From: Alphaproteobacteria bacterium
Lineage (GTDB): Bacteria > Pseudomonadota > Alphaproteobacteria > CBCXTS01
Length of the DNA: 64,000 bases
Assembly (NCBI GenBank): GCA_965178085.1
Contig: CBCXTS010000026.1
Coordinates: 90,205-154,204 of the forward strand
Direction: 5' to 3'
Part shown: in pieces, positions 1 to 64,000 of the stretch
Numbering within the stretch: the first letter of the stretch is position 1
Layout: every line of letters starts with the position of its first letter
The notes under the pieces: model-generated
The model's database searches: none
What the model was told of the DNA's origin: nothing
What the model saw: only the letters and a program-made list of their open reading frames with translations
Position numbers and translations under genes: made by a program

Positions 1-1
1 A

Positions 2-520
2 ATCATGACAGGTACAGGCTATGTCACTGTTGGATATGATTTATGGGGGGTATTTGCAATTATTGTGTTTTTGTTTGTGATGTTTGTTGGTGGGTGTGCC
101 GGATCAACAACATGCGGGATCAAGATTTTTAGAATTCAGGTTTTATTTGCAATTGCAAAAAATCAAATGCATCGATTGATTTTGCCAAATGCAGTTTTAG
201 TGACCCATTATGCACAAAAACCCCTGCCTGAATCTGTAGGGGAGTCTGTGATGGGGTTTTTCTTTTTGTTTATTGCTACCTTTGTTGTATCTGCTTGTGC
301 ATTAGGGCTGACTGGTCTGGATTTTATAACGGCAGTGTCAGGGGCTGCAACCGCCATTGCCAATGTTGGACCAGGATTGGGTGAAACGATAGGCCCTAAT
401 AGCAATTTTGGCAATTTACCAACCAGTGCAAAATGGGTGTTGTCTGTCACGATGCTATTGGGAAGGTTAGAAATTTTTGCGGTTTTGGTATTGTTTTCAC
501 GCAAGTTTTGGATAAGGTAA
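2..520 (+). CDS. trkH: TrkH family potassium uptake membrane protein, 3' part (gene starts before the window)
   Basis: Pore-loop motifs TGTGY, GGCAGSTTCGIK, ANVGPGLG and MLLGRLE; frame is open from the window start. Confidence 0.9.
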   Translation: MMTGTGYVTVGYDLWGVFAIIVFLFVMFVGGCAGSTTCGIKIFRIQVLFAIAKNQMHRLILPNAVLVTHYAQKPLPESVGESVMGFFFLFIATFVVSACALGLTGLDFITAVSGAATAIANVGPGLGETIGPNSNFGNLPTSAKWVLSVTMLLGRLEIFAVLVLFSRKFWIR

Positions 521-525
521 GACAC

Positions 526-1725
526 TTGATCGAGCAGCAAAAACTCCGTCCTCAAATTGTAGAATTGCTAGAAAAACTCGTTAGTTTTGATAGTACTTCG
601 TCTTTATCTAACAAGGATTTGGCCATATGGATACAAGAATGGCTTAAGAGGTGGGATATCCAAGGTGATGTGATAGATGGCGGAACCCCTGGAAAGTTTA
701 ATGTTTTTGTGACAATGGGCACAAAAACAGGCAATGGCTCAAAAACAGGTCATGATCCAACACAAGGAGTGCTGCTGTCAGGGCATATGGATGTTGTGCC
801 TGTTAGAGGCCAGCAATGGACAAGCGATCCGTTTATGTTGGATTGTCGTGATGGGCGCTATTATGGGCGCGGCACAAGCGACATGAAGGCATTTATAGCC
901 CTAGCGCTTGATTTGGCAAGTAGGTTAGATCAAAAGACCATGCGCAAAAACCTTTATCTTGCGTTTACGTGCGATGAGGAAATCGGATGCAAAGGGGTAG
1001 GGCATTTGATTGAATGGGTCAAACCCAAATTGGCCCGTGATACGCCAATTATTGTTGGCGAGCCGACATCAATGCGCGTTATTTCAGGCCATAAAGGATT
1101 AAGAAGTTTTTGTGTGGAGGTTAGGGGTATTGGAGCCCACTCAAGTCAGACAGATAGGGGTGTTAATGCGATACAAATTAGTGCGCGCATTATTAATTTT
1201 ATAGAAAATTTGCACCTCAAACTTGCAAGCGGTGATGGGTATCAAGATTTTGATCCACCCCATACAACATTGCATGTTGGTACAATCCAAGGAGGCACAG
1301 CGCTCAATATTGTGCCTGAATTTTGTAGTTTTGTTTGGGAAATTCGAGATATTGACGATCAAGGTGATGCCCTTGAAAAGGAAGTATATGGCTTTATCGA
1401 GCATATCAACCAACAATTAAATAGCAGCGATGCAACTTGTAAAGCTAATGTGAGCATGACAAAAATAGACCATTGTCCAGCGTTGCAATATGAGCCAAAT
1501 TCAACCGCTGAAAGTTTGGTGCGTTTGCTCAATGGGGATAATGGCTTGCAGCGTGTGTCATATATGACAGAAGCAGGATATTATCAACAAGAAGGTTGGC
1601 CTACAGTCATATGTGGACCTGGCTCTATTGATCAGGCCCATAGACCCGATGAGTTTGTTAGCTTAGAGCAATTGATCAAGGGGCAGATATTTATGGACAA
1701 GCTAGAAAGCTGGTTGACTAGCTAA
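526..1725 (+). CDS. argE: Acetylornithine deacetylase (M20 metallopeptidase)
   Basis: SGHMDVVP, GRGTSDMK, DEEIGC, GEPT and AHRPDE motifs; start placed at TTG 526 after TAAGGT (the ORF-track start 433 overlaps trkH). Confidence 0.88.
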   Translation: MIEQQKLRPQIVELLEKLVSFDSTSSLSNKDLAIWIQEWLKRWDIQGDVIDGGTPGKFNVFVTMGTKTGNGSKTGHDPTQGVLLSGHMDVVPVRGQQWTSDPFMLDCRDGRYYGRGTSDMKAFIALALDLASRLDQKTMRKNLYLAFTCDEEIGCKGVGHLIEWVKPKLARDTPIIVGEPTSMRVISGHKGLRSFCVEVRGIGAHSSQTDRGVNAIQISARIINFIENLHLKLASGDGYQDFDPPHTTLHVGTIQGGTALNIVPEFCSFVWEIRDIDDQGDALEKEVYGFIEHINQQLNSSDATCKANVSMTKIDHCPALQYEPNSTAESLVRLLNGDNGLQRVSYMTEAGYYQQEGWPTVICGPGSIDQAHRPDEFVSLEQLIKGQIFMDKLESWLTS

Positions 1726-1790
1726 TGGGCGCTATTTGCTTTTGGGTATTAGGCATATAGTACTGCTTGTAGCTATCAATACAATCCTAG

Positions 1791-1867
1791 CGGAGTGTAG
1801 CTCAGCTTGGTAGAGCACTGCCTTCGGGAGGCAGGGGCCGCAGGTTCAAATCCTGCCACTCCGACCA
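1791..1867 (+). tRNA. tRNA-Pro (anticodon CGG), CCA encoded
   Basis: CGGAGTG/CACTCCG acceptor stem, D-arm AGCTCAGCTTGGTAGAGC, anticodon arm CTGCC-TTCGGGA-GGCAG, T-loop GGTTCAAATCC, 3' ACCA. Confidence 0.97.
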
Positions 1868-1949
1868 ATCAATAGGTTGGGCAATCAATGGGTTGGGCAA
1901 TAGGTTGGGCAATAGGTTGGGCAATAGGTTGGGCAATCAATGGGTTTGG
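1866..1949 (+). repeat. G-rich tandem repeat, six units of CAAT(CAAT)RGGTTGGG (12 or 16 bp), abutting the tRNA 3' end
   Basis: Units start at 1866, 1882, 1898, 1910, 1922 and 1934 (last one imperfect). Confidence 0.93.
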
Positions 1950-2046
1950 CTAACAAATATTGGCCTTTATAGGGGGCTTTAGAGAGCTTTTTGAGATGTT
2001 GGCAACTAGCAGGCAACTGACATCACCAATAACATAAGGAACTAGC

Positions 2047-3918
2047 ATGGAAAAAAACCGTCAAAAAGCCAAAAAACATTTTGAGCAAGGTATAATAAGC
2101 TTAAGGGGTGGCCATTATGAAAAAGCCATTGTTGATTATACAGAAGCTATTGAATGTGACCCTAAATATGTAGATGCATATTTTAATCGTGGCGTCACTA
2201 AAGATAAGTTAGACCGTTATGAGGAGGCTATTGTTGATTATACAAAGGTTATTGAATATAGCCCTCAAGATGCAGGGGCATATTGTAACCGTGGTCTTGC
2301 TCAAGATAAGTTAGGCCAGTATGAGGAGGCTATTGCTGATTATACAAAAGCTATTGAATATGACCCTAAATATGCAAAACTATATGTTAATCGTGGCATC
2401 GTTAAAGGTAAGTTAGGCCAGCATGAGGAGGCTATTGAGGATTTTACAAAAGCTATTGAATGTGACCTTAAATATGTAGTTGCATATTTTTACCGTGGCG
2501 TCGCTAAAGGTAAGTTAGGCCAGCATGAGGAGGCTATTGCTGATTATACAAAAGCTATTGAATGTGACGATAAATATGCAGATGCATATTTTAACCGTGG
2601 CGTTGCTAAAGGTAATTTAGGCCAGCATGATGAGGCTATTGCTGATTATACAAAAGCTATTAAATGTGCCCCTAAATATATAGATGCATATTTTAATCGT
2701 GGCGTTGCTAAAGTTGAGTTAGGCCAGCATGAGGAGGCTATTGAGGATTATACAAAGGTTATTGAATATAGCCCTCAAGATGCAGGGGCATATTGTAACC
2801 GTGGTCTTGTTCAAGATAAGTTAGGCCAGCATGAGGAGGCTATTGAAGATTTTACAAAAGCTATTGAATATGACCCTCAAGATGCAAAGGCATATGTTAA
2901 TCGTGGCATCGTTAAAGGTAAGTTAGGCCAGCATGAGGAGGCCATTGTTGATTATACAAAAGCTATTAAATGTGCCCCTAAATATGTAGATGCATATTTT
3001 AATCATGGCATCGCTAAATATAAGTTAGGCCAGCATGAGGAGGCTATTGCTGATTATACAAAAGCTATTAAATGTGACCTTGAATATATAGATGCATATT
3101 TTAACCGTGGCATGGTTAAAGGTGAGTTAGGCCGTGATGATGAGGCCATTGTTGATTTTACAAAAGCCATCAAAGACACGCTAGAAAAAAGCAATGATAA
3201 ATATCCAAATCTTGAGACCATTGCACATTATCGACGATGGAATTGGGATAGCGTCTCTGCCATCATTAATGGGCAAATATGGCTTGCTAATCCACGAGAT
3301 TTTAATGATCCACATGATGGTAAATTGCTTGAAAGAGTAGAAGACGTACCTTACTCCCTATCAGAGGTTGCAAAGCGTATGCGTATGGTAGCTTTTAGTG
3401 ACGAAAATCAAAAAAAAGATCAAGAAGCTCTTGGCCTCAATAGTGCAATGTGGGGCTATTATGGAGGCGTCCACAAAGGGTTGTGTCTTATCTACCGATC
3501 CATCAAAGGGCAACCCCCAAAAAAACCCGATCCATTGCCCTATAATCCATTGCCCTATAAATGGGCAAGGGTCAAATATTCTAACGTTTGGGATGCAACA
3601 CTCCAAGGATTAGAGTTTGATGATTTTATGTCATTGGCTTTTGCACAAAAGCGTGATGAATGGAGTTCAGAAAAAGAAATACGCGTTATATATCTAGAAA
3701 ATGATGAGGAGGCTAAAAAGTATGATAAAGGGCGCTTAATCGAGGAGGAGGCTCTTGGCATCAAGCTCGAGCGCGTTATTTTTGGTCAAGCAACAAACGA
3801 ACTTGACCAACAAACATTGCGTGACATTATCGCCAATAAGCGAAAGGATATCAAATTTCAAAAAGTAATATTTGACAACAATAAGATCCTTGGTCTTGAG
3901 CTTGAAGATATTGAATAA
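2047..3918 (+). CDS. Tetratricopeptide-repeat protein (11 TPRs) with C-terminal DUF2971-like domain
   Basis: 34-aa repeats AYFNRG..K..LGQHEEAI.DYTKAIE (aa 8-376); C-terminal motifs HYR, P.DFNDP, MWGYYG...KGLCL, VKY and K..EW..EKE.R typical of DUF2971; SD AAGGA upstream. Confidence 0.8.
   Translation: MEKNRQKAKKHFEQGIISLRGGHYEKAIVDYTEAIECDPKYVDAYFNRGVTKDKLDRYEEAIVDYTKVIEYSPQDAGAYCNRGLAQDKLGQYEEAIADYTKAIEYDPKYAKLYVNRGIVKGKLGQHEEAIEDFTKAIECDLKYVVAYFYRGVAKGKLGQHEEAIADYTKAIECDDKYADAYFNRGVAKGNLGQHDEAIADYTKAIKCAPKYIDAYFNRGVAKVELGQHEEAIEDYTKVIEYSPQDAGAYCNRGLVQDKLGQHEEAIEDFTKAIEYDPQDAKAYVNRGIVKGKLGQHEEAIVDYTKAIKCAPKYVDAYFNHGIAKYKLGQHEEAIADYTKAIKCDLEYIDAYFNRGMVKGELGRDDEAIVDFTKAIKDTLEKSNDKYPNLETIAHYRRWNWDSVSAIINGQIWLANPRDFNDPHDGKLLERVEDVPYSLSEVAKRMRMVAFSDENQKKDQEALGLNSAMWGYYGGVHKGLCLIYRSIKGQPPKKPDPLPYNPLPYKWARVKYSNVWDATLQGLEFDDFMSLAFAQKRDEWSSEKEIRVIYLENDEEAKKYDKGRLIEEEALGIKLERVIFGQATNELDQQTLRDIIANKRKDIKFQKVIFDNNKILGLELEDIE
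2068..3174 (+). repeat. 102-bp tandem coding repeat (TPR array) with near-identical DNA blocks
   Basis: Recurrent AAGTTAGGCCAGCATGAGGAGGCTATTG; 2236-2319 vs 2746-2829 differ at one base. Confidence 0.92.
3530..3559 (+). repeat. 15-bp perfect in-frame tandem duplication ATCCATTGCCCTATA (protein PLPYNPLPY)
   Basis: Read directly. Confidence 0.9.
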
Positions 3919-4251
3919 TGTGTCAATTTTTTGAAAATGGAGAGCAGAAAACCCATCAAATTGACAAAGTGATGGTGGTAAATAGCTGGTTTTTTTAATA
4001 TCGTTGGGATAAGCTATTGCATGATATCAAAATATACAAATATTTTGTACAATCTGGCATTGGTATCATCTTAACATGGTTGATGATCATGTATTTGGTA
4101 GCAAAATGATCATAAAAAGATTATTTTTGATTAGCGAGTTGATTTCATCACAATGATGGGGTATGTATCACGACATTAAGATAAAAATCTTAAAGCTATG
4201 ATCGCTAGAGCAGGTCAGCAATGACAATCATCAAGGATCATAGTTAGATAT

Positions 4252-4388
4252 ATCTTGTTTAGGCTGGGTTATGTGCTGGCGGGTCAAGACCCGTTATATT
4301 TAAAGACAATCAAACCCAAAGGGTATGCCTAACAAGATTATAGAAAATGCGGAAGAGATCAACCGCATCGAACGACAAGGAGAATGAA
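4252..4388 (+). promoter_or_regulatory. Candidate structured 5' leader of rpmI-rplT (possible L20 autoregulatory leader)
   Basis: Pairings ATCTTGTT/AACAAGAT, AGGC/GCCT and TGGGTT/AACCCA; inner hairpin GGCGGGT-CAAG-ACCCGTT; hairpin ATGCGG/CCGCAT just before SD AAGGAG. Confidence 0.55.
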
Positions 4389-4580
4389 ATGCCCAAAATG
4401 AAAACAAAAAGCTCTGCCAAAAAGCGCTTTAAATTAACTGCAAACGGTAAAGTAAAGCATTATGGTGCGGGTTTGCGCCATAACACATCTAAAAGACCAC
4501 AGCAGATGAAGCGCCAAAATCGTGGTGTGCACATTATGGCAGATTGCGATGCTAAAGTCGTACGTCGGCATTTTCTCTAA
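4389..4580 (+). CDS. rpmI: 50S ribosomal protein L35
   Basis: [15 protein letters not shown]; start 4389 after SD AAGGAG. Confidence 0.97.
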
Positions 4581-4609
4581 ACATCATATCAATATATTGG
4601 AGATAAAAC

Positions 4610-4984
4610 ATGGCTAGAGTAAAACGCGGCGTCACATCACATGCACGACATAAAAAAGTTTTAAAAGCTGCTAAAGGCTATAGAGGCAGGCGTAAAAATA
4701 CCATCAAGGTAGCTCGTCAAGCAGTTGAAAAAGCAAGGCAATATGCTTATCGAGATCGTCGCAATCGTAAAAGAGATTTTCGTGGTTTGTGGATACAGCG
4801 TATCAATGCTGCAGCGCGCTTATATGGGATGACCTATTCACGCTTTATGGAAGGTATCCATAAAGCAGGGATTGAGGTTGATCGTAAAGTACTTGCCGAT
4901 ATCGCAGTCCATGACAGTGAGGCATTTGGTAAGCTTGTAGAGCAAGCCAAAAATTTTGCAACCATCCAACAACCAGCCCAATAA
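4610..4984 (+). CDS. rplT: 50S ribosomal protein L20
   Basis: MARVKRGV...YAYRDRR.RKRDFR.LWI.RINAAAR. Confidence 0.98.
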
Positions 4985-5045
4985 CGTAATAGCCTCAAGA
5001 GCTTAAGCGATATTGCAAGAGCTATCCTTGTCAAGGAAAGTCTTT

Positions 5046-5077
5046 TAATATTTGAGTCAAGTAATATTTGAGTCAAG
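5046..5077 (+). repeat. 16-bp perfect tandem duplication TAATATTTGAGTCAAG x2
   Basis: Read directly in the rplT-pheS intergenic region. Confidence 0.9.
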
Positions 5078-5312
5078 GCTTGGTTTTGCTGTTGGCAGGC
5101 GTTGCAAAATGTTTGGCTTATCTGTTTGGGCTTGTCTGTTTGGTTTTTGGGTTTTTTAGAGTTAGTTTTAAAACTGCTTGATTGTTCAAGTTGCTTGGCA
5201 TATTTTGTTTTTGCAAATAAATGAACGGGTTGAGGCAATTGGCAACAGAGTTGTTTTATATCATTGAGGCATTATCCAATCAAACCACTGTTATATACAT
5301 GGATTTTAGGTC

Positions 5313-6425
5313 ATGAAGTTGAATGACATCACAAAGCTTGAACAAACCCTGATTGCAAAGCTGGAAGCAGCTAGCACCATGCAAGAAGTTGAAGATGTAC
5401 GCATTGATGCTCTTGGAAAAAACGGCGATTTAACCAAAGCTTTAAAATCTTTAAGTAGTTTAACCGATCAAGAGCGTCGCCAATCAGGCCAGGCACTTAA
5501 TCGTTTACGCGATGTATTGAACAAGCAGTTGGCTCAAAAAAAGGAAATGTTTGGCGATCAAGAACTCAACTTGAAATTGCAAAAAGAAAAGCTTGATCTT
5601 AGCTTGCCTGTTTATCCTAGAAAGCCAGGGCTTTTACATCCTATCCATCAAACCATTAATGAAGCGATTGCAATTTTTGGCTCAATGGGATTTTTTTGTC
5701 AAGAAGGGCCTGATATTGAAGATGATTTTCATAATTTTACGGCGTTGAACTTTCCTGCTGGCCATCCTGCGCGATTGATGCATGATACGTTTTTTATGAA
5801 CTCCAAAAACACCCAAGATGATACCTTGCAAGAAACATTTGTACTGCGCACGCATACTAGCCCGGTACAAATACGCACAATGCTTGCTCAACAACCTCCA
5901 ATTAGGGTTTTAGCCCCAGGCAGGGCCTATCGTTGCGATAGTGATATGACGCATACGCCGATGTTCCATCAAATTGAAGGATTGGTTATTGATAGTGTCG
6001 ATGCAAGCAATGGAGGGGTGCATTTTGGACATCTTAAAGGTTGTTTGTCTGACTTTTGTTCGGCTTTTTTTGGTATTGAAGATGTGCCACTTCGCTTTAG
6101 GCCAAGTTATTTTCCATTTACGGAGCCATCTGTTGAAATTGACATAGGATGCACGCGCAAAGCTGGCCAGATACAAATTGGCCAAGGTGATGATTGGCTA
6201 GAAATTTTAGGAGGTGGTATGGTCCATCCAAACGTTCTAGAGCATTGTGGTTTGGACCCTCAAAAATATCAAGGCTTTGCTTTTGGCGTTGGGGTTGAGC
6301 GCATTGCCATGTTAAAATATGGTATGGCAGATTTACGCCAGTTTTTTGATTGCGATGTGCGCTGGCTTAAGCATTATGGATTTGATCATTTAACAATGGC
6401 GTCATTACTCCATAGTTTAAGTTAA
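5313..6425 (+). CDS. pheS: Phenylalanine--tRNA ligase alpha subunit
   Basis: HPAR.MHDTF, LRTHTSPVQ, HTPMFHQIEGL, FRPSYFPFTEPS, GFAFG.GVER. Confidence 0.98.
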   Translation: MKLNDITKLEQTLIAKLEAASTMQEVEDVRIDALGKNGDLTKALKSLSSLTDQERRQSGQALNRLRDVLNKQLAQKKEMFGDQELNLKLQKEKLDLSLPVYPRKPGLLHPIHQTINEAIAIFGSMGFFCQEGPDIEDDFHNFTALNFPAGHPARLMHDTFFMNSKNTQDDTLQETFVLRTHTSPVQIRTMLAQQPPIRVLAPGRAYRCDSDMTHTPMFHQIEGLVIDSVDASNGGVHFGHLKGCLSDFCSAFFGIEDVPLRFRPSYFPFTEPSVEIDIGCTRKAGQIQIGQGDDWLEILGGGMVHPNVLEHCGLDPQKYQGFAFGVGVERIAMLKYGMADLRQFFDCDVRWLKHYGFDHLTMASLLHSLS

Positions 6426-6439
6426 GTAGGAGCAAGACA

Positions 6440-8875
6440 ATGAAATTTACATTTTCTTGGTTAAAAGATCATCTTGACACGGATGCCGATTGCAACACAA
6501 TTTGTGAGCATCTAACCTCCATTGGATTAGAGGTAGAGCAAGTCATTGATGATGGGAAAAAATATGCATCTTTTGTGACTGCAAAAATAATTGATGCCAA
6601 GCGCCATCCAAACGCTGATCGATTGTCTCTATGCCAAGTTGATATTGGAGCAGGTCAACCAGTCCAGGTTGTATGTGGTGCTCCAAACGTAAAAAAAGCA
6701 ATGATTGGCGTATTTGCACCACCAGGGACGCAAATCCCTAATAGCGGTTTGGTATTAAAAGCTGGCGTCATAAGAGGTGAAGAATCCAACGGTATGCTCT
6801 GCTCAGAAAGTGAGCTTGAATTGTCGCAAGAACATGATGGCATTATTGAGTTGGCAGGCGACACCCCCATTGGCAAGCCCTATGCACAATGGGCTGGGAT
6901 TGATGAGCAAGTTATTGAAATTGCTATAACACCCAATCGTGGTGATTGTTTAGGCGTGCGTGGTATTGCCCGCGATCTTGCAGCAACTGGTATAGGCACA
7001 TTAAAGCCCTTAGAATATCAAGAAATAAAAGGCAGTTTTGCCTCAGGGTTCAAATGGGATATTGCAAGTGCTGCCATTGATAAATGCACGATTGTAACAG
7101 GAAGACACTTGAAAGTCCAAACCAATGGAGCATCTCCATTTTGGATGCAAAAACGCTTAAAAAGTATTGGCTTGCGGCCAATTTCAGCCCTTGTAGATGT
7201 GACCAATTATATTGTCTATGATCTAGGTCGCCCTTTGCATGTGTATGATGGTGATATGATCAAGAGTAATTGCTTGAGGATGGATATTGCAGATGGTGGT
7301 GAGCATGTTGAGGCACTTGATGGAAATATTTATGAAATGCCCAAAGGCAGTGTCATTATTAAAGATGGGGTCCAAGGTGCTAACGTCGAGGGTACTAAAG
7401 AGCAGAGGGCTAACAACATCCTTGGTATTGGCGCGATTATGGGTGGCAAGGCTAGTGGGTGCACTGATACAACGCGCAATGTTTTTTTAGAAGCGGCGCA
7501 TTTTGATGCAATGGATGTTGCAAAAACAGGGCGCAAACTTGGCATTTTATCCGATGCTAGATTTAGGTTTGAAAGAGGTGTAGACCCACAATCATGCATT
7601 GAAGGCAATCACTATGCAACAAAAATGATTTTGGATATTTGTGCTGGAGAAGCCTCACAAATGGTAATGGCAGGAAAAGTTTTGTTGCAAAATAAACCCA
7701 TTACATTGGCGTTCAAAAAAATTAAAGCATTTGCCGGTATTGATATTAGTTGGCAAGAAGCCGCTCAAATTTTGAAAAAACTCGATTTTGATGTCCACGA
7801 AGCTAACGCAGAAAACATTATTGCCACTGCGGCGTCTTTTCGCAACGATATTACCCATGATGTATGCCTGATCGAAGAGATTGTAAGGATTTATGGCTAT
7901 AGCAAAGTACAAGCTGTTAGTGTGGTCAATAACAACCCATTACCTAAGCCAGCCATGGATGGGCAAAAGCAAAGGCTTGATTTGTTGCGTCGATCCTTAG
8001 CATCACAAGGCTTGATGGAATGTGTCACATGGTCTTTTTGTAGCCTAGAAGAGGCCAAAGCCTTTGGTGGAGGGCAAGAGGATCTGCATCTTGCCAATCC
8101 TATTAGTCAAGAATTGTCGCTTATGCGGCCAAACCTTTTGATTAATTTGCTTGGAGCAATGCGACGCAATCAAACGCGTAAGCTTGATAATGATGGTCTG
8201 TTTGAATTGGGGCCAGTATTTCAAAAAGGGGAGCCATTTGGCCAGCAATCACAAAGCGCTGGAGTGCGCTGGATAAGAGGAGCAAACTCGTGGGTTGCTA
8301 GGGATGTGGTTGATGTCTTTAGCATGAAGGGTGATCTTTTATCTGTGTTGGAGGGGCTTGATGTACCTGTTGGAAAGCTCAATTATAAAGAGCAAGGGCC
8401 AAGCTGGTATCATCCTGGGCGATCGACTAGTTTGTGTATAGGCAAGACTGCGATTGCACATGTAGGACAGATCCATCCTAAAATATGCACTCTTTTTGAT
8501 ATCAAGGATCCAATAGCAGGTTTTGAAATTTTATTTGATGCGCTGCCAAAGCCGCGTATTGGAAAGCAAACAGCACGTAAAATGCTAAAGCTTGAATCGC
8601 TACAAGCAATCACGCGTGACTTTTCATTTTGGATAGATGCATCGCTACCAGCAGAAAAGCTTGTCAGAGCGGTTTTGGGTGCTGATACAAATTTGATCAA
8701 GGATGTGGTTGTGTTTGATGTGTTTGAATCAACAAAAGATGTGCGTAAATCCATTGCGTTGCGTGTTACGTTGCAACCGATAGAAAAAAGTTTTTCAGAA
8801 CAAGATTTGGTAACGATTTCACAAAAAATTATTGAGCGCGCACAAAATATGCTCAATGCTGAGCTAAGAAATTAG
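6440..8875 (+). CDS. pheT: Phenylalanine--tRNA ligase beta subunit
   Basis: HPNADRL, VVCGAPN, ITPNRGDCL, RFERGVD and C-terminal anticodon-binding domain; follows pheS. Confidence 0.97.
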   Translation: MKFTFSWLKDHLDTDADCNTICEHLTSIGLEVEQVIDDGKKYASFVTAKIIDAKRHPNADRLSLCQVDIGAGQPVQVVCGAPNVKKAMIGVFAPPGTQIPNSGLVLKAGVIRGEESNGMLCSESELELSQEHDGIIELAGDTPIGKPYAQWAGIDEQVIEIAITPNRGDCLGVRGIARDLAATGIGTLKPLEYQEIKGSFASGFKWDIASAAIDKCTIVTGRHLKVQTNGASPFWMQKRLKSIGLRPISALVDVTNYIVYDLGRPLHVYDGDMIKSNCLRMDIADGGEHVEALDGNIYEMPKGSVIIKDGVQGANVEGTKEQRANNILGIGAIMGGKASGCTDTTRNVFLEAAHFDAMDVAKTGRKLGILSDARFRFERGVDPQSCIEGNHYATKMILDICAGEASQMVMAGKVLLQNKPITLAFKKIKAFAGIDISWQEAAQILKKLDFDVHEANAENIIATAASFRNDITHDVCLIEEIVRIYGYSKVQAVSVVNNNPLPKPAMDGQKQRLDLLRRSLASQGLMECVTWSFCSLEEAKAFGGGQEDLHLANPISQELSLMRPNLLINLLGAMRRNQTRKLDNDGLFELGPVFQKGEPFGQQSQSAGVRWIRGANSWVARDVVDVFSMKGDLLSVLEGLDVPVGKLNYKEQGPSWYHPGRSTSLCIGKTAIAHVGQIHPKICTLFDIKDPIAGFEILFDALPKPRIGKQTARKMLKLESLQAITRDFSFWIDASLPAEKLVRAVLGADTNLIKDVVVFDVFESTKDVRKSIALRVTLQPIEKSFSEQDLVTISQKIIERAQNMLNAELRN

Positions 8876-8907
8876 GATTTGCGTAACTAGCCATTGTTGA
8901 TCATTTG

Positions 8908-8943
8908 CCAAGTGACCCAAGTGACCCAAGTGACCCAAGTGAC
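8908..8943 (+). repeat. 9-bp tandem repeat CCAAGTGAC x4
   Basis: Read directly downstream of pheT. Confidence 0.92.
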
Positions 8944-9084
8944 CAAATACCCAAGGCGTTGAGCCAATGCTTGCTTGAATCAAAGCTGTTGGTGGTGCTT
9001 TGATTGGCATCAATATGTACAGATATATCTCTATATTGGCGATAAATATTTTACTTTAGCGATAGTTTTGCTTTAAAAAGGGTT

Positions 9085-10098
9085 ATGTATTTATCTAGAA
9101 CTCCTTTGCGGATCAGTTTTTTTGGTGGCGGCTCGGATTATCGCGAGTATTTCGAGCATATGCCCGGGTGTGTTGTGGGGTCAGCCATTGACAAATATAT
9201 CTATATTACGGGGATGCATTCTGAAAGTTTTGGAGGGGTAAGGTATTGGATTGGCTATTCTGTCAATGAAGCAACCCAAAGCGTTGATGAAATTTCACAT
9301 CCTGCTGTGCGCGAAGTTTTAAAATGGATGAAAATCGATGAAACTTTAAAACCAGGTAAAAGCCTAAGCCTTTCTGTGATATCAAATTTACCTGCAAGGA
9401 CAGGGCTTGGAAGCTCGTCGTCTTTTGCTGTTGGGATCATTAATTTGATGACGGCAATGGATGATATCCCATTAACAGCTTATGATCTAGCCCAGCGTGC
9501 TATCCATCTCGAGCAAGACATCTTAAAAGAAAATGTAGGTATCCAAGATCAATTGCATGCCAGTTTTGGAGGGTTTAATAAGATTAACTTTTCAGGCAAA
9601 GATCATATCTCGATTGAGCCGATCAAACTCTCTACCGATAGTTTGTCACTGCTTAATAATAGTTTATACTTGGTAAGCAGTGACATTGCACGCTTTGCAA
9701 GCAAATCGGTTGATGAGCAGTTAGCAAATACTAGAAATGGCTCGATCACTCACTCAATCGAAGAATTGGTTGCATTAGCCCAAGATTCTGTAGCGGTTTT
9801 TGAATCTAGTAATAATAGCCAAATGCTACAAACATTGATTGAGATGTTGCACGATGGCTGGAAAATTAAACGCACCCTTTCAAGCAAAGTTAGCAATGAT
9901 GTTATTGATAAATTATATGACACAATGCGCTCTGTTGCACCCGTTGGTGGTAAGTTATGTGGTGCTGGGGCTGGAGGTTTTTTATTGATGGTGGTACCAG
10001 AGGAGTATAAAGCTTGCGTTGAAAACAGCATTAGACCGCGCACTCTGTTGCCCATTAAAATTGCCGCGCAAGGCTCAACAATTTTCAAAGGGTTTTAG
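9085..10098 (+). CDS. hddA: GHMP sugar kinase, D-glycero-D-manno-heptose-7-phosphate kinase (HddA)-like
   Basis: PLRISFFGGGSD, P...GLGSSSS, G.QDQ..A.FGG, GGKLCGAGAGGF. Confidence 0.75.
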   Translation: MYLSRTPLRISFFGGGSDYREYFEHMPGCVVGSAIDKYIYITGMHSESFGGVRYWIGYSVNEATQSVDEISHPAVREVLKWMKIDETLKPGKSLSLSVISNLPARTGLGSSSSFAVGIINLMTAMDDIPLTAYDLAQRAIHLEQDILKENVGIQDQLHASFGGFNKINFSGKDHISIEPIKLSTDSLSLLNNSLYLVSSDIARFASKSVDEQLANTRNGSITHSIEELVALAQDSVAVFESSNNSQMLQTLIEMLHDGWKIKRTLSSKVSNDVIDKLYDTMRSVAPVGGKLCGAGAGGFLLMVVPEEYKACVENSIRPRTLLPIKIAAQGSTIFKGF

Positions 10099-10101
10099 TC
10101 G

Positions 10102-11112
10102 TTGGTTAAGCGAGCATTTATAACCGGTATCACCGGGATGGTAGGGTCGCATCTTGTTGATTTTTTAATGGAAAAAACCGACTGGCAGATCATAGGACTT
10201 TGCAGGTGGAGAAGTCCATTAGACAATTTACACAAGCAACTTAAGCATATCAATCAAAAGCATCGCATTGAATTGATTTATGGTGATCTTCGAGATACGC
10301 TTTCAATCCATGCATGTGTTGAACAAGCTAAGCCTGATTATGTGTTTCATCTAGGTGCGCAAAGCTATCCCAAAACTAGCTTTGATGCACCTCTTGATAC
10401 CTATGATACAAACATCCAAGGGACAGAGCGCCTTTTAAGTGCATTGCGTGAGAAAGCACCTTTGGCAAAAATACATGTATGTGCGTCTTCAGAAGTGTTT
10501 GGGCGCGTTGATAAAGAAAATTTACCTATTAATGAAGAATGTACATTTCATCCTGCCTCACCTTATGCGATTTCAAAAGTTGGAACGGATTTGATAGGAC
10601 GATATTACGCTGAAGCTTTTGGGATGTGTGTTATTACAACGCGTATGTTTACCCATACCGGGCCAAGGCGAGGAGATGTATTTGCAGAATCAAGCTTTGC
10701 CAAACAGATAGCGATGATTGAAGCTGGATTGCTTGAACCGGTCTTAAAATGTGGAAACCTCGATAGTTTGCGTACATGGGCAGACGTACGCGATGCGGTG
10801 CGAGCATATTATATAATGTTAACAAACAACCCCATTGCAGGGGCATATTATAATATTGGCGGCAATCATGTATGCACCGTTGGCAAGATGCTCGAATGTT
10901 TGCTTAGCATGTCGCGTGTAAAAGACATTAAAGTTGAAGTCGATCAAGATAGATTACGCCCTATTGATGCAGATTTACAAGTGCCTGATACAAGCAAATT
11001 TACAAATCATACAGGATGGAAACCAGAATTTATATTTGAACAAACCATGGAAGATCTGCTAGAATACTGGCGCAAGCAAATAGCGCGTAAAGCGCCTGTT
11101 GTGCAGCGCTAG
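10102..11112 (+). CDS. GDP-sugar 4,6-dehydratase, DmhA/WcbK (GDP-manno-heptose dehydratase)-like
   Basis: ITGITG.VGSHL, AQSYP.TSF, SSEVFG, SPYAISK, TR.FTHTGPRR.DVF.ES..AKQIA.IEAG; TTG start; adjacent to hddA-like gene. Confidence 0.8.
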   Translation: MVKRAFITGITGMVGSHLVDFLMEKTDWQIIGLCRWRSPLDNLHKQLKHINQKHRIELIYGDLRDTLSIHACVEQAKPDYVFHLGAQSYPKTSFDAPLDTYDTNIQGTERLLSALREKAPLAKIHVCASSEVFGRVDKENLPINEECTFHPASPYAISKVGTDLIGRYYAEAFGMCVITTRMFTHTGPRRGDVFAESSFAKQIAMIEAGLLEPVLKCGNLDSLRTWADVRDAVRAYYIMLTNNPIAGAYYNIGGNHVCTVGKMLECLLSMSRVKDIKVEVDQDRLRPIDADLQVPDTSKFTNHTGWKPEFIFEQTMEDLLEYWRKQIARKAPVVQR

Positions 11113-11288
11113 ATTATTAAAAACGGCTTTAAACCCTAATCCATCTATGAGGCGTTTTAAAGTTAATTAAGATGATGCAATAATGATTGAAAAGCCAATC
11201 GTCAAATGAGGGATATTAATTATTTTGCAAAAGATATAAAATTAGTGTCCAACGTACTACATATCAATGATAAAGGTTATATAAACAT

Positions 11289-11852
11289 ATGAAAACAACA
11301 TTACAGCAGTTAAAGCACGCTATAAAATATTATAGAATAAATTGGTTATATATGATGGCGCTGGCGGCAAGCATATTTGTTAGCTCAGTTTATATCAATA
11401 ATATAGCCCTTGGGCAGCAACTTGCTACCTACCGCGATTGGCATTCAAGTTTATACAATGAAGATAAGGTAAATGGCAAAGCCTGTAATGTTTGGACACA
11501 ACCAACGCGCGAAGAAGGAAAATATACCAGGCGTGGGCATGTATATGCATTTGTAACACATTGGCCTAAATTAGAACGTTGGAATGAGTTTAGTTTGCAA
11601 ATGGGTTATCCCGTCAAAGAGGGTGCTACGGTAAAAGCAAAAATTGGAAACAAAACATTTTCGTTATTGTCTGCCGGGCAAAATGTATATGCAAAAGATA
11701 CAGATAATAAGCGCATATTGCAGGCATTAAAAAAAGGGACCAAGATGATTGTTGAAGGAGTATCATCAAGGGGAACAAAAACAAAAGATACTTATTCTCT
11801 GTTAGGTCTTACAAAAGCTTTGGCGCGTATCAATAAAGAATGTAATCGTTAA
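11289..11852 (+). CDS. Invasion-associated locus B (IalB)-like exported protein
   Basis: N-terminal signal/TM, Y.DW, conserved Cys pair, C-terminal G.S.RGT.T.DTYSL.G...A...I...C. Confidence 0.75.
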   Translation: MKTTLQQLKHAIKYYRINWLYMMALAASIFVSSVYINNIALGQQLATYRDWHSSLYNEDKVNGKACNVWTQPTREEGKYTRRGHVYAFVTHWPKLERWNEFSLQMGYPVKEGATVKAKIGNKTFSLLSAGQNVYAKDTDNKRILQALKKGTKMIVEGVSSRGTKTKDTYSLLGLTKALARINKECNR

Positions 11853-11871
11853 AAAGATTTAGGAGATCGTC

Positions 11872-13299
11872 ATGTCAGATAATATTGCAGAATCTTTTGA
11901 TATTGGAATTATAGGAGCAGGCCCTGCCGGTTATGTTGCTGCAATTCGAGCAGCTCAGTTAAACCTTAAAGTTGCGATTTTTGAAAAACGCGATACCTTT
12001 GGTGGCACATGCTTGAATGTAGGTTGTATACCTTCAAAAGCGCTGTTGAATGTCTCACATCATTATGTGATGGCTCGGGATCATTTTGCTAATTATGGTA
12101 TTAACGTTGATCCAAAATTAGATTTACAACAAATGATGCGCAATAAACAAAAAACAGTGACGGATCTTACCAAAGGGGTTGAGTTTTTATTAAAAAAAAA
12201 TAAAGTCACAAACTTTCAAGGAACAGCAACGATTGGTAAGGATCGTTTTGTAAAAGTGCAATTGGCAGATGGTAGTACAAAGGATATTATGTGCCAAAAT
12301 ATTATTGTTGCCACAGGATCAGAACCTGCACCTCTTGGCGATATTGCATTTGACGAAAAGGACGTATTATCATCAACGGGCGCATTAGAGCTAGATAGCG
12401 TACCCAAGCATTTGGTAGTTGTAGGGGCAGGTGTTATAGGACTTGAGCTGGGTTCAGTTTGGGCGCGTCTTGGTGCAGAGGTAAGCGTTGTTGAGTTTTT
12501 ACCTAGAATTGTGCCAACACTTGATGGCGAAGTTGCCAAAAATTTACAACGTATATTATCACGTCAAGGCTTGAAGTTTATGCTTTCTAGTAAATTAGAA
12601 TCTATCCAACGCAATAAACAAGGTATGACTGCGGTTGTTGCTCAAACAGCCACAGGAAAAAATGAAGGAAAAATAACTGAAATTGAATGCGATAAAGTTT
12701 TAATAGCAACCGGCAGAAGACCAACTACGCATAGTTTAGGACTTGAACAATTAGGCGTTGTGATAGATCAACATGGCTTTATCCAAACCGATGAAAACTT
12801 TAGAACAAATGTTGAGTATATTTATGCGATCGGGGATTGCCGCCCAGGTCCAATGCTTGCCCATAAAGGAGAAGAAGAAGGCGTTAGCGCCATTGAGCAT
12901 ATTGCAGGCTTGAGCGGGCATGTCAATTATGACACTATTCCTGGTGTTATTTATACTGATCCTGAGGTTGCAAATGTGGGCATGCATGAAGAACAACTTA
13001 AAGAGAAAAACATTGCATATAAAATTGGTAAATTTCCTTTTGTAGCTAATAGTAGGGCGCGTACTAATGATACAACGCAAGGTTTTATCAAATTGTTAAG
13101 CGATGCCAATGATGATCGAATTTTAGGAGCGCATATTATAGGGCCAAATGCAGGAGAACTGATTCATGAGTTTGTTGCAGTGATGGAGTTTGGTGGCTCT
13201 AGTGAGGATATAGCTCGAATGTGTCATGCACATCCAACATTAAGTGAAGCTTTGAAAGAGTCTGCTTTGGCAGTAGATGAGCGCACAATACATGCTTAA
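11872..13299 (+). CDS. lpdA: Dihydrolipoyl dehydrogenase (E3)
   Basis: GAGPAGY, GGTCLNVGCIPSKAL, GAGVIGLE, HAHPTLSE. Confidence 0.96.
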   Translation: MSDNIAESFDIGIIGAGPAGYVAAIRAAQLNLKVAIFEKRDTFGGTCLNVGCIPSKALLNVSHHYVMARDHFANYGINVDPKLDLQQMMRNKQKTVTDLTKGVEFLLKKNKVTNFQGTATIGKDRFVKVQLADGSTKDIMCQNIIVATGSEPAPLGDIAFDEKDVLSSTGALELDSVPKHLVVVGAGVIGLELGSVWARLGAEVSVVEFLPRIVPTLDGEVAKNLQRILSRQGLKFMLSSKLESIQRNKQGMTAVVAQTATGKNEGKITEIECDKVLIATGRRPTTHSLGLEQLGVVIDQHGFIQTDENFRTNVEYIYAIGDCRPGPMLAHKGEEEGVSAIEHIAGLSGHVNYDTIPGVIYTDPEVANVGMHEEQLKEKNIAYKIGKFPFVANSRARTNDTTQGFIKLLSDANDDRILGAHIIGPNAGELIHEFVAVMEFGGSSEDIARMCHAHPTLSEALKESALAVDERTIHA

Positions 13300-13372
13300 G
13301 CATACTTTATTTGGGATCTATATTGTGGGTTATAGGTTTAGTCAATCACAAGCCATGCAGTAAGGATAGATA

Positions 13373-14533
13373 ATGCGTTATCCGAAACCATTTTTGATAA
13401 GGATGTTTTTAATTCTTGCGTGTTTGTTGGGTGGTGCAAGCATATTAATTGATCCTTTATTTGTTTTTTTTAAAACAAATATCATTGTCAATAGCGTGAT
13501 ACTTGGCGTGTTTATGATAGGTATGATCCATGCCTTTCGCGTAGCGTTGAACCTACTCCAAGAAGTGCGTTGGATGGATAGAATGCAAGCCACGTTGCAA
13601 GCCCATACATTAGATGCAAAACCGCTGTTTGATGATGTTGGTTTGCCAACGAGACTATGTGCACCAATTGCTGCAATGTTAGGCCAGAAACTTGAAAAAG
13701 GACATGATACTCGACTGCCTGCAAATGTTATTCGTACGTTTTTAGATGGCGTTGAATCACGCGTTGAGGAAACCCGTGAAACAGGTCGATATCTAGTTGG
13801 TTTGCTAGTTTTTTTGGGATTGCTGGGTACATTTTGGGGCTTGCTTGATACATTGCAAAGTGTAGGGCAACTGATTGGGGCAATGCATTTAGGAGATCAA
13901 AATTTATCTCAAACTTTAACAACACTTAAAAATGGAATGCAAGGCCCAATTGATGGTATGGGAGTGGCATTTGCAACATCATTATTTGGGTTAGCGTGTT
14001 CGTTGGTTTTAGGTTTTTTTGAAATGCATGCCGGGCAAGCTCTCAACCGTTTTACAAATCAATTGGAAGAATGGCTTTCTACGATTGCGTATATTGGTTT
14101 GATTGACAGCCAAAGTCATGGAGCTGGACAGGGTGCTTATGTAGAGTCTCTATTAGAGCAGATGCTTGAAAACATCTCCTCAATCAATAGAACATCACCC
14201 AAGCATACTAAAGAGCAAGTTGGACCATCAGAGCTTGTATCGCAATTTAATAAACTTGTTGAATTGCAACGCGATACCAATGCACATTGCGAGCATATGG
14301 GTCAAGCATTACAATCTGTTGCACAATCATTAGAGGCTGGATCTAAGCCACGTAGCGAAGCTGCATTGCGCAATACATTAGATAAGCTTGAGCGTTCATT
14401 TACGCAATTAAATGACACAATGGCCAATAAGCAAGTCAGCAAGCAAGATAGTGAAGAACTGCGAAATGAATTACGCGTTTTAAGCAAAACGATTTCGCGT
14501 GCAGCGCTTATATCGAATCACAAAACTAGCTAA
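13373..14533 (+). CDS. MotA/TolQ/ExbB proton-channel family protein with C-terminal helical tail
   Basis: LGLLGTFWGL and GMGVAFATSLFGL transmembrane motifs. Confidence 0.8.
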   Translation: MRYPKPFLIRMFLILACLLGGASILIDPLFVFFKTNIIVNSVILGVFMIGMIHAFRVALNLLQEVRWMDRMQATLQAHTLDAKPLFDDVGLPTRLCAPIAAMLGQKLEKGHDTRLPANVIRTFLDGVESRVEETRETGRYLVGLLVFLGLLGTFWGLLDTLQSVGQLIGAMHLGDQNLSQTLTTLKNGMQGPIDGMGVAFATSLFGLACSLVLGFFEMHAGQALNRFTNQLEEWLSTIAYIGLIDSQSHGAGQGAYVESLLEQMLENISSINRTSPKHTKEQVGPSELVSQFNKLVELQRDTNAHCEHMGQALQSVAQSLEAGSKPRSEAALRNTLDKLERSFTQLNDTMANKQVSKQDSEELRNELRVLSKTISRAALISNHKTS

Positions 14534-14602
14534 GATAGGAAAAACTTTGACGTTTCTTGATAGCCATTGCAAGCACAAAGCATTAGATGGTTGAGGGTAT
14601 CA

Positions 14603-15814
14603 ATGGCTCGTTCAAGAAATAAGCAAAGCTTTTTTAATATATGGCCAGCTTTTGTTGATGTGCTTGCTAGTGTTTTGATGATCTTGATTTTTTTGGTGAT
14701 GATTTTTGTCATATCACAGATTTATCTTGATGGTGCTTTACAAGCTCGAGATCGCGCGCTTGTTTTACTAGAAAATCAACTGCAAGAAATTGGCGATGAA
14801 TTGGGTCTGATCAAGACTAAAAACGCTAATTTAAACCAGAAATTGCAAAATATTGTAGCCTTAAATGCCACGCTTAACGACAAGCAGCTAACGCTAGAAG
14901 AACAGCTTGCACAGGCACTGCTTAAAGAGCAATCCTTGATAGAGCAAAGTAAGGTGCAAGGCAAAGAGCTATCAAAGTTACGCTTAGATTATGTGCAAAA
15001 GCAAAAAGATCTGCACGTAGGTAAAGAAAAAATAAAATTGCAGATAGAGCAAATTGTTTTGTTAAATCAGCAAATAGAAAATTTAATGGCGCTAAAGATA
15101 AAGCTTGAATCTACTATAGCAAGCAACGATACCATCATGTCTGAGTTTCGTGATATGAATGCACAACAACGTGATAAGCTTATTCAAGCACATGCTGCCA
15201 ATCAATCATTACAACATAATATCGAGCAAATGCGTGCGCAGATTTTGCAATTAACGCATTTATTGGATGCTTCTGAGCAAAAAGATCTTGAGCAAGAAGT
15301 ACAAATTCATAAACTAGGTGAAAGATTAAACACGGCGTTGGCTAGAAAAGTGCATGAACTTGATCAATATCGCTCGGAGTTTTTTGGAAAAATACGAGAA
15401 TTACTTAAAGGAGAGCCTTTGGTTGAGATTAAAGGTGATCGTTTTATTTTTCAATCAGAAGTGTTGTTTGATGAAGGCTCGGACAATTTAGGCAATAAAG
15501 GCGTGCGTGAGCTAGCAAAGATTGCGGTATTGTTGTTAAAACTTAGCAGCACTATTCCAAATGAAATTAACTGGATTTTGCGCATTGATGGACATACAGA
15601 TAAAAGGCCTATATTTACAAATAAATTTCCATCTAATTGGGAATTATCCTCAGCGCGGGCAACATCTGTTGCGCGCTACTTGATTACAAAAGGAGTTCCA
15701 GCAAACAGAATTGCTATTGCAGGTTTTGGAGAGCATCAACCTCTTGATATTGGCGATAGTGAGTTTGCTTATACGCGTAATAGAAGAATAGAAATTAAGT
15801 TGACACAAAAATAG
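14603..15814 (+). CDS. MotB/OmpA-family peptidoglycan-binding protein with long coiled coil
   Basis: N-terminal TM WPAFVD, coiled coil, OmpA domain GHTD..SNWELSSARA..NRRIEI; start at ATG 14603. Confidence 0.82.
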   Translation: MARSRNKQSFFNIWPAFVDVLASVLMILIFLVMIFVISQIYLDGALQARDRALVLLENQLQEIGDELGLIKTKNANLNQKLQNIVALNATLNDKQLTLEEQLAQALLKEQSLIEQSKVQGKELSKLRLDYVQKQKDLHVGKEKIKLQIEQIVLLNQQIENLMALKIKLESTIASNDTIMSEFRDMNAQQRDKLIQAHAANQSLQHNIEQMRAQILQLTHLLDASEQKDLEQEVQIHKLGERLNTALARKVHELDQYRSEFFGKIRELLKGEPLVEIKGDRFIFQSEVLFDEGSDNLGNKGVRELAKIAVLLLKLSSTIPNEINWILRIDGHTDKRPIFTNKFPSNWELSSARATSVARYLITKGVPANRIAIAGFGEHQPLDIGDSEFAYTRNRRIEIKLTQK

Positions 15815-16062
15815 TAATCAGCATTATATGTTTTTTTATCTATTTACATTAATAAATTTGGTGACTATATATTGAGAATCAATATATTAAAATTGATTGA
15901 CTTTTATGTTGCAGATGTATCTAGACATTAAAATAAGTATATTTTGAGTAAAACATACATGCTTTAATGGTTTTTTACAAAAGTATATTGCAAGATTTTA
16001 GTATAATGGAATAATTTTGATTGCGCACTCAACAACATCGAAGCTTTATATTTTAAGATATC

Positions 16063-16341
16063 ATGCAGATTGAGCATCCAAATATATTTGGTATACATCG
16101 TGAGCTTACTTGGCTCAATGGGACGTGGTCACATGTGTTGATTATATTTACCGATCTATCGGTTGATGTAAATTCAAAAGATTATGATTCTAATCTGTTA
16201 GATCAAATGCTTCAGCATGTTACCAATAATGAGGCCCAAAAACAGACAGGATTTCATGGTGTTACAGTGCGCAACATTAATGAGATGCGCTCGATGCTGG
16301 AGTTATATGAATCATCCACGAAAAGAAAGCAAACCGCTTGA
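16063..16341 (+). CDS. Hypothetical protein (92 aa)
   Basis: Clean, non-overlapping ATG-started ORF in an AT-rich gap; no motif recognised. Confidence 0.55.
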   Translation: MQIEHPNIFGIHRELTWLNGTWSHVLIIFTDLSVDVNSKDYDSNLLDQMLQHVTNNEAQKQTGFHGVTVRNINEMRSMLELYESSTKRKQTA

Positions 16342-16503
16342 TAGAGACTGTCCTTTAAAAGAGGCTCTACAATAGTTGCCTTCATTGGCGTAGCTTTTAT
16401 TTATAATATCTAAGTTTACATTGGTACTATTTGACCTTTATGTGCAAAGCATGACCTTGCATTGATAAATGGTTTGAGCTTTAGCCAATGCTTTAGAATA
16501 TTA

Positions 16504-18054
16504 TCATTGTAAGCGTTTGATGATTTGATTAATAGGGGTCTTCCAATCATTGATTGTAGGGGAGTAGTAGCGATGAATGGTTGGGTACCATTGGTCGTCT
16601 TTCCAGCGCCAATCATAGGTAAATGGTAAAATCACATGACATTCAAGGCCCATAGCCCCTGCTAAATGAGCAAGTGCGCTATCGTTGCAAATAATTGTAT
16701 CAAGCGATGTCATGATTCCAGCAGTTTGGAGGAAATCACTCAAGCCGTTTTTGAGGATAGTGAGATGATTTATTTTAGGATAAGTGGCTTTTGTGTGTAT
16801 AAATTTTTGTAAACTGATCCATTGTACATCGTCTAAATGATTGAATAATTCAAGTTCGGTTGCAGGAATTTGTGATGCTTTTGTCCTACCGGTCCATGAA
16901 ATGCCTATTAATCTTTTGTGAGGAGGTTTTTGAATTTTTGCACCCCAGTGCTGGGAGTGTTTTTTGTCAATTGATATCCACGGTTTTGTTGGAAAAGAAT
17001 ATGCCAGATTAGATGGTTTGATAGGTAGAATCTGATGCTTGTATAAAATCGATGGTATAGATAAGAGCGGTAAAAAATATGAAGCAGTGCCACTAATAGC
17101 ATCTGATGGGTTTTGCTGGTCTTGCAAAACAAAATACTCATAAGGTGCAAGCAAAGTGTTTTCTGTTAGCAAAGATTGTAAGGAAAGTTGGGTTTCAATG
17201 TAGATTTTTGCATGTATATTCAGATGATGTAAAAGTTGCTGCAACAAGGGTAAAAATCGCAGGAAATGCATTAAATCTCCTAATCCTTGTTCGGCCATAA
17301 TAATCAGCCCGCCTTCAAATTGATGATTGCCATCCCAGCATTTAAGTGTGCTATTCCAATGTTTGTATTTTTGTTGCAGAGGCTCTATTTGTAATCTGGA
17401 TTCATATAATTGCCAAGCATGGTTAAAGTCTTGAGTATGTAATGCAATCATGGCTTTGCAAAAATGCAGCGTAGCCACATCTGGAAATTTTTGAATAGCT
17501 TTATCGCATTCTATATTGGCTTGGTCTAAATTTTTAGAAGCCATTTGAAGTTCAATAATATTTAAGCTTGGCACATAGGATTCATGATCGTTGATATAAG
17601 CTTGTTGATAAGAATACATAGCTTGTGCAAAGTCACCCCGAGCGCGTTGCAGTGTGCCCAACAAATTCCAACTGTTTGAGTCCATAGGGTTTGCATTAGT
17701 TTGCTTGATAAGTGCTTTTTCAGCCATTTTTACATCGCCAGCATTGGTGAGTTTATGTGCCAATGCGTTCAATATACCAGGATAAGATGGATTGCGCTCA
17801 TAGAGTTGTTTTAGAATGTTTGCAGCGTCTTTAGGTTTATTGCAATCATCTAATAAATACGCTAAGCACCAAGCGCTTTCATGTGCATCTGGGTTTAATT
17901 CTAAAGCATGCAATAGCGCGTGAGCAGCTTGTGGAGCATCCTGTTGTTTTTGGTGCAGCAATCCTTTGTAATGCCACAAATGATGATCTTTAGGCGTTTT
18001 TAGTATAGCGGCCTCAATTTGCTCGAGAGAGTATGATTTGGAGTTGTTTGACAT
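16504..18054 (-). CDS. TPR-repeat protein with glycosyltransferase family 9-like C-terminal domain
   Basis: N-terminal TPRs; W..YESR, EQGLGD..HF.RF, DSALAHLAGAMG, DWRW. Confidence 0.82.
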   Translation of the reverse strand: MSNNSKSYSLEQIEAAILKTPKDHHLWHYKGLLHQKQQDAPQAAHALLHALELNPDAHESAWCLAYLLDDCNKPKDAANILKQLYERNPSYPGILNALAHKLTNAGDVKMAEKALIKQTNANPMDSNSWNLLGTLQRARGDFAQAMYSYQQAYINDHESYVPSLNIIELQMASKNLDQANIECDKAIQKFPDVATLHFCKAMIALHTQDFNHAWQLYESRLQIEPLQQKYKHWNSTLKCWDGNHQFEGGLIIMAEQGLGDLMHFLRFLPLLQQLLHHLNIHAKIYIETQLSLQSLLTENTLLAPYEYFVLQDQQNPSDAISGTASYFLPLLSIPSILYKHQILPIKPSNLAYSFPTKPWISIDKKHSQHWGAKIQKPPHKRLIGISWTGRTKASQIPATELELFNHLDDVQWISLQKFIHTKATYPKINHLTILKNGLSDFLQTAGIMTSLDTIICNDSALAHLAGAMGLECHVILPFTYDWRWKDDQWYPTIHRYYSPTINDWKTPINQIIKRLQ

Positions 18055-18230
18055 TGAAATTACAGATAATATTTAAAGTATTTTAATGGTATTATGGACA
18101 ACTTAATGCTAACAAGAGCGGAGTTTTATTGTATCATTAGAAAGATACATTTCATAATTATTTTAGCGATATGATAATAGGCCTACCTTATTATAAAACA
18201 TCGCTTTGGAATATTTAATAAAGATATAAA

Positions 18231-19025
18231 ATGCAATCATTTGATATTATAGGCGCCAGTATTAATGTTTATCCTGTTCCAGATGTGGGTGCAATCCGTA
18301 GTAACGAATTACTATTTGGAGAGCGAGTTTCTATAGTAGATAGCTGTGAGCGCAATGGTAATAAATATTTTGAGATACACTCTTTGCATGATCATTATCA
18401 AGGATTTGTTGAGCAAGAAGGACTGCAACCATCGCCAGATCCAGATAAGCAGTTTGCATGGCGTATTAATGTGCAACGCAGTCCAGTATTTTTAAAAGCT
18501 GATATCAAGTCACAAGTTGTTGGCGCATTAGGTTTTGGTGCTTGCCTTTATGATGGCGTTATAGAAAATGATATGATGCATTGCTTGCTTGGATGGGTTC
18601 CAGTTTGTCATCTTAGATCATGTAAGCAGTTTTACAATAGCTTGGGTGAGGCTGCGTTGAATATGCTCCACAGCCCTTATCTATGGGGAGGAAGATCGCA
18701 TCATGGTTTAGACTGCTCAGGATTAGTCCAACATGCAATGGCTGCATGCGGTATGGCTGCATCGCGCGATAGTACAATGCAACAAGAAGAGATTGGCGAT
18801 GAAGTGCTTTTTAGTCATGTTGTTGATTTATGCGATGATGATTTGCTTTTTTGGCCTGGTCATGTTGGTCTTGTATGCAATCAGCAATTGCTACATGCTA
18901 ATGCATATTCGATGAAAACTTCGTTTGAAACTTTAGACAAAAGCATTGAACGGATAGGTAAAACATGCAACAGCCTTGTGCCTAGGATACGCAGAATTAA
19001 ATGGTCTAATATAAACCAGCAGTAA
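18231..19025 (+). CDS. NlpC/P60 family cell-wall peptidase with N-terminal SH3-like region
   Basis: ELLFGE, PYLWGG, GLDCSGLVQ, GHVG, HANA. Confidence 0.88.
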   Translation: MQSFDIIGASINVYPVPDVGAIRSNELLFGERVSIVDSCERNGNKYFEIHSLHDHYQGFVEQEGLQPSPDPDKQFAWRINVQRSPVFLKADIKSQVVGALGFGACLYDGVIENDMMHCLLGWVPVCHLRSCKQFYNSLGEAALNMLHSPYLWGGRSHHGLDCSGLVQHAMAACGMAASRDSTMQQEEIGDEVLFSHVVDLCDDDLLFWPGHVGLVCNQQLLHANAYSMKTSFETLDKSIERIGKTCNSLVPRIRRIKWSNINQQ

Positions 19026-19185
19026 AAATGAATTAAAAGGATGTCCTTAACTTAAAGTAATGGCCCGATTTTTGATTGTCAGATATCAACGAATTGATCA
19101 TTGGCTTAAAAGTTTACCATTATCAATATATTATTGATCTAGTATTAAAGGGTTTTAACCCAGAAATAATTGTAAAAACCCTATA

Positions 19186-20607
19186 ATGAAGAATGTGATT
19201 ATTTTAAATTACAATCATTTATATACACAATGGAGTACACACATCAAACGCATAGGCGTGATATTGATGTTGGCGCTTTGTGTGATGATGGTTGCAGCTC
19301 CACAAGTATTTGCAGCACGTTATGCGGCATTAATAGTGCGCGCAGACAATGGCGAAGTGCTCACTCAAAGAGATCCTCATCGGCGTGTCTATCCAGCTTC
19401 TTTAACTAAAGTGATGACCCTTTTTATGGTTTTTGAAGCGCTGCAAGAGAAAAAAATCACACTCAATACAAAATTAGTAGTTTCAAAACGTGCCGCTGGA
19501 CAGACACCTACTAAAATAGGATTTAAGCAAGGTGAAAAAATACCCTTAGATGTTTTAATCATGAGCCTTATTGTGCGTTCTGCAAATGATGCAGCTGTGG
19601 TTGTTGCAGAAAAATTAGGCAATGGTAGTGAGCAAAAATTTGCAGGAATGATGACAAAGCGCGCTCGTAAACTCGGCATGCGAAGAACAACATTTAAAAA
19701 TGCATCAGGACTGCCAAATCGAGGACAGGTAACAACTGCCCATGATATGGTTTTATTAGGGCGTGAGTTGATACGTAAATTTCCTAGTTATTATAAGCTT
19801 TTTTCAACGCGCAGTTTTAAATTTCGTGGGCGCACATATAAAAGTCATAATAATTTACTTAAAAAAAATAAATATATTGATGGCATTAAAACCGGCTATA
19901 TTCGTGCAAGCGGCTATAATGTATTAACCTCTATTAACAAGCCAGGATCACCACGATTAATTGGTGTGGTATTTGGCGGAAGAAGCGCTCCAAGCCGAGA
20001 TAAGCAAATGGGACGTCTGTTGACTAAAGGATATAATAATCTTAAGCAAAATCGTTTGGCTTCTGTACAAGAACCACAACATGCTGATCGGCCAACACCG
20101 TCATTATTTGCAAATTCTGCGCAATCAAGGATTATCCAACAACCAGCCTCTCGACCTGTTGCAAAGGCATATCCGGCAATTATTAATTCTAACGCACGAC
20201 TATCAGTAAACAATAGTGCATTAGAAGCAAAAGGGGCACAAGGACATCTAAACACAGCCCTTGGTGAAACATGGTCAAACAATACAAACTTGCTTAAAGC
20301 TTATGCTAAACTTAAACAGCCCAAAGCAACCAATGAACAAGACACTAAGAAAAAAGGCAAATCGATATGGTCTATACAAGTTGGAGCATTTAGATCTAAA
20401 AAAGATGCTCAAAATGCTAATATACGTGCCAGTGGAATATTAGGCTCTATTGGTAAATTGCTTAGGCCTAGTGTCCATAAAATTGTTAATCGGAAGCTGT
20501 ATCGAGCTAGGTTAAAAGGCTTGAAATATACCAGTGCAAAAACTGCTTGTAAAATATTACAAAAGAATAAAATGGACTGCTTAGTTGTCCAATCAGTTCA
20601 AGGGTAA
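19186..20607 (+). CDS. D-alanyl-D-alanine carboxypeptidase (S11) with C-terminal SPOR domain
   Basis: PASLTK (SxxK), SAN, KTG; C-terminal WSIQVGAF...YRARL; exact start uncertain. Confidence 0.88.
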   Translation: MKNVIILNYNHLYTQWSTHIKRIGVILMLALCVMMVAAPQVFAARYAALIVRADNGEVLTQRDPHRRVYPASLTKVMTLFMVFEALQEKKITLNTKLVVSKRAAGQTPTKIGFKQGEKIPLDVLIMSLIVRSANDAAVVVAEKLGNGSEQKFAGMMTKRARKLGMRRTTFKNASGLPNRGQVTTAHDMVLLGRELIRKFPSYYKLFSTRSFKFRGRTYKSHNNLLKKNKYIDGIKTGYIRASGYNVLTSINKPGSPRLIGVVFGGRSAPSRDKQMGRLLTKGYNNLKQNRLASVQEPQHADRPTPSLFANSAQSRIIQQPASRPVAKAYPAIINSNARLSVNNSALEAKGAQGHLNTALGETWSNNTNLLKAYAKLKQPKATNEQDTKKKGKSIWSIQVGAFRSKKDAQNANIRASGILGSIGKLLRPSVHKIVNRKLYRARLKGLKYTSAKTACKILQKNKMDCLVVQSVQG

Positions 20608-20696
20608 CGGGCAAATTTTGAATAGTTATTTGCCATGTTTCATGTGTAATGTAGCTGTATTTGATTTGCCTATAGCAGATAGAAGCTCATCGTAAA

Positions 20697-23562
20697 TTGT
20701 TAGATTCACTCACATCAGATTTCAACTGGGCTGGATTGCGGGTTGATAAAAAATTTGATGTCTTTTCTAGCAACGGTGAATTATTAACTCTAGATCCAGA
20801 GAATGATTTTTCTCAAATTGTAAGCTTGGATTCATTATGTGTCTGCCATCATGTTTCGGTGCAACCACTGTTGGGTCATATGGAAAAAGCTCCTGGTGAT
20901 ATATTAGAATTATTTGTGTTTGCTTATCCAAGTGTTTTTTCAGTGCCTACCATTGAAGGTTTGCTAAAAGCCCTTGATTTGCATGGGCAAGGTCATTTAG
21001 GGCTAGATCTACATCTCATTGCGATGACATGTTTGCAACGGATCCAAGCCAATCCATCTAGAAAATGGCTTCAGTCGCTAGCTAATATACTTTTACATGC
21101 TCGCTGGTATTGGGCAAAGCCCGTAGCTCATGCGCTGGACATAGATTTAACAAGCCTACCATTAACCGATCAGCAAAATAACATATTATTAGACGGGCTA
21201 TCTATTTGGAAAACATTGCCAGAATGGGAAGATGCTCCCAAGCGCGCAAAAGCTGGAAATAAATCGCTAAACGTCGAGCAAGCCCAGCAGATGCTATTAC
21301 GCGTGACAAGCCATTTAGGAGAAAAACGTAAACAGCAATATGAATATACAGGTGTTATAGCCCATGCATTTAATGCTCAATTACCAGAACATCCAACCGG
21401 TTTTGCTATTGTACAAGGTGAAACCGGTATTGGAAAAACATTAGGTTATCTAGCTCCTGCTATTGCCTGGGCAGATCAAAACCAAGGCAGTATATGGCTA
21501 TCAACCTTTACAAAACATTTACAAAGGCAATTAATTGATGAGCTTCGTCGTATTTTTCCAGATGAAGCTACTTATAATCAACGCGTTGCGATGCGCAAAG
21601 GTCGAGAAAATTATCTATGCTTATTAAACCTTGAGGAAAAAATAAATGAGAGCCTATCAAATCCCCACAAATTAATTGCGTTGGTTTTAGTGGTGAGATG
21701 GCTTGCGCAGGAAAAAAAGGGCGATTTAACAGATGGTAGTTTTCCATCGTGGTTGGTTGAGTTGTTTGGTGCACCCACAACCATAGGTTTAGGAGATAAG
21801 CGTGGAGAATGTATCCATAGTGCGTGTCCACATTGGCGCAAATGCTTTATAGAACATAACCAACGTAAAGCACATCATGCAGATTTCATTGTAGTTAATC
21901 ATGCGTTGCTTATTGAAGAGTTTTCTTATGGTCATGATGCTTATCCTGAGCGGATTATACTCGATGAAGGACATCATATTATGCAAGCAGCTGACAGCGC
22001 ATTTTCAATAGATTTGAGTGGAAAAGAGGGTGTGTTTTTAAGAAGATGGATTTTTGGTGCTGGCTCAAGAAAATACGCCAGAGGACTTAGACGCCGTCTT
22101 GATGGTTTGATTACAACATATGAAGATGAGATTTTATTAAGTAATTTTTTATTAAGTGTAAATATGCTTCCAGATATTGGATGGATGGAACGCATGCATC
22201 ACGGTAAGTTTACAGGTACATATGAAGCTTTTTTATTAGAGGTGCGCAAATATTTATACCATTGCAATCAGCACCAACATAGCGAATACGATCTTGAAAG
22301 TAGTTGTGAGACAACTAGCGATGGCATAAAGTCGACAGCGTTGGCATTATATCAAGCATTTGAAGAGGTGCTTGATCATGCTTTCAAGCTTGAAGCGATG
22401 CTGATACAAAAAAATACCGAAGCATCACTTGATAATATGAGCGTTGGATTAGATGTAGATACAAAAAAAACCATTGGTGACACTTTCAAAAAAAACATGG
22501 CACAGTCTCTTTCTAGTGTTGAGAAAAAACGCGCAAACTTTATGGCCACATCATTTAAAGAGAGAGTGATCAACCGTTTGGTGAATTGGCAATCGATGTT
22601 GCATGGATTGTTAAATGAAGATGATGATCAAGTAGAACAAAAATTTCATGATCAATTTATCCTTAATAGATATATAGGCAACAATAATGCTATCAAGGAT
22701 AGCGACGTTGCTTATCAACGCTATTGGATCAATCCTCTAGAGCCTTTTGCCGATCGCGTTTGGAGCAACGTATCGGGTGCTGCAATTACCTCAGCTACAT
22801 TGATGGATAGATCTATTGAAGCCCAAGAATCTCAAATCAATAGCTCCACTCAAGAAACAATGGCTTGGGATGACGTATATAAACGCACTGGCTTAGATAG
22901 GATTGAAGGTGATATTAAGCGGGCTTGTTTTTCAACCCCTTTTCATTATAAAAAGCAGGCGCAAATCTATATTATTAGTGACCTCAACACGAGTGAATCA
23001 GTACTGATTGCGCGTGCATTAACTCATCTGTTTGATGCTTGTGATGGTGGCGGGCTTGCATTATTTACAGCCATTCAAAAGCTACGCCAAGTTCATAAAC
23101 ATCTGGCTCCTAGAATGCAAGTTGCTAATCGAAAACTATTAGCCCAACATGTTGATCCATTTTCGTTACCTAGTTTGATCGATATATTTAAAGCAGATGA
23201 ACAATCTTGCTTGATCGGTACCGATGCATTACGCGATGGAGTTGATATCCCAGGCAAAGCTCTACGGTTGGTATGTTTTGATCGCTGTCCCTTGGGCAAG
23301 AAATAATTTGTTACATAAAGCGCGCCGAAACTCTTTTGGTGCTAGAATGTTTGATGAACAGATCGTACGGTTACGGTTGAAGCAAGCATTTGGGCGGCTG
23401 ATTAGAAGGTCTGATGATTGTGGTGTGTTTGTTATGTTAGATAAACGCCTTCCTAGTAGGCTGCATGATGCATTCCCACCAGGAGCAGAAATATTCAAAC
23501 AAACACTTGGCGAAGCATGTGCAAATATCCGCTTGTTTTATAAAAATGCCAATCAACAATGA
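20697..23562 (+). pseudogene. DinG/YoaA family ATP-dependent DNA helicase interrupted by a +1 frameshift at about 23286 (real lesion or sequence error)
   Basis: TGIGKT, KGRENYLC, Fe-S Cys cluster, DEGH, TSAT and GVDIPG in ORF 20697-23306; motif VI QAFGRLIRR in a different frame (ORF 23224-23562). Confidence 0.8.
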
Positions 23563-23572
23563 TGATGAGGCA

Positions 23573-23634
23573 TATGGATAACCTTATAAGACATGTTGTC
23601 TTTTGGGTTTTGCATATTATCCATACTTTCCACA
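23573..23634. promoter_or_regulatory. Three DnaA-box-like 9-mers upstream of dnaB
   Basis: TTATCCATA (- strand, 23573-23581), TTATCCATA (23617-23625) and CTTTCCACA (23626-23634); each is one mismatch from TTWTNCACA. Confidence 0.55.
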
Positions 23635-23830
23635 GGCTTATAAATACATATATGTCTTTCCGGGTTAATTTTTTTTCAGATAAGATCAACATATTAAATG
23701 AACGCGCTATTGTTTAAAATAACGCCAGTGCCATTAGGTGCATGTTCATTTGTTTATTTTCTTTTAAAAACCTTTATTTTTTTAATGCTTAACGAAGGTA
23801 TATACTTAACATGATCAATTGTTCAAGCCT

Positions 23831-25378
23831 ATGACATCAGATGCTAATGTATCGATCATTGGAACGCAAACGCCTCTTCAAGTTATTCAAGAAGATCAGC
23901 CGGTGCGCTCTATGCCCTATAATACTCAAGTAGAATCAGCTCTATTAGGGGCGTGTTTGCGCAATAATACTGCCTTTGAAGCAGTAGCAGAAATTATACA
24001 AGAAGAGCATTTTTACGCTCAAGAACACGCAAAGATTTTTTCATATATTGCACAATTAATTGAAAAAGGACAAATTGCCAGTGTTGAGACCCTCAAACAT
24101 ATCGTAGACCATGAGCCAATGCTAAAAGAAATTGGTGGTAGCGACTACTTAGCAGGGTTGGTTGTTAATCTTGTCAATATTATATCGGTAAAAGATCATG
24201 CTAATATCATACGAGATTTGGCTATTAAACGGGCATTAATTAATTTAGGAGAAAATATCGTTAATGATGCTTTTGATATAACCGATCTTAATGATCATAG
24301 TGATAAGCAAATTGAACGCGCAGAGCAAGAGCTTTATAATTTAGCAGAAAAAGGTGATAGCTCGGGTAAGGCTACCAGTCTTAAAAGTGCGATGACCGAG
24401 GCCATTGAAATGGCAAACCACGCCTTTAGTCGTGATAATAAACTTGTAGGGACTACCAGCGGGTTTCAAAAAATTGATGCCATTCTTGGTGGGTTTCATC
24501 CATCGGATCTTTTAGTGCTTGCAGGGCGCCCAGCAATGGGAAAAACTGCCCTTGCAACAAACTTTGCTTATAATGCTGCAGCACAATTTAAAAGTCGCCA
24601 AGAAAATGGTCGTGAAATCATTGAAGGCGGGAGGGTATTGTTTTTTTCATTAGAAATGTCTGCAGCACAGCTGGCTAATCGTATTTTATCTCAAGTTATA
24701 GGCATTTCAAGTGATAAAATACGCCGTGGTGCAATCAGCATAAGCGATTTTAATCAATTAAGCACTGCTGCTAGAAATCTTGCTAAGATACCTTTATTTA
24801 TTGACGATACGCCTGCTTTGAGTGTTACTGCTGTTAGGCAAAGAGCTAGAAGGGTGAAGCGTGTTCATGGTTTGGAAATGATTGTGATTGATTATTTACA
24901 GCTTTTACAACCTCCAACAGGCAAACGTTTTGATGGACGTGTGCAAGAGGTTTCAGAAATTACTCGAGCTTTAAAAACGCTTGCTAAAGAGCTGAATGTG
25001 CCTGTTATTGCTCTTTCGCAGTTGTCGCGCCAAGTAGAACAACGAGAAGACAAGCATCCACAATTATCTGATCTTAGAGAATCAGGCTCTATTGAGCAAG
25101 ATGCTGATGTGGTTTGCTTTATTTATAGACCAGAATATTATATTAGTAAAAGTCCACCTGAACAACGCGATAGTGAAACAGATATGCATTTTACTGAGCG
25201 TGTTAATAGGCATGAAAAACGCTTGGAAGAGAAACGCAACATCGCTGAGTTTATTATAGCCAAACAGCGCCATGGTCCTGTTGGAGAAGTTGACTTGCAT
25301 TTTGCAAGCGAATTAACTCGCTTTAGTGATTTGGATAGCAAATATGATGCAATTCCAGATAATTCTCAATTGAGTTAG
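23831..25378 (+). CDS. dnaB: Replicative DNA helicase
   Basis: GRPAMGKT, FSLEM, IDYLQL, LSQLSR, LSDLRESGSIEQDAD, KQRHGP. Confidence 0.97.
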   Translation: MTSDANVSIIGTQTPLQVIQEDQPVRSMPYNTQVESALLGACLRNNTAFEAVAEIIQEEHFYAQEHAKIFSYIAQLIEKGQIASVETLKHIVDHEPMLKEIGGSDYLAGLVVNLVNIISVKDHANIIRDLAIKRALINLGENIVNDAFDITDLNDHSDKQIERAEQELYNLAEKGDSSGKATSLKSAMTEAIEMANHAFSRDNKLVGTTSGFQKIDAILGGFHPSDLLVLAGRPAMGKTALATNFAYNAAAQFKSRQENGREIIEGGRVLFFSLEMSAAQLANRILSQVIGISSDKIRRGAISISDFNQLSTAARNLAKIPLFIDDTPALSVTAVRQRARRVKRVHGLEMIVIDYLQLLQPPTGKRFDGRVQEVSEITRALKTLAKELNVPVIALSQLSRQVEQREDKHPQLSDLRESGSIEQDADVVCFIYRPEYYISKSPPEQRDSETDMHFTERVNRHEKRLEEKRNIAEFIIAKQRHGPVGEVDLHFASELTRFSDLDSKYDAIPDNSQLS

Positions 25379-25436
25379 GTGATTGTTGTTAGTGTTGTTT
25401 TTATTAGCATAGCCTTTTAAAATACCAGGAAAAACA

Positions 25437-26528
25437 ATGAGCGAATTGCTTGCTAAAATGGAAATCAGTGCTTCTGCTATTGAGGCTAATTATAAAGCCC
25501 TTAGCAATATTGCAAGAACGTCACAAATTGCTGGGGTCGTCAAAGCAGACGGATACGGTTTAGGAGCTGTCAATGCTGTGCAAGTGTTAGCAAAAGCTGG
25601 GTGCAAGTTGTTTTTTGTTGCAAGCCTTGACGAGGCATTGGCGTTGAATGATATCTATAAAGATAGCTTGAGTAACTCGATCACCATCAGTGTTTTGTCA
25701 GGTGTTATAGGCAACGATGTTGGCTATTATACAGATAATCATTTTGTACCAGTTTTAAATACGTTAGAGCAAATATTAAGTTGGGCAGAATTGGGTCGTG
25801 GCCAACCTGCTTTTGTGCATATTGATACCGGCATGAATCGTACTGGCATTGGGTTTGAAGATTTACTTGAAAAGACGGAATCTTTTTTGTTGGCTCTTAA
25901 ACAAATTAAATGCATGGGAGTGCTATCCCATCTTGCTTGTGCAGATAATCGCTCACATCCAATGAACAAAGCACAATTGAAAAAATTTGAATATGTACAA
26001 AAATTATTCAACAATCAATATGCTTGCAGTTTAGCTGCATCAGGGGGTGTGTTTTTAGGAGAAGAATATCATTTTGACTTTGCTCGCTGTGGCATTGCTC
26101 TTTATGGTGGTTTGCCAAATGATTGTGCAAAAAATGTTATTCAACCAGTTGTTAAGCTTTATGCGCGGATCATACAGATTCGTGAATGCGGGCAAGGGCA
26201 ATCGGTTGGTTATGGGGCCGGCTATGGTGTACAGACAAAGCAAAAAATCGCAACCATCGCATGTGGTTATAATGACGGGATATCGCGCAGATTGTCTACA
26301 AATGCATCATTTGCATTTCAAGGTAGAGCGCTGCCAGTGGTTGGTCGCGTTTCGATGGATTATATTACTGTGCGTCTTCTAGATGATATGGTAGCTAAAC
26401 AAGGAGATTATGTTGAAGTTGCTGGAGTAACCAAGAGCTTGCAGAGTTTGGCAGAAGATCTAGGAACTATTGATTATGAAACATTATGCACATTAGGAAC
26501 GCGCTGGAAAAGGATATGGGTTGAGTAG
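25437..26528 (+). CDS. alr: Alanine racemase
   Basis: VVKADGYG, DTGMNRTG, SHLACAD, VGYG, GRVSMD. Confidence 0.95.
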   Translation: MSELLAKMEISASAIEANYKALSNIARTSQIAGVVKADGYGLGAVNAVQVLAKAGCKLFFVASLDEALALNDIYKDSLSNSITISVLSGVIGNDVGYYTDNHFVPVLNTLEQILSWAELGRGQPAFVHIDTGMNRTGIGFEDLLEKTESFLLALKQIKCMGVLSHLACADNRSHPMNKAQLKKFEYVQKLFNNQYACSLAASGGVFLGEEYHFDFARCGIALYGGLPNDCAKNVIQPVVKLYARIIQIRECGQGQSVGYGAGYGVQTKQKIATIACGYNDGISRRLSTNASFAFQGRALPVVGRVSMDYITVRLLDDMVAKQGDYVEVAGVTKSLQSLAEDLGTIDYETLCTLGTRWKRIWVE

Positions 26529-26661
26529 AGGTTGTTTGGAATTACTTTCGAGCATATCATTTCAAACTTAAAACGCATCAAACATTGCGAAAGTGAGCAT
26601 TTTAATTCATAATAGATAAAACGGAACATCAACATATTCTATTATTCAATTGTAAGTATTT

Positions 26662-27444
26662 ATGAGCCCTATTTTATTATTAGCAACGATAGGTAGAACG
26701 TGCCTATCATTGTTTGAATCATCTGGCCGATTAATTTTGTTTGCTGGTACTGCAATTAGCCATATTGTACGCCCGCCTGTTTATCTACGATTATTGTGGC
26801 GTCAAATACTTGATATAGGGTATTTTTCGCTGCCAGTTGTAGGTATGACTACTTTATTTGCAGGGATGGTATTGGCGTTGCAAAGCTATTCTGGGGTGGC
26901 CAATAATCTTGCTGAAGATACAATACCTCCTTTAGTGGTTTTGGCCATTACGCGTGAATTAGCGCCTGTGCTAGCTGGGTTGATGGTTGCAGGAAGAGTA
27001 GGAGCTGCTATTGCTGCAGAAATTGGCACTATGCGTGTTTCAGAACAGATTGATGCGCTTGGTACTTTATCAACCAACCCTTTTAAATATTTAATTGTCC
27101 CTAGAATATTGGCTGGGGTTACGATGTTGCCGCTATTGGTGCTTGTTGGGGATGTGATGGGTATTTTAGGCGGGTATTTGGTTTGCGTATATCAATTAGG
27201 GTTTAACCCGGTTGGATATTTAGAGCGTGCATTTGATGCTTTAAAAATTATTGGGGTAATTTCTGGCGTTGTAAAGGCAGCCGCTTTTGGTTTTATTATT
27301 ACGATCATGGGGTGCTATCAAGGTTACTTTAGTCAAGGAGGCGCCCAAGGCGTTGGTGCTGCTACAACTAATGCTGTCGTAACATCTTCTATTTTAATAT
27401 TAATTTTTAATTATATCATTACAGTATTATTTTTTGGCAAGTAA
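26662..27444 (+). CDS. mlaE: MlaE family ABC transporter permease
   Basis: RELAPVL, AEIGTMRVSEQIDAL, GGAQGVG.ATT.AVV. Confidence 0.93.
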   Translation: MSPILLLATIGRTCLSLFESSGRLILFAGTAISHIVRPPVYLRLLWRQILDIGYFSLPVVGMTTLFAGMVLALQSYSGVANNLAEDTIPPLVVLAITRELAPVLAGLMVAGRVGAAIAAEIGTMRVSEQIDALGTLSTNPFKYLIVPRILAGVTMLPLLVLVGDVMGILGGYLVCVYQLGFNPVGYLERAFDALKIIGVISGVVKAAAFGFIITIMGCYQGYFSQGGAQGVGAATTNAVVTSSILILIFNYIITVLFFGK

Positions 27445-27492
27445 TACCATCATCGATTGATATTGCCATCAAAAGATATTTTGGATAAAACG

Positions 27493-28287
27493 ATGCAAAC
27501 AAATTCTACAACGACATCTCCTATTAAAATTTCAGTACAAGAAGTTACAAAAAGCTTTGGCTCTAAAGCTGTTTTAAGCGGTGTTAACCTTGAGGTTGAG
27601 CTTTCGGATTCGATGATTATTATCGGAGGGTCAGGGACAGGAAAATCGGTTTTATTGAAATGTATTTTGGGATTAGAAACCCCTGATAGCGGCGATATAT
27701 TGATTGATGGAAAATCGATTTTATCCATGAATACAAGACAGCGCGAAGAAGTTAATGATCGCATTGGTATGCTTTTTCAATATGCGGCTTTATTTGATAG
27801 TTTAAGTGTCTGGGAAAATGTGGCGTTTGGGTTGATACAAGGCAAAAATATGGCGCGTAAAATTGCCCGTGACATAGCAGTTGAACGCCTTGCAGATGTA
27901 GGTTTAGGTAGCGAGGTGATTGAGCTTTCTCCAGCAGAACTTTCAGGTGGTATGCGTAAAAGAGTAGGTCTAGCGCGTGCTATTGCCTCTAATCCAGAGA
28001 TTTTATTTTTTGATGAACCAACAACAGGCCTTGATCCTATTATGGGGCATATTATTGATGATTTAATTGTTAAGGTTGTTTCGAAAATTGGTGCAACCGG
28101 TTTAACAATTACACATGATATGGTAAGTGCAAAACGTATATCAACAAAACTGGCAATGTTATATCAGGGAAAAATTTTATGGACTGGAGCAACCCATGAA
28201 ATAGAACAAACTGATAACCCATATGTCCAACAATTTATTACTGGCAACATTAACGGACCCATTAGCATGAGTATTAAAAAGCTGTAA
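27493..28287 (+). CDS. mlaF: MlaF-like ABC transporter ATP-binding protein
   Basis: GGSGTGKS, LSGGMRKR, DEPTTGLDP; follows mlaE. Confidence 0.88.
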   Translation: MQTNSTTTSPIKISVQEVTKSFGSKAVLSGVNLEVELSDSMIIIGGSGTGKSVLLKCILGLETPDSGDILIDGKSILSMNTRQREEVNDRIGMLFQYAALFDSLSVWENVAFGLIQGKNMARKIARDIAVERLADVGLGSEVIELSPAELSGGMRKRVGLARAIASNPEILFFDEPTTGLDPIMGHIIDDLIVKVVSKIGATGLTITHDMVSAKRISTKLAMLYQGKILWTGATHEIEQTDNPYVQQFITGNINGPISMSIKKL

Positions 28288-28322
28288 TGTTCGAGTTTGT
28301 TATAAGAACGCAGTAAGTAAAT

Positions 28323-29717
28323 ATGTCAAAAAATGCCAATAAACAATTTATCTGTCAGTCTTGCGGAGGCATTCAAACGCGTTGGTCAGGTAAATGTGAT
28401 AGCTGCGGTCAATGGAATAGCATTACTGAAGAGGTGATAGAATCCAGGCCTAAATTCCTTGCTCGCAGCAGCACTAAAAATACCCCTAGCATTCAATTGC
28501 ATAGCCTCAATACTAAACGCGCGTCACTAAAGCGTCATGTTAGTAATATCGGAGAGCTTGATCGTGTTCTAGGAGGAGGTTTTGTACCAGGTTCAGCAAT
28601 TCTAGTTGGTGGAGATCCCGGCATTGGCAAGTCCACTTTGTTACTGCAAACAGCAGCAGAACTATCAAAGACAGCTTCTGTCATGTATGTTTCTGGAGAA
28701 GAAGGCGTAGATCAAATTAGCATGCGTGCTGTACGTTTAAAGGTTGATTCAGCGCCTGTAAAACTTGCAAATGCTACATCTGTGTATGCTATTATTGAAA
28801 CAATCAAACAGCAAGAAAACGCTGTGCATGTGTTGATTATTGATTCTATTCAAACTGTTTATATTGATAGTATTGATAGCGCCCCTGGTAGCGTTACACA
28901 AGTTAGAGCGTCTGCGTTTGAGCTTATTAGGATGGCCAAGAAAACCGGGATTGTTGTGATATTGGTTGGACATGTCACTAAAGATGGATCCATTGCAGGG
29001 CCGCGTGTGCTTGAGCATATGGTAGATGCAGTGCTTTATTTTGAAGGAGAAAGAGGCCATCCATTTCGTATTTTAAGGGCTGTCAAAAATCGCTTTGGTG
29101 CAACCGATGAAATTGGCGTTTTTGATATGTCGCATGATGGATTGCAGCAAGTGATCAATCCATCAGCTTTGTTTTTGGGCGATAGACAAGATCAAGTTGC
29201 AGGTAGTTGCGTGTTTGCAGGCATTGAAGGTACGAGACCTATTTTAACTGAAATTCAAGCGCTTGTGATGGTTAGTACACTTAATATGCCGCGCCGTTCA
29301 ACCGTTGGGTGGGACTCAAATCGATTGTCAATGGTTTTAGCAGTATTAGAATCACGTGCTGGATTTAAATTTTCAACCTGTGATGTGTATCTTAATATAG
29401 CAGGAGGAATGCGCATTTTTGAACCAGCTGCAGATTTAGCTGTTGCATGTGCTTTAATTTCTGCACTTACGAATAAAAAAATTCCAGGTAATTTGATTGC
29501 TTTTGGAGAGATTGGTCTAACGGGCGATATTCGATTTGTATCGCAAGGTGACTTGCGGTTGCGTGAAGCAAAAAAATTAGGATTTACACAAGCGATCATC
29601 CCTGAAAGGCGAGCACAAAAACTTACGAAGCTTGCATTGCATAAGCATCAAGTTGTAGAAGTGAAAGATCTAAAAACAATATTGAATAATGTTTCGTCTA
29701 GACCATTTATAACCTAA
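28323..29717 (+). CDS. radA: DNA repair protein RadA/Sms
   Basis: C4 zinc finger, GDPGIGKST, KNRFG motif. Confidence 0.97.
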   Translation: MSKNANKQFICQSCGGIQTRWSGKCDSCGQWNSITEEVIESRPKFLARSSTKNTPSIQLHSLNTKRASLKRHVSNIGELDRVLGGGFVPGSAILVGGDPGIGKSTLLLQTAAELSKTASVMYVSGEEGVDQISMRAVRLKVDSAPVKLANATSVYAIIETIKQQENAVHVLIIDSIQTVYIDSIDSAPGSVTQVRASAFELIRMAKKTGIVVILVGHVTKDGSIAGPRVLEHMVDAVLYFEGERGHPFRILRAVKNRFGATDEIGVFDMSHDGLQQVINPSALFLGDRQDQVAGSCVFAGIEGTRPILTEIQALVMVSTLNMPRRSTVGWDSNRLSMVLAVLESRAGFKFSTCDVYLNIAGGMRIFEPAADLAVACALISALTNKKIPGNLIAFGEIGLTGDIRFVSQGDLRLREAKKLGFTQAIIPERRAQKLTKLALHKHQVVEVKDLKTILNNVSSRPFIT

Positions 29718-29757
29718 AGATAGAAAAGCAAATTATGAGATATACTGATAGAGTGTC

Positions 29758-30480
29758 ATGGCAAATATTGATTTAACACAGCTAAATTGGTTTGATCTTA
29801 TTGTAATAGCTATTATTAGTAGCTCATTCATATGGGCGTTTTTGCGCGGCATTGTCCATGAGCTGACCTCACTTTTGTCTTGGGCTAGTGCGGTAGTGTC
29901 AATTATTTTACTGACGCCTATTCTTGCTCCTTTGATTGCAGAAAAGATAAATTCACAAGGTGCTGCAATAGGTTTGGCAGCGACGATTTCATTTTTGATG
30001 GGTTTTTCTATTGTAGTGCTATTTACGCGCTTAATAGATCGAATGTTAGGTGATGGGCCTGTTGGATTGATTGATCAAATATTGGGTAGTGTTTTTGGAT
30101 TAATACGCGGTGTGTTTTTTGTTTGTATCTTATATATGGGCATGCATTGGCTATTAACAGCTGAAGGTCTACCTAAGGCTGTTTTAACGGGGATATCTTC
30201 ACCTTATGTTATAACAGGAGCAGACTTAATTGTTGCTGCACTTCCTCCTGGTTGGTTGTCACAATCTGCAAGCATTATCGATCAGACAGCCTCGGGAGCA
30301 CAGCAAATATTAGAAGGCTCATCTAACGCAGAGCTACAACAACCGCTAGGAAGTTTAGAAGATGGTTTAGAAGATGGTTTGGAAACAGCAAATGAAGAAG
30401 TTGTGGAAACGCTGTCTCAGCCAAATCAATTGCTTGAAAATGAGCCAGAAATACTAGAGCAACTAGATGATCAATTTTAA
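29758..30480 (+). CDS. cvpA: CvpA (colicin V production) family membrane protein with acidic C-terminal tail
   Basis: RG.V.E..SL, D..LG..FG..RG; sits between radA and purF; 12-bp duplication GTTTAGAAGATG at 30353-30376. Confidence 0.85.
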   Translation: MANIDLTQLNWFDLIVIAIISSSFIWAFLRGIVHELTSLLSWASAVVSIILLTPILAPLIAEKINSQGAAIGLAATISFLMGFSIVVLFTRLIDRMLGDGPVGLIDQILGSVFGLIRGVFFVCILYMGMHWLLTAEGLPKAVLTGISSPYVITGADLIVAALPPGWLSQSASIIDQTASGAQQILEGSSNAELQQPLGSLEDGLEDGLETANEEVVETLSQPNQLLENEPEILEQLDDQF

Positions 30481-30541
30481 CGCTATATATGATAAAATAT
30501 TCTCAAAGAACACGACATTAACCTCATATTAGGTATTATTG

Positions 30542-31990
30542 ATGATGTATCACGATGACAAACTAAGAGAAGAATGTGCCGTTGTTGGCATTGGCAGTCA
30601 TGATGAGGCAGCTAAGCTCAGCATCCTAGGTTTACATGCCTTGCAACATCGTGGTCAAGAAGCCGCTGGACTTGTAGTACGCAATGGAAAAAAATTTATT
30701 GCAGAACGTGGTCAAGGTTTAGTTAGTGAAGTCTTTAAAGACAGCCGATCTCTTGAATCTTTGTCAGGTAATAGTGCAATAGCACATTCTCGCTACTCAA
30801 CAAGTGGTGAGTCGAGTTTAAGAAACGTTCAACCACTTTATGCTGATTTAGGTTTTTCAGGAGTGGCAATAGCACATAACGGCAATTTAACAAATGCCTT
30901 ATCATTAAGAGAAACTTTGGTAAAGCAAGGTGCTATTTTTGCAACAACATCTGATACGGAGGTTATTCTGCACTTGATGGCAAGAGCTCAAGGAAGTGCA
31001 GAAGACCGTTTGATTAGCGCGCTTAAACAAACAAAAGGGGGATATGCTTTAGTTTGCTTGTCGGATGATTCTTTAATGTGTGTGCGCGATCCTAATGGCA
31101 TTCGGCCAATGGTTTTAGGCAAATTAAATGATACGCATGTAGTGGCCTCTGAAACTGTTGCTCTTGATATTATGGGAGCAACATATATTCGTGAAATAGA
31201 AGCAGGTGAGCTTGTTGTCATTAAAGCAAACGGATATTTAGAATCTTACCATTTGTTTAAAGATGCACGTGCACGACCATGCATTTTTGAATATGTATAT
31301 TTTGCAAGACCAGACAGTATTATTGGAAAATGTAGTGTGTATGAGACCCGCAAAAATATAGGTGAGCAGCTGGCCCATGAGTCCTATGTAGAAGCAGATG
31401 TTGTGGTCCCTGTTCCTGATTCGGGTACACCTGCAGCACTTGGATATGCACGAAAATCAAATCAAGCTTTTGAGTTGGGCATCATACGATCACATTATGT
31501 AGGGCGTAGTTTTATTGAACCAACACAAGATGGGCGCAGTAGAGCTGTTATGTTAAAGCACAATGCAAATCGATGTGTTGTTGATGGCAAAAGAGTGGTG
31601 TTAATTGATGATAGTCTCGTGCGTGGTACTACCGCCATCCAAATTGTTAAAATGGTGCGCGATGCTGGTGCCATTGAAGTGCACATGCGCATAGCAAGTC
31701 CACCGGTATGTTATCCGTGTTTTTATGGTATTGACATGCCACGCCAAAGTGATTTGCTAGCCCATAATCGAGATATTAGCCAGATGCAAGCTTATCTTGG
31801 TGTTGATAGTTTGGCTTTTATATCTATTGATGGTCTATATCGTGCCTTAGGAGAAGAAAAAGGGCGCAATAATGATGATCCACAATATAGTGACCATTAT
31901 TTTACTGGCGACTATCCTGTTGCGCTCGAAAGTAAAGATAGCTGTGATACGTTGCTAACATTGCTAGAGGAAAATAATATACATGTTTAA
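30542..31990 (+). CDS. purF: Amidophosphoribosyltransferase
   Basis: LREEC (Ntn Cys), LQHRGQE, HNGN, PVPDSG, DDSLVRGTT. Confidence 0.97.
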   Translation: MMYHDDKLREECAVVGIGSHDEAAKLSILGLHALQHRGQEAAGLVVRNGKKFIAERGQGLVSEVFKDSRSLESLSGNSAIAHSRYSTSGESSLRNVQPLYADLGFSGVAIAHNGNLTNALSLRETLVKQGAIFATTSDTEVILHLMARAQGSAEDRLISALKQTKGGYALVCLSDDSLMCVRDPNGIRPMVLGKLNDTHVVASETVALDIMGATYIREIEAGELVVIKANGYLESYHLFKDARARPCIFEYVYFARPDSIIGKCSVYETRKNIGEQLAHESYVEADVVVPVPDSGTPAALGYARKSNQAFELGIIRSHYVGRSFIEPTQDGRSRAVMLKHNANRCVVDGKRVVLIDDSLVRGTTAIQIVKMVRDAGAIEVHMRIASPPVCYPCFYGIDMPRQSDLLAHNRDISQMQAYLGVDSLAFISIDGLYRALGEEKGRNNDDPQYSDHYFTGDYPVALESKDSCDTLLTLLEENNIHV

Positions 31991-32690
31991 AGATAAAGTG
32001 ATCATGATTACTGGTGCTACGCGTGGAATTGGCAGAGCAGCAGCTTTGGCTTTAATACAAGAAGGGGCACATATATTGGCAGTTGGGCGCACGAATAGTG
32101 CACTTGAAAGTCTAGATGATGAAGCATCTTCTTTGCCAGGCAAAATTACGTTGGTTCAGCTCGATTTGAGCCAAATCGACAACATTAGCAATTTTGCACA
32201 TAGTGTGGTGGATCGTTTTGGACGCCTTGATGGTCTATTTGGAAATGCAGGAGCGTTAGGTACAATAGGTCCGACATCACATCTTGAGCTTAAAGAGTGG
32301 GTTGAAATATTTAATATTAACGTGATGGCTAATCTTGCGTTGGTCAAACATTTTGATTCAATATTACAACAATCACAAGCACGTGTGGTATTTGTGACAA
32401 GTGGCGCAGCAAGAAAGCTACGTCCGTTTTGGTCGTCATATGCAACATCAAAGCTTGCTCTTGAAGCGATGGTAACTATTTATGCACGAGAAAATGAAAA
32501 TAAGGGGTTGCGGGTTAATCTTTTTGATCCTGGCATCGTAAGAACATCCATGCGCGCGCAAGCTTTTCCTGGTGAAGACGCTTCTAAGTTGCCTGCCCCA
32601 GAGTCGTTGACGCCAACTATATTGAAGATGCTTTCAGTAGATTTTATGCAAAATGGAAAAATTATTGGCCCTGATGGTAATGTGATCTAA
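31983..32690 (+). CDS. SDR family oxidoreductase
   Basis: TGATRGIG, NAG, YATSK, PG.VRT.MR..AFPGED. Confidence 0.9.
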   Translation: MFKDKVIMITGATRGIGRAAALALIQEGAHILAVGRTNSALESLDDEASSLPGKITLVQLDLSQIDNISNFAHSVVDRFGRLDGLFGNAGALGTIGPTSHLELKEWVEIFNINVMANLALVKHFDSILQQSQARVVFVTSGAARKLRPFWSSYATSKLALEAMVTIYARENENKGLRVNLFDPGIVRTSMRAQAFPGEDASKLPAPESLTPTILKMLSVDFMQNGKIIGPDGNVI

Positions 32691-32808
32691 ATCTATTACT
32701 ATGATATAAACGCATATCATGGTTAGCTAATAATCATTTGCAGATATTTGCAAGTGATGTGTTTTGCAAGGATCAATTTTGTTGAGCCCTCACGTTGAGT
32801 TAAGACCT

Positions 32809-34278
32809 TTATTCATTGATATTACCTAATGCGTATCCACGTGCGTGCACAGTACGAATGGGGTTGTTTTGTCCTGCAATATTGAGATGAGCTCGTAATC
32901 GCTTGATGTGGACATCAATAGTACGCTCACCTACATGCACGTTTTGTCCCCATATGTTTTGGAGAATATCACTGCGTGATAAAACCTTGTTTGGGTGTGT
33001 CATGAAAAGATGGAGTATTTCAAAATCACGATGCGATAAATGCAATTCTTTGCGTCCACGCCCAGCACGCTGACTGGTAATGTCAATCCATAAATCATCA
33101 TAGACTATGCGTTCATTGATGGTGTTAGATGATAAGGATGGGTTAGGTTGTATGATGGTAGGGTTAGTGTTTTTTCGGATAAAAACACCTATTTTTGCAA
33201 GTAACTCTTTGCTAGAAAACGGTTGTACAATAAAATCATCGACATCGTTATTAAAAGCCGCAATTCGGATGTCCTCGTCATCATGATTGCTAATTGCTAT
33301 AATGGTTATATCTGTTTTTGAGATATTGCTATAAATTGTTGTCACGAGTTCTGTTGGGGCAATGTTTTCACTCGTCCAGTTAATCATAATAAGGTCGGGT
33401 TGATTGCGCATTAAAGCGACAATTGCTGTGGTTGCATTATTAGTAACAGTTACGCTATAGCCAGCTTGTGTTAAGGTGTTTTTTAACAGTTGAGTTTGCA
33501 TGGGGTCATCATCGCAGATTAAAAGATGTTTGTCTAATAGTGCAATGGGGGTAGTTGCTTTTTGAGTAGCTTTTGTGTTTGGCTGATCATTGCCTATATT
33601 TTTAGCAAAATCGCGCGGCGGATATACACCATCTTGAATAAAAAAGGTGTGCTCTGCAATGTTTTTAATATGATCACCTATGCGTTCTAAATTTTTAGAA
33701 ACAGTGATAAGCTGTACAATATACTCAGATTTAATACCCCCTTTACGCAATTGTGCTAAGAAATGATTGAGGATGTCATGGAAGGCGCTATCAACATCTA
33801 GATCATTGGCAATTAAAAGTTTGGCAATATCAGTATCGCCAGTTAAATATGCTTGACTAGCTTTGTTTAAAGCGCTTTCAGTCATATTGCCTAAATTGGC
33901 AATTTGTGAAGCTAACGCGCCGTCGATGTTACTTTCAGAGAGTGACAGAACAGTTTTAGCTATAGATTTAGCCTTATCTGCTATTCGCTCTAAATCAACA
34001 CCAACTTTTACAGCGGTTAAAAGAAATCGTAAATCATTGGCCATAGGTTGGCGCAAAGCAATGATGTTGATAATATCATTATCGATTTCTGTTTCAAGTC
34101 TATTGGCGTTTATATCTTGCTTCCGGGTGTATTCTGCAAGCTCTAGATCGTTGTTTTTTAGTGCATTTAAAGAATCTTTAAGTTGCTTTTCTGCTTGTTG
34201 AAATAATTGTCCAATTTTTTTACGTAGTTCGGCTAAATCTTTATCAAAAGCTTGAACGATGTGCTTGCTTTGTTGCAT
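32809..34278 (-). CDS. PhoU-PhoB fusion: PhoU domain + degenerate receiver domain + OmpR/PhoB winged-helix DNA-binding domain
   Basis: aa 1-~220 PhoU (RQPMANDLR, DLERIAD, LERIGDHIKNIAE); aa 251-~367 receiver with D53->N300 and K105->Q352; C-terminal SR..IL..IWG...ERTIDVHIKRLR...IRTV..RGY; single uninterrupted ORF with SD AGAGGA. Confidence 0.9.
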   Translation of the reverse strand: MQQSKHIVQAFDKDLAELRKKIGQLFQQAEKQLKDSLNALKNNDLELAEYTRKQDINANRLETEIDNDIINIIALRQPMANDLRFLLTAVKVGVDLERIADKAKSIAKTVLSLSESNIDGALASQIANLGNMTESALNKASQAYLTGDTDIAKLLIANDLDVDSAFHDILNHFLAQLRKGGIKSEYIVQLITVSKNLERIGDHIKNIAEHTFFIQDGVYPPRDFAKNIGNDQPNTKATQKATTPIALLDKHLLICDDDPMQTQLLKNTLTQAGYSVTVTNNATTAIVALMRNQPDLIMINWTSENIAPTELVTTIYSNISKTDITIIAISNHDDEDIRIAAFNNDVDDFIVQPFSSKELLAKIGVFIRKNTNPTIIQPNPSLSSNTINERIVYDDLWIDITSQRAGRGRKELHLSHRDFEILHLFMTHPNKVLSRSDILQNIWGQNVHVGERTIDVHIKRLRAHLNIAGQNNPIRTVHARGYALGNINE

Positions 34279-34335
34279 AATATATCCTCTTTAGCTTTCT
34301 TTTATCATATAATATGGATTAAGTTGAGAACTTTT

Positions 34336-34353
34336 ATGACAAGATAATGACGT
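34336..34353 (-). promoter_or_regulatory. Pho-box-like direct repeat upstream of the phoU-phoB fusion
   Basis: Minus strand ACGTCAT-TATC-TTGTCAT, 11-bp period, resembles CTGTCAT-N4-CTGTCAT. Confidence 0.6.
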
Positions 34354-34384
34354 ATAAGTTAAGCTTCCCCAAGGGTGGGCATGA

Positions 34385-35149
34385 TTAACCAAATCTGCCA
34401 GTAATATAGCCAGTGGTTCGTTCATCGCTTGGATTTGTTAACATCATATTGGTAGGGCCTATTTCAACCAAAGAGCCTAAATGGAAAAAAGCTGTTTGCT
34501 GTGATACACGCCCTGCTTGCTGCATTGAATGGGTAACAATGACAATCGTGTATTTTTGTTGTAATTCATTAATTAAATCTTCAATGCGTGCGGTTGCAAT
34601 AGGATCAAGAGCAGAGCAAGGCTCATCCATTAAAATGATATCAGGCGATACTGCAATTGTACGTGCAATACATAATCGCTGCTGTTGGCCGCCTGAAAGG
34701 CTAGTCCCTGGTTGGTTGAGGCAATCTTTAACCTCATTCCATAAACTGGCCCGTTGAAGACTTTTTTCAACGATTTCATCTAATTCATATTTTGTTGATG
34801 CCATAGAATGAATTCTAGGGCCGTAAGCTACATTGTCATAAATTGACTTTGGAAAAGGGTTAGGTTTTTGAAAGACCATTCCAATGCGTGTACGCAAATC
34901 AACAACATCTGTTTGCTGATCGAGCACATTTTGGCCATTAATTTCAATGAGTCCTTCTGTACGGCAACCAGCAATCGTATCATTCATACGGTTAATGCAT
35001 CGAAGGAAGGTTGATTTTCCACATCCACTTGGGCCAATTAGTGCAGTGACTTGGTTGCTAGCTATTTGCAAAGAAACATCATACAAGGCCTGCTTGTTGT
35101 CGTAAAATACATTGACCTTATGTGTGTTGATTTTAATAGAATGTTGCAT
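34385..35149 (-). CDS. pstB: Phosphate ABC transporter ATP-binding protein
   Basis: [42 protein letters not shown]. Confidence 0.97.
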
Positions 35150-35199
35150 ATTGTTACCTATGATCTTGGTGTGTCGTTTTGTTCTTCAATCGATGATTG

Positions 35200-36468
35200 C
35201 TACCATGTGCGCTCTGTTTTTTTACGTAATATTGCAGCTGCTAAATTCATCACAATTAAAAACACTAATAATACAATAATAGCACCAGCAGTTTTTTCTA
35301 CAAAACCTCGCTCTGGATTATCTGCCCATAAAAAAATTTGAACTGGTAATGCGCTAGAAGCATCGGTAGGTAACAATGAAGGCTCAAGAATAAAAGCTAC
35401 CATGCCGATCATAAGCAAAGGAGCTGTTTCGCCCAAAGCTTGCGCCATGCCAATGATGGTACCAGTTAATGTGCCTGGCAAGGCAAGCGGTATAACGTGA
35501 TGCATCACTGTTTGTGTATGACTTGCGCCTAATCCAAGGGCAGCCTCACGAATGGATGAAGGAACTGCTTTTATTGCTGCGCGTGCAGCAATAATAATGG
35601 TTGGCAAGGTCATTAATGTTAATACAAACGCACCTGTTATTGGCGCAGAGCGTGGCATATTGAAGATATTTAAAAACAACGATAAACCTAATAATCCAAA
35701 AACAATAGATGGTACTGCAGCTAAGTTGTTAATATTGATTTCGATGATATTGGACCAACGTCCTGGCTTAGCGTATTCTTCTAAATAAATAGCGCTAAAT
35801 ACTCCCAAAGGAAATGACAATAAAAATGTTATTGAGAGCATCCAAAAAGAGCCTACAAGGCCTCCCCATATGCCAGCTAACTCAGGTAAACGAGAATCAC
35901 CGTTGGTAAAAAAGCTCCAATTAAATTTAGTAATGAGCTTTTGTTGCGTGATTAAGTCATTAATCCATGTAATCTGAAGATCATTTAAGGGGCGTAGCTC
36001 TTCAGCAACGTTGCTTGACAAGATACCTTTCATCAAAAGATCTACATTGCTGGATGCAGGTAGTAAAACATTAACACGCGTGCCAATGAGCTCAGGGCTT
36101 TTAAGTACGATATTTTTTAATTCATACCCTGCACCAGAAGATATCAATCTTGTAGCAAGTTTTTTATCACGGCGTCCTGTAGCGTTTGGGATGCTATTAT
36201 AGATTGCTTTTTTTACAATGCCTTGCCAGTTAATTTGATGAGCTTGTTGGCGGGTTAAGGGCAAAGGTATTTGCTCAAGATTAACCTCAATGCGCATTTC
36301 AGTGCGCATAAAACTACTAGCACCTTCAGTAAAGATTGCAATGAGTAATATTGCCAAAAGACTTAATGAAAAGATAATAGCTGCAAGCCCACTTGCACGG
36401 AAAACTTTTTCAAACAAATGGCGTTTGCGAAGTTTTTTGAAGGTATTGGATGATTGATGATGGGCCAT
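35200..36468 (-). CDS. pstA: Phosphate ABC transporter permease PstA
   Basis: YLEEY, NLAAVPSIVFGLLG, REAA..LGA, GETAPL. Confidence 0.95.
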   Translation of the reverse strand: MAHHQSSNTFKKLRKRHLFEKVFRASGLAAIIFSLSLLAILLIAIFTEGASSFMRTEMRIEVNLEQIPLPLTRQQAHQINWQGIVKKAIYNSIPNATGRRDKKLATRLISSGAGYELKNIVLKSPELIGTRVNVLLPASSNVDLLMKGILSSNVAEELRPLNDLQITWINDLITQQKLITKFNWSFFTNGDSRLPELAGIWGGLVGSFWMLSITFLLSFPLGVFSAIYLEEYAKPGRWSNIIEININNLAAVPSIVFGLLGLSLFLNIFNMPRSAPITGAFVLTLMTLPTIIIAARAAIKAVPSSIREAALGLGASHTQTVMHHVIPLALPGTLTGTIIGMAQALGETAPLLMIGMVAFILEPSLLPTDASSALPVQIFLWADNPERGFVEKTAGAIIVLLVFLIVMNLAAAILRKKTERTW

Positions 36469-36490
36469 GATGTTTTAAAAAATAAAATGA

Positions 36491-37867
36491 CTATTCATAT
36501 ATTTCGCGGTATTTGCGCACGATGCGCAATGCAAATATATTTAAGCCTAATGTGATGATAAAAAGTGTCATACCAAGGGCAAAAGCCGATAGTGTTTTAA
36601 CGCTATCAAACTCATGATCTCCTACAAGTAATGTCACAATTTGTACTGTTACAGTGGTGACTGCTTCAAACGGGTTAGCAGTAAGATTGGCAGCTAACCC
36701 GGCTGCCATGACAACAATCATGGTTTCACCTATGGCACGGCTTAGCGCTAACATTAATGCTCCTACAATCCCTGGTAAGGCCGCTGGAATAAGCACTTTC
36801 AAAATTGTTTCGCTATGGGTGGCACCAAGTGCTAAAGAGCCGTCACGCAATGCTAAAGGAACAGCCGATATAACGTCTTCTGAAAGCGATGAAATAAATG
36901 GTATCAACATTACTCCCATCACTAGGCCAGCAGCTAAAGCGCTTTCGGTTGATGCAGGGATATCAAATGCAACAGCAAAATCTCTTACCATTGGTCCAAA
37001 TTGCAGTGCTGCAATAAAGCCATATACAACTGTTGGTATGCCTGCCAGTATCTCTAAGGTAGGTTTGACCCAATTGCGGATTTGTGGGGTGGCAAATTGT
37101 GATAAATAAATTGCCGACATAAGCCCAACTGGTACCGCCATGAATAATGCAATGGTAGCAACCATAGCAGTGCCAGCAAAAACCGGAACAGCACCAAATG
37201 CGCCTGAAGAACCGACTTGGTCTTGGCGGATGGCAATTTGTGGAGACCATTGCAAGCCAAATAGAAAATCAAAGGCAGAATATAAACTAAAGAATCGAAA
37301 ACATTCTCCAATGAGCGTTAAAATGATGGCAATGGTTGTAAGGACTGCCGCTGATGCAGCAATGATTAAAATGATCAACCAAACACGCTCTAAAGCAATA
37401 CGAGTTTGAGATTGTAAATTGATTTGCTTAAGCTTTATCAAGCCTAGTATTGTTGCTATTGCAATGATAAATAAGGATGTAGCAAAGGTAAAATGGTAAT
37501 CGAGGTAGTGGTAATGCTTCGCAGCTTTTATTAAAGCAGGATTATCAAGCAAGGAGTAGTTTTGTGTAGCAATGGCTTGTTCTATTGTTGATATGAGAAA
37601 TGAAGTAGCTTGCACGGCAGGCTCTGAATCTGTCTCAAGGGCAAAACTTTCTAAGACAATCCATTCTATCAAAGGATAATGGAATAGGCTTAATAAGCTA
37701 AAAATTATAAAGCTAGGCAACGCACACCAAATAGCAACAAGCCAACCATAATGTGATGAGGGTGTACGATTTCGTGTGTTTTTTAAAGAACGTTGTTGTG
37801 TTATTTTTCGATAGGATAAATAAAAAAACAAACAAGATAGAAGAATGATGACGCCAGTGGTTGCCAT
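36491..37867 (-). CDS. pstC: Phosphate ABC transporter permease PstC
   Basis: KP.LEILAGIPTVVYG, LALSRAIGETMIV. Confidence 0.95.
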   Translation of the reverse strand: MATTGVIILLSCLFFYLSYRKITQQRSLKNTRNRTPSSHYGWLVAIWCALPSFIIFSLLSLFHYPLIEWIVLESFALETDSEPAVQATSFLISTIEQAIATQNYSLLDNPALIKAAKHYHYLDYHFTFATSLFIIAIATILGLIKLKQINLQSQTRIALERVWLIILIIAASAAVLTTIAIILTLIGECFRFFSLYSAFDFLFGLQWSPQIAIRQDQVGSSGAFGAVPVFAGTAMVATIALFMAVPVGLMSAIYLSQFATPQIRNWVKPTLEILAGIPTVVYGFIAALQFGPMVRDFAVAFDIPASTESALAAGLVMGVMLIPFISSLSEDVISAVPLALRDGSLALGATHSETILKVLIPAALPGIVGALMLALSRAIGETMIVVMAAGLAANLTANPFEAVTTVTVQIVTLLVGDHEFDSVKTLSAFALGMTLFIITLGLNIFALRIVRKYREIYE

Positions 37868-37924
37868 AGTGCTATCTTGTTTGTTTGGATGTTGAATGAA
37901 TGGTTTTGTCTAAGGTGTTAAATC

Positions 37925-38950
37925 TTAAAGAGCTTCAACATGATTACGCAATTTTAGTAAAGCTGCTTCTTCAAGTGGGATAAGACCAGCGTCTAATAAA
38001 TAACCATCTTCATCAATTGCTCGGTTGGAAATAAATTCAAGTACAAATTCTTTCAAACCACGTATTTCATGAATATGGGCTGTTTTAACATAGAAAAACA
38101 AAGGCCGAGCAATAGGATAGCTTTTATCTAGAATGTTTTCAAAAGTGGGCTTAGCACCTTCAATAATTGATCCTTGAATGATGTCAAAATTTTGTTCAAG
38201 AAAAGAAAAACCAAAAATTCCTAATAAATTTGTATCAGCTTTTAATTTTTGTACGATAAGGTTATCATTTTCTCCTGCTTCAATAAAAGAGCCGTCTTCG
38301 CGTAAAGTATTGGCATGTTCTTTAAAGATTTTTGGGTCTGACTTTTCAAGCAATGCCAAGCTCTTAATACTGTGAGCCCCTGCTTCCATTACTAATTCTA
38401 AAAATGCATCGCGTGTTCCTGATGTTGGTGGCGGGCCTAGAACTTTAATTGGAATGTTTGGAAGGTCAGGATTAATTTGGCGCCATTTTTTATATGGATT
38501 AAGGATAAAATTGCCATGTTCATCAGGCAATTTTTTTGCAAGTGCCATATAAATTTCTTTAAGTTGAAGCTTGATTGGATCCTTGGCACGCGATGAGCCG
38601 ATAACGATGCCATCAAAACCTATCTGTATTTCTTCGAAAGTGACATTGTTTTTTTTGCATTTTTCAATTTCACCGCTTTTAATGGCACGAGAAGCGTTAT
38701 TAATATCGGCATATTGTGTGCCTACGCCAGCACAAAAAAGTTTAAAACCTCCTCCTGTGCCAGTAGTTTCAATAACAGGGCTTTTATAATCGCTTGATTT
38801 TGCAAAATTTTCAGCCACAATTGCAGAAAAAGGATACACCGTAGAAGAACCAACGATACGGATTTGATCACGCGCTTGGGCAGTATGATACATACCAAGG
38901 TATAACGTAATCGCTAGTGTAATAGAAACGAAGCTAAAGAAGTTTTTCAT
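37925..38950 (-). CDS. pstS: Phosphate ABC transporter substrate-binding protein
   Basis: Signal peptide; GSSTVYPF, GTGGG, NASR, GPPPTSGTRD, YPIARPLF. Confidence 0.94.
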   Translation of the reverse strand: MKNFFSFVSITLAITLYLGMYHTAQARDQIRIVGSSTVYPFSAIVAENFAKSSDYKSPVIETTGTGGGFKLFCAGVGTQYADINNASRAIKSGEIEKCKKNNVTFEEIQIGFDGIVIGSSRAKDPIKLQLKEIYMALAKKLPDEHGNFILNPYKKWRQINPDLPNIPIKVLGPPPTSGTRDAFLELVMEAGAHSIKSLALLEKSDPKIFKEHANTLREDGSFIEAGENDNLIVQKLKADTNLLGIFGFSFLEQNFDIIQGSIIEGAKPTFENILDKSYPIARPLFFYVKTAHIHEIRGLKEFVLEFISNRAIDEDGYLLDAGLIPLEEAALLKLRNHVEAL

Positions 38951-38980
38951 TGATTAGGTACTTTCAAATAAAGTTTACTT

Positions 38981-39021
38981 AAAATGTTTAAACATAGATC
39001 GAAAATGTTTAAACATAGATC
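38981..39021. repeat. 20-bp direct repeat (21-bp period), each copy containing the perfect palindrome ATGTTTAAACAT
   Basis: AAAATGTTTAAACATAGATC at 38981-39000 and 39002-39021. Confidence 0.92.
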
Positions 39022-39023
39022 AG

Positions 39024-39052
39024 TTGTAATAAAAGTGACATAAAAATGAAAT
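39024..39052 (-). promoter_or_regulatory. Pho-box-like repeats upstream of pstS
   Basis: Minus strand ATTTCAT-TTTT-ATGTCAC-TTTT-ATTACAA with 11-bp period. Confidence 0.5.
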
Positions 39053-39593
39053 GTCTAGATTGCCAGAACAAGTCCATATCATCTGCTTCCAAAATGATAA
39101 TTAGATTGTAGTACTTGATTTGACAATGATTATTCTGTGAAAATAATGTTACAGAAATGTTAATAGACATTATATTTGTTTTGTTTGTGGTCAGTGTCAA
39201 TGTATAGCGCTATTATTAACGCGCTACTATTATGGTGCATTTATAATGATGATGTCGTGATGTCGAGGTTATGATAAGGATTGGTATATGAACCGTTTGA
39301 GCGCGAAGTAAGTGGCCTCAGTGTGGTAGATATAACGCTCAATGTTTGAAAAGTTAATATATCATATTTAGTTGCAATTTTATTATGAAGGCCAAATAAT
39401 GAATGTAGACATATTAAAGCTGAGACAGCATATTTAGATGCAAGACATGAAATTTGTCTATGATAGATGGTCTCATGACAATATAATAAATACTCGATTA
39501 ATAATAAATACTGCATTATCATCAATGTCATCTTATGATAGATATTAGATAATTGGATATCTCTATTAGATATTTTAAAATGAGGTTTTGTAA

Positions 39594-39938
39594 ATGAGAA
39601 AATTAACAACCCATGTGCTAGATACGATGCATGGTAAGCCTGCAGCTAATTTACGCATATGCTTGTTGAATGAAGTTGATGACTTGCTTAAAGATGTATT
39701 GACGAACATAGATGGTAGGCTAGACCAGCCGCTTTTACAAGGAAATGCAATGATAGCAGGAACTTATAGGATTGTGTTTCATGTAGGTGATTATTATAAA
39801 GGGATGCTCATCAAATCGACAAAGCCTCTTTTCCTTAATAAAATTCCAGTAGAATTTGGCATTGATATGGATCATGACCATTATCATGTACCGTTACTTG
39901 TTTCTCCTTATGGTTATTCAACATATAGGGGATCGTAA
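39594..39938 (+). CDS. uraH: 5-hydroxyisourate hydrolase (transthyretin-like)
   Basis: LTTHVLD, DGR, HYHVPLL.SPYGYSTYRGS. Confidence 0.96.
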   Translation: MRKLTTHVLDTMHGKPAANLRICLLNEVDDLLKDVLTNIDGRLDQPLLQGNAMIAGTYRIVFHVGDYYKGMLIKSTKPLFLNKIPVEFGIDMDHDHYHVPLLVSPYGYSTYRGS

Positions 39939-40075
39939 TGGGTAGAAAGAACAAGATTTTTTAAAATATAAAGGTTTTAACAAAAAAGTAGTAATTCATT
40001 ATATTGCGTTGATAGACATCAACAGTAGTATGGATGGCAGGCAAAATAAATACCATAAAAATGAAGTAGTAAACG

Positions 40076-41680
40076 ATGCAGACGCAGATTATTTTTGCAC
40101 AATTTAAACAAGATTATCTTGCACCGCGATATGATGAAGGTCCAAACCAAGATCATGCTGACGATGACATCCTTGACATCATACGCTTCAATGACTTGCC
40201 CCATGATACAACTATCTTGAATTATCTGCGTGAATACAAACAACTAAAAGGCACAAAAGAAGGTTGCGGCGAGGGAGATTGTGGAGCGTGTACGGTAATA
40301 GTTTTGTCTCTTCAAGATAATCAACTTTGTTGGCAAGCCGTTAATAGTTGTATTTTATTGGTTGGTCAATTGCATGGTAAAATTTTGATTACGATTGAAG
40401 ATTTGTCAAAGCTTGTTCGTTTAGAAGACTTATCACTGCATCCGATACAATCTGCTATGGTAAAACATCATGGGTCACAATGTGGGTTTTGTACCCCTGG
40501 AATTGTAATGAGCTTGGCAGCATATTATCATGAATATGGGCATGCTACTCGTGATGGATTTGATGAGCAATTATCGGGCAATCTTTGTCGTTGTACGGGC
40601 TACAACCCGATCCTTAAAGCAGCAAAAGATGCATTTGAAAATGCACCAAATAAACGCCTTGCACCAAGATTGCAAAACGCATTGATGCAATGTTTGAGCA
40701 ATTTGCACCAAGGTGATGATGATTTATTTATCGATCAAACCCCAAGAAATGTCGACCCAGCAAATATCCACTTAGCAAATGCCCCTCAAACAAATGCTCT
40801 TGAAGAAGACATGCATTGCATCAAAGATAGTAAGCGGTTTTTTGCTGGTCCTTGTACCTTATCAAGCTTATTAGAATTATATCAATACCATCCAGATAGC
40901 GTATTGTTAAGTGGTGGAACAGATATAGGTTTATGGATTACAAAGCAATTGCGTGATTTGCCAAAAATAATATGGATTGGGCGCATTCAAGAACTTTCTA
41001 CTATTGAAGATAAAGGCGATTATGTTGATTTTGGTGCAGCTGTAACTTATGCAAATGCACAGCGTATTTTAGACACTATCCATCCATCTTTGGGAATATT
41101 GGTTAAGCGCATAGGTGGAGCGCAAATACGCTCTTATGGCACAATAGGGGGAAATATAGCCAACGGCTCTCCCATAGCTGATATGTCGCCAGCACTTATA
41201 GCGCTTGGCTGCACAATACGCTTGACATCAAATGCTAGTACGCGTGATCTAGATTTAGAAGATTTTTTTATCGAATATGCAAAACAAGACATCAATATTG
41301 GTGAAATTGTTGAGCGTGTTTTTATTGATAAACTTATATCAAAAGATCAACATTTTAGGGTATGGAAATTGTCCAAACGGCGCGATCAGGACATTGCAAC
41401 ATTGACGGGTGCCTTCAAGTTAAAACTTGATAAAAATTATATCATGCAAGCGCGTGTTGCTTTTGGTGGAATGGCAGCTACGCCTAAACGAGCATTGGCA
41501 TGTGAACGCGCTTTAATCGGGATAGATATTACTAAACCCAAGAATTGGCAAGCATCAATGATAGCATTGGAAAATGACTTTACACCGATTGATGACATGC
41601 GCTCAAATAAAGAATATCGTACACATGCTAGTCAAAATTTATTGCACAAATGTTTGATGGAAATATCAGCCAATGCATAA
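40076..41680 (+). CDS. xdhA: Xanthine dehydrogenase small (Fe-S/FAD) subunit
   Basis: GTKEGCGEGDCGACTV, QCGFCTPG, GNLCRCTGY, GGTD, TIGGNIANGSP. Confidence 0.94.
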   Translation: MQTQIIFAQFKQDYLAPRYDEGPNQDHADDDILDIIRFNDLPHDTTILNYLREYKQLKGTKEGCGEGDCGACTVIVLSLQDNQLCWQAVNSCILLVGQLHGKILITIEDLSKLVRLEDLSLHPIQSAMVKHHGSQCGFCTPGIVMSLAAYYHEYGHATRDGFDEQLSGNLCRCTGYNPILKAAKDAFENAPNKRLAPRLQNALMQCLSNLHQGDDDLFIDQTPRNVDPANIHLANAPQTNALEEDMHCIKDSKRFFAGPCTLSSLLELYQYHPDSVLLSGGTDIGLWITKQLRDLPKIIWIGRIQELSTIEDKGDYVDFGAAVTYANAQRILDTIHPSLGILVKRIGGAQIRSYGTIGGNIANGSPIADMSPALIALGCTIRLTSNASTRDLDLEDFFIEYAKQDINIGEIVERVFIDKLISKDQHFRVWKLSKRRDQDIATLTGAFKLKLDKNYIMQARVAFGGMAATPKRALACERALIGIDITKPKNWQASMIALENDFTPIDDMRSNKEYRTHASQNLLHKCLMEISANA

Positions 41681-44000
41681 AGCATCCAAGGACAATCATA
41701 ATCTAAGAGCAGATATTACTGGCTTTGGGTTGCCACATGATAGTGCACAAAAACATGTAACGGGTCTAGCATGTTATATTGATGATATTGAAACATCCCA
41801 AAACTGCATTCATTTAGCACCTTTTTATAGTAAAGCAACTTGCGGGACGATTAAGTCTATCGATCTTCAAGAAGCAATGAAACAAGAAGGCGTTGTTGAT
41901 ATTTTGCTAGCAAATGCGATACCTGGGGTCAATGATTGTAGTCCTTCAATAGGTGGAGATCCTATTTTAGCAGATGGAGAAATTTTGTTTCATGGGCAAG
42001 TAGTGGGTGTGGTGCTAGCAAAGTCACATTTACATGCAAGGCGTGCAGCGCGTTATGTACAAATTGTCATGGATAAAGCTGTTAAACCTCCTGCTGTTAC
42101 GATCGAAGAGGGGGTTGAGTCTCTTGAAGATATTTTACCACCTTATCGTTTTGAAAGAGGAGATGTAGATGGTGCATTGACTAATGCTACAAAGCAATTT
42201 TCAAGCAGCATGCGCGTTGGTGGGCAAGAGCATTTTTATCTTGAAGGACAAGTAGCACTTGCTATGCCTAAAGAAGATGGCAATATTTTGGTGTATTCTT
42301 CTACCCAGCACCCAGATGGAAATCAAAGAACCATAGCAGCGATGTTGAACCTGCCAATGGCTGCTGTTATTTGTGAATGCCGTCGAATGGGAGGCGCTTT
42401 TGGTGGTAAAGAATCACAATCATTTCAGTGGAGCTGTTTAGCAGCACTTGCAGCATATAAAACCGGTAGGATGGCAAAACTGCGCCTTGATCGTGATGAT
42501 GATATGATGATGACAGGCAAGCGGCATGATTTTAGGATTGATTATCGTGTATGCTACGATCATCAAGGTAAAATTGAAGCTGTATGTGCAGAGCTTTTAG
42601 GGCGTTGTGGATATTCGTTAGATCTATCTCAAGGTGTTATAGATCGGGCAATGTTTCATGCTGACAATGCTTATTTTTATCCGCAATTGAGAATTAGCTC
42701 AAGATTTGTGCGCACAAATACTGTCTCTAACACGGCCTTTAGAGGTTTTGGTGGCCCACAAGGTGTGATGTTGGCTGAACGGTTGATGGATAGCATTGCT
42801 ATTTTAGAAAACCAAGATCCTCTTGATATACGCTTGCGCAATTTATATGGTCCAAAGGGTGATGTTACACCATATGGCATGAAAGTGCGAGATCGTTTTG
42901 CTAAGCAGCTGATTTGTCAATTGGCCCAAGATTGCCACTATCGAAAGCGCCGCCAAGAAATTGGTGTTTTTAATTCTACCAGTCAAACGATGCTGCGCGG
43001 GATAGCGTTAACGCCTGTTAAATTTGGTATTAGCTTTACGTTAAAAAAACTCAATCAAGCTAGTGCTTTAGTGCATGTTTTTTCCGATGGTTCTATCGAA
43101 GTCAATCACGGTGGAACTGAGATGGGGCAGGGGTTGCATACAAAAATCATGCAAATTGTAGCGGATGTTTTTGGGGTTAAGGTTAGTTGTGTGCATATTG
43201 GCGCTACGCGTACAGATAAAGTAGCAAATGCTGCTCCTACTGCGGCCTCATCTGGTTTTGATTTAAACGGGATGGTTGCACAGCAAGCTGCAAAAGCTAT
43301 TTGTGCCAGATTGGCTAATTTGATGAGTAAATTATATCAAACAGATATTAAAAATATCAGTTTTAAAAATGGCATGGTTTACGCTGGAAAAAAAGCCATA
43401 CCATTTGCAGATTTAACGCTGCAAGCTGTGATGGATCGAGTTAGTTTGAGCCAAACGGCACATTATGCAACGCCTAAGATAACTTGGGAGCGCGATAAGG
43501 TAAAAGGGAGACCCTTTTTATATTTTGCATGGGGCGCTGCTGTTAGTGAGGTGCTTATTGATCGTTTAACTGGAGAGGTGTCGGTTGAACAGGTTGATAT
43601 TTTGCACGATGTAGGGTGCTCGGTTAATCCGGCTATTGATATTGGACAAATAGAAGGCGGGTTTGTGCAAGGGCAAGGCTGGTTAACAACTGAAGAACTT
43701 GTATATCATAATACAGGGCAGTTGTTGACACATGCACCATCTACTTATAAAATTCCAACATCGGCAGATATAGCAAAAAAATTTAATGTAAGGCTATGGG
43801 ATAAAAACTTTAACACAGAACCTGTTATATATCGTTCTAAGGCAGTTGGGGAGCCACCGTTAATGCTAGCTATATCTGTCTTTTCTGCTATTACGCATGC
43901 AATAGCAAGCTTGCAACCTAGAAAAGTACCCGTTCTTGATTCACCAGCAACACCGCATGCTATTTTAAGTGCTATCAATAGCCAGTTGGAAAAGCGTTAA
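41673..44000 (+). CDS. xdhB: Xanthine dehydrogenase molybdopterin-binding subunit
   Basis: QEHFYLE, RMGGAFGGKE, AFRGFGGPQG, GGTEMGQG, SKAVGEPP. Confidence 0.96.
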   Translation: MHKASKDNHNLRADITGFGLPHDSAQKHVTGLACYIDDIETSQNCIHLAPFYSKATCGTIKSIDLQEAMKQEGVVDILLANAIPGVNDCSPSIGGDPILADGEILFHGQVVGVVLAKSHLHARRAARYVQIVMDKAVKPPAVTIEEGVESLEDILPPYRFERGDVDGALTNATKQFSSSMRVGGQEHFYLEGQVALAMPKEDGNILVYSSTQHPDGNQRTIAAMLNLPMAAVICECRRMGGAFGGKESQSFQWSCLAALAAYKTGRMAKLRLDRDDDMMMTGKRHDFRIDYRVCYDHQGKIEAVCAELLGRCGYSLDLSQGVIDRAMFHADNAYFYPQLRISSRFVRTNTVSNTAFRGFGGPQGVMLAERLMDSIAILENQDPLDIRLRNLYGPKGDVTPYGMKVRDRFAKQLICQLAQDCHYRKRRQEIGVFNSTSQTMLRGIALTPVKFGISFTLKKLNQASALVHVFSDGSIEVNHGGTEMGQGLHTKIMQIVADVFGVKVSCVHIGATRTDKVANAAPTAASSGFDLNGMVAQQAAKAICARLANLMSKLYQTDIKNISFKNGMVYAGKKAIPFADLTLQAVMDRVSLSQTAHYATPKITWERDKVKGRPFLYFAWGAAVSEVLIDRLTGEVSVEQVDILHDVGCSVNPAIDIGQIEGGFVQGQGWLTTEELVYHNTGQLLTHAPSTYKIPTSADIAKKFNVRLWDKNFNTEPVIYRSKAVGEPPLMLAISVFSAITHAIASLQPRKVPVLDSPATPHAILSAINSQLEKR

Positions 44001-44007
44001 TAGCAAT

Positions 44008-45048
44008 ATGCAAGTATCTGCACGCGAGATATCCATCCCTTCAGCCAATATGCATTGGAGTCAATTGGAGGCAACGCTCATAGAGCAATCTGCTGCTGTT
44101 GTCACCATAGTGTCCACGCAAGGATCCACACCAAGGGAAATAGGTGCAACGATGATCATAACCGCTGATGGTAGTTTTCGCGGGTCAATAGGCGGAGGCA
44201 GTTTAGAATGGCAAGCATTAGGGCGCGCGCAAGCATTATTGAAACAGCAAAAACCAACAGCACAGATCATAGACTTTCAATTAGGCGCATCGCTTGGCCA
44301 ATGCTGTGGTGGGCGTGTTGGTGTATTATTTGAAACATTTGATCAAGAGCGCCTTGATGAGGTAATAGAGTTTGCAAGATTAGAAAAGGAAAGTGCATTA
44401 ATTGTTGAATCTATCATTGATGATAAGATGGTTAAGCGGCGTATTATTGATGCAAATGTTTATAGTTTTGTATCAAAACGAGGCTTGCAAAAAGATCAAA
44501 AGTTAATAGAGATATTTAACTTTCCTAAACAAAGGCTTGATCTTTTTGGTGCTGGACATGTTGGAAAAGCTTTGATTATAGCATTAGCGCAGCTTGATTT
44601 TTCTATATGTTGGATTGATCAACGTGAAGATGCTTTTCCACAACATGTACCTGCAAATGTTACGATTAAAGTAGCATCTGATCCATGCAGTTTAATGGTA
44701 AATATGTCACAAAATAATGACATAACCAAAGATAGTAGCATGATGATGGGGAACGCTATGGCTGTTGTTATGACGCATTTACATGCTCTTGATTATGATT
44801 TAGTTTCTAGCGCTTTGCAGCAACCAGATTATGCATGGGTTGGATTGATAGGATCAAAAACAAAACAAAAACGCTTTGAACATAAACTGAACCAACATGG
44901 TATAGAGCAAGTGATGTTAGAGAAGTTTTGTTGTCCTATTGGTTTTTGTGCTTTAAAGGGACGACAGCCTGCAGTTATTGCTGCTAATATAGCAACGCAG
45001 TTATTGTTGCAAAGAGAGCATATATTGACCCGTTTATGTCAATGTTGA
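44008..45048 (+). CDS. xdhC: Xanthine dehydrogenase accessory protein
   Basis: GSTPRE.GA.M, LGQCCGG, FGAGHVG, GLIGS; start could also be 44050. Confidence 0.92.
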   Translation: MQVSAREISIPSANMHWSQLEATLIEQSAAVVTIVSTQGSTPREIGATMIITADGSFRGSIGGGSLEWQALGRAQALLKQQKPTAQIIDFQLGASLGQCCGGRVGVLFETFDQERLDEVIEFARLEKESALIVESIIDDKMVKRRIIDANVYSFVSKRGLQKDQKLIEIFNFPKQRLDLFGAGHVGKALIIALAQLDFSICWIDQREDAFPQHVPANVTIKVASDPCSLMVNMSQNNDITKDSSMMMGNAMAVVMTHLHALDYDLVSSALQQPDYAWVGLIGSKTKQKRFEHKLNQHGIEQVMLEKFCCPIGFCALKGRQPAVIAANIATQLLLQREHILTRLCQC

Positions 45049-45080
45049 ACAATGTTTAGAACTCAAAGAGTTTGACGGCC

Positions 45081-46610
45081 ATGACAAAGAAAATTTTACT
45101 TGAAGCTCAAAATCTCATGAAAAGCTTTGGCGATTTTAAAGCAAATGACGATATTAGCCTAACGATTTACGCACAAGAAATACACGCACTGTTAGGTGAA
45201 AACGGTGCAGGAAAATCGACATTTGTTAAAATGCTTTATGGGCTTTTACACCCAGATCAAGGTAGAATACTATTCAATGGAGAGGTCCATCATATTAAAG
45301 ATCCTGCATATGCAAGAAAACTTGGCATTGCCATGGTTTTTCAGCATTTTTCGCTATTTGATGCTTTAAATGTATCAGAAAACATTGCCCTTGCTCTTGA
45401 TCATCATCAAGAGCGTGAAGTTTTAGACCAACAAATACGAAAGGTGTCTAAAAAATATGGACTTGCAGTTGAACCTGATGCCTTAATTTTTGATCTTTCA
45501 GCGGGCGAGCGTCAAAGGGTTGAAATAATACGATGTTTATTACAAAATCCAAAGCTTATTATTATGGATGAACCCACATCTGTTTTAACACCTCAAGAAG
45601 CTAATCAATTATTTGTAACACTCAAGCAACTAACAGATGAAGGCTGTGCTATCCTTTACATTTCGCACAGGCTTGAAGAAATAAAAGCATTGTGCCACCA
45701 TGCAACTATTTTACGCTATGGTAAAAAAATTATACAATGCAATCCATTGACAAAAACTGTATCAGAATTAGCCGCATTAATGGTTGGAAAAGAGATACAT
45801 GTAGCAAAAGCCAAATCAACACCCACACAAGTTCAATCAAAAGTGGCCTGCTTGCAAGTGCAAGATTTATCTATAGCAAATGACAATATATTTGGAATAT
45901 CCTTGCAAGAAATTAATTTGGTGGTTGAGGCAGGCCAAATTGTTGCGATTGCAGGGATTGCAGGTAATGGTCAATCAGAGTTATTTGATGTTTTAAGTGG
46001 AGAAGTATTCATTGATGATCATGATGGCATCAAAATTCATGGGCAATCAGTTGGAAGGATGGATATTTCAATGCGCAGATGCCTTAGCGCTGCTTTTGTA
46101 CCCGAGGAGCGTATCGGACACGCAACAGTGCCATCAATGACTTTGTCTGAGAATGTTTTGTTAACGCGCCATAGGACAGATCAACAATTAGCACCTATGG
46201 GAATAATTAACCATGGTGAAGCACTCAAGATTAGCAATAATATTATTGATGAATATGATGTTCGGACTTCATCTAGTAATCCAGAAGCTTCCAAATTATC
46301 GGGAGGTAATTTACAAAAATTTATCATAGGAAGAGAATTAAGTCGTAATCCTAGCCTAGTGATTATTAACCAACCAAGTTGGGGGGTTGATGCAGGCGCA
46401 GCTGCTAACATTAAACAAGCTTTGATTGATCTTGCAGGTAAAGGTGCAGGGGTATTGGTGATTAGTCAAGATTTGGATGAAATATTTGAAATTGCTGATG
46501 TGGTAAAGGTTTTATCGCGAGGGCGCTTATCCAAAAGCCAGAATATAGCAGGTTTAACACGCGAAAAAATTGGGTTGCTCATGGGAGGGGTTGACCATGA
46601 TGTTGCATAA
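45081..46610 (+). CDS. Purine/nucleoside ABC transporter ATP-binding protein (two NBDs)
   Basis: GENGAGKST, DEPTSVL, LSGGNLQK; lies within the purine catabolism cluster. Confidence 0.9.
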   Translation: MTKKILLEAQNLMKSFGDFKANDDISLTIYAQEIHALLGENGAGKSTFVKMLYGLLHPDQGRILFNGEVHHIKDPAYARKLGIAMVFQHFSLFDALNVSENIALALDHHQEREVLDQQIRKVSKKYGLAVEPDALIFDLSAGERQRVEIIRCLLQNPKLIIMDEPTSVLTPQEANQLFVTLKQLTDEGCAILYISHRLEEIKALCHHATILRYGKKIIQCNPLTKTVSELAALMVGKEIHVAKAKSTPTQVQSKVACLQVQDLSIANDNIFGISLQEINLVVEAGQIVAIAGIAGNGQSELFDVLSGEVFIDDHDGIKIHGQSVGRMDISMRRCLSAAFVPEERIGHATVPSMTLSENVLLTRHRTDQQLAPMGIINHGEALKISNNIIDEYDVRTSSSNPEASKLSGGNLQKFIIGRELSRNPSLVIINQPSWGVDAGAAANIKQALIDLAGKGAGVLVISQDLDEIFEIADVVKVLSRGRLSKSQNIAGLTREKIGLLMGGVDHDVA

Positions 46611-46622
46611 AACGGTGAAGTC

Positions 46623-47693
46623 ATGCGCTTGATATTAGAAAAACGCACGCACGCAGCTCAATATATGTATTGGGCTTCTCCTTTATTAGCGATCAGTTTG
46701 ACGATGCTATGTGGTTTTGTTTTATTTGGTATGAGCGGGCACAATCCATTTTCTGGCGTTTTTGTTTATTTTATAGAACCTTTAACCAATAGCTGGTCGC
46801 TTGCAGCGCTTGCAGTCAAGGCGATGCCTTTAATATTAATTGCATTGGGTTTATCGGTTTGCTTTAAGGCAAATGTATGGAATATAGGCGCTGAAGGTCA
46901 ATTAGTTGTTGGGGCAATATTTGGCAGTATTGTTCCTATTATATTCAATCAATGGCAAAGTCCATTGACATTGCTTACGATACTATTGCTTGGAGCGTTT
47001 GGGGGGGCTTTATTTGCTAGTATTCCAGCGTTTCTTAAGATACGCTTTAATGTTAATGAAATTTTAACAAGCTTAATGTTGGTTTATGTTGCACAATTGC
47101 TATTAGATTGGATAGTACGCGGTCCCTGGCGTGATCCAGATGGATTTAATTTTCCTCAAACAATAAGTTTTGAAGGCTGGCAGAGATTGCCAACTATTGG
47201 AGATAACGGCCTGCATGTGGGTGTTGTCGTGGTGTTATGTCTTGTAGTAGTTTTTTGGCTACTTGTTACAAAAACCAGAAAAGGGTTTGAGGTTTCAATT
47301 ACGGGTAAGGCATGGAAAGCTGCTGCTTTTGCTGGGTTTAATGGGCAAAAAATGGTTATGTTTTGCTTTTTGCTCTCAGGGGCATGCGCGGGACTTGCAG
47401 GTGTTATGGAAGTGGTAGGATCTTTTGGAAAGCTGCAACCTGTTATATCACCTGGATATGGTTTTACAGCTATCATTGTAGCGTTTTTAGGTAGGCTACA
47501 TCCTCTTGGTATATTGTTCGCAGCCTTTATACTTGCTATTAGTTATATAGGCGGAGAAGGAGCACAAATTGTTTTAGGAGTGTCGAGTAAAACAGCGCAA
47601 GTTTTTCAAGGTTTGTTACTGTTTTTTATTCTGGCAGGGGATACTTTTATTTATTATCGCTTAAAACTAATACATATTAAAGCAAAAGATTAA
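46623..47693 (+). CDS. Purine/nucleoside ABC transporter permease
   Basis: NIGAEGQ, NEILTSLML, GYGFTAIIVAFLG. Confidence 0.9.
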   Translation: MRLILEKRTHAAQYMYWASPLLAISLTMLCGFVLFGMSGHNPFSGVFVYFIEPLTNSWSLAALAVKAMPLILIALGLSVCFKANVWNIGAEGQLVVGAIFGSIVPIIFNQWQSPLTLLTILLLGAFGGALFASIPAFLKIRFNVNEILTSLMLVYVAQLLLDWIVRGPWRDPDGFNFPQTISFEGWQRLPTIGDNGLHVGVVVVLCLVVVFWLLVTKTRKGFEVSITGKAWKAAAFAGFNGQKMVMFCFLLSGACAGLAGVMEVVGSFGKLQPVISPGYGFTAIIVAFLGRLHPLGILFAAFILAISYIGGEGAQIVLGVSSKTAQVFQGLLLFFILAGDTFIYYRLKLIHIKAKD

Positions 47694-47720
47694 AGCAAGA
47701 GAATATTTTTAGAAAGGCTG

Positions 47721-48647
47721 ATGATGATTAACATTATTGAAGCTATAATACTTACAGTGATGGCAGCATCAACACCTATTTTATTAGCATCAATAGGCGA
47801 ATTAGTGGTTGAACGCGCTGGTGTTTTAAATCTAGGTGTAGAGGGGATGATGATCATTGGCGCTGTTTGCGCTTTTATAGCAGCATATACCACTGGCATT
47901 GTGTGGGTAGGTGTTATTGGAGGACTTTTAGGTGGAATCGGTTTGTCATGTATTTTTGCTTTGTTAACGCAAAAATTATTAACAAATCAAGTTGCAAGCG
48001 GACTATCATTGACGCTACTTGGGTTAGGATTATCAGGGCAGTTGGGTGATCGCTTTACTGGATTGCCAGGCATCAAAATGCCAGAAATATACATTCCATT
48101 TCTAAGCGATATTCCGTTGATAGGGGCTATTATATTTGGTCAAAATTTTTTGGTTTACCTTTCGTTTTTTCTTATAGCTTTTGTAGGCTATGTGTTATTT
48201 AAAACAAAGCTTGGTTTAATGATTCGAGCAGTAGGTGACAATCATTCCTCAGCGCACGCCCTGGGATATAATGTCATCATGATAAGAACTGGTTGCATTA
48301 TATTTGGAGGAGGATGCGCTGGTCTTGCTGGAGCTTATTTGTCGCTTGTATATACGCCACAATGGATTGACAATATGTCTGCAGGCAGAGGGTGGATTGC
48401 CATTGCTCTTGTGGTGTTTGCAACGTGGTTGCCAAAGCGTTTATTATTCGGGGCGTATTTATTTGGAATGGTTTGGGTGTTAGGCTTGCATGTGCAAGGT
48501 TGGGGCTTATCTGCGCCGCCGCAACTTTTAGCTGCATTGCCATATCTGGTAACAATTGTAGCACTGGTCATTATCTCACGAAATAGAACATTATCAAAAA
48601 TGCATACGCCTGCTTGTATAGGGCAAAATTTTATAGCAGAACGCTAA
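47721..48647 (+). CDS. Purine/nucleoside ABC transporter permease
   Basis: ERAGVLNLGVEGMM, GRGWIAIALV. Confidence 0.9.
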   Translation: MMINIIEAIILTVMAASTPILLASIGELVVERAGVLNLGVEGMMIIGAVCAFIAAYTTGIVWVGVIGGLLGGIGLSCIFALLTQKLLTNQVASGLSLTLLGLGLSGQLGDRFTGLPGIKMPEIYIPFLSDIPLIGAIIFGQNFLVYLSFFLIAFVGYVLFKTKLGLMIRAVGDNHSSAHALGYNVIMIRTGCIIFGGGCAGLAGAYLSLVYTPQWIDNMSAGRGWIAIALVVFATWLPKRLLFGAYLFGMVWVLGLHVQGWGLSAPPQLLAALPYLVTIVALVIISRNRTLSKMHTPACIGQNFIAER

Positions 48648-48794
48648 AAGCTATATTGTAGGAAATACACAAATAGTTATTTTATAGTTGCATCTTGGAT
48701 CAGATGTGTTTTTAGTATAGATCTAAATTTGATTTGATCAATTTTATATTGGATAGAATGATATCTTTTAAATATTTTATATAGAGGAACTCTG

Positions 48795-49865
48795 ATGAAA
48801 AATGTTTATAAATTATTACTTGTTGGTGTATTTGCCATTGTTAGTATGATGCCAGCTGCCGCCGCCGAAAGGATAAAGGTTGGATTTATATATATAGGAC
48901 CAATTGGAGATCATGGTTGGACATATCAACATGACCAAGGTCGCCTTGCGCTTGAAGAAGCTTTGGGCAATCAAGTAGAAACGGTTTATGTTGAAAAAGT
49001 TGCCGAAGGCCCTGATTCAGCGCGTACAATGACCAGATTAGCACAAGCAGACGCTGACATTATCTTCACCACTTCTTTTGGATATATGGATCCAACACTT
49101 CAAGTGGCAAAGCGCTTCAATGATATTAAATTTGAGCATGCTACTGGGTTTAAGCGTAGCGACAACGTATCAACATATTCTGCAAGGTTTTATGAAGGGC
49201 GTTATATTATAGGACAAATTGCAGGACTTACTTCTAAAAAGGGTGTAGCAGGATATATAGCGTCTTTTCCAATTCCAGAAGTGATACGAGGCATTAATGC
49301 TTTTTTGCTGGGCGCACAATCGGTTAATCCTGATTTCAAACTTAAGATAGTTTGGATTAGTTCATGGTTTGATCCAGGTAAAGAAGCCGATGCTGCCAAG
49401 GTTTTAATTAGCCAAGGAGCTGATGTTTTGACACAACACACTGATTCTACTGCGCCGTTACAAATTGCTCAAGATCATGGAGTATTTGGTTTTGGACAAG
49501 CATCAGATATGCATGCATTTGCTCCAGATGCGCAAATGACTGCTATTACTAATAATTGGGGTCCTTATTATATAGAGCGTGTTCAGGCTGTTTTGGATGG
49601 AACATGGCAATCTAGTGATAGCTGGGATGGTTTGGATGCAGGTATGGTAAAAATGGCACCTTATCAAAATATGCCAAATGACGTTGCCGACATGGCGCGC
49701 GCTACAGAAAAAGCCATTGCAGATGGAACACTTAAGCCATTTGCTGGGCCAATTTATAAACAAGATGGTTCTCTTGTGGTTGACGAAGGAGAAGAGCTTG
49801 ATGATGGCGCGCTATTAGGTATGAATTGGTATGTTCAAGGCATTGATGGAGAAGTGCCCAAATAG
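48795..49865 (+). CDS. BMP family ABC transporter substrate-binding protein (purine-binding)
   Basis: Signal peptide; D.GWTY.HD, TTSFGY, IPEV.RGINAF, QHTDS. Confidence 0.9.
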   Translation: MKNVYKLLLVGVFAIVSMMPAAAAERIKVGFIYIGPIGDHGWTYQHDQGRLALEEALGNQVETVYVEKVAEGPDSARTMTRLAQADADIIFTTSFGYMDPTLQVAKRFNDIKFEHATGFKRSDNVSTYSARFYEGRYIIGQIAGLTSKKGVAGYIASFPIPEVIRGINAFLLGAQSVNPDFKLKIVWISSWFDPGKEADAAKVLISQGADVLTQHTDSTAPLQIAQDHGVFGFGQASDMHAFAPDAQMTAITNNWGPYYIERVQAVLDGTWQSSDSWDGLDAGMVKMAPYQNMPNDVADMARATEKAIADGTLKPFAGPIYKQDGSLVVDEGEELDDGALLGMNWYVQGIDGEVPK

Positions 49866-49917
49866 AGTTGTGTACTCTTTTGAGTAGTAGATTTGATATC
49901 TAATATGTTAAAAAATC

Positions 49918-49974
49918 AATCCTAAATTAAATTTGCAAGCTGTAATGCTATAGCTAGCAATTTAATTTAGGATT
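49918..49974. terminator. Long inverted repeat after the BMP gene (terminator or mRNA-stabilising hairpin)
   Basis: Perfect 16-bp arms AATCCTAAATTAAATT / AATTTAATTTAGGATT plus inner GCAAGCTGTA/TATAGCTAGC pairing around an ATGC loop. Confidence 0.6.
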
Positions 49975-50150
49975 AATATCTCTCAAGCTAATAATCATAA
50001 AAGCAGGTACTTTGCTAGTTGTTGTATCAGATCACAGATGGCTGCATCCTTGGATATTTTTGGTTTTGGGCTGCTTGAAATCTGGTGGCTAGAGTTTTAA
50101 GATTGCAATTAGAATGTTGAGGTTGTTTGCAGTTGCAATGACATATTGAT

Positions 50151-50190
50151 AGCGTATTTATATTTTAAGCGTATTTATATTTTAAGCGTA
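50151..50190 (+). repeat. 17-bp tandem duplication AGCGTATTTATATTTTA (two full copies plus a partial) just upstream of puuD
   Basis: Read directly. Confidence 0.9.
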
Positions 50191-50199
50191 GTTTATTTG

Positions 50200-51381
50200 A
50201 TGGAAGCATTTTTATTTGATTGGTTAAATCTTCTGATTCGTTGGGGGCATTTAATTGCTGGAATTGGCTGGATAGGAACATCGTTTTATTTTGTAGCACT
50301 TGATATGTCGCTCATTAAGCGAGCAGGCCAAGATGATACAATTGTCGGTAGCCTTTGGGAAGTACATGGTGGTGGGTTTTATTATGTTGAAAAATATCAA
50401 CGTGCTCCGGCTCAATTACCAAGCAACTTAATATGGTATAAATGGGAAGCCTATTTAACTTGGTTTACAGGCATATGTTTGATGGCTGTTCAGTATTATG
50501 TGAACGCTGATGTCTATCTGATTGATCAACAAAAAATCGCTTTAAAACAATGGGAAGCTATCGCCTTATCATTAGCTAGTTTTGGATGCGGATGGCTTGT
50601 TTATCACGGACTTTGTAGATCTGTTATAGGAAAGCATCATGTGTTACTTAGTGCTTGTGTTTTTGTATTATTGGTTGGAATGGGATGGTTTTACAGCCAA
50701 GTGTTTGCTAGTCGAGGAGCGTTATTGCACATAGGAGCTTATATGGGCACATTGATGGCCTTTAATGTTTTTGGTGTTATTATTCCTAATCAGAAAAAAA
50801 TTGTTGCAGCGCTTGTTGAAGGTAAAACTCCAGATCCTAATCTTGGCTTGATAGGCAAGCAACGATCACTCCATAATACATGGCTTGTTTTGCCAGTTAT
50901 TTTGCTAATGGTATCAAGTCACTATCCTATGCTTATCGGGGTTGAACAGCTATGGTTGTTGGTTGGGCTTATTTTAATTGCAGGTGCGTGTTTGCGCCAT
51001 GCTTTGATTAGCCATGAAATAGGCAAATCATTTAAAGATTATGTGTGGTCTGTGTTGGCTTTTTTTGGAGCAATTACATTTGCTTTTATTTTGACGATGC
51101 CAGATATAAAATTTAAAGAACATGTGAGCGTTGATGCAAGCGAGGTAATGTTGGTGATTAACAAGCATTGTTCAAGCTGTCATAGTAAGACGCCTCGTCA
51201 TGAAGATTTTGAAGAACCTCCCGCATCCATTGCATTAGACAGCATTGAAGAAGTTCATGATCATGTCCATAAGATTTTACAGGTTGCAGTTTACTCTACT
51301 TATATGCCTTTGGAAGATAGTTATCATATGCAAGATAGTGAGCGAGATCTTTTAGGATCTTACTTATCAACAAGAGAATAA
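50200..51381 (+). CDS. puuD: Membrane urate hydroxylase with C-terminal cytochrome c domain
   Basis: RW.H.IAGI.WIG.SFYF, VHGGGFY, WYKWEAY.TW, RS.HN, CSSCH heme motif; start ATG 50200. Confidence 0.92.
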   Translation: MEAFLFDWLNLLIRWGHLIAGIGWIGTSFYFVALDMSLIKRAGQDDTIVGSLWEVHGGGFYYVEKYQRAPAQLPSNLIWYKWEAYLTWFTGICLMAVQYYVNADVYLIDQQKIALKQWEAIALSLASFGCGWLVYHGLCRSVIGKHHVLLSACVFVLLVGMGWFYSQVFASRGALLHIGAYMGTLMAFNVFGVIIPNQKKIVAALVEGKTPDPNLGLIGKQRSLHNTWLVLPVILLMVSSHYPMLIGVEQLWLLVGLILIAGACLRHALISHEIGKSFKDYVWSVLAFFGAITFAFILTMPDIKFKEHVSVDASEVMLVINKHCSSCHSKTPRHEDFEEPPASIALDSIEEVHDHVHKILQVAVYSTYMPLEDSYHMQDSERDLLGSYLSTRE

Positions 51382-51382
51382 A

Positions 51383-51898
51383 ATGTTAACTATTAATGAC
51401 GTAAACGCTATGACATGCAAGCAGTTTATTGAGTGTTTTCTTGATATTGCAGAGCATTCATCATGGGTTAGTAAAAAAGCTGAAATGGCAAGACCTTTTG
51501 CAACGTTTGAAGATGTTGTGAAAGCTTTTTCAGATGCTTTATTGACTAGCACAAAAGAAGATCAACTTGCATTAATTCGTGCCCATCCTGATCTTGGCAA
51601 TCGAGCTGCACTGGTTATTGATAGTAATTTGAGCCAAGATTCAAGAAAAGAGCAAACAGGAATTGGGCTTGATCAGCTCACTGAGGAAGAATATAAAATA
51701 TTTAATGAGCTTAATGATCGATATAAGCAACAATATCATTTTCCTTTTATTTTGGCAATTAAAGGTGCTAGCAAACATATTATCTTAACAATGTTTAACA
51801 GGCGCCTTGAAAATAGTTATCAAGCAGAGTTTGATGAGGCATTAAAGCAAATCGGGCTGATTTTTAAGTTTCGTCTAGAAGATAAAATATTATCATGA
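51383..51898 (+). CDS. uraD: OHCU decarboxylase
   Basis: EHS.WV, LIRAHPDL, S..EQ...GL, FPFI. Confidence 0.93.
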   Translation: MLTINDVNAMTCKQFIECFLDIAEHSSWVSKKAEMARPFATFEDVVKAFSDALLTSTKEDQLALIRAHPDLGNRAALVIDSNLSQDSRKEQTGIGLDQLTEEEYKIFNELNDRYKQQYHFPFILAIKGASKHIILTMFNRRLENSYQAEFDEALKQIGLIFKFRLEDKILS

Positions 51899-53223
51899 AA
51901 CAATCGCAATCTTGTGATTTTCAAGTATTACGTGCTTGTATTGTTTCGTTTAATGAGAATCCAAGATTTGCGCCGTCTTTACAAGATGCCTGTGCTATCT
52001 ATCATGATGGTGTTGTTTGTGTAAATGATCATGGACGCATTGCTTGGGTAGGTGCCTACCAAGATATGCCGGATCTTTTTAAGCAATGGCCTCAACATTA
52101 TTTGCATCCTAAAATTATTACGGCTGGATTTATTGATGCACATGTACATTTTCCACAATATAGGATGTTAGCTGCACCTGCATTAGATGTATTAGAATGG
52201 CTCAAGCGCTATACGTTTAAAGAAGAAATAAAATATGAAGATGGAGATTATGCAGCAACAGCGGCCAACATTTTTTTGCATCGATTATACGAGCACGGTA
52301 CAACAGCAGCATTGGTTTTTTCAACATCGCATTTTGAAGCAACAGAACAGCTTTTTATGGCAGCAAGCTTGCGCAATATGGCGATTGCTACATCCAATGT
52401 TATGATGGATAGAAATGCTCCTCTTGAATTGTGCGACACAGCACAATCAGGTGCCGATCGAACGCTAGAGTTGATTAAAAAATGGCATGGCAACCAACGT
52501 GCTCGAGTAGCTATCACGCTGCGGTTTGCCATTACATCAAGCCAAGAGCAACTTGCAGCAGCTGGGGCTATATACCAATCTCATCCAGAATGTTTGTTTC
52601 AAACGCATCTGGCAGAAAGTAAGGCAGAAGTTAAGGCCGTTAAAGAACTGTTTCCATGGGCAAAGCATTATAGCGATGTATATGATCATTTTGGATTATT
52701 GGCATCAAAATCAATATTTGCACATGCTATCTACTTAAGCAAAGCCGAACAAGAGTTATTATATGATAAGCAGTGCTCGCTAGTGCATTGTCCTACTTCC
52801 AACAGTTTTTTAGGTTCGGGGTTGTTTCACATCGATCAGATAACCCAAGCAGGAATACCAACAGGTCTTGCTAGTGATATTGGTGGTGGGTTGCATTATT
52901 CAATGCTGGTAACAATGGCGGAGGCTTATAAAGTAGCATGTATTCAAAAACTTGCCTTTAATGTATGGGATGGCTTTTATATGGCAACACTTGGCAATGC
53001 ACGCTTAATGCATTGTGATGATGAAATTGGGTCTCTTGAAATAGGAAAATGGGCAGATTTAATTGTTTTGGATCCCCAAGCAACGCCGGTTTTGGCCAGT
53101 AGAGATGAAATTTCTGATACTATTGAGGAGCGTTTGTTTTCATTAATGATGCTTGGTGATGATCGAGCAGTGGATGCTACTATGGTAGCTGGAAAATGGT
53201 TCAAACAAACGAAAGGAAATTGA
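51895..53223 (+). CDS. guaD: Guanine deaminase
   Basis: GFIDAHVHFPQ, RFAITS, QTHLAE, HCPTSNSFLGSG, DIGGG. Confidence 0.93.
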   Translation: MKQSQSCDFQVLRACIVSFNENPRFAPSLQDACAIYHDGVVCVNDHGRIAWVGAYQDMPDLFKQWPQHYLHPKIITAGFIDAHVHFPQYRMLAAPALDVLEWLKRYTFKEEIKYEDGDYAATAANIFLHRLYEHGTTAALVFSTSHFEATEQLFMAASLRNMAIATSNVMMDRNAPLELCDTAQSGADRTLELIKKWHGNQRARVAITLRFAITSSQEQLAAAGAIYQSHPECLFQTHLAESKAEVKAVKELFPWAKHYSDVYDHFGLLASKSIFAHAIYLSKAEQELLYDKQCSLVHCPTSNSFLGSGLFHIDQITQAGIPTGLASDIGGGLHYSMLVTMAEAYKVACIQKLAFNVWDGFYMATLGNARLMHCDDEIGSLEIGKWADLIVLDPQATPVLASRDEISDTIEERLFSLMMLGDDRAVDATMVAGKWFKQTKGN

Positions 53224-53224
53224 T

Positions 53225-54133
53225 ATGACAGAATATTATCCGCGCGATTTCATTGGGTATGGTCGCACTCCTCCTAATCCTAAATGGCCTTTGGATGCTT
53301 ATATTGCGGTGCAATTTGTTTTAAATTATGAAGAAGGTGGCGAGCGGTGTATCTTGCATCAAGATGAGGAAAGTGAAAGTTTTTTATCAGAGATCATAGG
53401 AGCTGAGCCTTGGAATGGGCAGCGTCATATGAATATGGAATCTATGTATGAATATGGATCAAGATCAGGGTTTTGGAGGATATGGAGGTTATTCAACAAA
53501 TATAATATCCCTGTAACTGTTTATGGCGTAGCTAGCGCGCTACAACGCAACCCGGAGGCAGTTGAGGCAATGTTGGAATCGCACTGGGAAATTGCAAGTC
53601 ATGGGCTTAAGTGGATTGAGTATCGTAATTTCAGCTACGAACAAGAGCGCGAACATATGCAAGAAGCTATTGCTATCCATACAAAAGTTACAGGTACAAG
53701 GCCATTAGGATGGTATACAGGGCGTTCTTCCGTTCACACATTAGAGTTGGTTGCAGAAGAAGGCGGGTTTGCCTACGCCTCTGATAGCTACAGTGATGAT
53801 TTGCCATATTGGCTTAAGAGTAAGCATAAAAAACAATTAATCATACCCTATACACTCGATGCAAATGATATGCGTTTTGCAACTGCGCAAGGCTTTAATC
53901 ATGGGGGGGATTATTTTAACTACTTAAAAGATAGCTTTGATGTGTTGTATGAAGAAGGCAAGCAAGGTCAACCCAAAATGCTTTCAATAGGTTTGCATTG
54001 CAGGTTGATAGGGCGTCCAGGACGTATTAAAGCATTAGAGAACTTTATTAAATATATACAAAATCATTCGTATGTTTGGCTTGCTAAGCGTATAGACATT
54101 GCACATCATTGGCAAAAGCATTATACAATGTAA
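53225..54133 (+). CDS. puuE: Allantoinase PuuE (polysaccharide-deacetylase fold)
   Basis: YPRDFIGYG, NYEEGGE, YEYGSR.G.WR, GWYTGR, GLHCR..GRPGR. Confidence 0.95.
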   Translation: MTEYYPRDFIGYGRTPPNPKWPLDAYIAVQFVLNYEEGGERCILHQDEESESFLSEIIGAEPWNGQRHMNMESMYEYGSRSGFWRIWRLFNKYNIPVTVYGVASALQRNPEAVEAMLESHWEIASHGLKWIEYRNFSYEQEREHMQEAIAIHTKVTGTRPLGWYTGRSSVHTLELVAEEGGFAYASDSYSDDLPYWLKSKHKKQLIIPYTLDANDMRFATAQGFNHGGDYFNYLKDSFDVLYEEGKQGQPKMLSIGLHCRLIGRPGRIKALENFIKYIQNHSYVWLAKRIDIAHHWQKHYTM

Positions 54134-54233
54134 GAGAATATGATGGCATAATGGATGTATATGATTGGTGTTGGCTTAAAAAATATAGCGATTTTGTAAT
54201 GCTATGATGCAAAATCACAATAGGAGTTTGTAA

Positions 54234-54515
54234 ATGACTAAATCTGAATTAGTGCTTAGCTTAGCACAACAATTTCCTGATCTGCATAAACGAGATGTTG
54301 AGCGCATCGTTAGCGTCTTTTTTGAAGAAATCAGTAATGCCTTGATCCAAGGAGATAAAGTTACATTGCGTGGGTTTGGAACGTTTTCTGTCAAACACAG
54401 AAAAGCAAGAACAGGGCGCAATCCCAAAACCAATGAAACGGTCTATGTGCCTGAAAAATTTGTACCAGCATTCAAGATGGGTAGAAAATTTCATGATCGA
54501 TTGAATAACAATTAA
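54234..54515 (+). CDS. ihfB: Integration host factor subunit beta
   Basis: MTKSEL, LRGFGTFS, R.GRNPKT, P.FK.G; followed by lapA-like gene. Confidence 0.92.
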   Translation: MTKSELVLSLAQQFPDLHKRDVERIVSVFFEEISNALIQGDKVTLRGFGTFSVKHRKARTGRNPKTNETVYVPEKFVPAFKMGRKFHDRLNNN

Positions 54516-54581
54516 ATAGGATAATATTTGATAAATGGATGTACAATTGAGCATTTTAATAACTAACAATATGGTTGTATA

Positions 54582-54980
54582 ATGGCGCGTATGATTTCGT
54601 TGATCTGCTTTTTGTTTTTTGCTGCTTTGTTTGGTGTTTTTGTTGTTTCTAATAGAACGAACGTGCTTCTTAGTTTATGGCCGTTTGATTATGTTATTCA
54701 AACGGCAGTTTATTTGCCCATTTTGTTATCATTGTTAATAGGCTTTCTTGTTGGATTAATGGTGTGTTGGTTTTCATTTTATAAAAAACTAATAGCAGGC
54801 AAGCGTATGCTGCAAGCAAATAACAAAGAAAAGCAAAGCCAGCTGAAAGCAGAAATAGAAATATTGCACGCAGAACTAAAAGCCTACAAGATAAAACACC
54901 AACAGATTGGAAATAGCGATACAAACGAGCCCAACTCAACATTGTTGGCTAGTACGGCCTTGCCAGCGTCAAAGCACTAG
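54582..54980 (+). CDS. LapA family (lipopolysaccharide assembly protein A-like) membrane protein
   Basis: Two TM segments, N...V.LSLWPF motif, C-terminal coiled coil; follows ihfB. Confidence 0.75.
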   Translation: MARMISLICFLFFAALFGVFVVSNRTNVLLSLWPFDYVIQTAVYLPILLSLLIGFLVGLMVCWFSFYKKLIAGKRMLQANNKEKQSQLKAEIEILHAELKAYKIKHQQIGNSDTNEPNSTLLASTALPASKH

Positions 54981-55109
54981 TTTTTTAACAACTTCAATTG
55001 GAAGTTTTTCAAATCTGGTGGTCAATTTGATCATTGAATGACTTCTCAAAGCTAGATTGAACGATATCGTATCGTGTATTTGTCTCAATCGAGGCAATAG
55101 CCAAATTGA

Positions 55110-55153
55110 GCCAGTCATCGATTATTACTTCGCCAGTCATCGATTATTACTTC
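55110..55153. repeat. 22-bp perfect tandem duplication GCCAGTCATCGATTATTACTTC x2
   Basis: Read directly, just past the ETF-QO stop. Confidence 0.92.
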
Positions 55154-55164
55154 GTTTGCTTTCG

Positions 55165-56811
55165 TCACATATTTGGATAATTAGGACCGCCACCACCTTC
55201 TGGAACACGCCATTGAATGTTTTGAAGTGGGTCTTTAATATCGCAGGTTTTGCAGTGAACACAATTTTGCGCATTAATTTGCAACTGGGGTTTTTCATTT
55301 TCTCCGTTTTGTATAATTTCATAAACACCAGCAGGACAATAGCGCTGCTCAGGAGCATCAAAATGCTCTAAATTATGAGATATAGGGACCTCAGAATCTT
55401 TTAGAACTAAGTGACAAGGCTGATTTTCCTCATGATTTGTACCAGAAAAAGCAAGGTTTGTTAAACGCTCAAAGCTAATGTTTCCGTCTGCTTTTGGATA
55501 TTCTATTGGATTGAATTGGTGTTTTTTCTTTAAAGCATCATGGTCATTGCCATGATGCTTTAAAGTCCATGGGGCCTTTCCACGCAACAATAATGTATCC
55601 AATGCTGCATAAATAAGTCCTGACCAAAATCCCCATTTAAAGGCTGGACGTATATTACGCGCTTTATGTAACTCCTCATAGATCCAGCTTTGCTTTAGCT
55701 TATCCTCATAAGAAGATAGCTCCATGCCTGATGTTAAAGGAGTAGCAGCATTGAAATGCTCAACAATAGTTTCTGCTGCTAACATGCCGCTTTTCATTGC
55801 AGTGTGTGATCCTTTGATTTTTGGAACATTCAAAAAACCAGCAGAGCACCCGATGATTAATCCACCTGGGAAAACAACCTTTGGAATGGATTGAAACCCA
55901 CCTTCATTTAAAGCACGAGCACCATATGCAATGCGCCGTCCATTGGTAAGCAATGAAGCAATTTTTGGATGATGCTTAAATTGTTGAAATTCTTGATATG
56001 GGGATAAATATGGGTTTTGGTAATCCAGCCCCACAACAAAGCCAATTGCGAGTTGATTATTGTTAAGATGGTACACAAAGGAACCGCCGTAAACATCACT
56101 TTTTAATGGCCATCCTGTGCTATGCCAAATGGTGCCGGGTTTGGATTGATTGGGGTCTATCTCCCACAGTTCTTTAAGGCCAATTGCAAAAGTTTGTGGA
56201 TCACAATTTTTGCGCAAATCAAATTTTTGCATTAATTGTTGGGCAAGTGATCCTCTACATCCTTCGCTGATGATGGTGGTTTTTGCAAGAAGATTAATAC
56301 CTGGTTGCCAGTTTGGTCCTTTATTGGCGTCTCGCGTTAATCCCATGTCACCGGTGGCAACACCAATGACTTTATCATGCTCATCATAGATGATTTCACT
56401 AGCGGCAAAGCCTGGGTAAATTTCAACACCCAGTGCTTCTGCTTGTTGGGCAAGCCAACGACAAAGGTTGCCAAGAGAGATAATGTAATTGCCTTTATTA
56501 TGCATTTGCGGTGGCGTAGGAAGGCGCCAGGCTTTGTTTTTTGTTAAAAAACAAAAATAATCTTTGGAGGCTGGAGTATGCAAAGGTGCATCGAGCTCTT
56601 GCCAATTAGGGAGTAGTTCATCAAGTGCACGAGTTTCAAACACTGCACCAGAAAGGATATGTGCGCCGACTTCAGAACCTTTTTCAAGAATGCAAACTGA
56701 AATTTCTTGTTTGGTTTCATTTGCAAGTTGTTTAAGTCGAATTGCAGCAGACAGGCCCGCAGGACCAGCTCCGACAATTACAACATCAAACTCCATTGTT
56801 TCACGCGTCAT
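55165..56811 (-). CDS. Electron transfer flavoprotein-ubiquinone oxidoreductase
   Basis: GAGPAGL, EKGSEVGAHILSG, CPAGVYE, CVHCKTCDIKDP; start ATG 56811 after AGGGAG. Confidence 0.96.
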   Translation of the reverse strand: MTRETMEFDVVIVGAGPAGLSAAIRLKQLANETKQEISVCILEKGSEVGAHILSGAVFETRALDELLPNWQELDAPLHTPASKDYFCFLTKNKAWRLPTPPQMHNKGNYIISLGNLCRWLAQQAEALGVEIYPGFAASEIIYDEHDKVIGVATGDMGLTRDANKGPNWQPGINLLAKTTIISEGCRGSLAQQLMQKFDLRKNCDPQTFAIGLKELWEIDPNQSKPGTIWHSTGWPLKSDVYGGSFVYHLNNNQLAIGFVVGLDYQNPYLSPYQEFQQFKHHPKIASLLTNGRRIAYGARALNEGGFQSIPKVVFPGGLIIGCSAGFLNVPKIKGSHTAMKSGMLAAETIVEHFNAATPLTSGMELSSYEDKLKQSWIYEELHKARNIRPAFKWGFWSGLIYAALDTLLLRGKAPWTLKHHGNDHDALKKKHQFNPIEYPKADGNISFERLTNLAFSGTNHEENQPCHLVLKDSEVPISHNLEHFDAPEQRYCPAGVYEIIQNGENEKPQLQINAQNCVHCKTCDIKDPLQNIQWRVPEGGGGPNYPNM

Positions 56812-56955
56812 TTCAGTGTTCTCCCTATAGGTTTTAGTTGATAGATAAAATAAAATAATACCAGATTTGTTTGACAAAAGAAGCTATTCAAAAGAAGCAT
56901 TTTCGTATAACATTATAATTTAATTTAGATATTAAAATGACATTGATTTTTACTT

Positions 56956-57804
56956 ATGCAACATTTGAACAAAAACTCAACAGACATCATCGCAAAACTT
57001 GATAAAGATACGCTTAAACTTTTACAGGTCAATTTGCAAATGCATATGGATGCAGGCGTTGATGAATTGATTGGTTCATTGGCAAGTGATTTTTTTATCC
57101 ATACGCAACAAGCCTCAACAACCAATAACTTTGTGTCACAAGGCCTATCGTCACCTTTAGAATCTCAACAAATTATGCCTAGCGACTTGCCTGAAAATGC
57201 TATCACTAGTGAGCAATTGGCAATGGGATGCCATAGTCTTGAAGATTTATATAACGCAGTTGCAGGATTTGGTGGATGCGCATTAAAAGACACTGCAACT
57301 AGTTTAGTATTTGGAGCAGGCAATCCTAATGCTGATTTGATGGTTATTGGAGAGGCTCCAGGTGCAGATGAAGATAGACAAGGTAAACCCTTTGTAGGTG
57401 TTGATGGACAATTGCTTGATCGTATGTTGCAAGCGATAGGTCAAACACGAGAAAGTTTTTATGTAACAAATGTGCTTTATTGGCGCCCTCCTGGTAATAG
57501 AACACCAACAGATGGAGAAATAGCGGCATGCTTACCATTTTTACAACGACAGATTGAATTGGTTGCTCCTAAAGTCTTATTGCTTGTTGGTGGACGAGCG
57601 GCAAAAAGCTTGCTAAATCAAAATGCAGGGATAACAAAATTGCATGGCAAGTGGTTTGAGTACACCACAAAAGATAGAAAATCTATTCCAGCAATATCAA
57701 TATTTCATCCTGCATATTTATTAAGAACGCCTGAACATAAACGTTTTGCGTGGCAAGATTTATGCGCTTTGGCAACGTTTATGCAATCTAACAAATTTGG
57801 ATAA
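56956..57804 (+). CDS. Uracil-DNA glycosylase (family 4-like)
   Basis: GEAPGADED..G.PFVG, RPPGNRTP, HPAYLLR. Confidence 0.92.
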   Translation: MQHLNKNSTDIIAKLDKDTLKLLQVNLQMHMDAGVDELIGSLASDFFIHTQQASTTNNFVSQGLSSPLESQQIMPSDLPENAITSEQLAMGCHSLEDLYNAVAGFGGCALKDTATSLVFGAGNPNADLMVIGEAPGADEDRQGKPFVGVDGQLLDRMLQAIGQTRESFYVTNVLYWRPPGNRTPTDGEIAACLPFLQRQIELVAPKVLLLVGGRAAKSLLNQNAGITKLHGKWFEYTTKDRKSIPAISIFHPAYLLRTPEHKRFAWQDLCALATFMQSNKFG

Positions 57805-57884
57805 TTTGACAAACTTAGATAAAACACAAAATATTGCCTATTGATGTAGGTTCAATGCAATTTACTTAAGAAAAGATTTAATAA

Positions 57885-59171
57885 ATGAACAATCCTCAAT
57901 CCTCAAAAAAATTAAAACAAAATATCAATGCGCTTATCCAAGAATATTGTGAGCAGCATTTTCAATTTACCTTTGATCCTAATCATCCACAGGTAAGATT
58001 GCATGAGCCTTCTTTTGATCATCGTGAAATATCAGCAGCATTAGAGTGCCTTTTAGATACTCGAGTGACAATGGCTGGAGAAGTACAAAATTTTGAGCGT
58101 GAGTATGCTCTTAAATTTAAGCACGATCATGTTGTTATGAGCAATTCTGGCTCTAGCGCTAATTTATTAGCGCTTTCAGCATTAATGAACCCTTTATCTA
58201 ATAGTGGGCTTAAAGCAGGTGATGAGGTTATAGTGCCAGCGCTGTCTTGGTCAACAACTGTTTGGCCTGTTGTACAAAATGGATTGGTGCCCGTATTGGT
58301 TGATTGCGATCAACAGACATTGAATATTGATGCTAACGCTGTTGAGGCTGCTATTACATCTAAAACGCGTGCGGTTATGTTGGTGCATGTTTATGGCAAT
58401 GTTTGTGATATGGATGCAATTTGTGATATATGCAAAAGGCATAATTTAATTTTAATCGAAGATGCATGTGAGGCGATGGGAGCCAGTTTTAAAGGCACAC
58501 CAGTTGGTAATTTTGGCCTTATTGGAACATTTTCAACTTATTTTTCACACCATATTACAAGCCTTGAAGGCGGGTTTTGTGTTAGTCAAGATTATGAACT
58601 TGATCAACTGATGCGTATGTTACGTGCCCATGGTTGGTTACGAGATTTTGATAAGAAGCAGAAATTTTTGGACATGATGCCAGAATATGATGATCGTTTT
58701 GTTTTTGGAACTCTTGGCTATAATTTACGTGCAGTTGAGCCATTAGCAGCATTTGGGCGTGTGCAGCTTTCAAAGCTTGATGATTTTATAGAAACCCGCA
58801 TGCAAAATGCAGCTTATCTTCATGCTAAGCTTAGTCCATATAGTTGTTTTAGTTTTCAAAAAATGCAAGAATACGCACAGCCATCATGGTTTGGTTTTAT
58901 CATACGCGTGCAAAAAGATGCACCATTTACACGCGATCAATTATGCGCTGAATTAAATAAGCACCACATTGAAACAAGACCCGTTATTTGCGGGAATATT
59001 GCCCGTCAACCAGCAATGCAACATATCAATCACCGCATTGATGGATCTCTTGAGCAAGCAGATAATGTCATGAGAGATGCTTTTTCTGTAGGCATTCATC
59101 AACATGTTGATCACAAGGCATGTGACTATATAGTGAGCGTAATATCAGATTTTGTCAGTGCAAAAAGATAA
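57885..59171 (+). CDS. DegT/DnrJ/EryC1/StrS family PLP enzyme, ColD-like GDP-4-keto-6-deoxy-sugar 3-dehydratase
   Basis: NSGSSANL, SWSTT, EDACE, FSHHIT.LEGG (His at the Schiff-base Lys position), RAHGW, GYN.R. Confidence 0.8.
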   Translation: MNNPQSSKKLKQNINALIQEYCEQHFQFTFDPNHPQVRLHEPSFDHREISAALECLLDTRVTMAGEVQNFEREYALKFKHDHVVMSNSGSSANLLALSALMNPLSNSGLKAGDEVIVPALSWSTTVWPVVQNGLVPVLVDCDQQTLNIDANAVEAAITSKTRAVMLVHVYGNVCDMDAICDICKRHNLILIEDACEAMGASFKGTPVGNFGLIGTFSTYFSHHITSLEGGFCVSQDYELDQLMRMLRAHGWLRDFDKKQKFLDMMPEYDDRFVFGTLGYNLRAVEPLAAFGRVQLSKLDDFIETRMQNAAYLHAKLSPYSCFSFQKMQEYAQPSWFGFIIRVQKDAPFTRDQLCAELNKHHIETRPVICGNIARQPAMQHINHRIDGSLEQADNVMRDAFSVGIHQHVDHKACDYIVSVISDFVSAKR

Positions 59172-59183
59172 TAAAGTCACTGG

Positions 59184-60527
59184 TTAATCAACAAGGATAG
59201 CTGCTTTTTTATAGCGTAGCCATATCAGCAATGATAATGCCGGTACAGCTAATATAATTGTAATGAGGAAAAAATTAACCCAACCTAATTGCTCGACTAG
59301 CCAACCTGATTCAATTGATAATAATGTCCTACCAAATGAAGAAAAAGAAGATAGAAGCGCGAATTGAGTAGCAGTGAAATCACGGTTACATAGTGCTCCA
59401 AGAAAAGCTACAAAAATTGCGGTTGCCAGCCCTCCAGTAAAATTATCGCTACTAATAGCTACAAGCAATCTGATGTTATCTATTTCTAACTCCAAATCTA
59501 AAAAGGCAATAGCAGAACCTGTTAAACTGTCGCCTCCTAGAGCAATCCAGACAAAAAATAAATTGGTTACAGCTTGCGCAATACCAGCAATAATAAGCGC
59601 ATAAAACAGCCCTACACGCAGTGCTAATACCCCTCCGGTTCCAATTCCTATAAGGGTAGCCCAAAAGCCCCAAATTTTTGTGATAGAGCCAATTTCAAAT
59701 CCAGAATACCCCATTTCATGATAAAATGGATTTGCCATAGGACCTAAAATAGCATCACCAAATTTGTATAAAACAATCAAAAGCAATAATGGCAATGTTA
59801 GATTGGCGTATCGCTGTACGAATTCACTAAAGGGCTTGATAACAATTTGCTTAAATAGCTCTAAGAGCGTTTGATGGTGCTCTTTTTTTTGATTGCTTTT
59901 ATGTGGTTCATTGGCCAGTAAAACAATGAACATACATGCAATAATCAACATCGCTAGAATATAAAAAACAAATGGCCAATCTACAAAATCTGAAAGTGCA
60001 AAAGCACCACCACCAGCAATGAGCATTCCAATACGGTATCCGTAAACGAAAATAGCTGAACCCATGGCTTGTTCATCACGCTCAAGCAACTCAATCCGCC
60101 AAGCGTCTAGCACGATGTCTTGGCTGGCAGCAAAAAATGCAACCGCAATGCTTGCTAGCGCGGTGAAAAGAAGTTGCTCATGGGGATTTGACAATCCTAT
60201 CATGGCAACGGAAATAGTTAAGAAAAACTGAAAAACAAGAGCCCATCCACGACGTTGTCCAAAACGGCGTACGATAGTAGGCGGTGCAAGATGGTCAAGC
60301 AAAGGCGCCCATAAAAATTTAAAAGAATACGGCAATCCAACAGCTGCAAATAAACCAATTGTAGATTTATCGATACCAATTGTTGAAAACCAATATCCTA
60401 AAGTAGATAGTGTAATTAACAAAGGCAGACCAGATGCAAAGCCAAGGCCTAAAATCATAGCCCATCGTGGTTCAGTTAATTTGGATAATCTATGTAAGAA
60501 GGTGTTTGGCAAAATGTTTAGCCGCAT
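59184..60527 (-). CDS. ampG: AmpG family muropeptide MFS permease
   Basis: GFASGLP, KFLWAPL.D, RRGW, ASQDIV.DAWRIE, ATQFALLSS. Confidence 0.92.
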   Translation of the reverse strand: MRLNILPNTFLHRLSKLTEPRWAMILGLGFASGLPLLITLSTLGYWFSTIGIDKSTIGLFAAVGLPYSFKFLWAPLLDHLAPPTIVRRFGQRRGWALVFQFFLTISVAMIGLSNPHEQLLFTALASIAVAFFAASQDIVLDAWRIELLERDEQAMGSAIFVYGYRIGMLIAGGGAFALSDFVDWPFVFYILAMLIIACMFIVLLANEPHKSNQKKEHHQTLLELFKQIVIKPFSEFVQRYANLTLPLLLLIVLYKFGDAILGPMANPFYHEMGYSGFEIGSITKIWGFWATLIGIGTGGVLALRVGLFYALIIAGIAQAVTNLFFVWIALGGDSLTGSAIAFLDLELEIDNIRLLVAISSDNFTGGLATAIFVAFLGALCNRDFTATQFALLSSFSSFGRTLLSIESGWLVEQLGWVNFFLITIILAVPALSLLIWLRYKKAAILVD

Positions 60528-60727
60528 GATAGATGTTGTTCTTTTAAGGATAAATTTGTAGGCTATAATAGCGTTGTTAACATAAATTTGATAGTTTTAG
60601 CATCAATAAATCATGCAAAAAATAAATAAATATTGAAATTGAATCTTGCATTTTTGTTTCTATCTTGGCACAAGTTTTTAAAAGTTTAAAGAATGATGAT
60701 TGGTTGTGATATTTTGGAGGGAATAGA

Positions 60728-61321
60728 ATGGAGCATATTGCTAATAGAATCAAAGAGCAAACGACAGTAGAACAAAATATTTATGAGTGCACAAAAAAGA
60801 CATATGCACCTAGCAAAGAAAATATGAAATTAGATTATAGCAAACAGCATAATGTGTGTGCCAACAATGATCATCATCAATCAACGAATGTATCTGGTCC
60901 TTTAATTCCTGATAATTATAGTCCATCCCAATCGGAAGAATTCATGAACCCAGTGATGTGTGAATATTTCAAACAAAAGTTATTGGCATGGAAAAAAGAT
61001 TTAATTAATGATTCACAAACAGCACTTGCAGTGTTGAAAACACAATTACTGTCTTATCCTGATGCCGTCGATAGGGCTTCATCAGAATTTGATAGCCATT
61101 TGTTTTTGCGCACGAGTGAACGCGAGTATAAACTCATCAATAAGATCGACATTGCATTGGATAAAATTAACCGTGGTGAGTATGGATATTGTGAAAAAAC
61201 AGGGGAGCCTATTTCTGTAAAAAGATTAGAGGCTAGGCTGGTTGCCACATTGTGTCTTGAAGCCCAAGAATCACATGAACGCAATGAGCGAATGCAGCGA
61301 GAAGATTGCCAAGAAAATTAA
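60728..61321 (+). CDS. dksA: RNA polymerase-binding protein DksA (CxxT-x17-CxxA, N-terminal extension)
   Basis: EEFMN, DAVDRAS coiled-coil tip, YGYCEKTGEPI..KRL.AR..A.LC.EAQ; SD GGAGG. Confidence 0.92.
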   Translation: MEHIANRIKEQTTVEQNIYECTKKTYAPSKENMKLDYSKQHNVCANNDHHQSTNVSGPLIPDNYSPSQSEEFMNPVMCEYFKQKLLAWKKDLINDSQTALAVLKTQLLSYPDAVDRASSEFDSHLFLRTSEREYKLINKIDIALDKINRGEYGYCEKTGEPISVKRLEARLVATLCLEAQESHERNERMQREDCQEN

Positions 61322-61481
61322 AAAACCTTATAACTACCAAATGCATAGATGGCTATCTGCATTGGCTTTGTCACTTAAGTCAAGATTGCCATTAGTGTAG
61401 TTATCATTAGCTCAGCGTTGATATTATTTTTAAGGTTAATGATATTAATAAGTTAAATTTAAAATCAAAGGTACATTTGTT

Positions 61482-63173
61482 ATGCCAGTAATGCCGGTCC
61501 ATAAATATAAAAAATTCAAGCCCATCGGGCTAAGAGATCGTACTTGGCCTGACAATGAAATCCTAAAAGCGCCTATATGGTGCAGTGTCGATTTGCGCGA
61601 TGGAAATCAAGCGCTTGTTCAACCGATGGGGATGGAGCGTAAAAAGCGCATGTTCAATAAGCTTGTTGAAATTGGCTATAAGGAAATTGAAGTTGGCTTT
61701 CCATCGGCTTCGCAAACCGATTTTGACTTTGTACGTGCTTTGATTGAAGGAGATTGCATTCCAGAGGATGTTAAAATTCAGGTTTTGACACAAGCACGAG
61801 ATCACTTAATTGAACGTACTTTTGAGGCCATTGAAGGAAGCAAGAACGCAATTTTACATTTTTATAATTCAACATCAACCTTGCAACGCAGGGTTGTTTT
61901 TAACATGGACCGTAATGGAATTTGCGATATTGCAGTCCATGGTGCCAAAAAAATCAAAGAGCTTACGCGTATGATGCAAAACACCACATTGCATTATGAG
62001 TATTCACCAGAAAGTTTTACCCAAACAGAGCTTGAATTTTCACGAGAGATATGTGCTCGTGTTATGGATGTTTTAGAGCCTAGCCCTGATCATCCTATTA
62101 TTTTGAATTTACCTGCAACTGTTGAAGTTGCAGGGCCTCATATTTATGCAGATCAGATAGAATGGATGCATCGCAATTTACCAAATCGTTCTTGTGTTGT
62201 TTTATCTTTGCATCCCCATAATGATAGAGGCTGCGGTGTTGCAGCAGCAGAGTTAGGTTTAATGGCAGGAGCCGATCGAATTGAAGGTACATTATTTGGC
62301 AATGGTGAGCGCACAGGCAATGTTGACTTAGTGACATTAGGGATGAATATGGTATCGCAAGGTTTAGATGCTGGGATCGATTTTTCAAAGATGCAAGAAT
62401 TGGTTAATGTCGCTCAATATTGTAACAGATTGGATGTTCCAGAGCGCCATCCCTATGCTGGTTCATTGGTGTTTACAGCTTTTTCAGGCTCGCATCAAGA
62501 TGCCATCAATAAAGGTAAGCGGGCATTAGAATCTAAAAATTCTGATCTTTGGGAGGTGCCTTATTTGCCCATTGATCCTAATGATGTTGGTGCAACATAT
62601 GAGGCAGTGATAAGGATTAATAGCCAGTCTGGTAAAGGTGGCATAGCTTGGGTGTTAGAAAATGATTTTGGCTTGCGAGTGCCTAAAAATTTGCAAATAG
62701 AATTTGCTAGCATTATTCAAGAGATTGCTGATTCTTCTGGTGAAGAGATTGATTCTAAAACCATATGGAATATTTTCAAAAACACCTATATTGATAATAG
62801 CAATCCTTATCAGTTGATTTCACATCATTCTGGACCTGATGCGCATGCCTCAGAAAAACGCATCATTAATGCAAAACTCTTATATCAACAACAACCAATT
62901 GAAATATTAGGTCGAGGAACGGGCCCTGTAGATGGGCTTGTTAATGGTCTTATTAAACATAGTGGACATGAGCTGCGGGTAGTTGATTATGTTGAGCATG
63001 CTATTGGTTATGGCTCAGATACTAAGGCAGCATCTTATATTGAGCTTTCAAATGGGCAAGGAAAAGCAATGTTTGGAGTGGGGCTTGATAATAACATTAC
63101 AACAGCAACACTTAAAGCTATTATAGCAGCAGCGAATCGTATTTTATCCAATCAAACTGCTAAAGCTACATAA
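61482..63173 (+). CDS. leuA: 2-isopropylmalate synthase (LeuA type 2)
   Basis: WCSVDLRDGNQAL, YSPESF, HPHNDRG, GNGERTGN, SGSHQDAI. Confidence 0.96.
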   Translation: MPVMPVHKYKKFKPIGLRDRTWPDNEILKAPIWCSVDLRDGNQALVQPMGMERKKRMFNKLVEIGYKEIEVGFPSASQTDFDFVRALIEGDCIPEDVKIQVLTQARDHLIERTFEAIEGSKNAILHFYNSTSTLQRRVVFNMDRNGICDIAVHGAKKIKELTRMMQNTTLHYEYSPESFTQTELEFSREICARVMDVLEPSPDHPIILNLPATVEVAGPHIYADQIEWMHRNLPNRSCVVLSLHPHNDRGCGVAAAELGLMAGADRIEGTLFGNGERTGNVDLVTLGMNMVSQGLDAGIDFSKMQELVNVAQYCNRLDVPERHPYAGSLVFTAFSGSHQDAINKGKRALESKNSDLWEVPYLPIDPNDVGATYEAVIRINSQSGKGGIAWVLENDFGLRVPKNLQIEFASIIQEIADSSGEEIDSKTIWNIFKNTYIDNSNPYQLISHHSGPDAHASEKRIINAKLLYQQQPIEILGRGTGPVDGLVNGLIKHSGHELRVVDYVEHAIGYGSDTKAASYIELSNGQGKAMFGVGLDNNITTATLKAIIAAANRILSNQTAKAT

Positions 63174-63201
63174 GCAAGAACAATAGAAAAAGGCCTAGAG
63201 A

Positions 63202-63678
63202 ATGAGTAAAGATTATCCGGTTTCGTGGGAAGAGTTACATCGCAATGCTCGATTACTTGCTTGGCGTCTTGCTGATATGGGGCCATTTGAAAGAGTTATC
63301 GCTGTTGCACGAGGTGGTATGGTGCCAGCAACGATTGTTGCACGAGAGTTAGAGCTTCGTTATCTCGACACTATTTGTATTGCAAGCTATGATCACAAAC
63401 AAATGCAGGAAGTAACAGTATTGAAAGATATTGCAGGAGATGGCGCTGGTTGGCTGATTGTAGACGATCTTGTTGATACCGGTACCACTGCTCGCCATGT
63501 AAGATCAATGTTGCCAAAGGCGCATTTTGCTACTATTTATGCCAAACCTGAAGGAAAACCATTGGTAGATAGTTTTGTAACAGAAGTTTCACAAGACACG
63601 TGGATTTTATTTCCATGGGATTGTGCTATTGCCTATGCAGAGCCAATCAAAGATAGGTATCTTGCTCAAAGGACATAA
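63202..63678 (+). CDS. gpt: Xanthine phosphoribosyltransferase
   Basis: VSW..LH, RGG.VP, VDDLVDTG.T, QDTWI.FPW. Confidence 0.93.
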   Translation: MSKDYPVSWEELHRNARLLAWRLADMGPFERVIAVARGGMVPATIVARELELRYLDTICIASYDHKQMQEVTVLKDIAGDGAGWLIVDDLVDTGTTARHVRSMLPKAHFATIYAKPEGKPLVDSFVTEVSQDTWILFPWDCAIAYAEPIKDRYLAQRT

Positions 63679-63707
63679 ATGGCTTATTGATAGTTTGGTA
63701 AGATATT

Positions 63708-64000
63708 ATGAGCGCTCGTGATAAAAAAAAATTAGCATATTGGCTAGATAATATCCCAAATTCTAAATCTGTAGCAGCGTTTGTAGCAGGCCCTGGTATC
63801 CAAAAGCTTGATATTAAGTTTGATCTTGATAAGCTTGTTGAAGCCCTTGAGCAATGTTTAAATGTTAGTAATTTCCAGGGTAATATTGATCATAAAGCAT
63901 ATGGGTTTGAAGCACTACCTTTAACACAACGTGTTAATCAGCAAGATCATAGCAGTAACGATTTATCTGGTCGCTATTGGCTAAGAAACGATCAAACATA
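63708..64000 (+). CDS. Hypothetical protein, 5' part (runs off the window end)
   Basis: Hand translation MSARDKKKLAYWLDN...KFDLDKLVEAL...DLSGRYWLRNDQT, no stop to the window end. Confidence 0.65.
   Translation, partial: MSARDKKKLAYWLDNIPNSKSVAAFVAGPGIQKLDIKFDLDKLVEALEQCLNVSNFQGNIDHKAYGFEALPLTQRVNQQDHSSNDLSGRYWLRNDQT

Follow-up and report, generated by a model that had tools for sequence, protein, structure and literature searches.

Phosphate control in E. coli and in Alphaproteobacteria (where the gene order is phoR ... pstCAB-phoUB) is canonically built from separate components, the PstSCAB transporter, PhoU, the kinase PhoR and the regulator PhoB. In the E. coli model PhoU sits between PstB and the PhoR PAS domain, contacting PstB separately from PhoR (PMC4423584). 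Work on Caulobacter and Sinorhizobium casts doubt on any signalling role of PhoU and treats it as a brake on transport through Pst, not as a signal relay (PMC11208175). Phosphorylation-independent regulators of the OmpR/PhoB family are an established class that includes ChxR of Chlamydia (PMC3960148) and HP1043/HsrA of Helicobacter (PMC8345958). Archaeal SpoVT/AbrB-PhoU proteins, such as TK2245 of T. kodakarensis (PMC7325993), also combine PhoU with a DNA-binding domain in one polypeptide, but the DNA-binding fold is different, there is no receiver, and they are not derived from PhoB.

The locus described here lies in a 64,000-nucleotide stretch of an alphaproteobacterial contig (CBCXTS010000026.1), which we refer to as the window. 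It shares with the canonical system the position after pstB, a full PhoU, and a PhoB-like winged helix, but differs in that these are parts of one polypeptide (P0001), the search for PhoR in the genome was negative, the receiver is without its Asp and Lys, and the PhoB family score is below the cut-off. P0001 is similar to ChxR and HP1043 in having a receiver fold without the catalytic residues, no cognate kinase, a small genome and a retained winged helix, and also in the better preservation of the alpha4-beta5-alpha5 region within the receiver. ChxR and HP1043 are, however, two-domain proteins without an added sensor, whereas P0001 has a complete PhoU at its N-terminus as a plausible input. 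A sensor-type domain and a DNA-binding output are thereby present in one protein with no phosphorelay (the acceptor Asp is missing), as in a one-component regulator, and PhoU may be the input domain that controls DNA binding. There is no occurrence of PhoU in the main text of two surveys of pseudo-receivers and aspartate-less receivers (PMC12632262, PMC4395418). A literature search, with most subscription journals outside its reach, turned up no description of a natural PhoU-PhoB fusion. The author of an earlier note on this DNA, made from the sequence alone, knew of no characterised system with this architecture.

Transcription factors can also be controlled by idle or active transporters, as when MalK, an ABC ATPase, holds MalT or PtsG holds Mlc. 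The logic proposed here is the same, with a transporter component controlling the availability of the factor, although MalT and Mlc are separate from their partners and bind reversibly, whereas here the adaptor is covalently joined and it is the binding to the transporter that is proposed.

The fusion gene and its operon

The fusion gene is the last of a pstSCAB-like operon (Table 1), and translation of the minus strand gives a reading frame with no internal stops. The strand had not been given in the earlier note. The end of pstB at 34385 and the start of the fusion at 34278, both on the minus strand, leave a spacer of 106 bp, such that the fusion is in a phoU-like position directly downstream of pstB. 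The PstB of this operon is 62–73% identical to 10 PstB proteins encoded upstream of phoU in other genomes.

Table 1. Features of the fusion gene, its protein domains and the surrounding pst operon (positions in the window).
Feature	Positions	Strand	Basis or remark
phoU-phoB fusion gene	32809-34278	minus	489 codons and stop; domain and family scans
PhoU module, aa 1-222	33613-34278	minus	two PF01895 stretches; TIGR02135
Linker PhoU-receiver, aa 223-249	33532-33612	minus	27 residues; poorly conserved within the fused clade (see text)
Pseudo-receiver, aa 250-370	33169-33531	minus	PF00072
Asn300 codon	33379-33381	minus	aligns to phospho-acceptor D53
Gln352 codon	33223-33225	minus	aligns to conserved K105
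Extended linker receiver-winged helix, aa 371-391	33106-33168	minus	exceeds that of ordinary PhoB by about 17 residues (alignment)
PhoB-type winged-helix DNA-binding domain, aa 392-489	32812-33105	minus	PF00486
pstB, ABC ATPase	34385-35149	minus	254-aa ORF
pstA-like permease	35200-36468	minus	422-aa ORF; C-terminal part like the PstA fragment of relative G030 (locus L010)
pstC-like permease	36491-37867	minus	458-aa ORF; named by position and translation
pstS-like periplasmic phosphate-binding protein	37925-38950	minus	341-aa ORF, first gene of the operon; named by position and translation
Pho-box-like direct repeat ACGTCATTATCTTGTCAT	34336-34353	minus	in the pstB-fusion spacer; 11 of 14 positions of the consensus used
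Pho-box-like half-site pair TTTCATTTTTATGTCA	39036-39051	minus	86-101 nt upstream of the pstS start; one mismatch to TGTCA-N6-TGTCA
Hairpin, possible terminator	32733-32758	plus, as listed by the pattern scan	between the convergent fusion gene and upstream SDR-like gene

The Logan assembly of DNA run X1 contains a single contig that is identical across 32700-34400, with no differences, at a depth of 6.67. X1 is the only DNA run in which the stretch was found, with low coverage of the window (about 6.7), and because it is probably the source sample of this genome, the agreement does not constitute independent data; no RNA runs containing the stretch were found in the search of sequencing runs. 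The linker region (aa 205-259) has no in-frame ATG, GTG or TTG codon, no Shine-Dalgarno-like run is located ahead of the linker, and each of the other two frames has 2–3 stops within the 41 codons around it. The host genome is 98.75% complete and has a G+C content of 38%. As judged from the sequence, the fusion is genuine and evolutionarily maintained, it arose from adjacent phoU and phoB genes of alphaproteobacterial type, a designation that refers to gene order and to the named best matches (Rhodobacterales, Devosia, Hyphomicrobiales), and it is predicted to be translated as one 489-residue protein.

Domains of the fusion protein

The PhoU half scores as a complete member of its family. The two PF01895 stretches have an E value of 6.6e-39, the phoU_full model (TIGR02135) gives 181.3 bits over residues 9-217, above its cut-off of 130.25, and among solved structures the closest homologue is P. 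aeruginosa PhoU (4q25, E 3.7e-29, residues 5-217). An alignment of 91 PhoU sequences has seven invariant columns, and P0001 retains every one of them (P78, D82, R98, D101, D159, R199, and D202). We considered the residues A147 and R148, described as the PhoR contact of E. coli PhoU (PMC4423584), as an indicator of PhoR interaction; these align to L/T in P0001, but the position does not discriminate, as ordinary alphaproteobacterial PhoU has L/D there. Complex prediction with two copies of PstB and the PhoU module (residues 1-228) scored 0.55, 0.01, and 0.01 in three runs, and we give it no weight in either direction.

The receiver is recognised by Pfam (PF00072, residues 253-363, E 5.6e-16), but alignment with the receiver of E. 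coli PhoB (1b00) reveals that D53 is replaced by N, K105 by Q, and T83 by S, to give a pocket of DDD / N300 / S330 / Q352. Among 53 PhoB proteins, 48 have D and 51 have K at the first two of these positions, and the Thr/Ser column contains T in 42 and S in eight; Ser330 is acceptable there. The best response-regulator model is that of PhoB itself (TIGR02154), although the score of 177.7 bits is below the cut-off of 296.2. We therefore refer to this domain as a pseudo-receiver, lacking both the phospho-acceptor Asp and the catalytic Lys. The C-terminal half, falling under the family cut-off, is not a normal PhoB, and phosphorylation at the canonical Asp should be impossible.

The DNA-binding domain is intact and PhoB-like in its sequence signatures. 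Trans_reg_C (PF00486) matches residues 410-484 with an E value of 1.2e-22, and the closest solved structure is that of E. coli PhoB (1gxp, E 1.1e-21). At R452, T453, D455, R460, R462, T476, G481, and Y482, P0001 has the residue that 50 or more of the 53 PhoB proteins share, and W443 likewise matches a near-invariant PhoB column. W443, G444, and V449 all match the PhoB consensus, and align to a loop that we take to be the sigma-70 contact loop of PhoB.

Most of what the earlier note had claimed is seen again in these data. The single 489-codon ORF at the end of the pstSCAB operon has a frame that is open throughout, on the strand of the pst genes, and the junction, for which a read-level check had been suggested, is reproduced without differences by a second assembler (Logan, run X1). 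The PhoU half, reported as full with both acidic motifs, passes the family cut-off and keeps the invariant columns; the polar linker that was quoted is present in the translation, as is the WG...ERTIDVHIKRLR motif of the winged helix, on which PF00486 and 1gxp agree. The receiver claim stands for the fold, beginning at about aa 250, but the loss of the phospho-acceptor Asp and the conserved Lys had been missed.

Conserved and sporadic fusions

Two relatives of P0001 have the same fusion. P0002 (481 aa) aligns with 99% of the query at 44% identity, and P0003/P0328 (489 aa at full length) is 45–46% identical; a GxYPPR junction is common to both. In an exhaustive scan of 1.84 billion representatives, these two sequences were the only ones apart from the query to reach E<1e-70, and the next matches, at about 1e-34, are unfused PhoB or PhoU proteins. 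The fused clade is known from three sequences, all from uncultured assemblies. No further members were found in 18 genome-contig loci, including those with full-span matches (L036, L037, L039, and L041), all of which have separate genes, and none of six metagenome-contig loci is fused. All 30 matches in the ESM Atlas are to REC+Trans_reg_C clusters with no PhoU, a weak negative because only clusters of at least 50 members are covered. An uninterrupted fusion is present in none of 400 other genomes of the same class, although 26 of the 400 have phoU and phoB in one frame with one or two stops between them. In relatives, the best match of the C-terminal half is the phoB gene adjoining phoU, in the same order.

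The domains have diverged to different extents within the clade. Identities are 54–58% in PhoU and 34–56% in the DNA-binding domain, and 19–36% in the receiver, which is the least conserved domain; the linker has 5–18%. Within PhoU, the clade has a GGI(K/D)S stretch of its own where ordinary PhoU proteins have LTYMMEDPR. The receiver itself is unevenly conserved, with 21 of 38 positions (55%) of the alpha4-beta5-alpha5 part identical between P0001 and P0002, compared with 21 of 81 in the phosphorylation-pocket part. Both sister proteins have also lost catalytic residues, but at other positions than P0001. The P0002 pocket is T,D,Q / D / S / E, and loss of the phosphorylation site is thus not uniform in the clade, as this protein keeps the Asp; in P0328 the acidic pair is missing and a Gly stands in place of the Asp.

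The search for proteins with PhoU, Response_reg, and Trans_reg_C that had been proposed in the earlier note yields this conserved fused pair, but the bare architecture is not unique, as 58 of the best 120 rows for query P0004 are PhoU+REC+wHTH proteins. These (P0004, P0209-P0327, P0366) have the same three Pfam domains in the same order as P0001, but are at most 32% identical to it, and all 58 of 58 have the canonical Asp and Lys that P0001 lacks. Nearly all are singletons, whereas the unfused 247-aa PhoB at 94–96% identity is in clusters of 88 and 1324 members. The second PhoU motif is missing from nine of the 58, many junctions are Arg/Pro/Gly-rich and often frameshift-like, and the internal PhoB Met is kept. 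These proteins look like sporadic or artefactual fusions.

Possible routes of phosphate control

PhoR was not found in this genome, where the best TIGR02966 match has 91 bits, compared with 200–339 bits in about 27 of 40 genomes of the same class; a genuine alphaproteobacterial PhoR used as query matched only an EnvZ-like catalytic core, at 51 bits. Given a completeness of 98.75%, we describe PhoR as not found rather than as proven absent. The whole genome has three HisKA matches and four receiver domains. One kinase is EnvZ-like by NCBIfam, a second is NtrY-like by eye, and the third is an orphan on contig 25; an orphan OmpR-family regulator is also present, and no kinase gene adjoins the pst operon. 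Searches of the genome gave no PhoX, PhoD or PitA, and the regulon may therefore be little more than pst.

Two Pho-box-like sites are associated with the pst genes (Table 1). We scored sites with an 18-nt sequence that we assume to be the Pho-box consensus (14 specified positions), and the site upstream of pstS matches at 10 of the 14. No canonical Pho box was found genome-wide by this consensus, with no site scoring above 12/14; 178 sites match at 11 or more positions, and the repeat in the pstB-fusion spacer is therefore weak evidence. The TGTCA-type pattern occurs six times in the window compared with 4.76 expected, and these matches are thus not significant. Both pst-associated sites are weak and poorly spaced relative to -10-like hexamers, and such sites do not suffice for the definition of a regulon. 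An exact 20-nt tandem duplication upstream of pstS was considered as a shared operator and rejected, as there is no second copy in the genome.

With PhoU joined to a PhoB that has no phosphorylation site, in a genome in which PhoR was not found, phosphate control probably operates through one protein rather than through a kinase relay. The interpretation that we favour, with moderate confidence, is that this regulator works independently of a kinase and that its PhoB DNA-binding domain is under the control of PhoU. The intact PhoU module would read the state of PstSCAB through PstB, the cytoplasmic phosphate or metal state, or both, and pass the signal directly to the tethered PhoB-type winged helix. 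The protein might be held at the transporter when phosphate is plentiful, or dimerisation might be controlled via the alpha4-beta5-alpha5 face that the pseudo-receiver has conserved; the earlier note had suggested both membrane sequestration and PhoU-driven dimerisation. Once free or dimeric, the protein would bind Pho-box-like repeats and activate the pst operon, of which its own gene is part. We infer the contact with PstB, the signal direction, dimerisation, the targets on the DNA, and a role as activator rather than repressor. The one-component regulator suggested in the earlier note thus gains from the architecture, the conserved fusion, the decay of the receiver, and the failure to find PhoR, but its C-terminal half is not an orthodox PhoB.

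A more far-reaching version, which we offer tentatively, is that a transporter-coupled one-component system has replaced the two-component system. PhoU would itself be the phosphate sensor, through PstB conformation or cytoplasmic phosphate; tethering would have made PhoR dispensable, with subsequent loss of the kinase and conversion of the receiver to a dimerisation scaffold. Without a kinase and with a receiver that has no site for phosphorylation, the fusion protein could respond to phosphate only through PhoU. If correct, this would be a natural minimal Pho switch in which PhoU is able to transmit a phosphate signal without any kinase, and a clear example of a two-component pathway collapsed into a one-component regulator by fusion of neighbouring genes. 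What PhoU senses and how it transmits the signal have long been debated for bacterial phosphate signalling, and both would become testable with one protein and PstB. For pseudo-receiver regulators, an added input domain would be one more possible mode of control.

The role of PhoU as a transport brake in Caulobacter and Sinorhizobium raises the issue of whether the PhoU half mainly does this, in which case it may be coupled to DNA binding only weakly or not at all. In another reading, the C-terminal part would be a functionless remnant, the protein would be only a PhoU acting as a brake on PstSCAB, and pst would be constitutive or otherwise controlled. This is consistent with the decaying receiver, the lack of convincing Pho boxes, the little that seems left of a regulon, and with three reduced genomes of the same class (G005, G012, G024) that have PhoU-range matches only and weak TIGR02966. 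We nonetheless consider it unlikely, as approximately 260 extra codons are open in all three clade members at a G+C content at which stops arise easily, the winged helix retains near-invariant positions of PhoB, among them the arginines of the recognition helix, and has 34–56% identity in the clade, and over half of the alpha4-beta5-alpha5 face is identical in P0001 and P0002.

Alternatively, the protein could be a soluble one-component regulator that never contacts PstB, either a phosphate-responsive repressor or a purely ligand-sensing factor using the PhoU metal/phosphate cluster. PhoU domains do occur fused to other DNA-binding domains, every invariant acidic residue of the PhoU motifs is kept, and the Pho-box-like sites are badly placed for activation. 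But the gene directly follows pstB, as phoU always does, and W443, G444 and V449 match PhoB in the presumed sigma-70 loop; we regard this reading as rather improbable.

Persistent kinase control is very unlikely. Another residue of the receiver would have to be modified, whether by a histidine kinase still present (EnvZ-like, NtrY-like, or that of contig 25), a small-molecule phosphodonor, or a Ser/Thr kinase, with PhoU only modulating the outcome. The Asp kept in P0002, the Ser in the Thr column of P0001 together with its three acidic residues, and the presence of both an orphan kinase and an orphan OmpR-family regulator are compatible with this, but P0001 has Asn300 in place of the acceptor, both full-length members with the aligned column have Gln352 or Glu in place of the catalytic Lys, P0328 has neither acceptor nor acidic pair, and the genome's kinases either have partners in other systems or are typed as belonging to them.

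Finally, it is scarcely credible that an artefact of assembly, sequencing or gene calling, or a very recent stop loss, has joined ordinary phoU and phoB genes whose products are separate in the cell, for although pseudo-fusions are common in databases (some without the second PhoU motif, many with odd junctions), phoU and phoB are in frame but for one or two stops in some genomes of the class, and coverage of the window is low, two independent relatives at 44–46% identity share the fusion and junction motif, the receiver is degenerate here and canonical in every sporadic fusion, the linker has no vestigial phoB start or ribosome-binding site and the other frames are closed, and a second assembler gives the identical sequence.

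Returning to the kinase-independent regulator that we favour, its gene is followed by the hairpin listed in Table 1, which may act on the minus strand also.

The phoU–phoB fusion gene and its product

The pst operon lies on the minus strand and its last gene, separated from pstB by 106 bp, is the uninterrupted 489-codon ORF described in the earlier note, at exactly the coordinates claimed. The three modules that the note had read in this one ORF are all found by Pfam in its product, P0001: two PhoU repeats (E 6.6e-39), a receiver at aa 253-363 (E 5.6e-16) and a PhoB-type winged helix (Trans_reg_C, 410-484, E 1.2e-22). The N-terminal half is a PhoU family member and passes the NCBIfam PhoU equivalog cut-off (181.3 vs 130.25 bits). 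For the C-terminal half PhoB is the top NCBIfam response-regulator model, at 177.7 bits, far under its cut-off of 296.2; we take this half to descend from PhoB because its best matches in relatives are phoB genes adjoining phoU. The genome, G000, comprises 2.47 Mb in 27 contigs (38% G+C, 98.75% complete), the window being part of contig 26.

Features of the pst operon and its surroundings
Feature	Position	Strand	Remark
phoU-phoB fusion ORF	32809-34278	minus	489 codons, zero internal stops
Clade-specific PhoU stretch	33700-33790		fusion aa 165-190
Pho-box-like repeat, 11/14	34336-34353		pstB-fusion spacer; candidate, weak
pstB	34385-35149	minus	
pstA	35200-36468	minus	
pstC	36491-37867	minus	
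pstS	37925-38950	minus	first gene of operon
Exact 20-nt tandem repeat GATCTATGTTTAAACATTTT x2	38981-39021	minus	period 21
Pho-box-like site, 10/14	39036-39051		86-101 nt upstream of pstS; candidate, weak
ORFs divergent from pstS	39594-44000	plus	114 aa, 534 aa, 775 aa

Relatives were sought in two ways, by word index among 5.8 billion clusters and exhaustively with HMMER among 1.84 billion representatives, and each recovered two with the full-length architecture: P0002 (481 aa, 44% identity to P0001, 99% query coverage) and P0003 (partial, 46% identity), whose cluster mate P0328 is a complete protein of 489 aa. Beyond these, E weakens from <1e-70 to ~1e-34, where the matches are ordinary unfused PhoB or PhoU. 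All three fused proteins have a G-x-Y-P-P-R junction at the PhoU end. Between residues 205 and 259 of P0001 none of the in-frame codons is ATG, GTG or TTG, and no purine-rich ribosome-binding run is present at the junction. Of the 41 codons that surround the linker, 2-3 are stops in either alternative frame, which rules out a frameshift error as the source of the open junction. An independent Logan assembly of the one run with this sequence contains a contig identical over 32700-34400, although at a depth of only ~6.7 and probably from the source sample, such that the comparison tests the assembler and not the data. With a conserved fused clade and closed alternative frames, it is scarcely credible that the fused frame is an artefact, and the C-terminal half departs from ordinary PhoB in ways that no recent accident would be expected to give. 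We are highly confident that the fusion is genuine and expressed as a single protein.

The fused clade is tiny and all uncultured, and its other members are labelled 'phosphate signaling complex protein PhoU' at NCBI. The accession numbers of P0002 and P0003 are ~2200 apart; the two may come from one assembly, and would then represent two paralogous fusions or a mixed bin.

A degenerate receiver between conserved modules

In an alignment with the E. coli PhoB receiver (1b00), D53, K105 and T83 correspond to Asn300, Gln352 and Ser330 of P0001, with the acidic residues after beta-1 (D256-D258) retained. The same columns in 53 unfused PhoB proteins hold Asp in 48, Lys in 51, and Thr in 42 or Ser in 8. 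The P0002 receiver is degenerate at other positions (T-D-Q, Asp, Ser, Glu), and that of P0328 has no acidic pair and a Gly at the acceptor position. The P0001 receiver is very probably not phosphorylated at the canonical site. Identity within the clade is 54-58% for PhoU, 34-56% for the winged helix, 19-36% for the receiver and 0-19% for the linkers. Between P0001 and P0002, 21/38 positions of the receiver alpha4-beta5-alpha5 segment are identical vs only 21/81 in the phosphorylation-pocket part. The alpha4-beta5-alpha5 face is described as the dimerisation surface of OmpR/PhoB regulators (PMC12632262), and the pattern fits a receiver retained as a structural or dimerisation module, with phosphotransfer given up.

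The flanking modules both look functional, judging from their sequences. All seven columns invariant among 91 PhoU sequences are retained in the P0001 PhoU, for which the nearest solved structure is P. aeruginosa PhoU (4q25, E 3.7e-29). The nearest structure to the winged helix is 1gxp (E 1.1e-21), the DNA-binding domain of E. coli PhoB. This domain of P0001 retains W443, R452, T453, D455, R460, R462, T476, G481 and Y482, each present in at least 50 of the 53 PhoB proteins; which of these would touch DNA or sigma-70 is taken from the PhoB literature. In place of (F/L)RELLTYMMEDPR, a motif conserved in PhoU from Pseudomonas through to the Alphaproteobacteria, all three fused proteins have a stretch specific to their clade with GGI(K/D)S in it.

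Distribution of the architecture

In most of 40 relative genomes, whose kinship is at class level only, phoU and phoB are separate adjacent genes, and apparent phoU-phoB spans in two of them (G030 and G014) have stops between the genes and are not fused. Among a further 400 same-class genomes both halves lie in one frame in 26, each with at least one internal stop (1-2; loci L065-L075 are among such cases), and the uninterrupted frame occurs in G000 only. A single substitution would fuse such in-frame pairs, and this is the probable origin of the many 'fused' singletons in databases.

The bare three-domain architecture is not unique in databases. With the fused database protein P0004 as query, PhoU+REC+Trans_reg_C occurs in 58 of the best 120 rows. 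These 58, like P0004 at most 32% identical to P0001, have canonical receivers (Asp 58/58, Lys 58/58, Thr 57/58), and in nine the second PhoU motif is lost to frameshifts. Many of their junctions are rich in Arg, Pro, Gly and His, the composition that G+C-rich DNA would give when translated out of frame, and in many, read by eye and uncounted, the PhoB initiator Met is visible. Nearly all are singletons, next to which unfused PhoB at 94-96% identity fills clusters with 88 and 1324 members. We read these fusions as sporadic stop-loss events or as assembly artefacts, favoured by phoU and phoB so often lying side by side in one frame.

A few other fusions have degenerate receivers, namely P0395 and, from Pirellulales, P0007 and P0329, which are 52% identical and join PhoU to an OmpR-family regulator. 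An unfused 258-aa homologue of the Pirellulales regulator exists (P0331), and this planctomycete group may be a second lineage pairing PhoU with a kinase-independent PhoB-like factor.

Signalling context and candidate operators

Across the whole genome HisKA is matched only three times, and of receiver domains there are four, one of them in the fusion. One kinase is EnvZ-like, matching the EnvZ model across its full length with 213.8 bits, and adjoins an OmpR-like regulator; the second (763 aa), with the receiver-containing ORF that follows, looks NtrY/NtrX-like when the translation is judged by eye; the third (489 aa, contig 25) matches HisKA weakly. TIGR02966, the proteobacterial model for PhoR, gives at best only 91 bits in G000, whereas in ~27/40 same-class genomes it finds a protein of 200-339 bits, usually within a few kb of phoU-phoB. 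A genuine PhoR from a same-class genome retrieved only the EnvZ-like catalytic core (51 bits). Because the assembly is in 27 contigs, we describe PhoR as not found. PhoX, PhoD and the PitA/PHO4 family were likewise not found in G000. No phosphate importer other than Pst is therefore recognised, and a minimal Pho regulon is possible. Contigs C18, C21, C25 and C26 carry this signalling inventory, and none of the regulators scanned comes near the CtrA model cut-off. An inventory so sparse for 2.47 Mb points to a lifestyle that is host-associated or reduced in some other way. On two small contigs (C11:669-1676 and C20:21273-21587) lie almost identical HATPase-type segments from the C-terminal part of a kinase-like protein that lacks obvious membrane segments; its gene family may be repeated or collapsed.

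P0001 differs from orthodox PhoB in three ways: it falls short of the family cut-off, it has neither the acceptor Asp nor the Lys, and no kinase partner was found for it. Its C-terminal half is better classed among the atypical pseudo-receiver regulators of the OmpR/PhoB family. Kinase-independent regulators of this family are an accepted class, ChxR and HP1043 being described as active without phosphorylation (PMC3960148, PMC8345958), and PhoU joined to one, together with kinase loss, is a new combination of known kinds. A literature search aimed at PhoU fusions found no description of a PhoU-pseudo-receiver regulator, and PhoU is absent from the main texts of two pseudo-receiver surveys (PMC12632262, PMC4395418).

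E. coli PhoU is reported to bind PstB and, via A147/R148, the PhoR PAS domain, the contacts being separable (PMC4423584); in Caulobacter and Sinorhizobium it is proposed to hold PstSCAB back and to sense phosphate in the cytoplasm, either directly or by an indirect route (PMC11208175). In P0001 the PhoU module could pass transporter or phosphate status directly to the tethered winged helix, by sequestration of the fusion at PstB or, alternatively, by dimerisation gated via the conserved alpha4-beta5-alpha5 face. The one-component regulator proposed in the earlier note is partly supported: the fusion is confirmed, and the dead phosphorylation site and PhoR not being found sharpen the proposal, while control of DNA binding by PhoU is inferred; we lean, by a little, towards the full model of a kinase-independent regulator controlled by PhoU. 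A soluble ligand-sensing or repressing variant, which the present data do not separate from this model, is unlikely. That the C-terminal half is a functionless remnant would suit the thin regulon and the weak operators, yet ~260 codons stay open in an A+T-rich genome and across three lineages, with the DNA-binding signature retained, and we consider it improbable. Residual kinase control of the fusion is very doubtful with Asp and Lys missing.

Pho-box-like sites equal in quality to the two candidates number 178 genome-wide. The tandem repeat, of which the whole genome has no other copy at up to two mismatches, lies downstream of the Pho-box-like site at 39036-39051 and ahead of the ribosome-binding site of pstS, and contains the palindrome TGTTTAAACA. 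By eye, the shortest of the ORFs divergent from pstS is 5-hydroxyisourate hydrolase-like and the other two resemble two subunits of a xanthine-dehydrogenase-type molybdoenzyme; together they would be a putative purine catabolism cluster beside the phosphate operon.

Follow-up and report, generated by a model that had tools for sequence, protein, structure and literature searches.

What can a PhoB-type regulator do once it is joined in a single reading frame to PhoU, and once its receiver domain has lost the residues on which phosphorylation depends? The question is raised by a gene at 32809..34278 (minus strand, 489 codons plus stop) of a 64,000-nucleotide stretch of an alphaproteobacterial genome, here called the window. 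The encoded protein comprises, in order, PhoU (residues 1-220), a linker, a receiver (250-367), a second linker and a PhoB-type winged helix (395-489). How PhoU relays the phosphate signal between the Pst transporter and the Pho regulon is a matter of continuing debate, and the role of PhoU differs between enteric bacteria and alphaproteobacteria (PMC4423584, PMC11208175). The E. coli protein interacts with PstB as well as with the PhoR PAS domain (PMC4423584), while PhoU of Caulobacter and Sinorhizobium is thought to sense cytoplasmic phosphate and to act on PstSCAB (PMC11208175).

The fusion gene is the last gene of a pstS-pstC-pstA-pstB operon, all of it on the minus strand. The first gene, pstS (37925..38950), encodes the periplasmic phosphate-binding protein (Pfam PBP_like_2, 130.8 bits) and is 54% identical, by tblastn, to the pstS of two relatives. 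The names of the two permease genes are inferred: pstC (36491..37867, 458 aa) because it lies between pstS and pstB and has an ABC-permease-like sequence, and pstA (35200..36468, 422 aa) because its C-terminal half resembles the pstA of relative G030. The ATPase gene pstB (34385..35149, 254 aa), close to pstB of relatives G014 and G030, immediately precedes the fusion gene. The phoB half thus follows phoU as the terminal part of the pst operon; relatives too have phoU and phoB adjacent and in this order. A search of the whole window against Rfam returned one tRNA and nothing else, and the public runs listed as carrying the stretch include no RNA data set.

The PhoU domain (33619..34278, minus strand) contains two PF01895 repeats with the conserved acidic motifs (Pfam PhoU, 132.6 bits), and its score of 181.3 bits against NCBIfam TIGR02135, above the cut-off of 130.25, makes it a PhoU equivalog. 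It is followed by the junction and linker 1 (residues 221-249; 33532..33618, minus strand), preceded by the motif G-x-Y-P-P-R at residues 217-222. The receiver (33178..33531, minus strand) matches Pfam Response_reg at 59.1 bits over residues 253-363 (cut-off 30.2), and linker 2 (residues 368-394; 33097..33177, minus strand) is longer in the alignment than its counterpart in E. coli PhoB. The winged-helix DNA-binding domain (32812..33096, minus strand) matches Trans_reg_C at 80.2 bits over residues 410-484; this order of receiver and Trans_reg_C winged helix is what defines a response regulator of the OmpR/PhoB family. The top response-regulator family for this part of the protein is the PhoB family TIGR02154, at 177.7 bits over residues 250-484 (runner-up, 137 bits). 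That score is below the cut-off of 296.2, which no regulator of this genome passes and which, in a control, only 2 of 14 reference genomes passed. The winged helix matches the E. coli PhoB effector domain 1gxp with E = 3e-22, and Foldseek superimposes it on the 1gxp chains with TM 0.87-0.89, an rmsd of 1.4-2.0 A and 41-42% identity. Its recognition helix is almost identical to that of E. coli PhoB. The fusion protein has no Pfam match for an AbrB/SpoVT domain.

With E. coli K-12 PhoB (L005) as the reference, the receiver aligns without gaps at an offset of 247, as a sequence-only reading of this DNA had claimed, and the residue assignments made in that reading are all borne out. The acidic pocket is kept, E9, D10 and E11 of the E. 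coli protein corresponding to D256, D257 and D258, and so are the switch residues, T83 as S330 and Y102 as F349. The phospho-acceptor D53 is replaced by N300 (codon AAC, read directly at 33381-33379) and the invariant K105 by Q352 (codon CAA, read directly at 33225-33223), and the loop W54-M55-L56-P57 has become W-T-S-E. The wing reads TVHARGY, with His in place of E. coli R219; this change is private to the present lineage, the other two fusion lineages described below having Arg. Among the nearest 48 unfused PhoB-like proteins, position 53 is Asp in 44, Glu in three and Ser in one, and position 105 is Lys in 47 and Val in one; Asn and Gln at these positions are therefore more than chance. 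Against Response_reg, where this domain scores 59.1 bits, the three canonical receivers that the genome encodes reach 102-114 bits.

A review defines a pseudo-receiver as a computationally recognised receiver in which one or more of the five catalytic residues (DD, D, T and K) is absent, with an aspartate-less subset in which the D is missing (PMC12632262). By that definition a domain with D53 and K105 replaced, and DD and S/T retained, is a pseudo-receiver. An AlphaFold2 model of residues 247-489 (mean pLDDT 89.8) has a full (beta-alpha)5 receiver, mostly above 90, and a winged helix; pLDDT falls below 50 at residues 376-386 of linker 2. The three altered positions lie at the C-terminal ends of beta3, beta4 and beta5, where the active site is located, and the top Foldseek matches are the OmpR/PhoB regulators PrrA, MtrA, KdpE and PhoP. 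The domain between PhoU and the winged helix is, then, a pseudo-receiver whose beta3-alpha3 loop is degenerate and which is predicted still to fold. A full-length AlphaFold2 model built from four fusion sequences (mean pLDDT 61.8, pTM 0.45, residues 215-251 below 50) is too poor for domain packing to be read from it, and prediction of a receiver dimer (two copies of residues 247-372, 46-row alignment) gave scores of 0.04 and 0.01 against a mark of 0.42, an outcome that speaks neither for nor against a dimer.

No PhoR was detectable in the genome, a single draft assembly in 27 contigs that is 98.75% complete. Its best match to TIGR02966, at 91.3 bits, is an NtrY-like kinase; in relatives, PhoR-like matches over the full length reach about 200-339 bits, and a match at E <= 1e-30 is present in 37 of the 40. 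PhoR-size open reading frames from four relatives found here only the kinase cores of an EnvZ-like, an NtrY-like and two other proteins, with E values of at least 1.5e-13 and 21-35% identity, and for two of the relatives searched with PhoR the neighbouring pstS did find the pstS of this genome (54% identity). Judged by coordinates, 16 of 40 relatives have phoR no more than about 10 kb away from phoU-phoB; in this genome, a search for a PhoR remnant in the 1.1 kb preceding pstS gave chance matches only (E of at least 0.35). The genome has in total three HisKA matches and four receiver matches.

Among 1.84 billion representative proteins only three, P0001 (the fusion of this window), P0002 and P0003, match across both halves, and the next match is to a single domain, at 136 bits. 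The P0003 cluster has a full-length form, P0180, of 489 aa. The three lineages are 44-47% identical overall, with the reading frame intact in each. They form an exclusive clade in two trees, one of PhoU (89 tips, support 1.0) and one of the regulator part (52 tips, support 0.935), and the junction motif GxYPPR is present in all three fusions and in none of 86 unfused PhoU proteins. This is a naturally occurring gene in which adjacent phoU and phoB have been fused in frame; the fusion arose once and has been kept in three diverged lineages. No uninterrupted fusion was found in 40 relatives or in 400 sampled genomes of the class, but in 26 of the 400 phoU and phoB lie in one frame with stops between them, which shows a route by which the fusion could arise. 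When species-representative genomes were scanned for relatives, the sole match was an unrelated regulator (27% identity), and a scan of JGI metagenomes with the fusion alignment returned six loci, all ordinary regulators at 19-27% identity and none of them a fusion. A further candidate, P0004 (470 aa, PhoU plus a canonical receiver), was excluded from all counts: its PhoU tail and C-terminus are arginine- and proline-rich, unlike either family, and it has no Trans_reg_C match, so it is read as a frameshifted record.

With no PhoR detectable, the phosphorylation site dead and the DNA-binding part intact, the fusion probably controls phosphate genes without phosphorylation. The explanation of the fusion that we favour, and consider rather likely, is phosphate regulation by way of the attached PhoU. 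Information on phosphate status would travel from the Pst transporter by way of PhoU to the attached DNA-binding module, bypassing phosphotransfer, the covalent link to PhoU taking the place of the step at which PhoR would act. The PhoU module may sense the state of the transporter through PstB, or it may sense cytoplasmic phosphate; binding of PstB by the PhoU part is suggested by analogy with the E. coli work (PMC4423584). PhoU would then either hold the attached PhoB module inactive at the transporter or free it for DNA binding, and the pseudo-receiver would be a structural or oligomerising connector rather than a switch. In its most specific form, as kinase-free phosphate signalling within a single polypeptide in which PhoU gates the PhoB module and the dead receiver is a mechanical connector, the proposal is a tentative one.

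The alternative that survives best, though we think it unlikely, is neutral read-through after loss of the phoU stop codon, with the two halves functioning independently. PhoU would then only tune Pst transport, and the PhoB half, left without a partner once PhoR was lost, would be constitutive, always on or always off, its activity set by the amount made. Fusion would on this account be a single easy mutation, given the 26 of 400 genomes of the class with same-frame phoU and phoB, and the genome's four receivers and three HisKA matches amount to few signalling proteins. The action of Caulobacter and Sinorhizobium PhoU on the transporter also points this way: if alphaproteobacterial PhoU acts on transport and not on signalling, as PMC11208175 suggests, independent functions would fit. 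There are, moreover, atypical OmpR/PhoB regulators, such as HP1043 and ChxR, that are described as active without signal input. A neutral join would, however, be expected to split again or to vary at the junction, whereas this one persists in lineages less than half identical and carries a junction motif that is common to the fusions and absent from the unfused PhoU proteins.

That the phoB half is a decaying relic of PhoR loss, with PhoU alone functional, is very improbable and is largely refuted by a comparison of the three lineages (residues are given in the order P0001/P0002/P0180). At the catalytic positions, E9 is D/T/A, D10 is D/D/E, D53 is N/D/G, T83 is S/S/D and K105 is Q/E/I, so that P0180 has lost all five and P0002, which retains Asp53, has Thr at the first acidic position. 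In the beta3-alpha3 turn, P0001 and P0002 have lost both Pro (D+4) and Gly (D+8); P0180 lacks the Pro and retains the Gly. The sequence-only reading had looked to an alignment of homologous fusions for shared D-to-N and K-to-Q changes, and had taken retention of Asp and Lys in homologues as evidence against its proposal. The loss of Lys105 is indeed common to all three fusions and neither homologue has it; the loss of Asp53 extends to two of the three only, since P0002, one of the two homologues, keeps it.

Constraint is distributed unevenly over the protein. Of 28 PhoU columns with 85% or greater conservation among 85 unfused PhoU proteins, the fusions retain 28/26/27; of 26 conserved receiver columns they retain 15/17/10, and of 20 conserved winged-helix columns 17/19/18. 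Decay would account for the 9-16 receiver columns lost and for the Pfam receiver scores of the three fusions, which have dropped to 59.1, 38.6 and 33.5 bits against 102-114 for canonical receivers. It would also fit the regulator tree, where root-to-tip lengths are 2.7-3.9 for the fusions and 1.96 for canonical proteins, that is, 1.4-2 times longer (in the PhoU tree the fusions, at 3.4-3.6, are close to the canonical median of 3.3). Against decay stand the retained winged-helix columns, with Trans_reg_C scores of 71-80 bits across the three fusions, and the identity of the winged helix between P0001 and P0180, which at 53.6% exceeds the canonical mean of 43.1%. The frame is open in all three lineages, none of 20,000 shuffles of the 243-codon regulator part was free of in-frame stops, and the model of the regulator part is a confident one (pLDDT 89.8). 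Because the retention of conserved columns differs by domain, the idea that receiver and winged helix both evolve neutrally is rejected: PhoU and the DNA-binding domain are strongly constrained, and the active-site half of the receiver is without such constraint. The other half, alpha4-beta5-alpha5, reaches 57.8% identity between P0001 and P0002 but just 16-18% with P0180; divergence of this usual dimer face leaves a conserved dimerising role unsupported across the clade. The PhoU positions matching E. coli A147/R148, needed there for PhoR binding, are uninformative here, since they vary among ordinary PhoU proteins too.

Hardly any more probable is persistence of control by phosphorylation, whether at a shifted Asp, on Ser/Thr, or by a non-cognate EnvZ-like or NtrY-like kinase. 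The acidic pair D257/D258 and S330 are retained in this lineage, P0002 has its Asp, and a review lists pseudo-receivers regulated by other modifications (PMC12632262). Asn300, however, cannot serve as a phosphoryl acceptor. All three lineages lack both the Lys that would bind the phosphoryl oxygen and the Pro of the beta3-alpha3 turn, and P0180 has none of the five catalytic positions. A sequencing or assembly artefact, in the form of a lost stop codon or miscalled bases, can be set aside: word depth is low (6.67) in the only public run containing the stretch, but the independent Logan assembly of that run, which may be the source sample and so rules out an assembler artefact only, is identical over the 1701 bases of 32700-34400 (0 other letters, 0 gaps), the same fusion occurs in two other lineages from other records, and the changes are many coordinated amino-acid substitutions rather than single miscalls.

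Shared loss of the Lys, uneven constraint between domains and the lack of a detectable PhoR together indicate that this is a selected pseudo-receiver, and neither an error nor a decaying gene. The selected, phosphorylation-independent function proposed in the sequence-only reading is accordingly supported by the homologues, the domain constraint, the PhoR search and the shuffles.

A search for DNA sites at which such a regulator might act yielded no convincing binding site. The Pho box of PhoB consists of direct repeats spaced 11 bp, and the search used the E. coli consensus. No match with three or fewer mismatches lies upstream of pstS, and genome-wide there are ten matches with two or fewer mismatches, none of them with fewer than two. 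A weak Pho-box-like direct repeat in the pstB-phoU spacer (34336..34353, minus strand), with three mismatches, is of doubtful membership; the window contains seven three-mismatch matches against 6.3 expected, which is not significant. A candidate operator is offered by two exact 20-nt tandem copies with a period of 21 bp at 38981..39021, between 31 and 71 nt ahead of the pstS start; both copies contain the 12-bp palindrome ATGTTTAAACAT. The palindrome occurs four times in the genome (0.7 expected), but was rejected as a regulon motif: only two copies are outside open reading frames, both of them upstream of pstS, and the other two are inside open reading frames, so that the motif defines no regulon.

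The nearest known system is the canonical PstSCAB-PhoU-PhoR-PhoB pathway, with which this locus shares the gene order pstS-C-A-B-phoU-phoB, a canonical PhoU domain and a winged helix close to that of E. coli PhoB. In Caulobacter, the operon is pstC-pstA-pstB-phoU-phoB with phoR upstream. The present system differs in that phoU and phoB are one reading frame and no PhoR was found, and in that the receiver, with Asn at the phospho-acceptor position, is predicted not to be phosphorylatable and the regulator scores below the TIGR02154 cut-off. Pseudo-receivers are already known in the OmpR/PhoB family: HP1043/HsrA, ChxR, GlnR and RitR likewise combine a degenerate receiver-like fold with an intact winged helix and have no partner kinase, but they are not PhoB orthologues and are not encoded in a pst operon. 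To our knowledge, none of these has an N-terminal PhoU domain. RitR shows the same Asp-to-Asn change at position 53 (PMC4395418), and the word PhoU occurs 0 times in two reviews (PMC12632262, PMC4395418). Our literature searches found no description of a polypeptide of PhoU, pseudo-receiver and PhoB.

PhoU and a DNA-binding domain are also united in one polypeptide in the archaeal AbrB/SpoVT-PhoU proteins, such as Haloferax volcanii PhoU2 (HVO_2374) and Thermococcus TK2245; P0032 in our protein set has this architecture. HVO_2374 adjoins a pst operon and is a predicted regulator of phosphate uptake (PMC6267482, PMC7325993). The archaeal proteins differ in having an AbrB fold rather than a winged helix, placed N-terminally, with no receiver remnant and an unrelated origin, and their function too is only predicted. 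The logic proposed here may have a functional parallel in E. coli MalK-MalT, where, depending on the transport state, a transcription factor is kept inactive by an ABC importer's ATPase; that contact is between separate proteins and involves no PhoU-type adaptor.

The fusion lineages bear on the open question of why pseudo-receivers are kept (PMC12632262). Caught at different stages, they document the decay of a receiver once phosphotransfer is gone: the Lys has been lost in all three and the Asp in two, and one lineage has lost every catalytic residue while the flanking domains have been conserved. In the present lineage the kinase has apparently been removed, the phosphorylation site killed and PhoU tied to the DNA-binding module. 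If regulation through the attached PhoU is the true explanation, this would be a natural minimal system in which PhoU alone carries the phosphate signal to a transcription factor. If its output is still phosphate-responsive, it follows that PhoU can signal in the absence of PhoR, and five genes could suffice to rebuild the whole pathway.

The fusion protein is the 489-aa product of a minus-strand ORF (32809..34278) that encloses the receiver segment at 33178-33528, and its Pfam and NCBIfam matches give the order PhoU, linker, receiver, linker, PhoB-type winged helix. Pfam recognises two PhoU repeats (132.6 bits), Response_reg at residues 253-363 (59.1 bits) and Trans_reg_C at residues 410-484 (80.2 bits). 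NCBIfam PhoU (TIGR02135) matches residues 9-217 at 181.3 bits, above its cut-off of 130.25; residues 250-484 are closest to PhoB (TIGR02154), the best among 73 NCBIfam families matched at E <= 0.01, with 177.7 bits against a cut-off of 296.2. The gene is the last of a minus-strand pst row that begins with pstS (37925-38950; Pfam PBP_like_2) and proceeds through two permease genes (36491-37867, then 35200-36468) to pstB (34385-35149), directly before the fusion gene. Two plus-strand ORFs downstream, of 483 and 235 aa, converge on it and read from their sequence as purF-like and short-chain-dehydrogenase-like, respectively. In Caulobacter, according to PMC11208175, the operon pstC-pstA-pstB-phoU-phoB is PhoB-dependent.

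A sequence-only reading had proposed that the receiver is a pseudo-receiver, and alignment to E. coli K-12 PhoB bears out both its alignment offset (247) and its residue assignments. The acidic pocket E9/D10/E11 is kept as D256/D257/D258, and the switch residues T83 and Y102 correspond to S330 and F349. The phospho-acceptor D53 is replaced by N300 (codon AAC, 33381-33379) and the invariant K105 by Q352 (codon CAA, 33225-33223), both codons being read directly; the loop M55-L56-P57 has become T-S-E, and R219 in the wing of E. coli PhoB has become H. Of the 48 closest unfused PhoB-like proteins from an exhaustive search, 44 have D at position 53 (three have E and one S) and 47 have K at position 105 (one has V). 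Four of these 48 (P0051, P0107, P0108 and P0172), all outside the fusion clade, are themselves atypical: their second acidic position holds P or H, their phospho-acceptor site E or S, and in one of them V stands in for the lysine. As judged from these residues, the usual phosphorylation site of the joining receiver is unusable. The single public run containing the stretch yields a Logan contig identical to the window over 32700-34400, which excludes an assembler artefact only, since that run could itself be the sample from which the window came. For residues 247-489, AlphaFold2 with a 46-row alignment (mean pLDDT 89.8) predicts a complete beta1-alpha5 receiver and a winged helix, placing N300, S330 and Q352 where beta3, beta4 and beta5, respectively, end. 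The model's top Foldseek matches are OmpR/PhoB regulators, and its winged helix fits the Pho-box-bound E. coli PhoB effector domain (1gxp) at TM 0.87-0.89, rmsd 1.4-2.0 A and 41-42% identity.

Searched exhaustively with HMMER, 1.84 billion cluster representatives yielded 15 proteins at E <= 1e-30, and both halves were matched in only three: the fusion protein, P0002 (481 aa, 44% identical to it) and P0003 (339 aa, partial), whose 90% cluster includes the full-length P0180 (489 aa). The next match, at 136 bits, is to a single domain, and a word-indexed search gave the same outcome. The three lineages share 44-47% overall identity and form an exclusive clade both in the PhoU tree (89 tips, support 1.0) and in the regulator tree (52 tips, support 0.935); they also have in common a junction motif, G-x-Y-P-P-R, found in none of 86 unfused PhoU proteins, and together these results point to a single ancient fusion event. 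Among 40 relatives, none closer than the same class, all carry phoU and phoB as separate neighbours, as confirmed directly in two of them (G014 and G030); this count and those for PhoR below include one unpublished genome, G040, on which none of the conclusions rests. A further sample of 400 genomes from the class contained no uninterrupted phoU-phoB fusion; 26 of them have the two genes in one frame parted by one or two stops, so that stop loss is the obvious origin of the fusion. The NCBI records of P0002 and P0003 have accession numbers about 2200 apart, and whether the two are paralogues in one genome or come from different organisms bears on how the clade evolved.

The sequence-only reading had made its case depend partly on whether homologous fusions share the two losses. 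For the lysine they do, as it is gone from all three; the aspartate is gone from two and is kept in P0002. Across the columns E9, D10, D53, P57, T83, Y102 and K105 the fusion protein has D, D, N, E, S, F and Q, P0002 has T, D, D, H, S, F and E, and P0180, in which none of the five catalytic residues is left, has A, E, G, H, D, Y and I. On these residues all three are pseudo-receivers as a 2025 review defines the term (PMC12632262), and the fusion protein and P0180 are aspartate-less.

Constraint differs by domain. Of columns conserved at >=85% in unfused proteins (85 references for PhoU, 44 canonical references for the receiver), the fusion protein, P0002 and P0180 keep 28, 26 and 27 of 28 in PhoU and 17, 19 and 18 of 20 in the winged helix, and only 15, 17 and 10 of 26 in the receiver. 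Between pairs of fusions the PhoU domains share 51-56% of residues, the winged helices 33-54% and the receivers 20-35%; in canonical regulators receiver and winged helix are about equally similar (43.8% vs 43.1%). Against the Pfam receiver model the three fusions reach 59.1, 38.6 and 33.5 bits, where the source genome's three ordinary receivers reach 102-114 bits. Root-to-tip lengths of the fusions are close to the canonical median in the PhoU tree and 1.4-2 times longer than canonical in the regulator tree. Decay of the whole phoB half, or neutral evolution of receiver and winged helix alike, is rejected by this per-domain constraint and by codon shuffling, since stops appeared in every one of 20000 shuffles of the 243 regulator codons. 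Relaxation is confined to the receiver, chiefly its active-site half. In the beta4-alpha5 half, through which members of the family usually dimerise, the fusion protein and P0002 are 57.8% identical (canonical, 57.3%), and P0180 is only 16-18% identical to them, so that a conserved dimerising role cannot be claimed clade-wide. Constraint and relatives together support the earlier view of a selected, phosphorylation-independent function rather than an error.

The source genome (2.47 Mb, 27 contigs, 98.75% complete) has a very small signalling set for its size: four receivers, three OmpR-type winged helices (Trans_reg_C) and three HisKA matches, namely an EnvZ-like kinase beside an OmpR-like regulator, an NtrY-like kinase and a HAMP kinase. 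The lineage appears isolated and may be host-associated or streamlined. The PhoR model TIGR02966 reaches at best 91.3 bits in this genome; the model's cut-off (334.2) is set too high for the class, being passed by only one of 41 genomes, but 37 of the 40 relatives match at E <= 1e-30, the top full-length PhoR-like matches, including those near a pst cluster, score about 200-339 bits, and 16 of the 40 have phoR within about 10 kb of phoU-phoB, as read from match coordinates. In tblastn, PhoR-size ORFs from four relatives found only kinase cores in the source genome (best E 1.5e-13, 21-35% identity) and nothing in the 1.1 kb upstream of pstS, while pstS ORFs from two of those loci matched its pstS at 54% identity. 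PhoR was thus not found by three different queries in this one draft assembly of 27 contigs. Apart from the fused gene the genome has no full PhoU; two further PhoU repeats (G000 C5:240519-241010) lie inside a 562-aa open frame on another contig that, by analogy with Na/Pi-cotransporter-PhoU proteins, may be a transporter fusion.

Between pstS and a divergent plus-strand cluster that looks like xanthine dehydrogenase lies an unusually long (1.1 kb) AT-rich gap (38951-40075), on the side of the pst genes where many relatives carry phoR. It contains no convincing gene, its sole ORF (122 aa, TTG start) being without a Pfam match, and neither a PhoR remnant nor an Rfam match was found in it. The pstS start codon is preceded, at a distance of 31-71 nt, by two exact 20-nt tandem copies with a period of 21 bp (38981-39021). 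Each includes a perfect 12-bp palindrome, ATGTTTAAACAT, which occurs four times genome-wide against 0.7 expected, the remaining two copies being within ORFs. These repeats may serve the fusion protein, or another regulator, as an operator. By the E. coli consensus, there is no Pho box upstream of pstS, the best genome-wide matches are ten at exactly two mismatches, and a three-mismatch match in the pstB-phoU spacer (34336-34353) is at chance level.

Aspartate-less proteins make up about 2% (609 sequences) of receiver-winged-helix architectures according to PMC4395418, where RitR, like the fusion protein, has Asn at position 53; HP1043, ChxR and GlnR are likewise described as active without phosphorylation. 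The word PhoU does not occur in the two pseudo-receiver reviews (PMC12632262, PMC4395418), and in the papers examined 'PhoU-PhoB' names a pathway or operon. The nearest precedents for PhoU with a DNA-binding domain are archaeal AbrB/SpoVT-PhoU proteins, among them Haloferax PhoU2 and Thermococcus TK2245 (PMC6267482, PMC7325993), which differ from the fusion protein in DNA-binding fold and domain order and have a predicted function only. Pseudo-receivers in OmpR/PhoB regulators are already well described; neither a PhoU domain on one, as a natural PhoU-PhoB fusion, nor a dead-receiver PhoB orthologue was found in the literature searched, outside which most subscription journals lie. The fusion protein belongs with the atypical OmpR/PhoB regulators; in this case the regulator is the actual PhoB orthologue, it carries PhoU, and searches of its genome yielded no PhoR.

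One polypeptide here carries both a canonical PhoU and a canonical PhoB-type DNA-binding domain, an arrangement that has long been kept. How the protein acts, beyond not being phosphorylated, we infer from this arrangement and from related systems. The join might be neutral, with the PhoU and regulator halves working independently, which we regard as unlikely. In E. coli, PMC4423584 reports, PhoU interacts with both PstB and the PhoR PAS domain, and mutations in PhoU can abolish the PhoR interaction yet leave that with PstB; for Caulobacter and Sinorhizobium, the view in PMC11208175 is that PhoU reacts to cytoplasmic phosphate and curbs PstSCAB. Our preferred reading, which we hold to be somewhat more likely than not, is that PhoR has been lost and that attachment to PhoU couples the DNA-binding module to phosphate status. 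When phosphate is plentiful, PhoU could hold the attached module at PstB; alternatively, a conformational change in PhoU could be relayed to it through the dead receiver.
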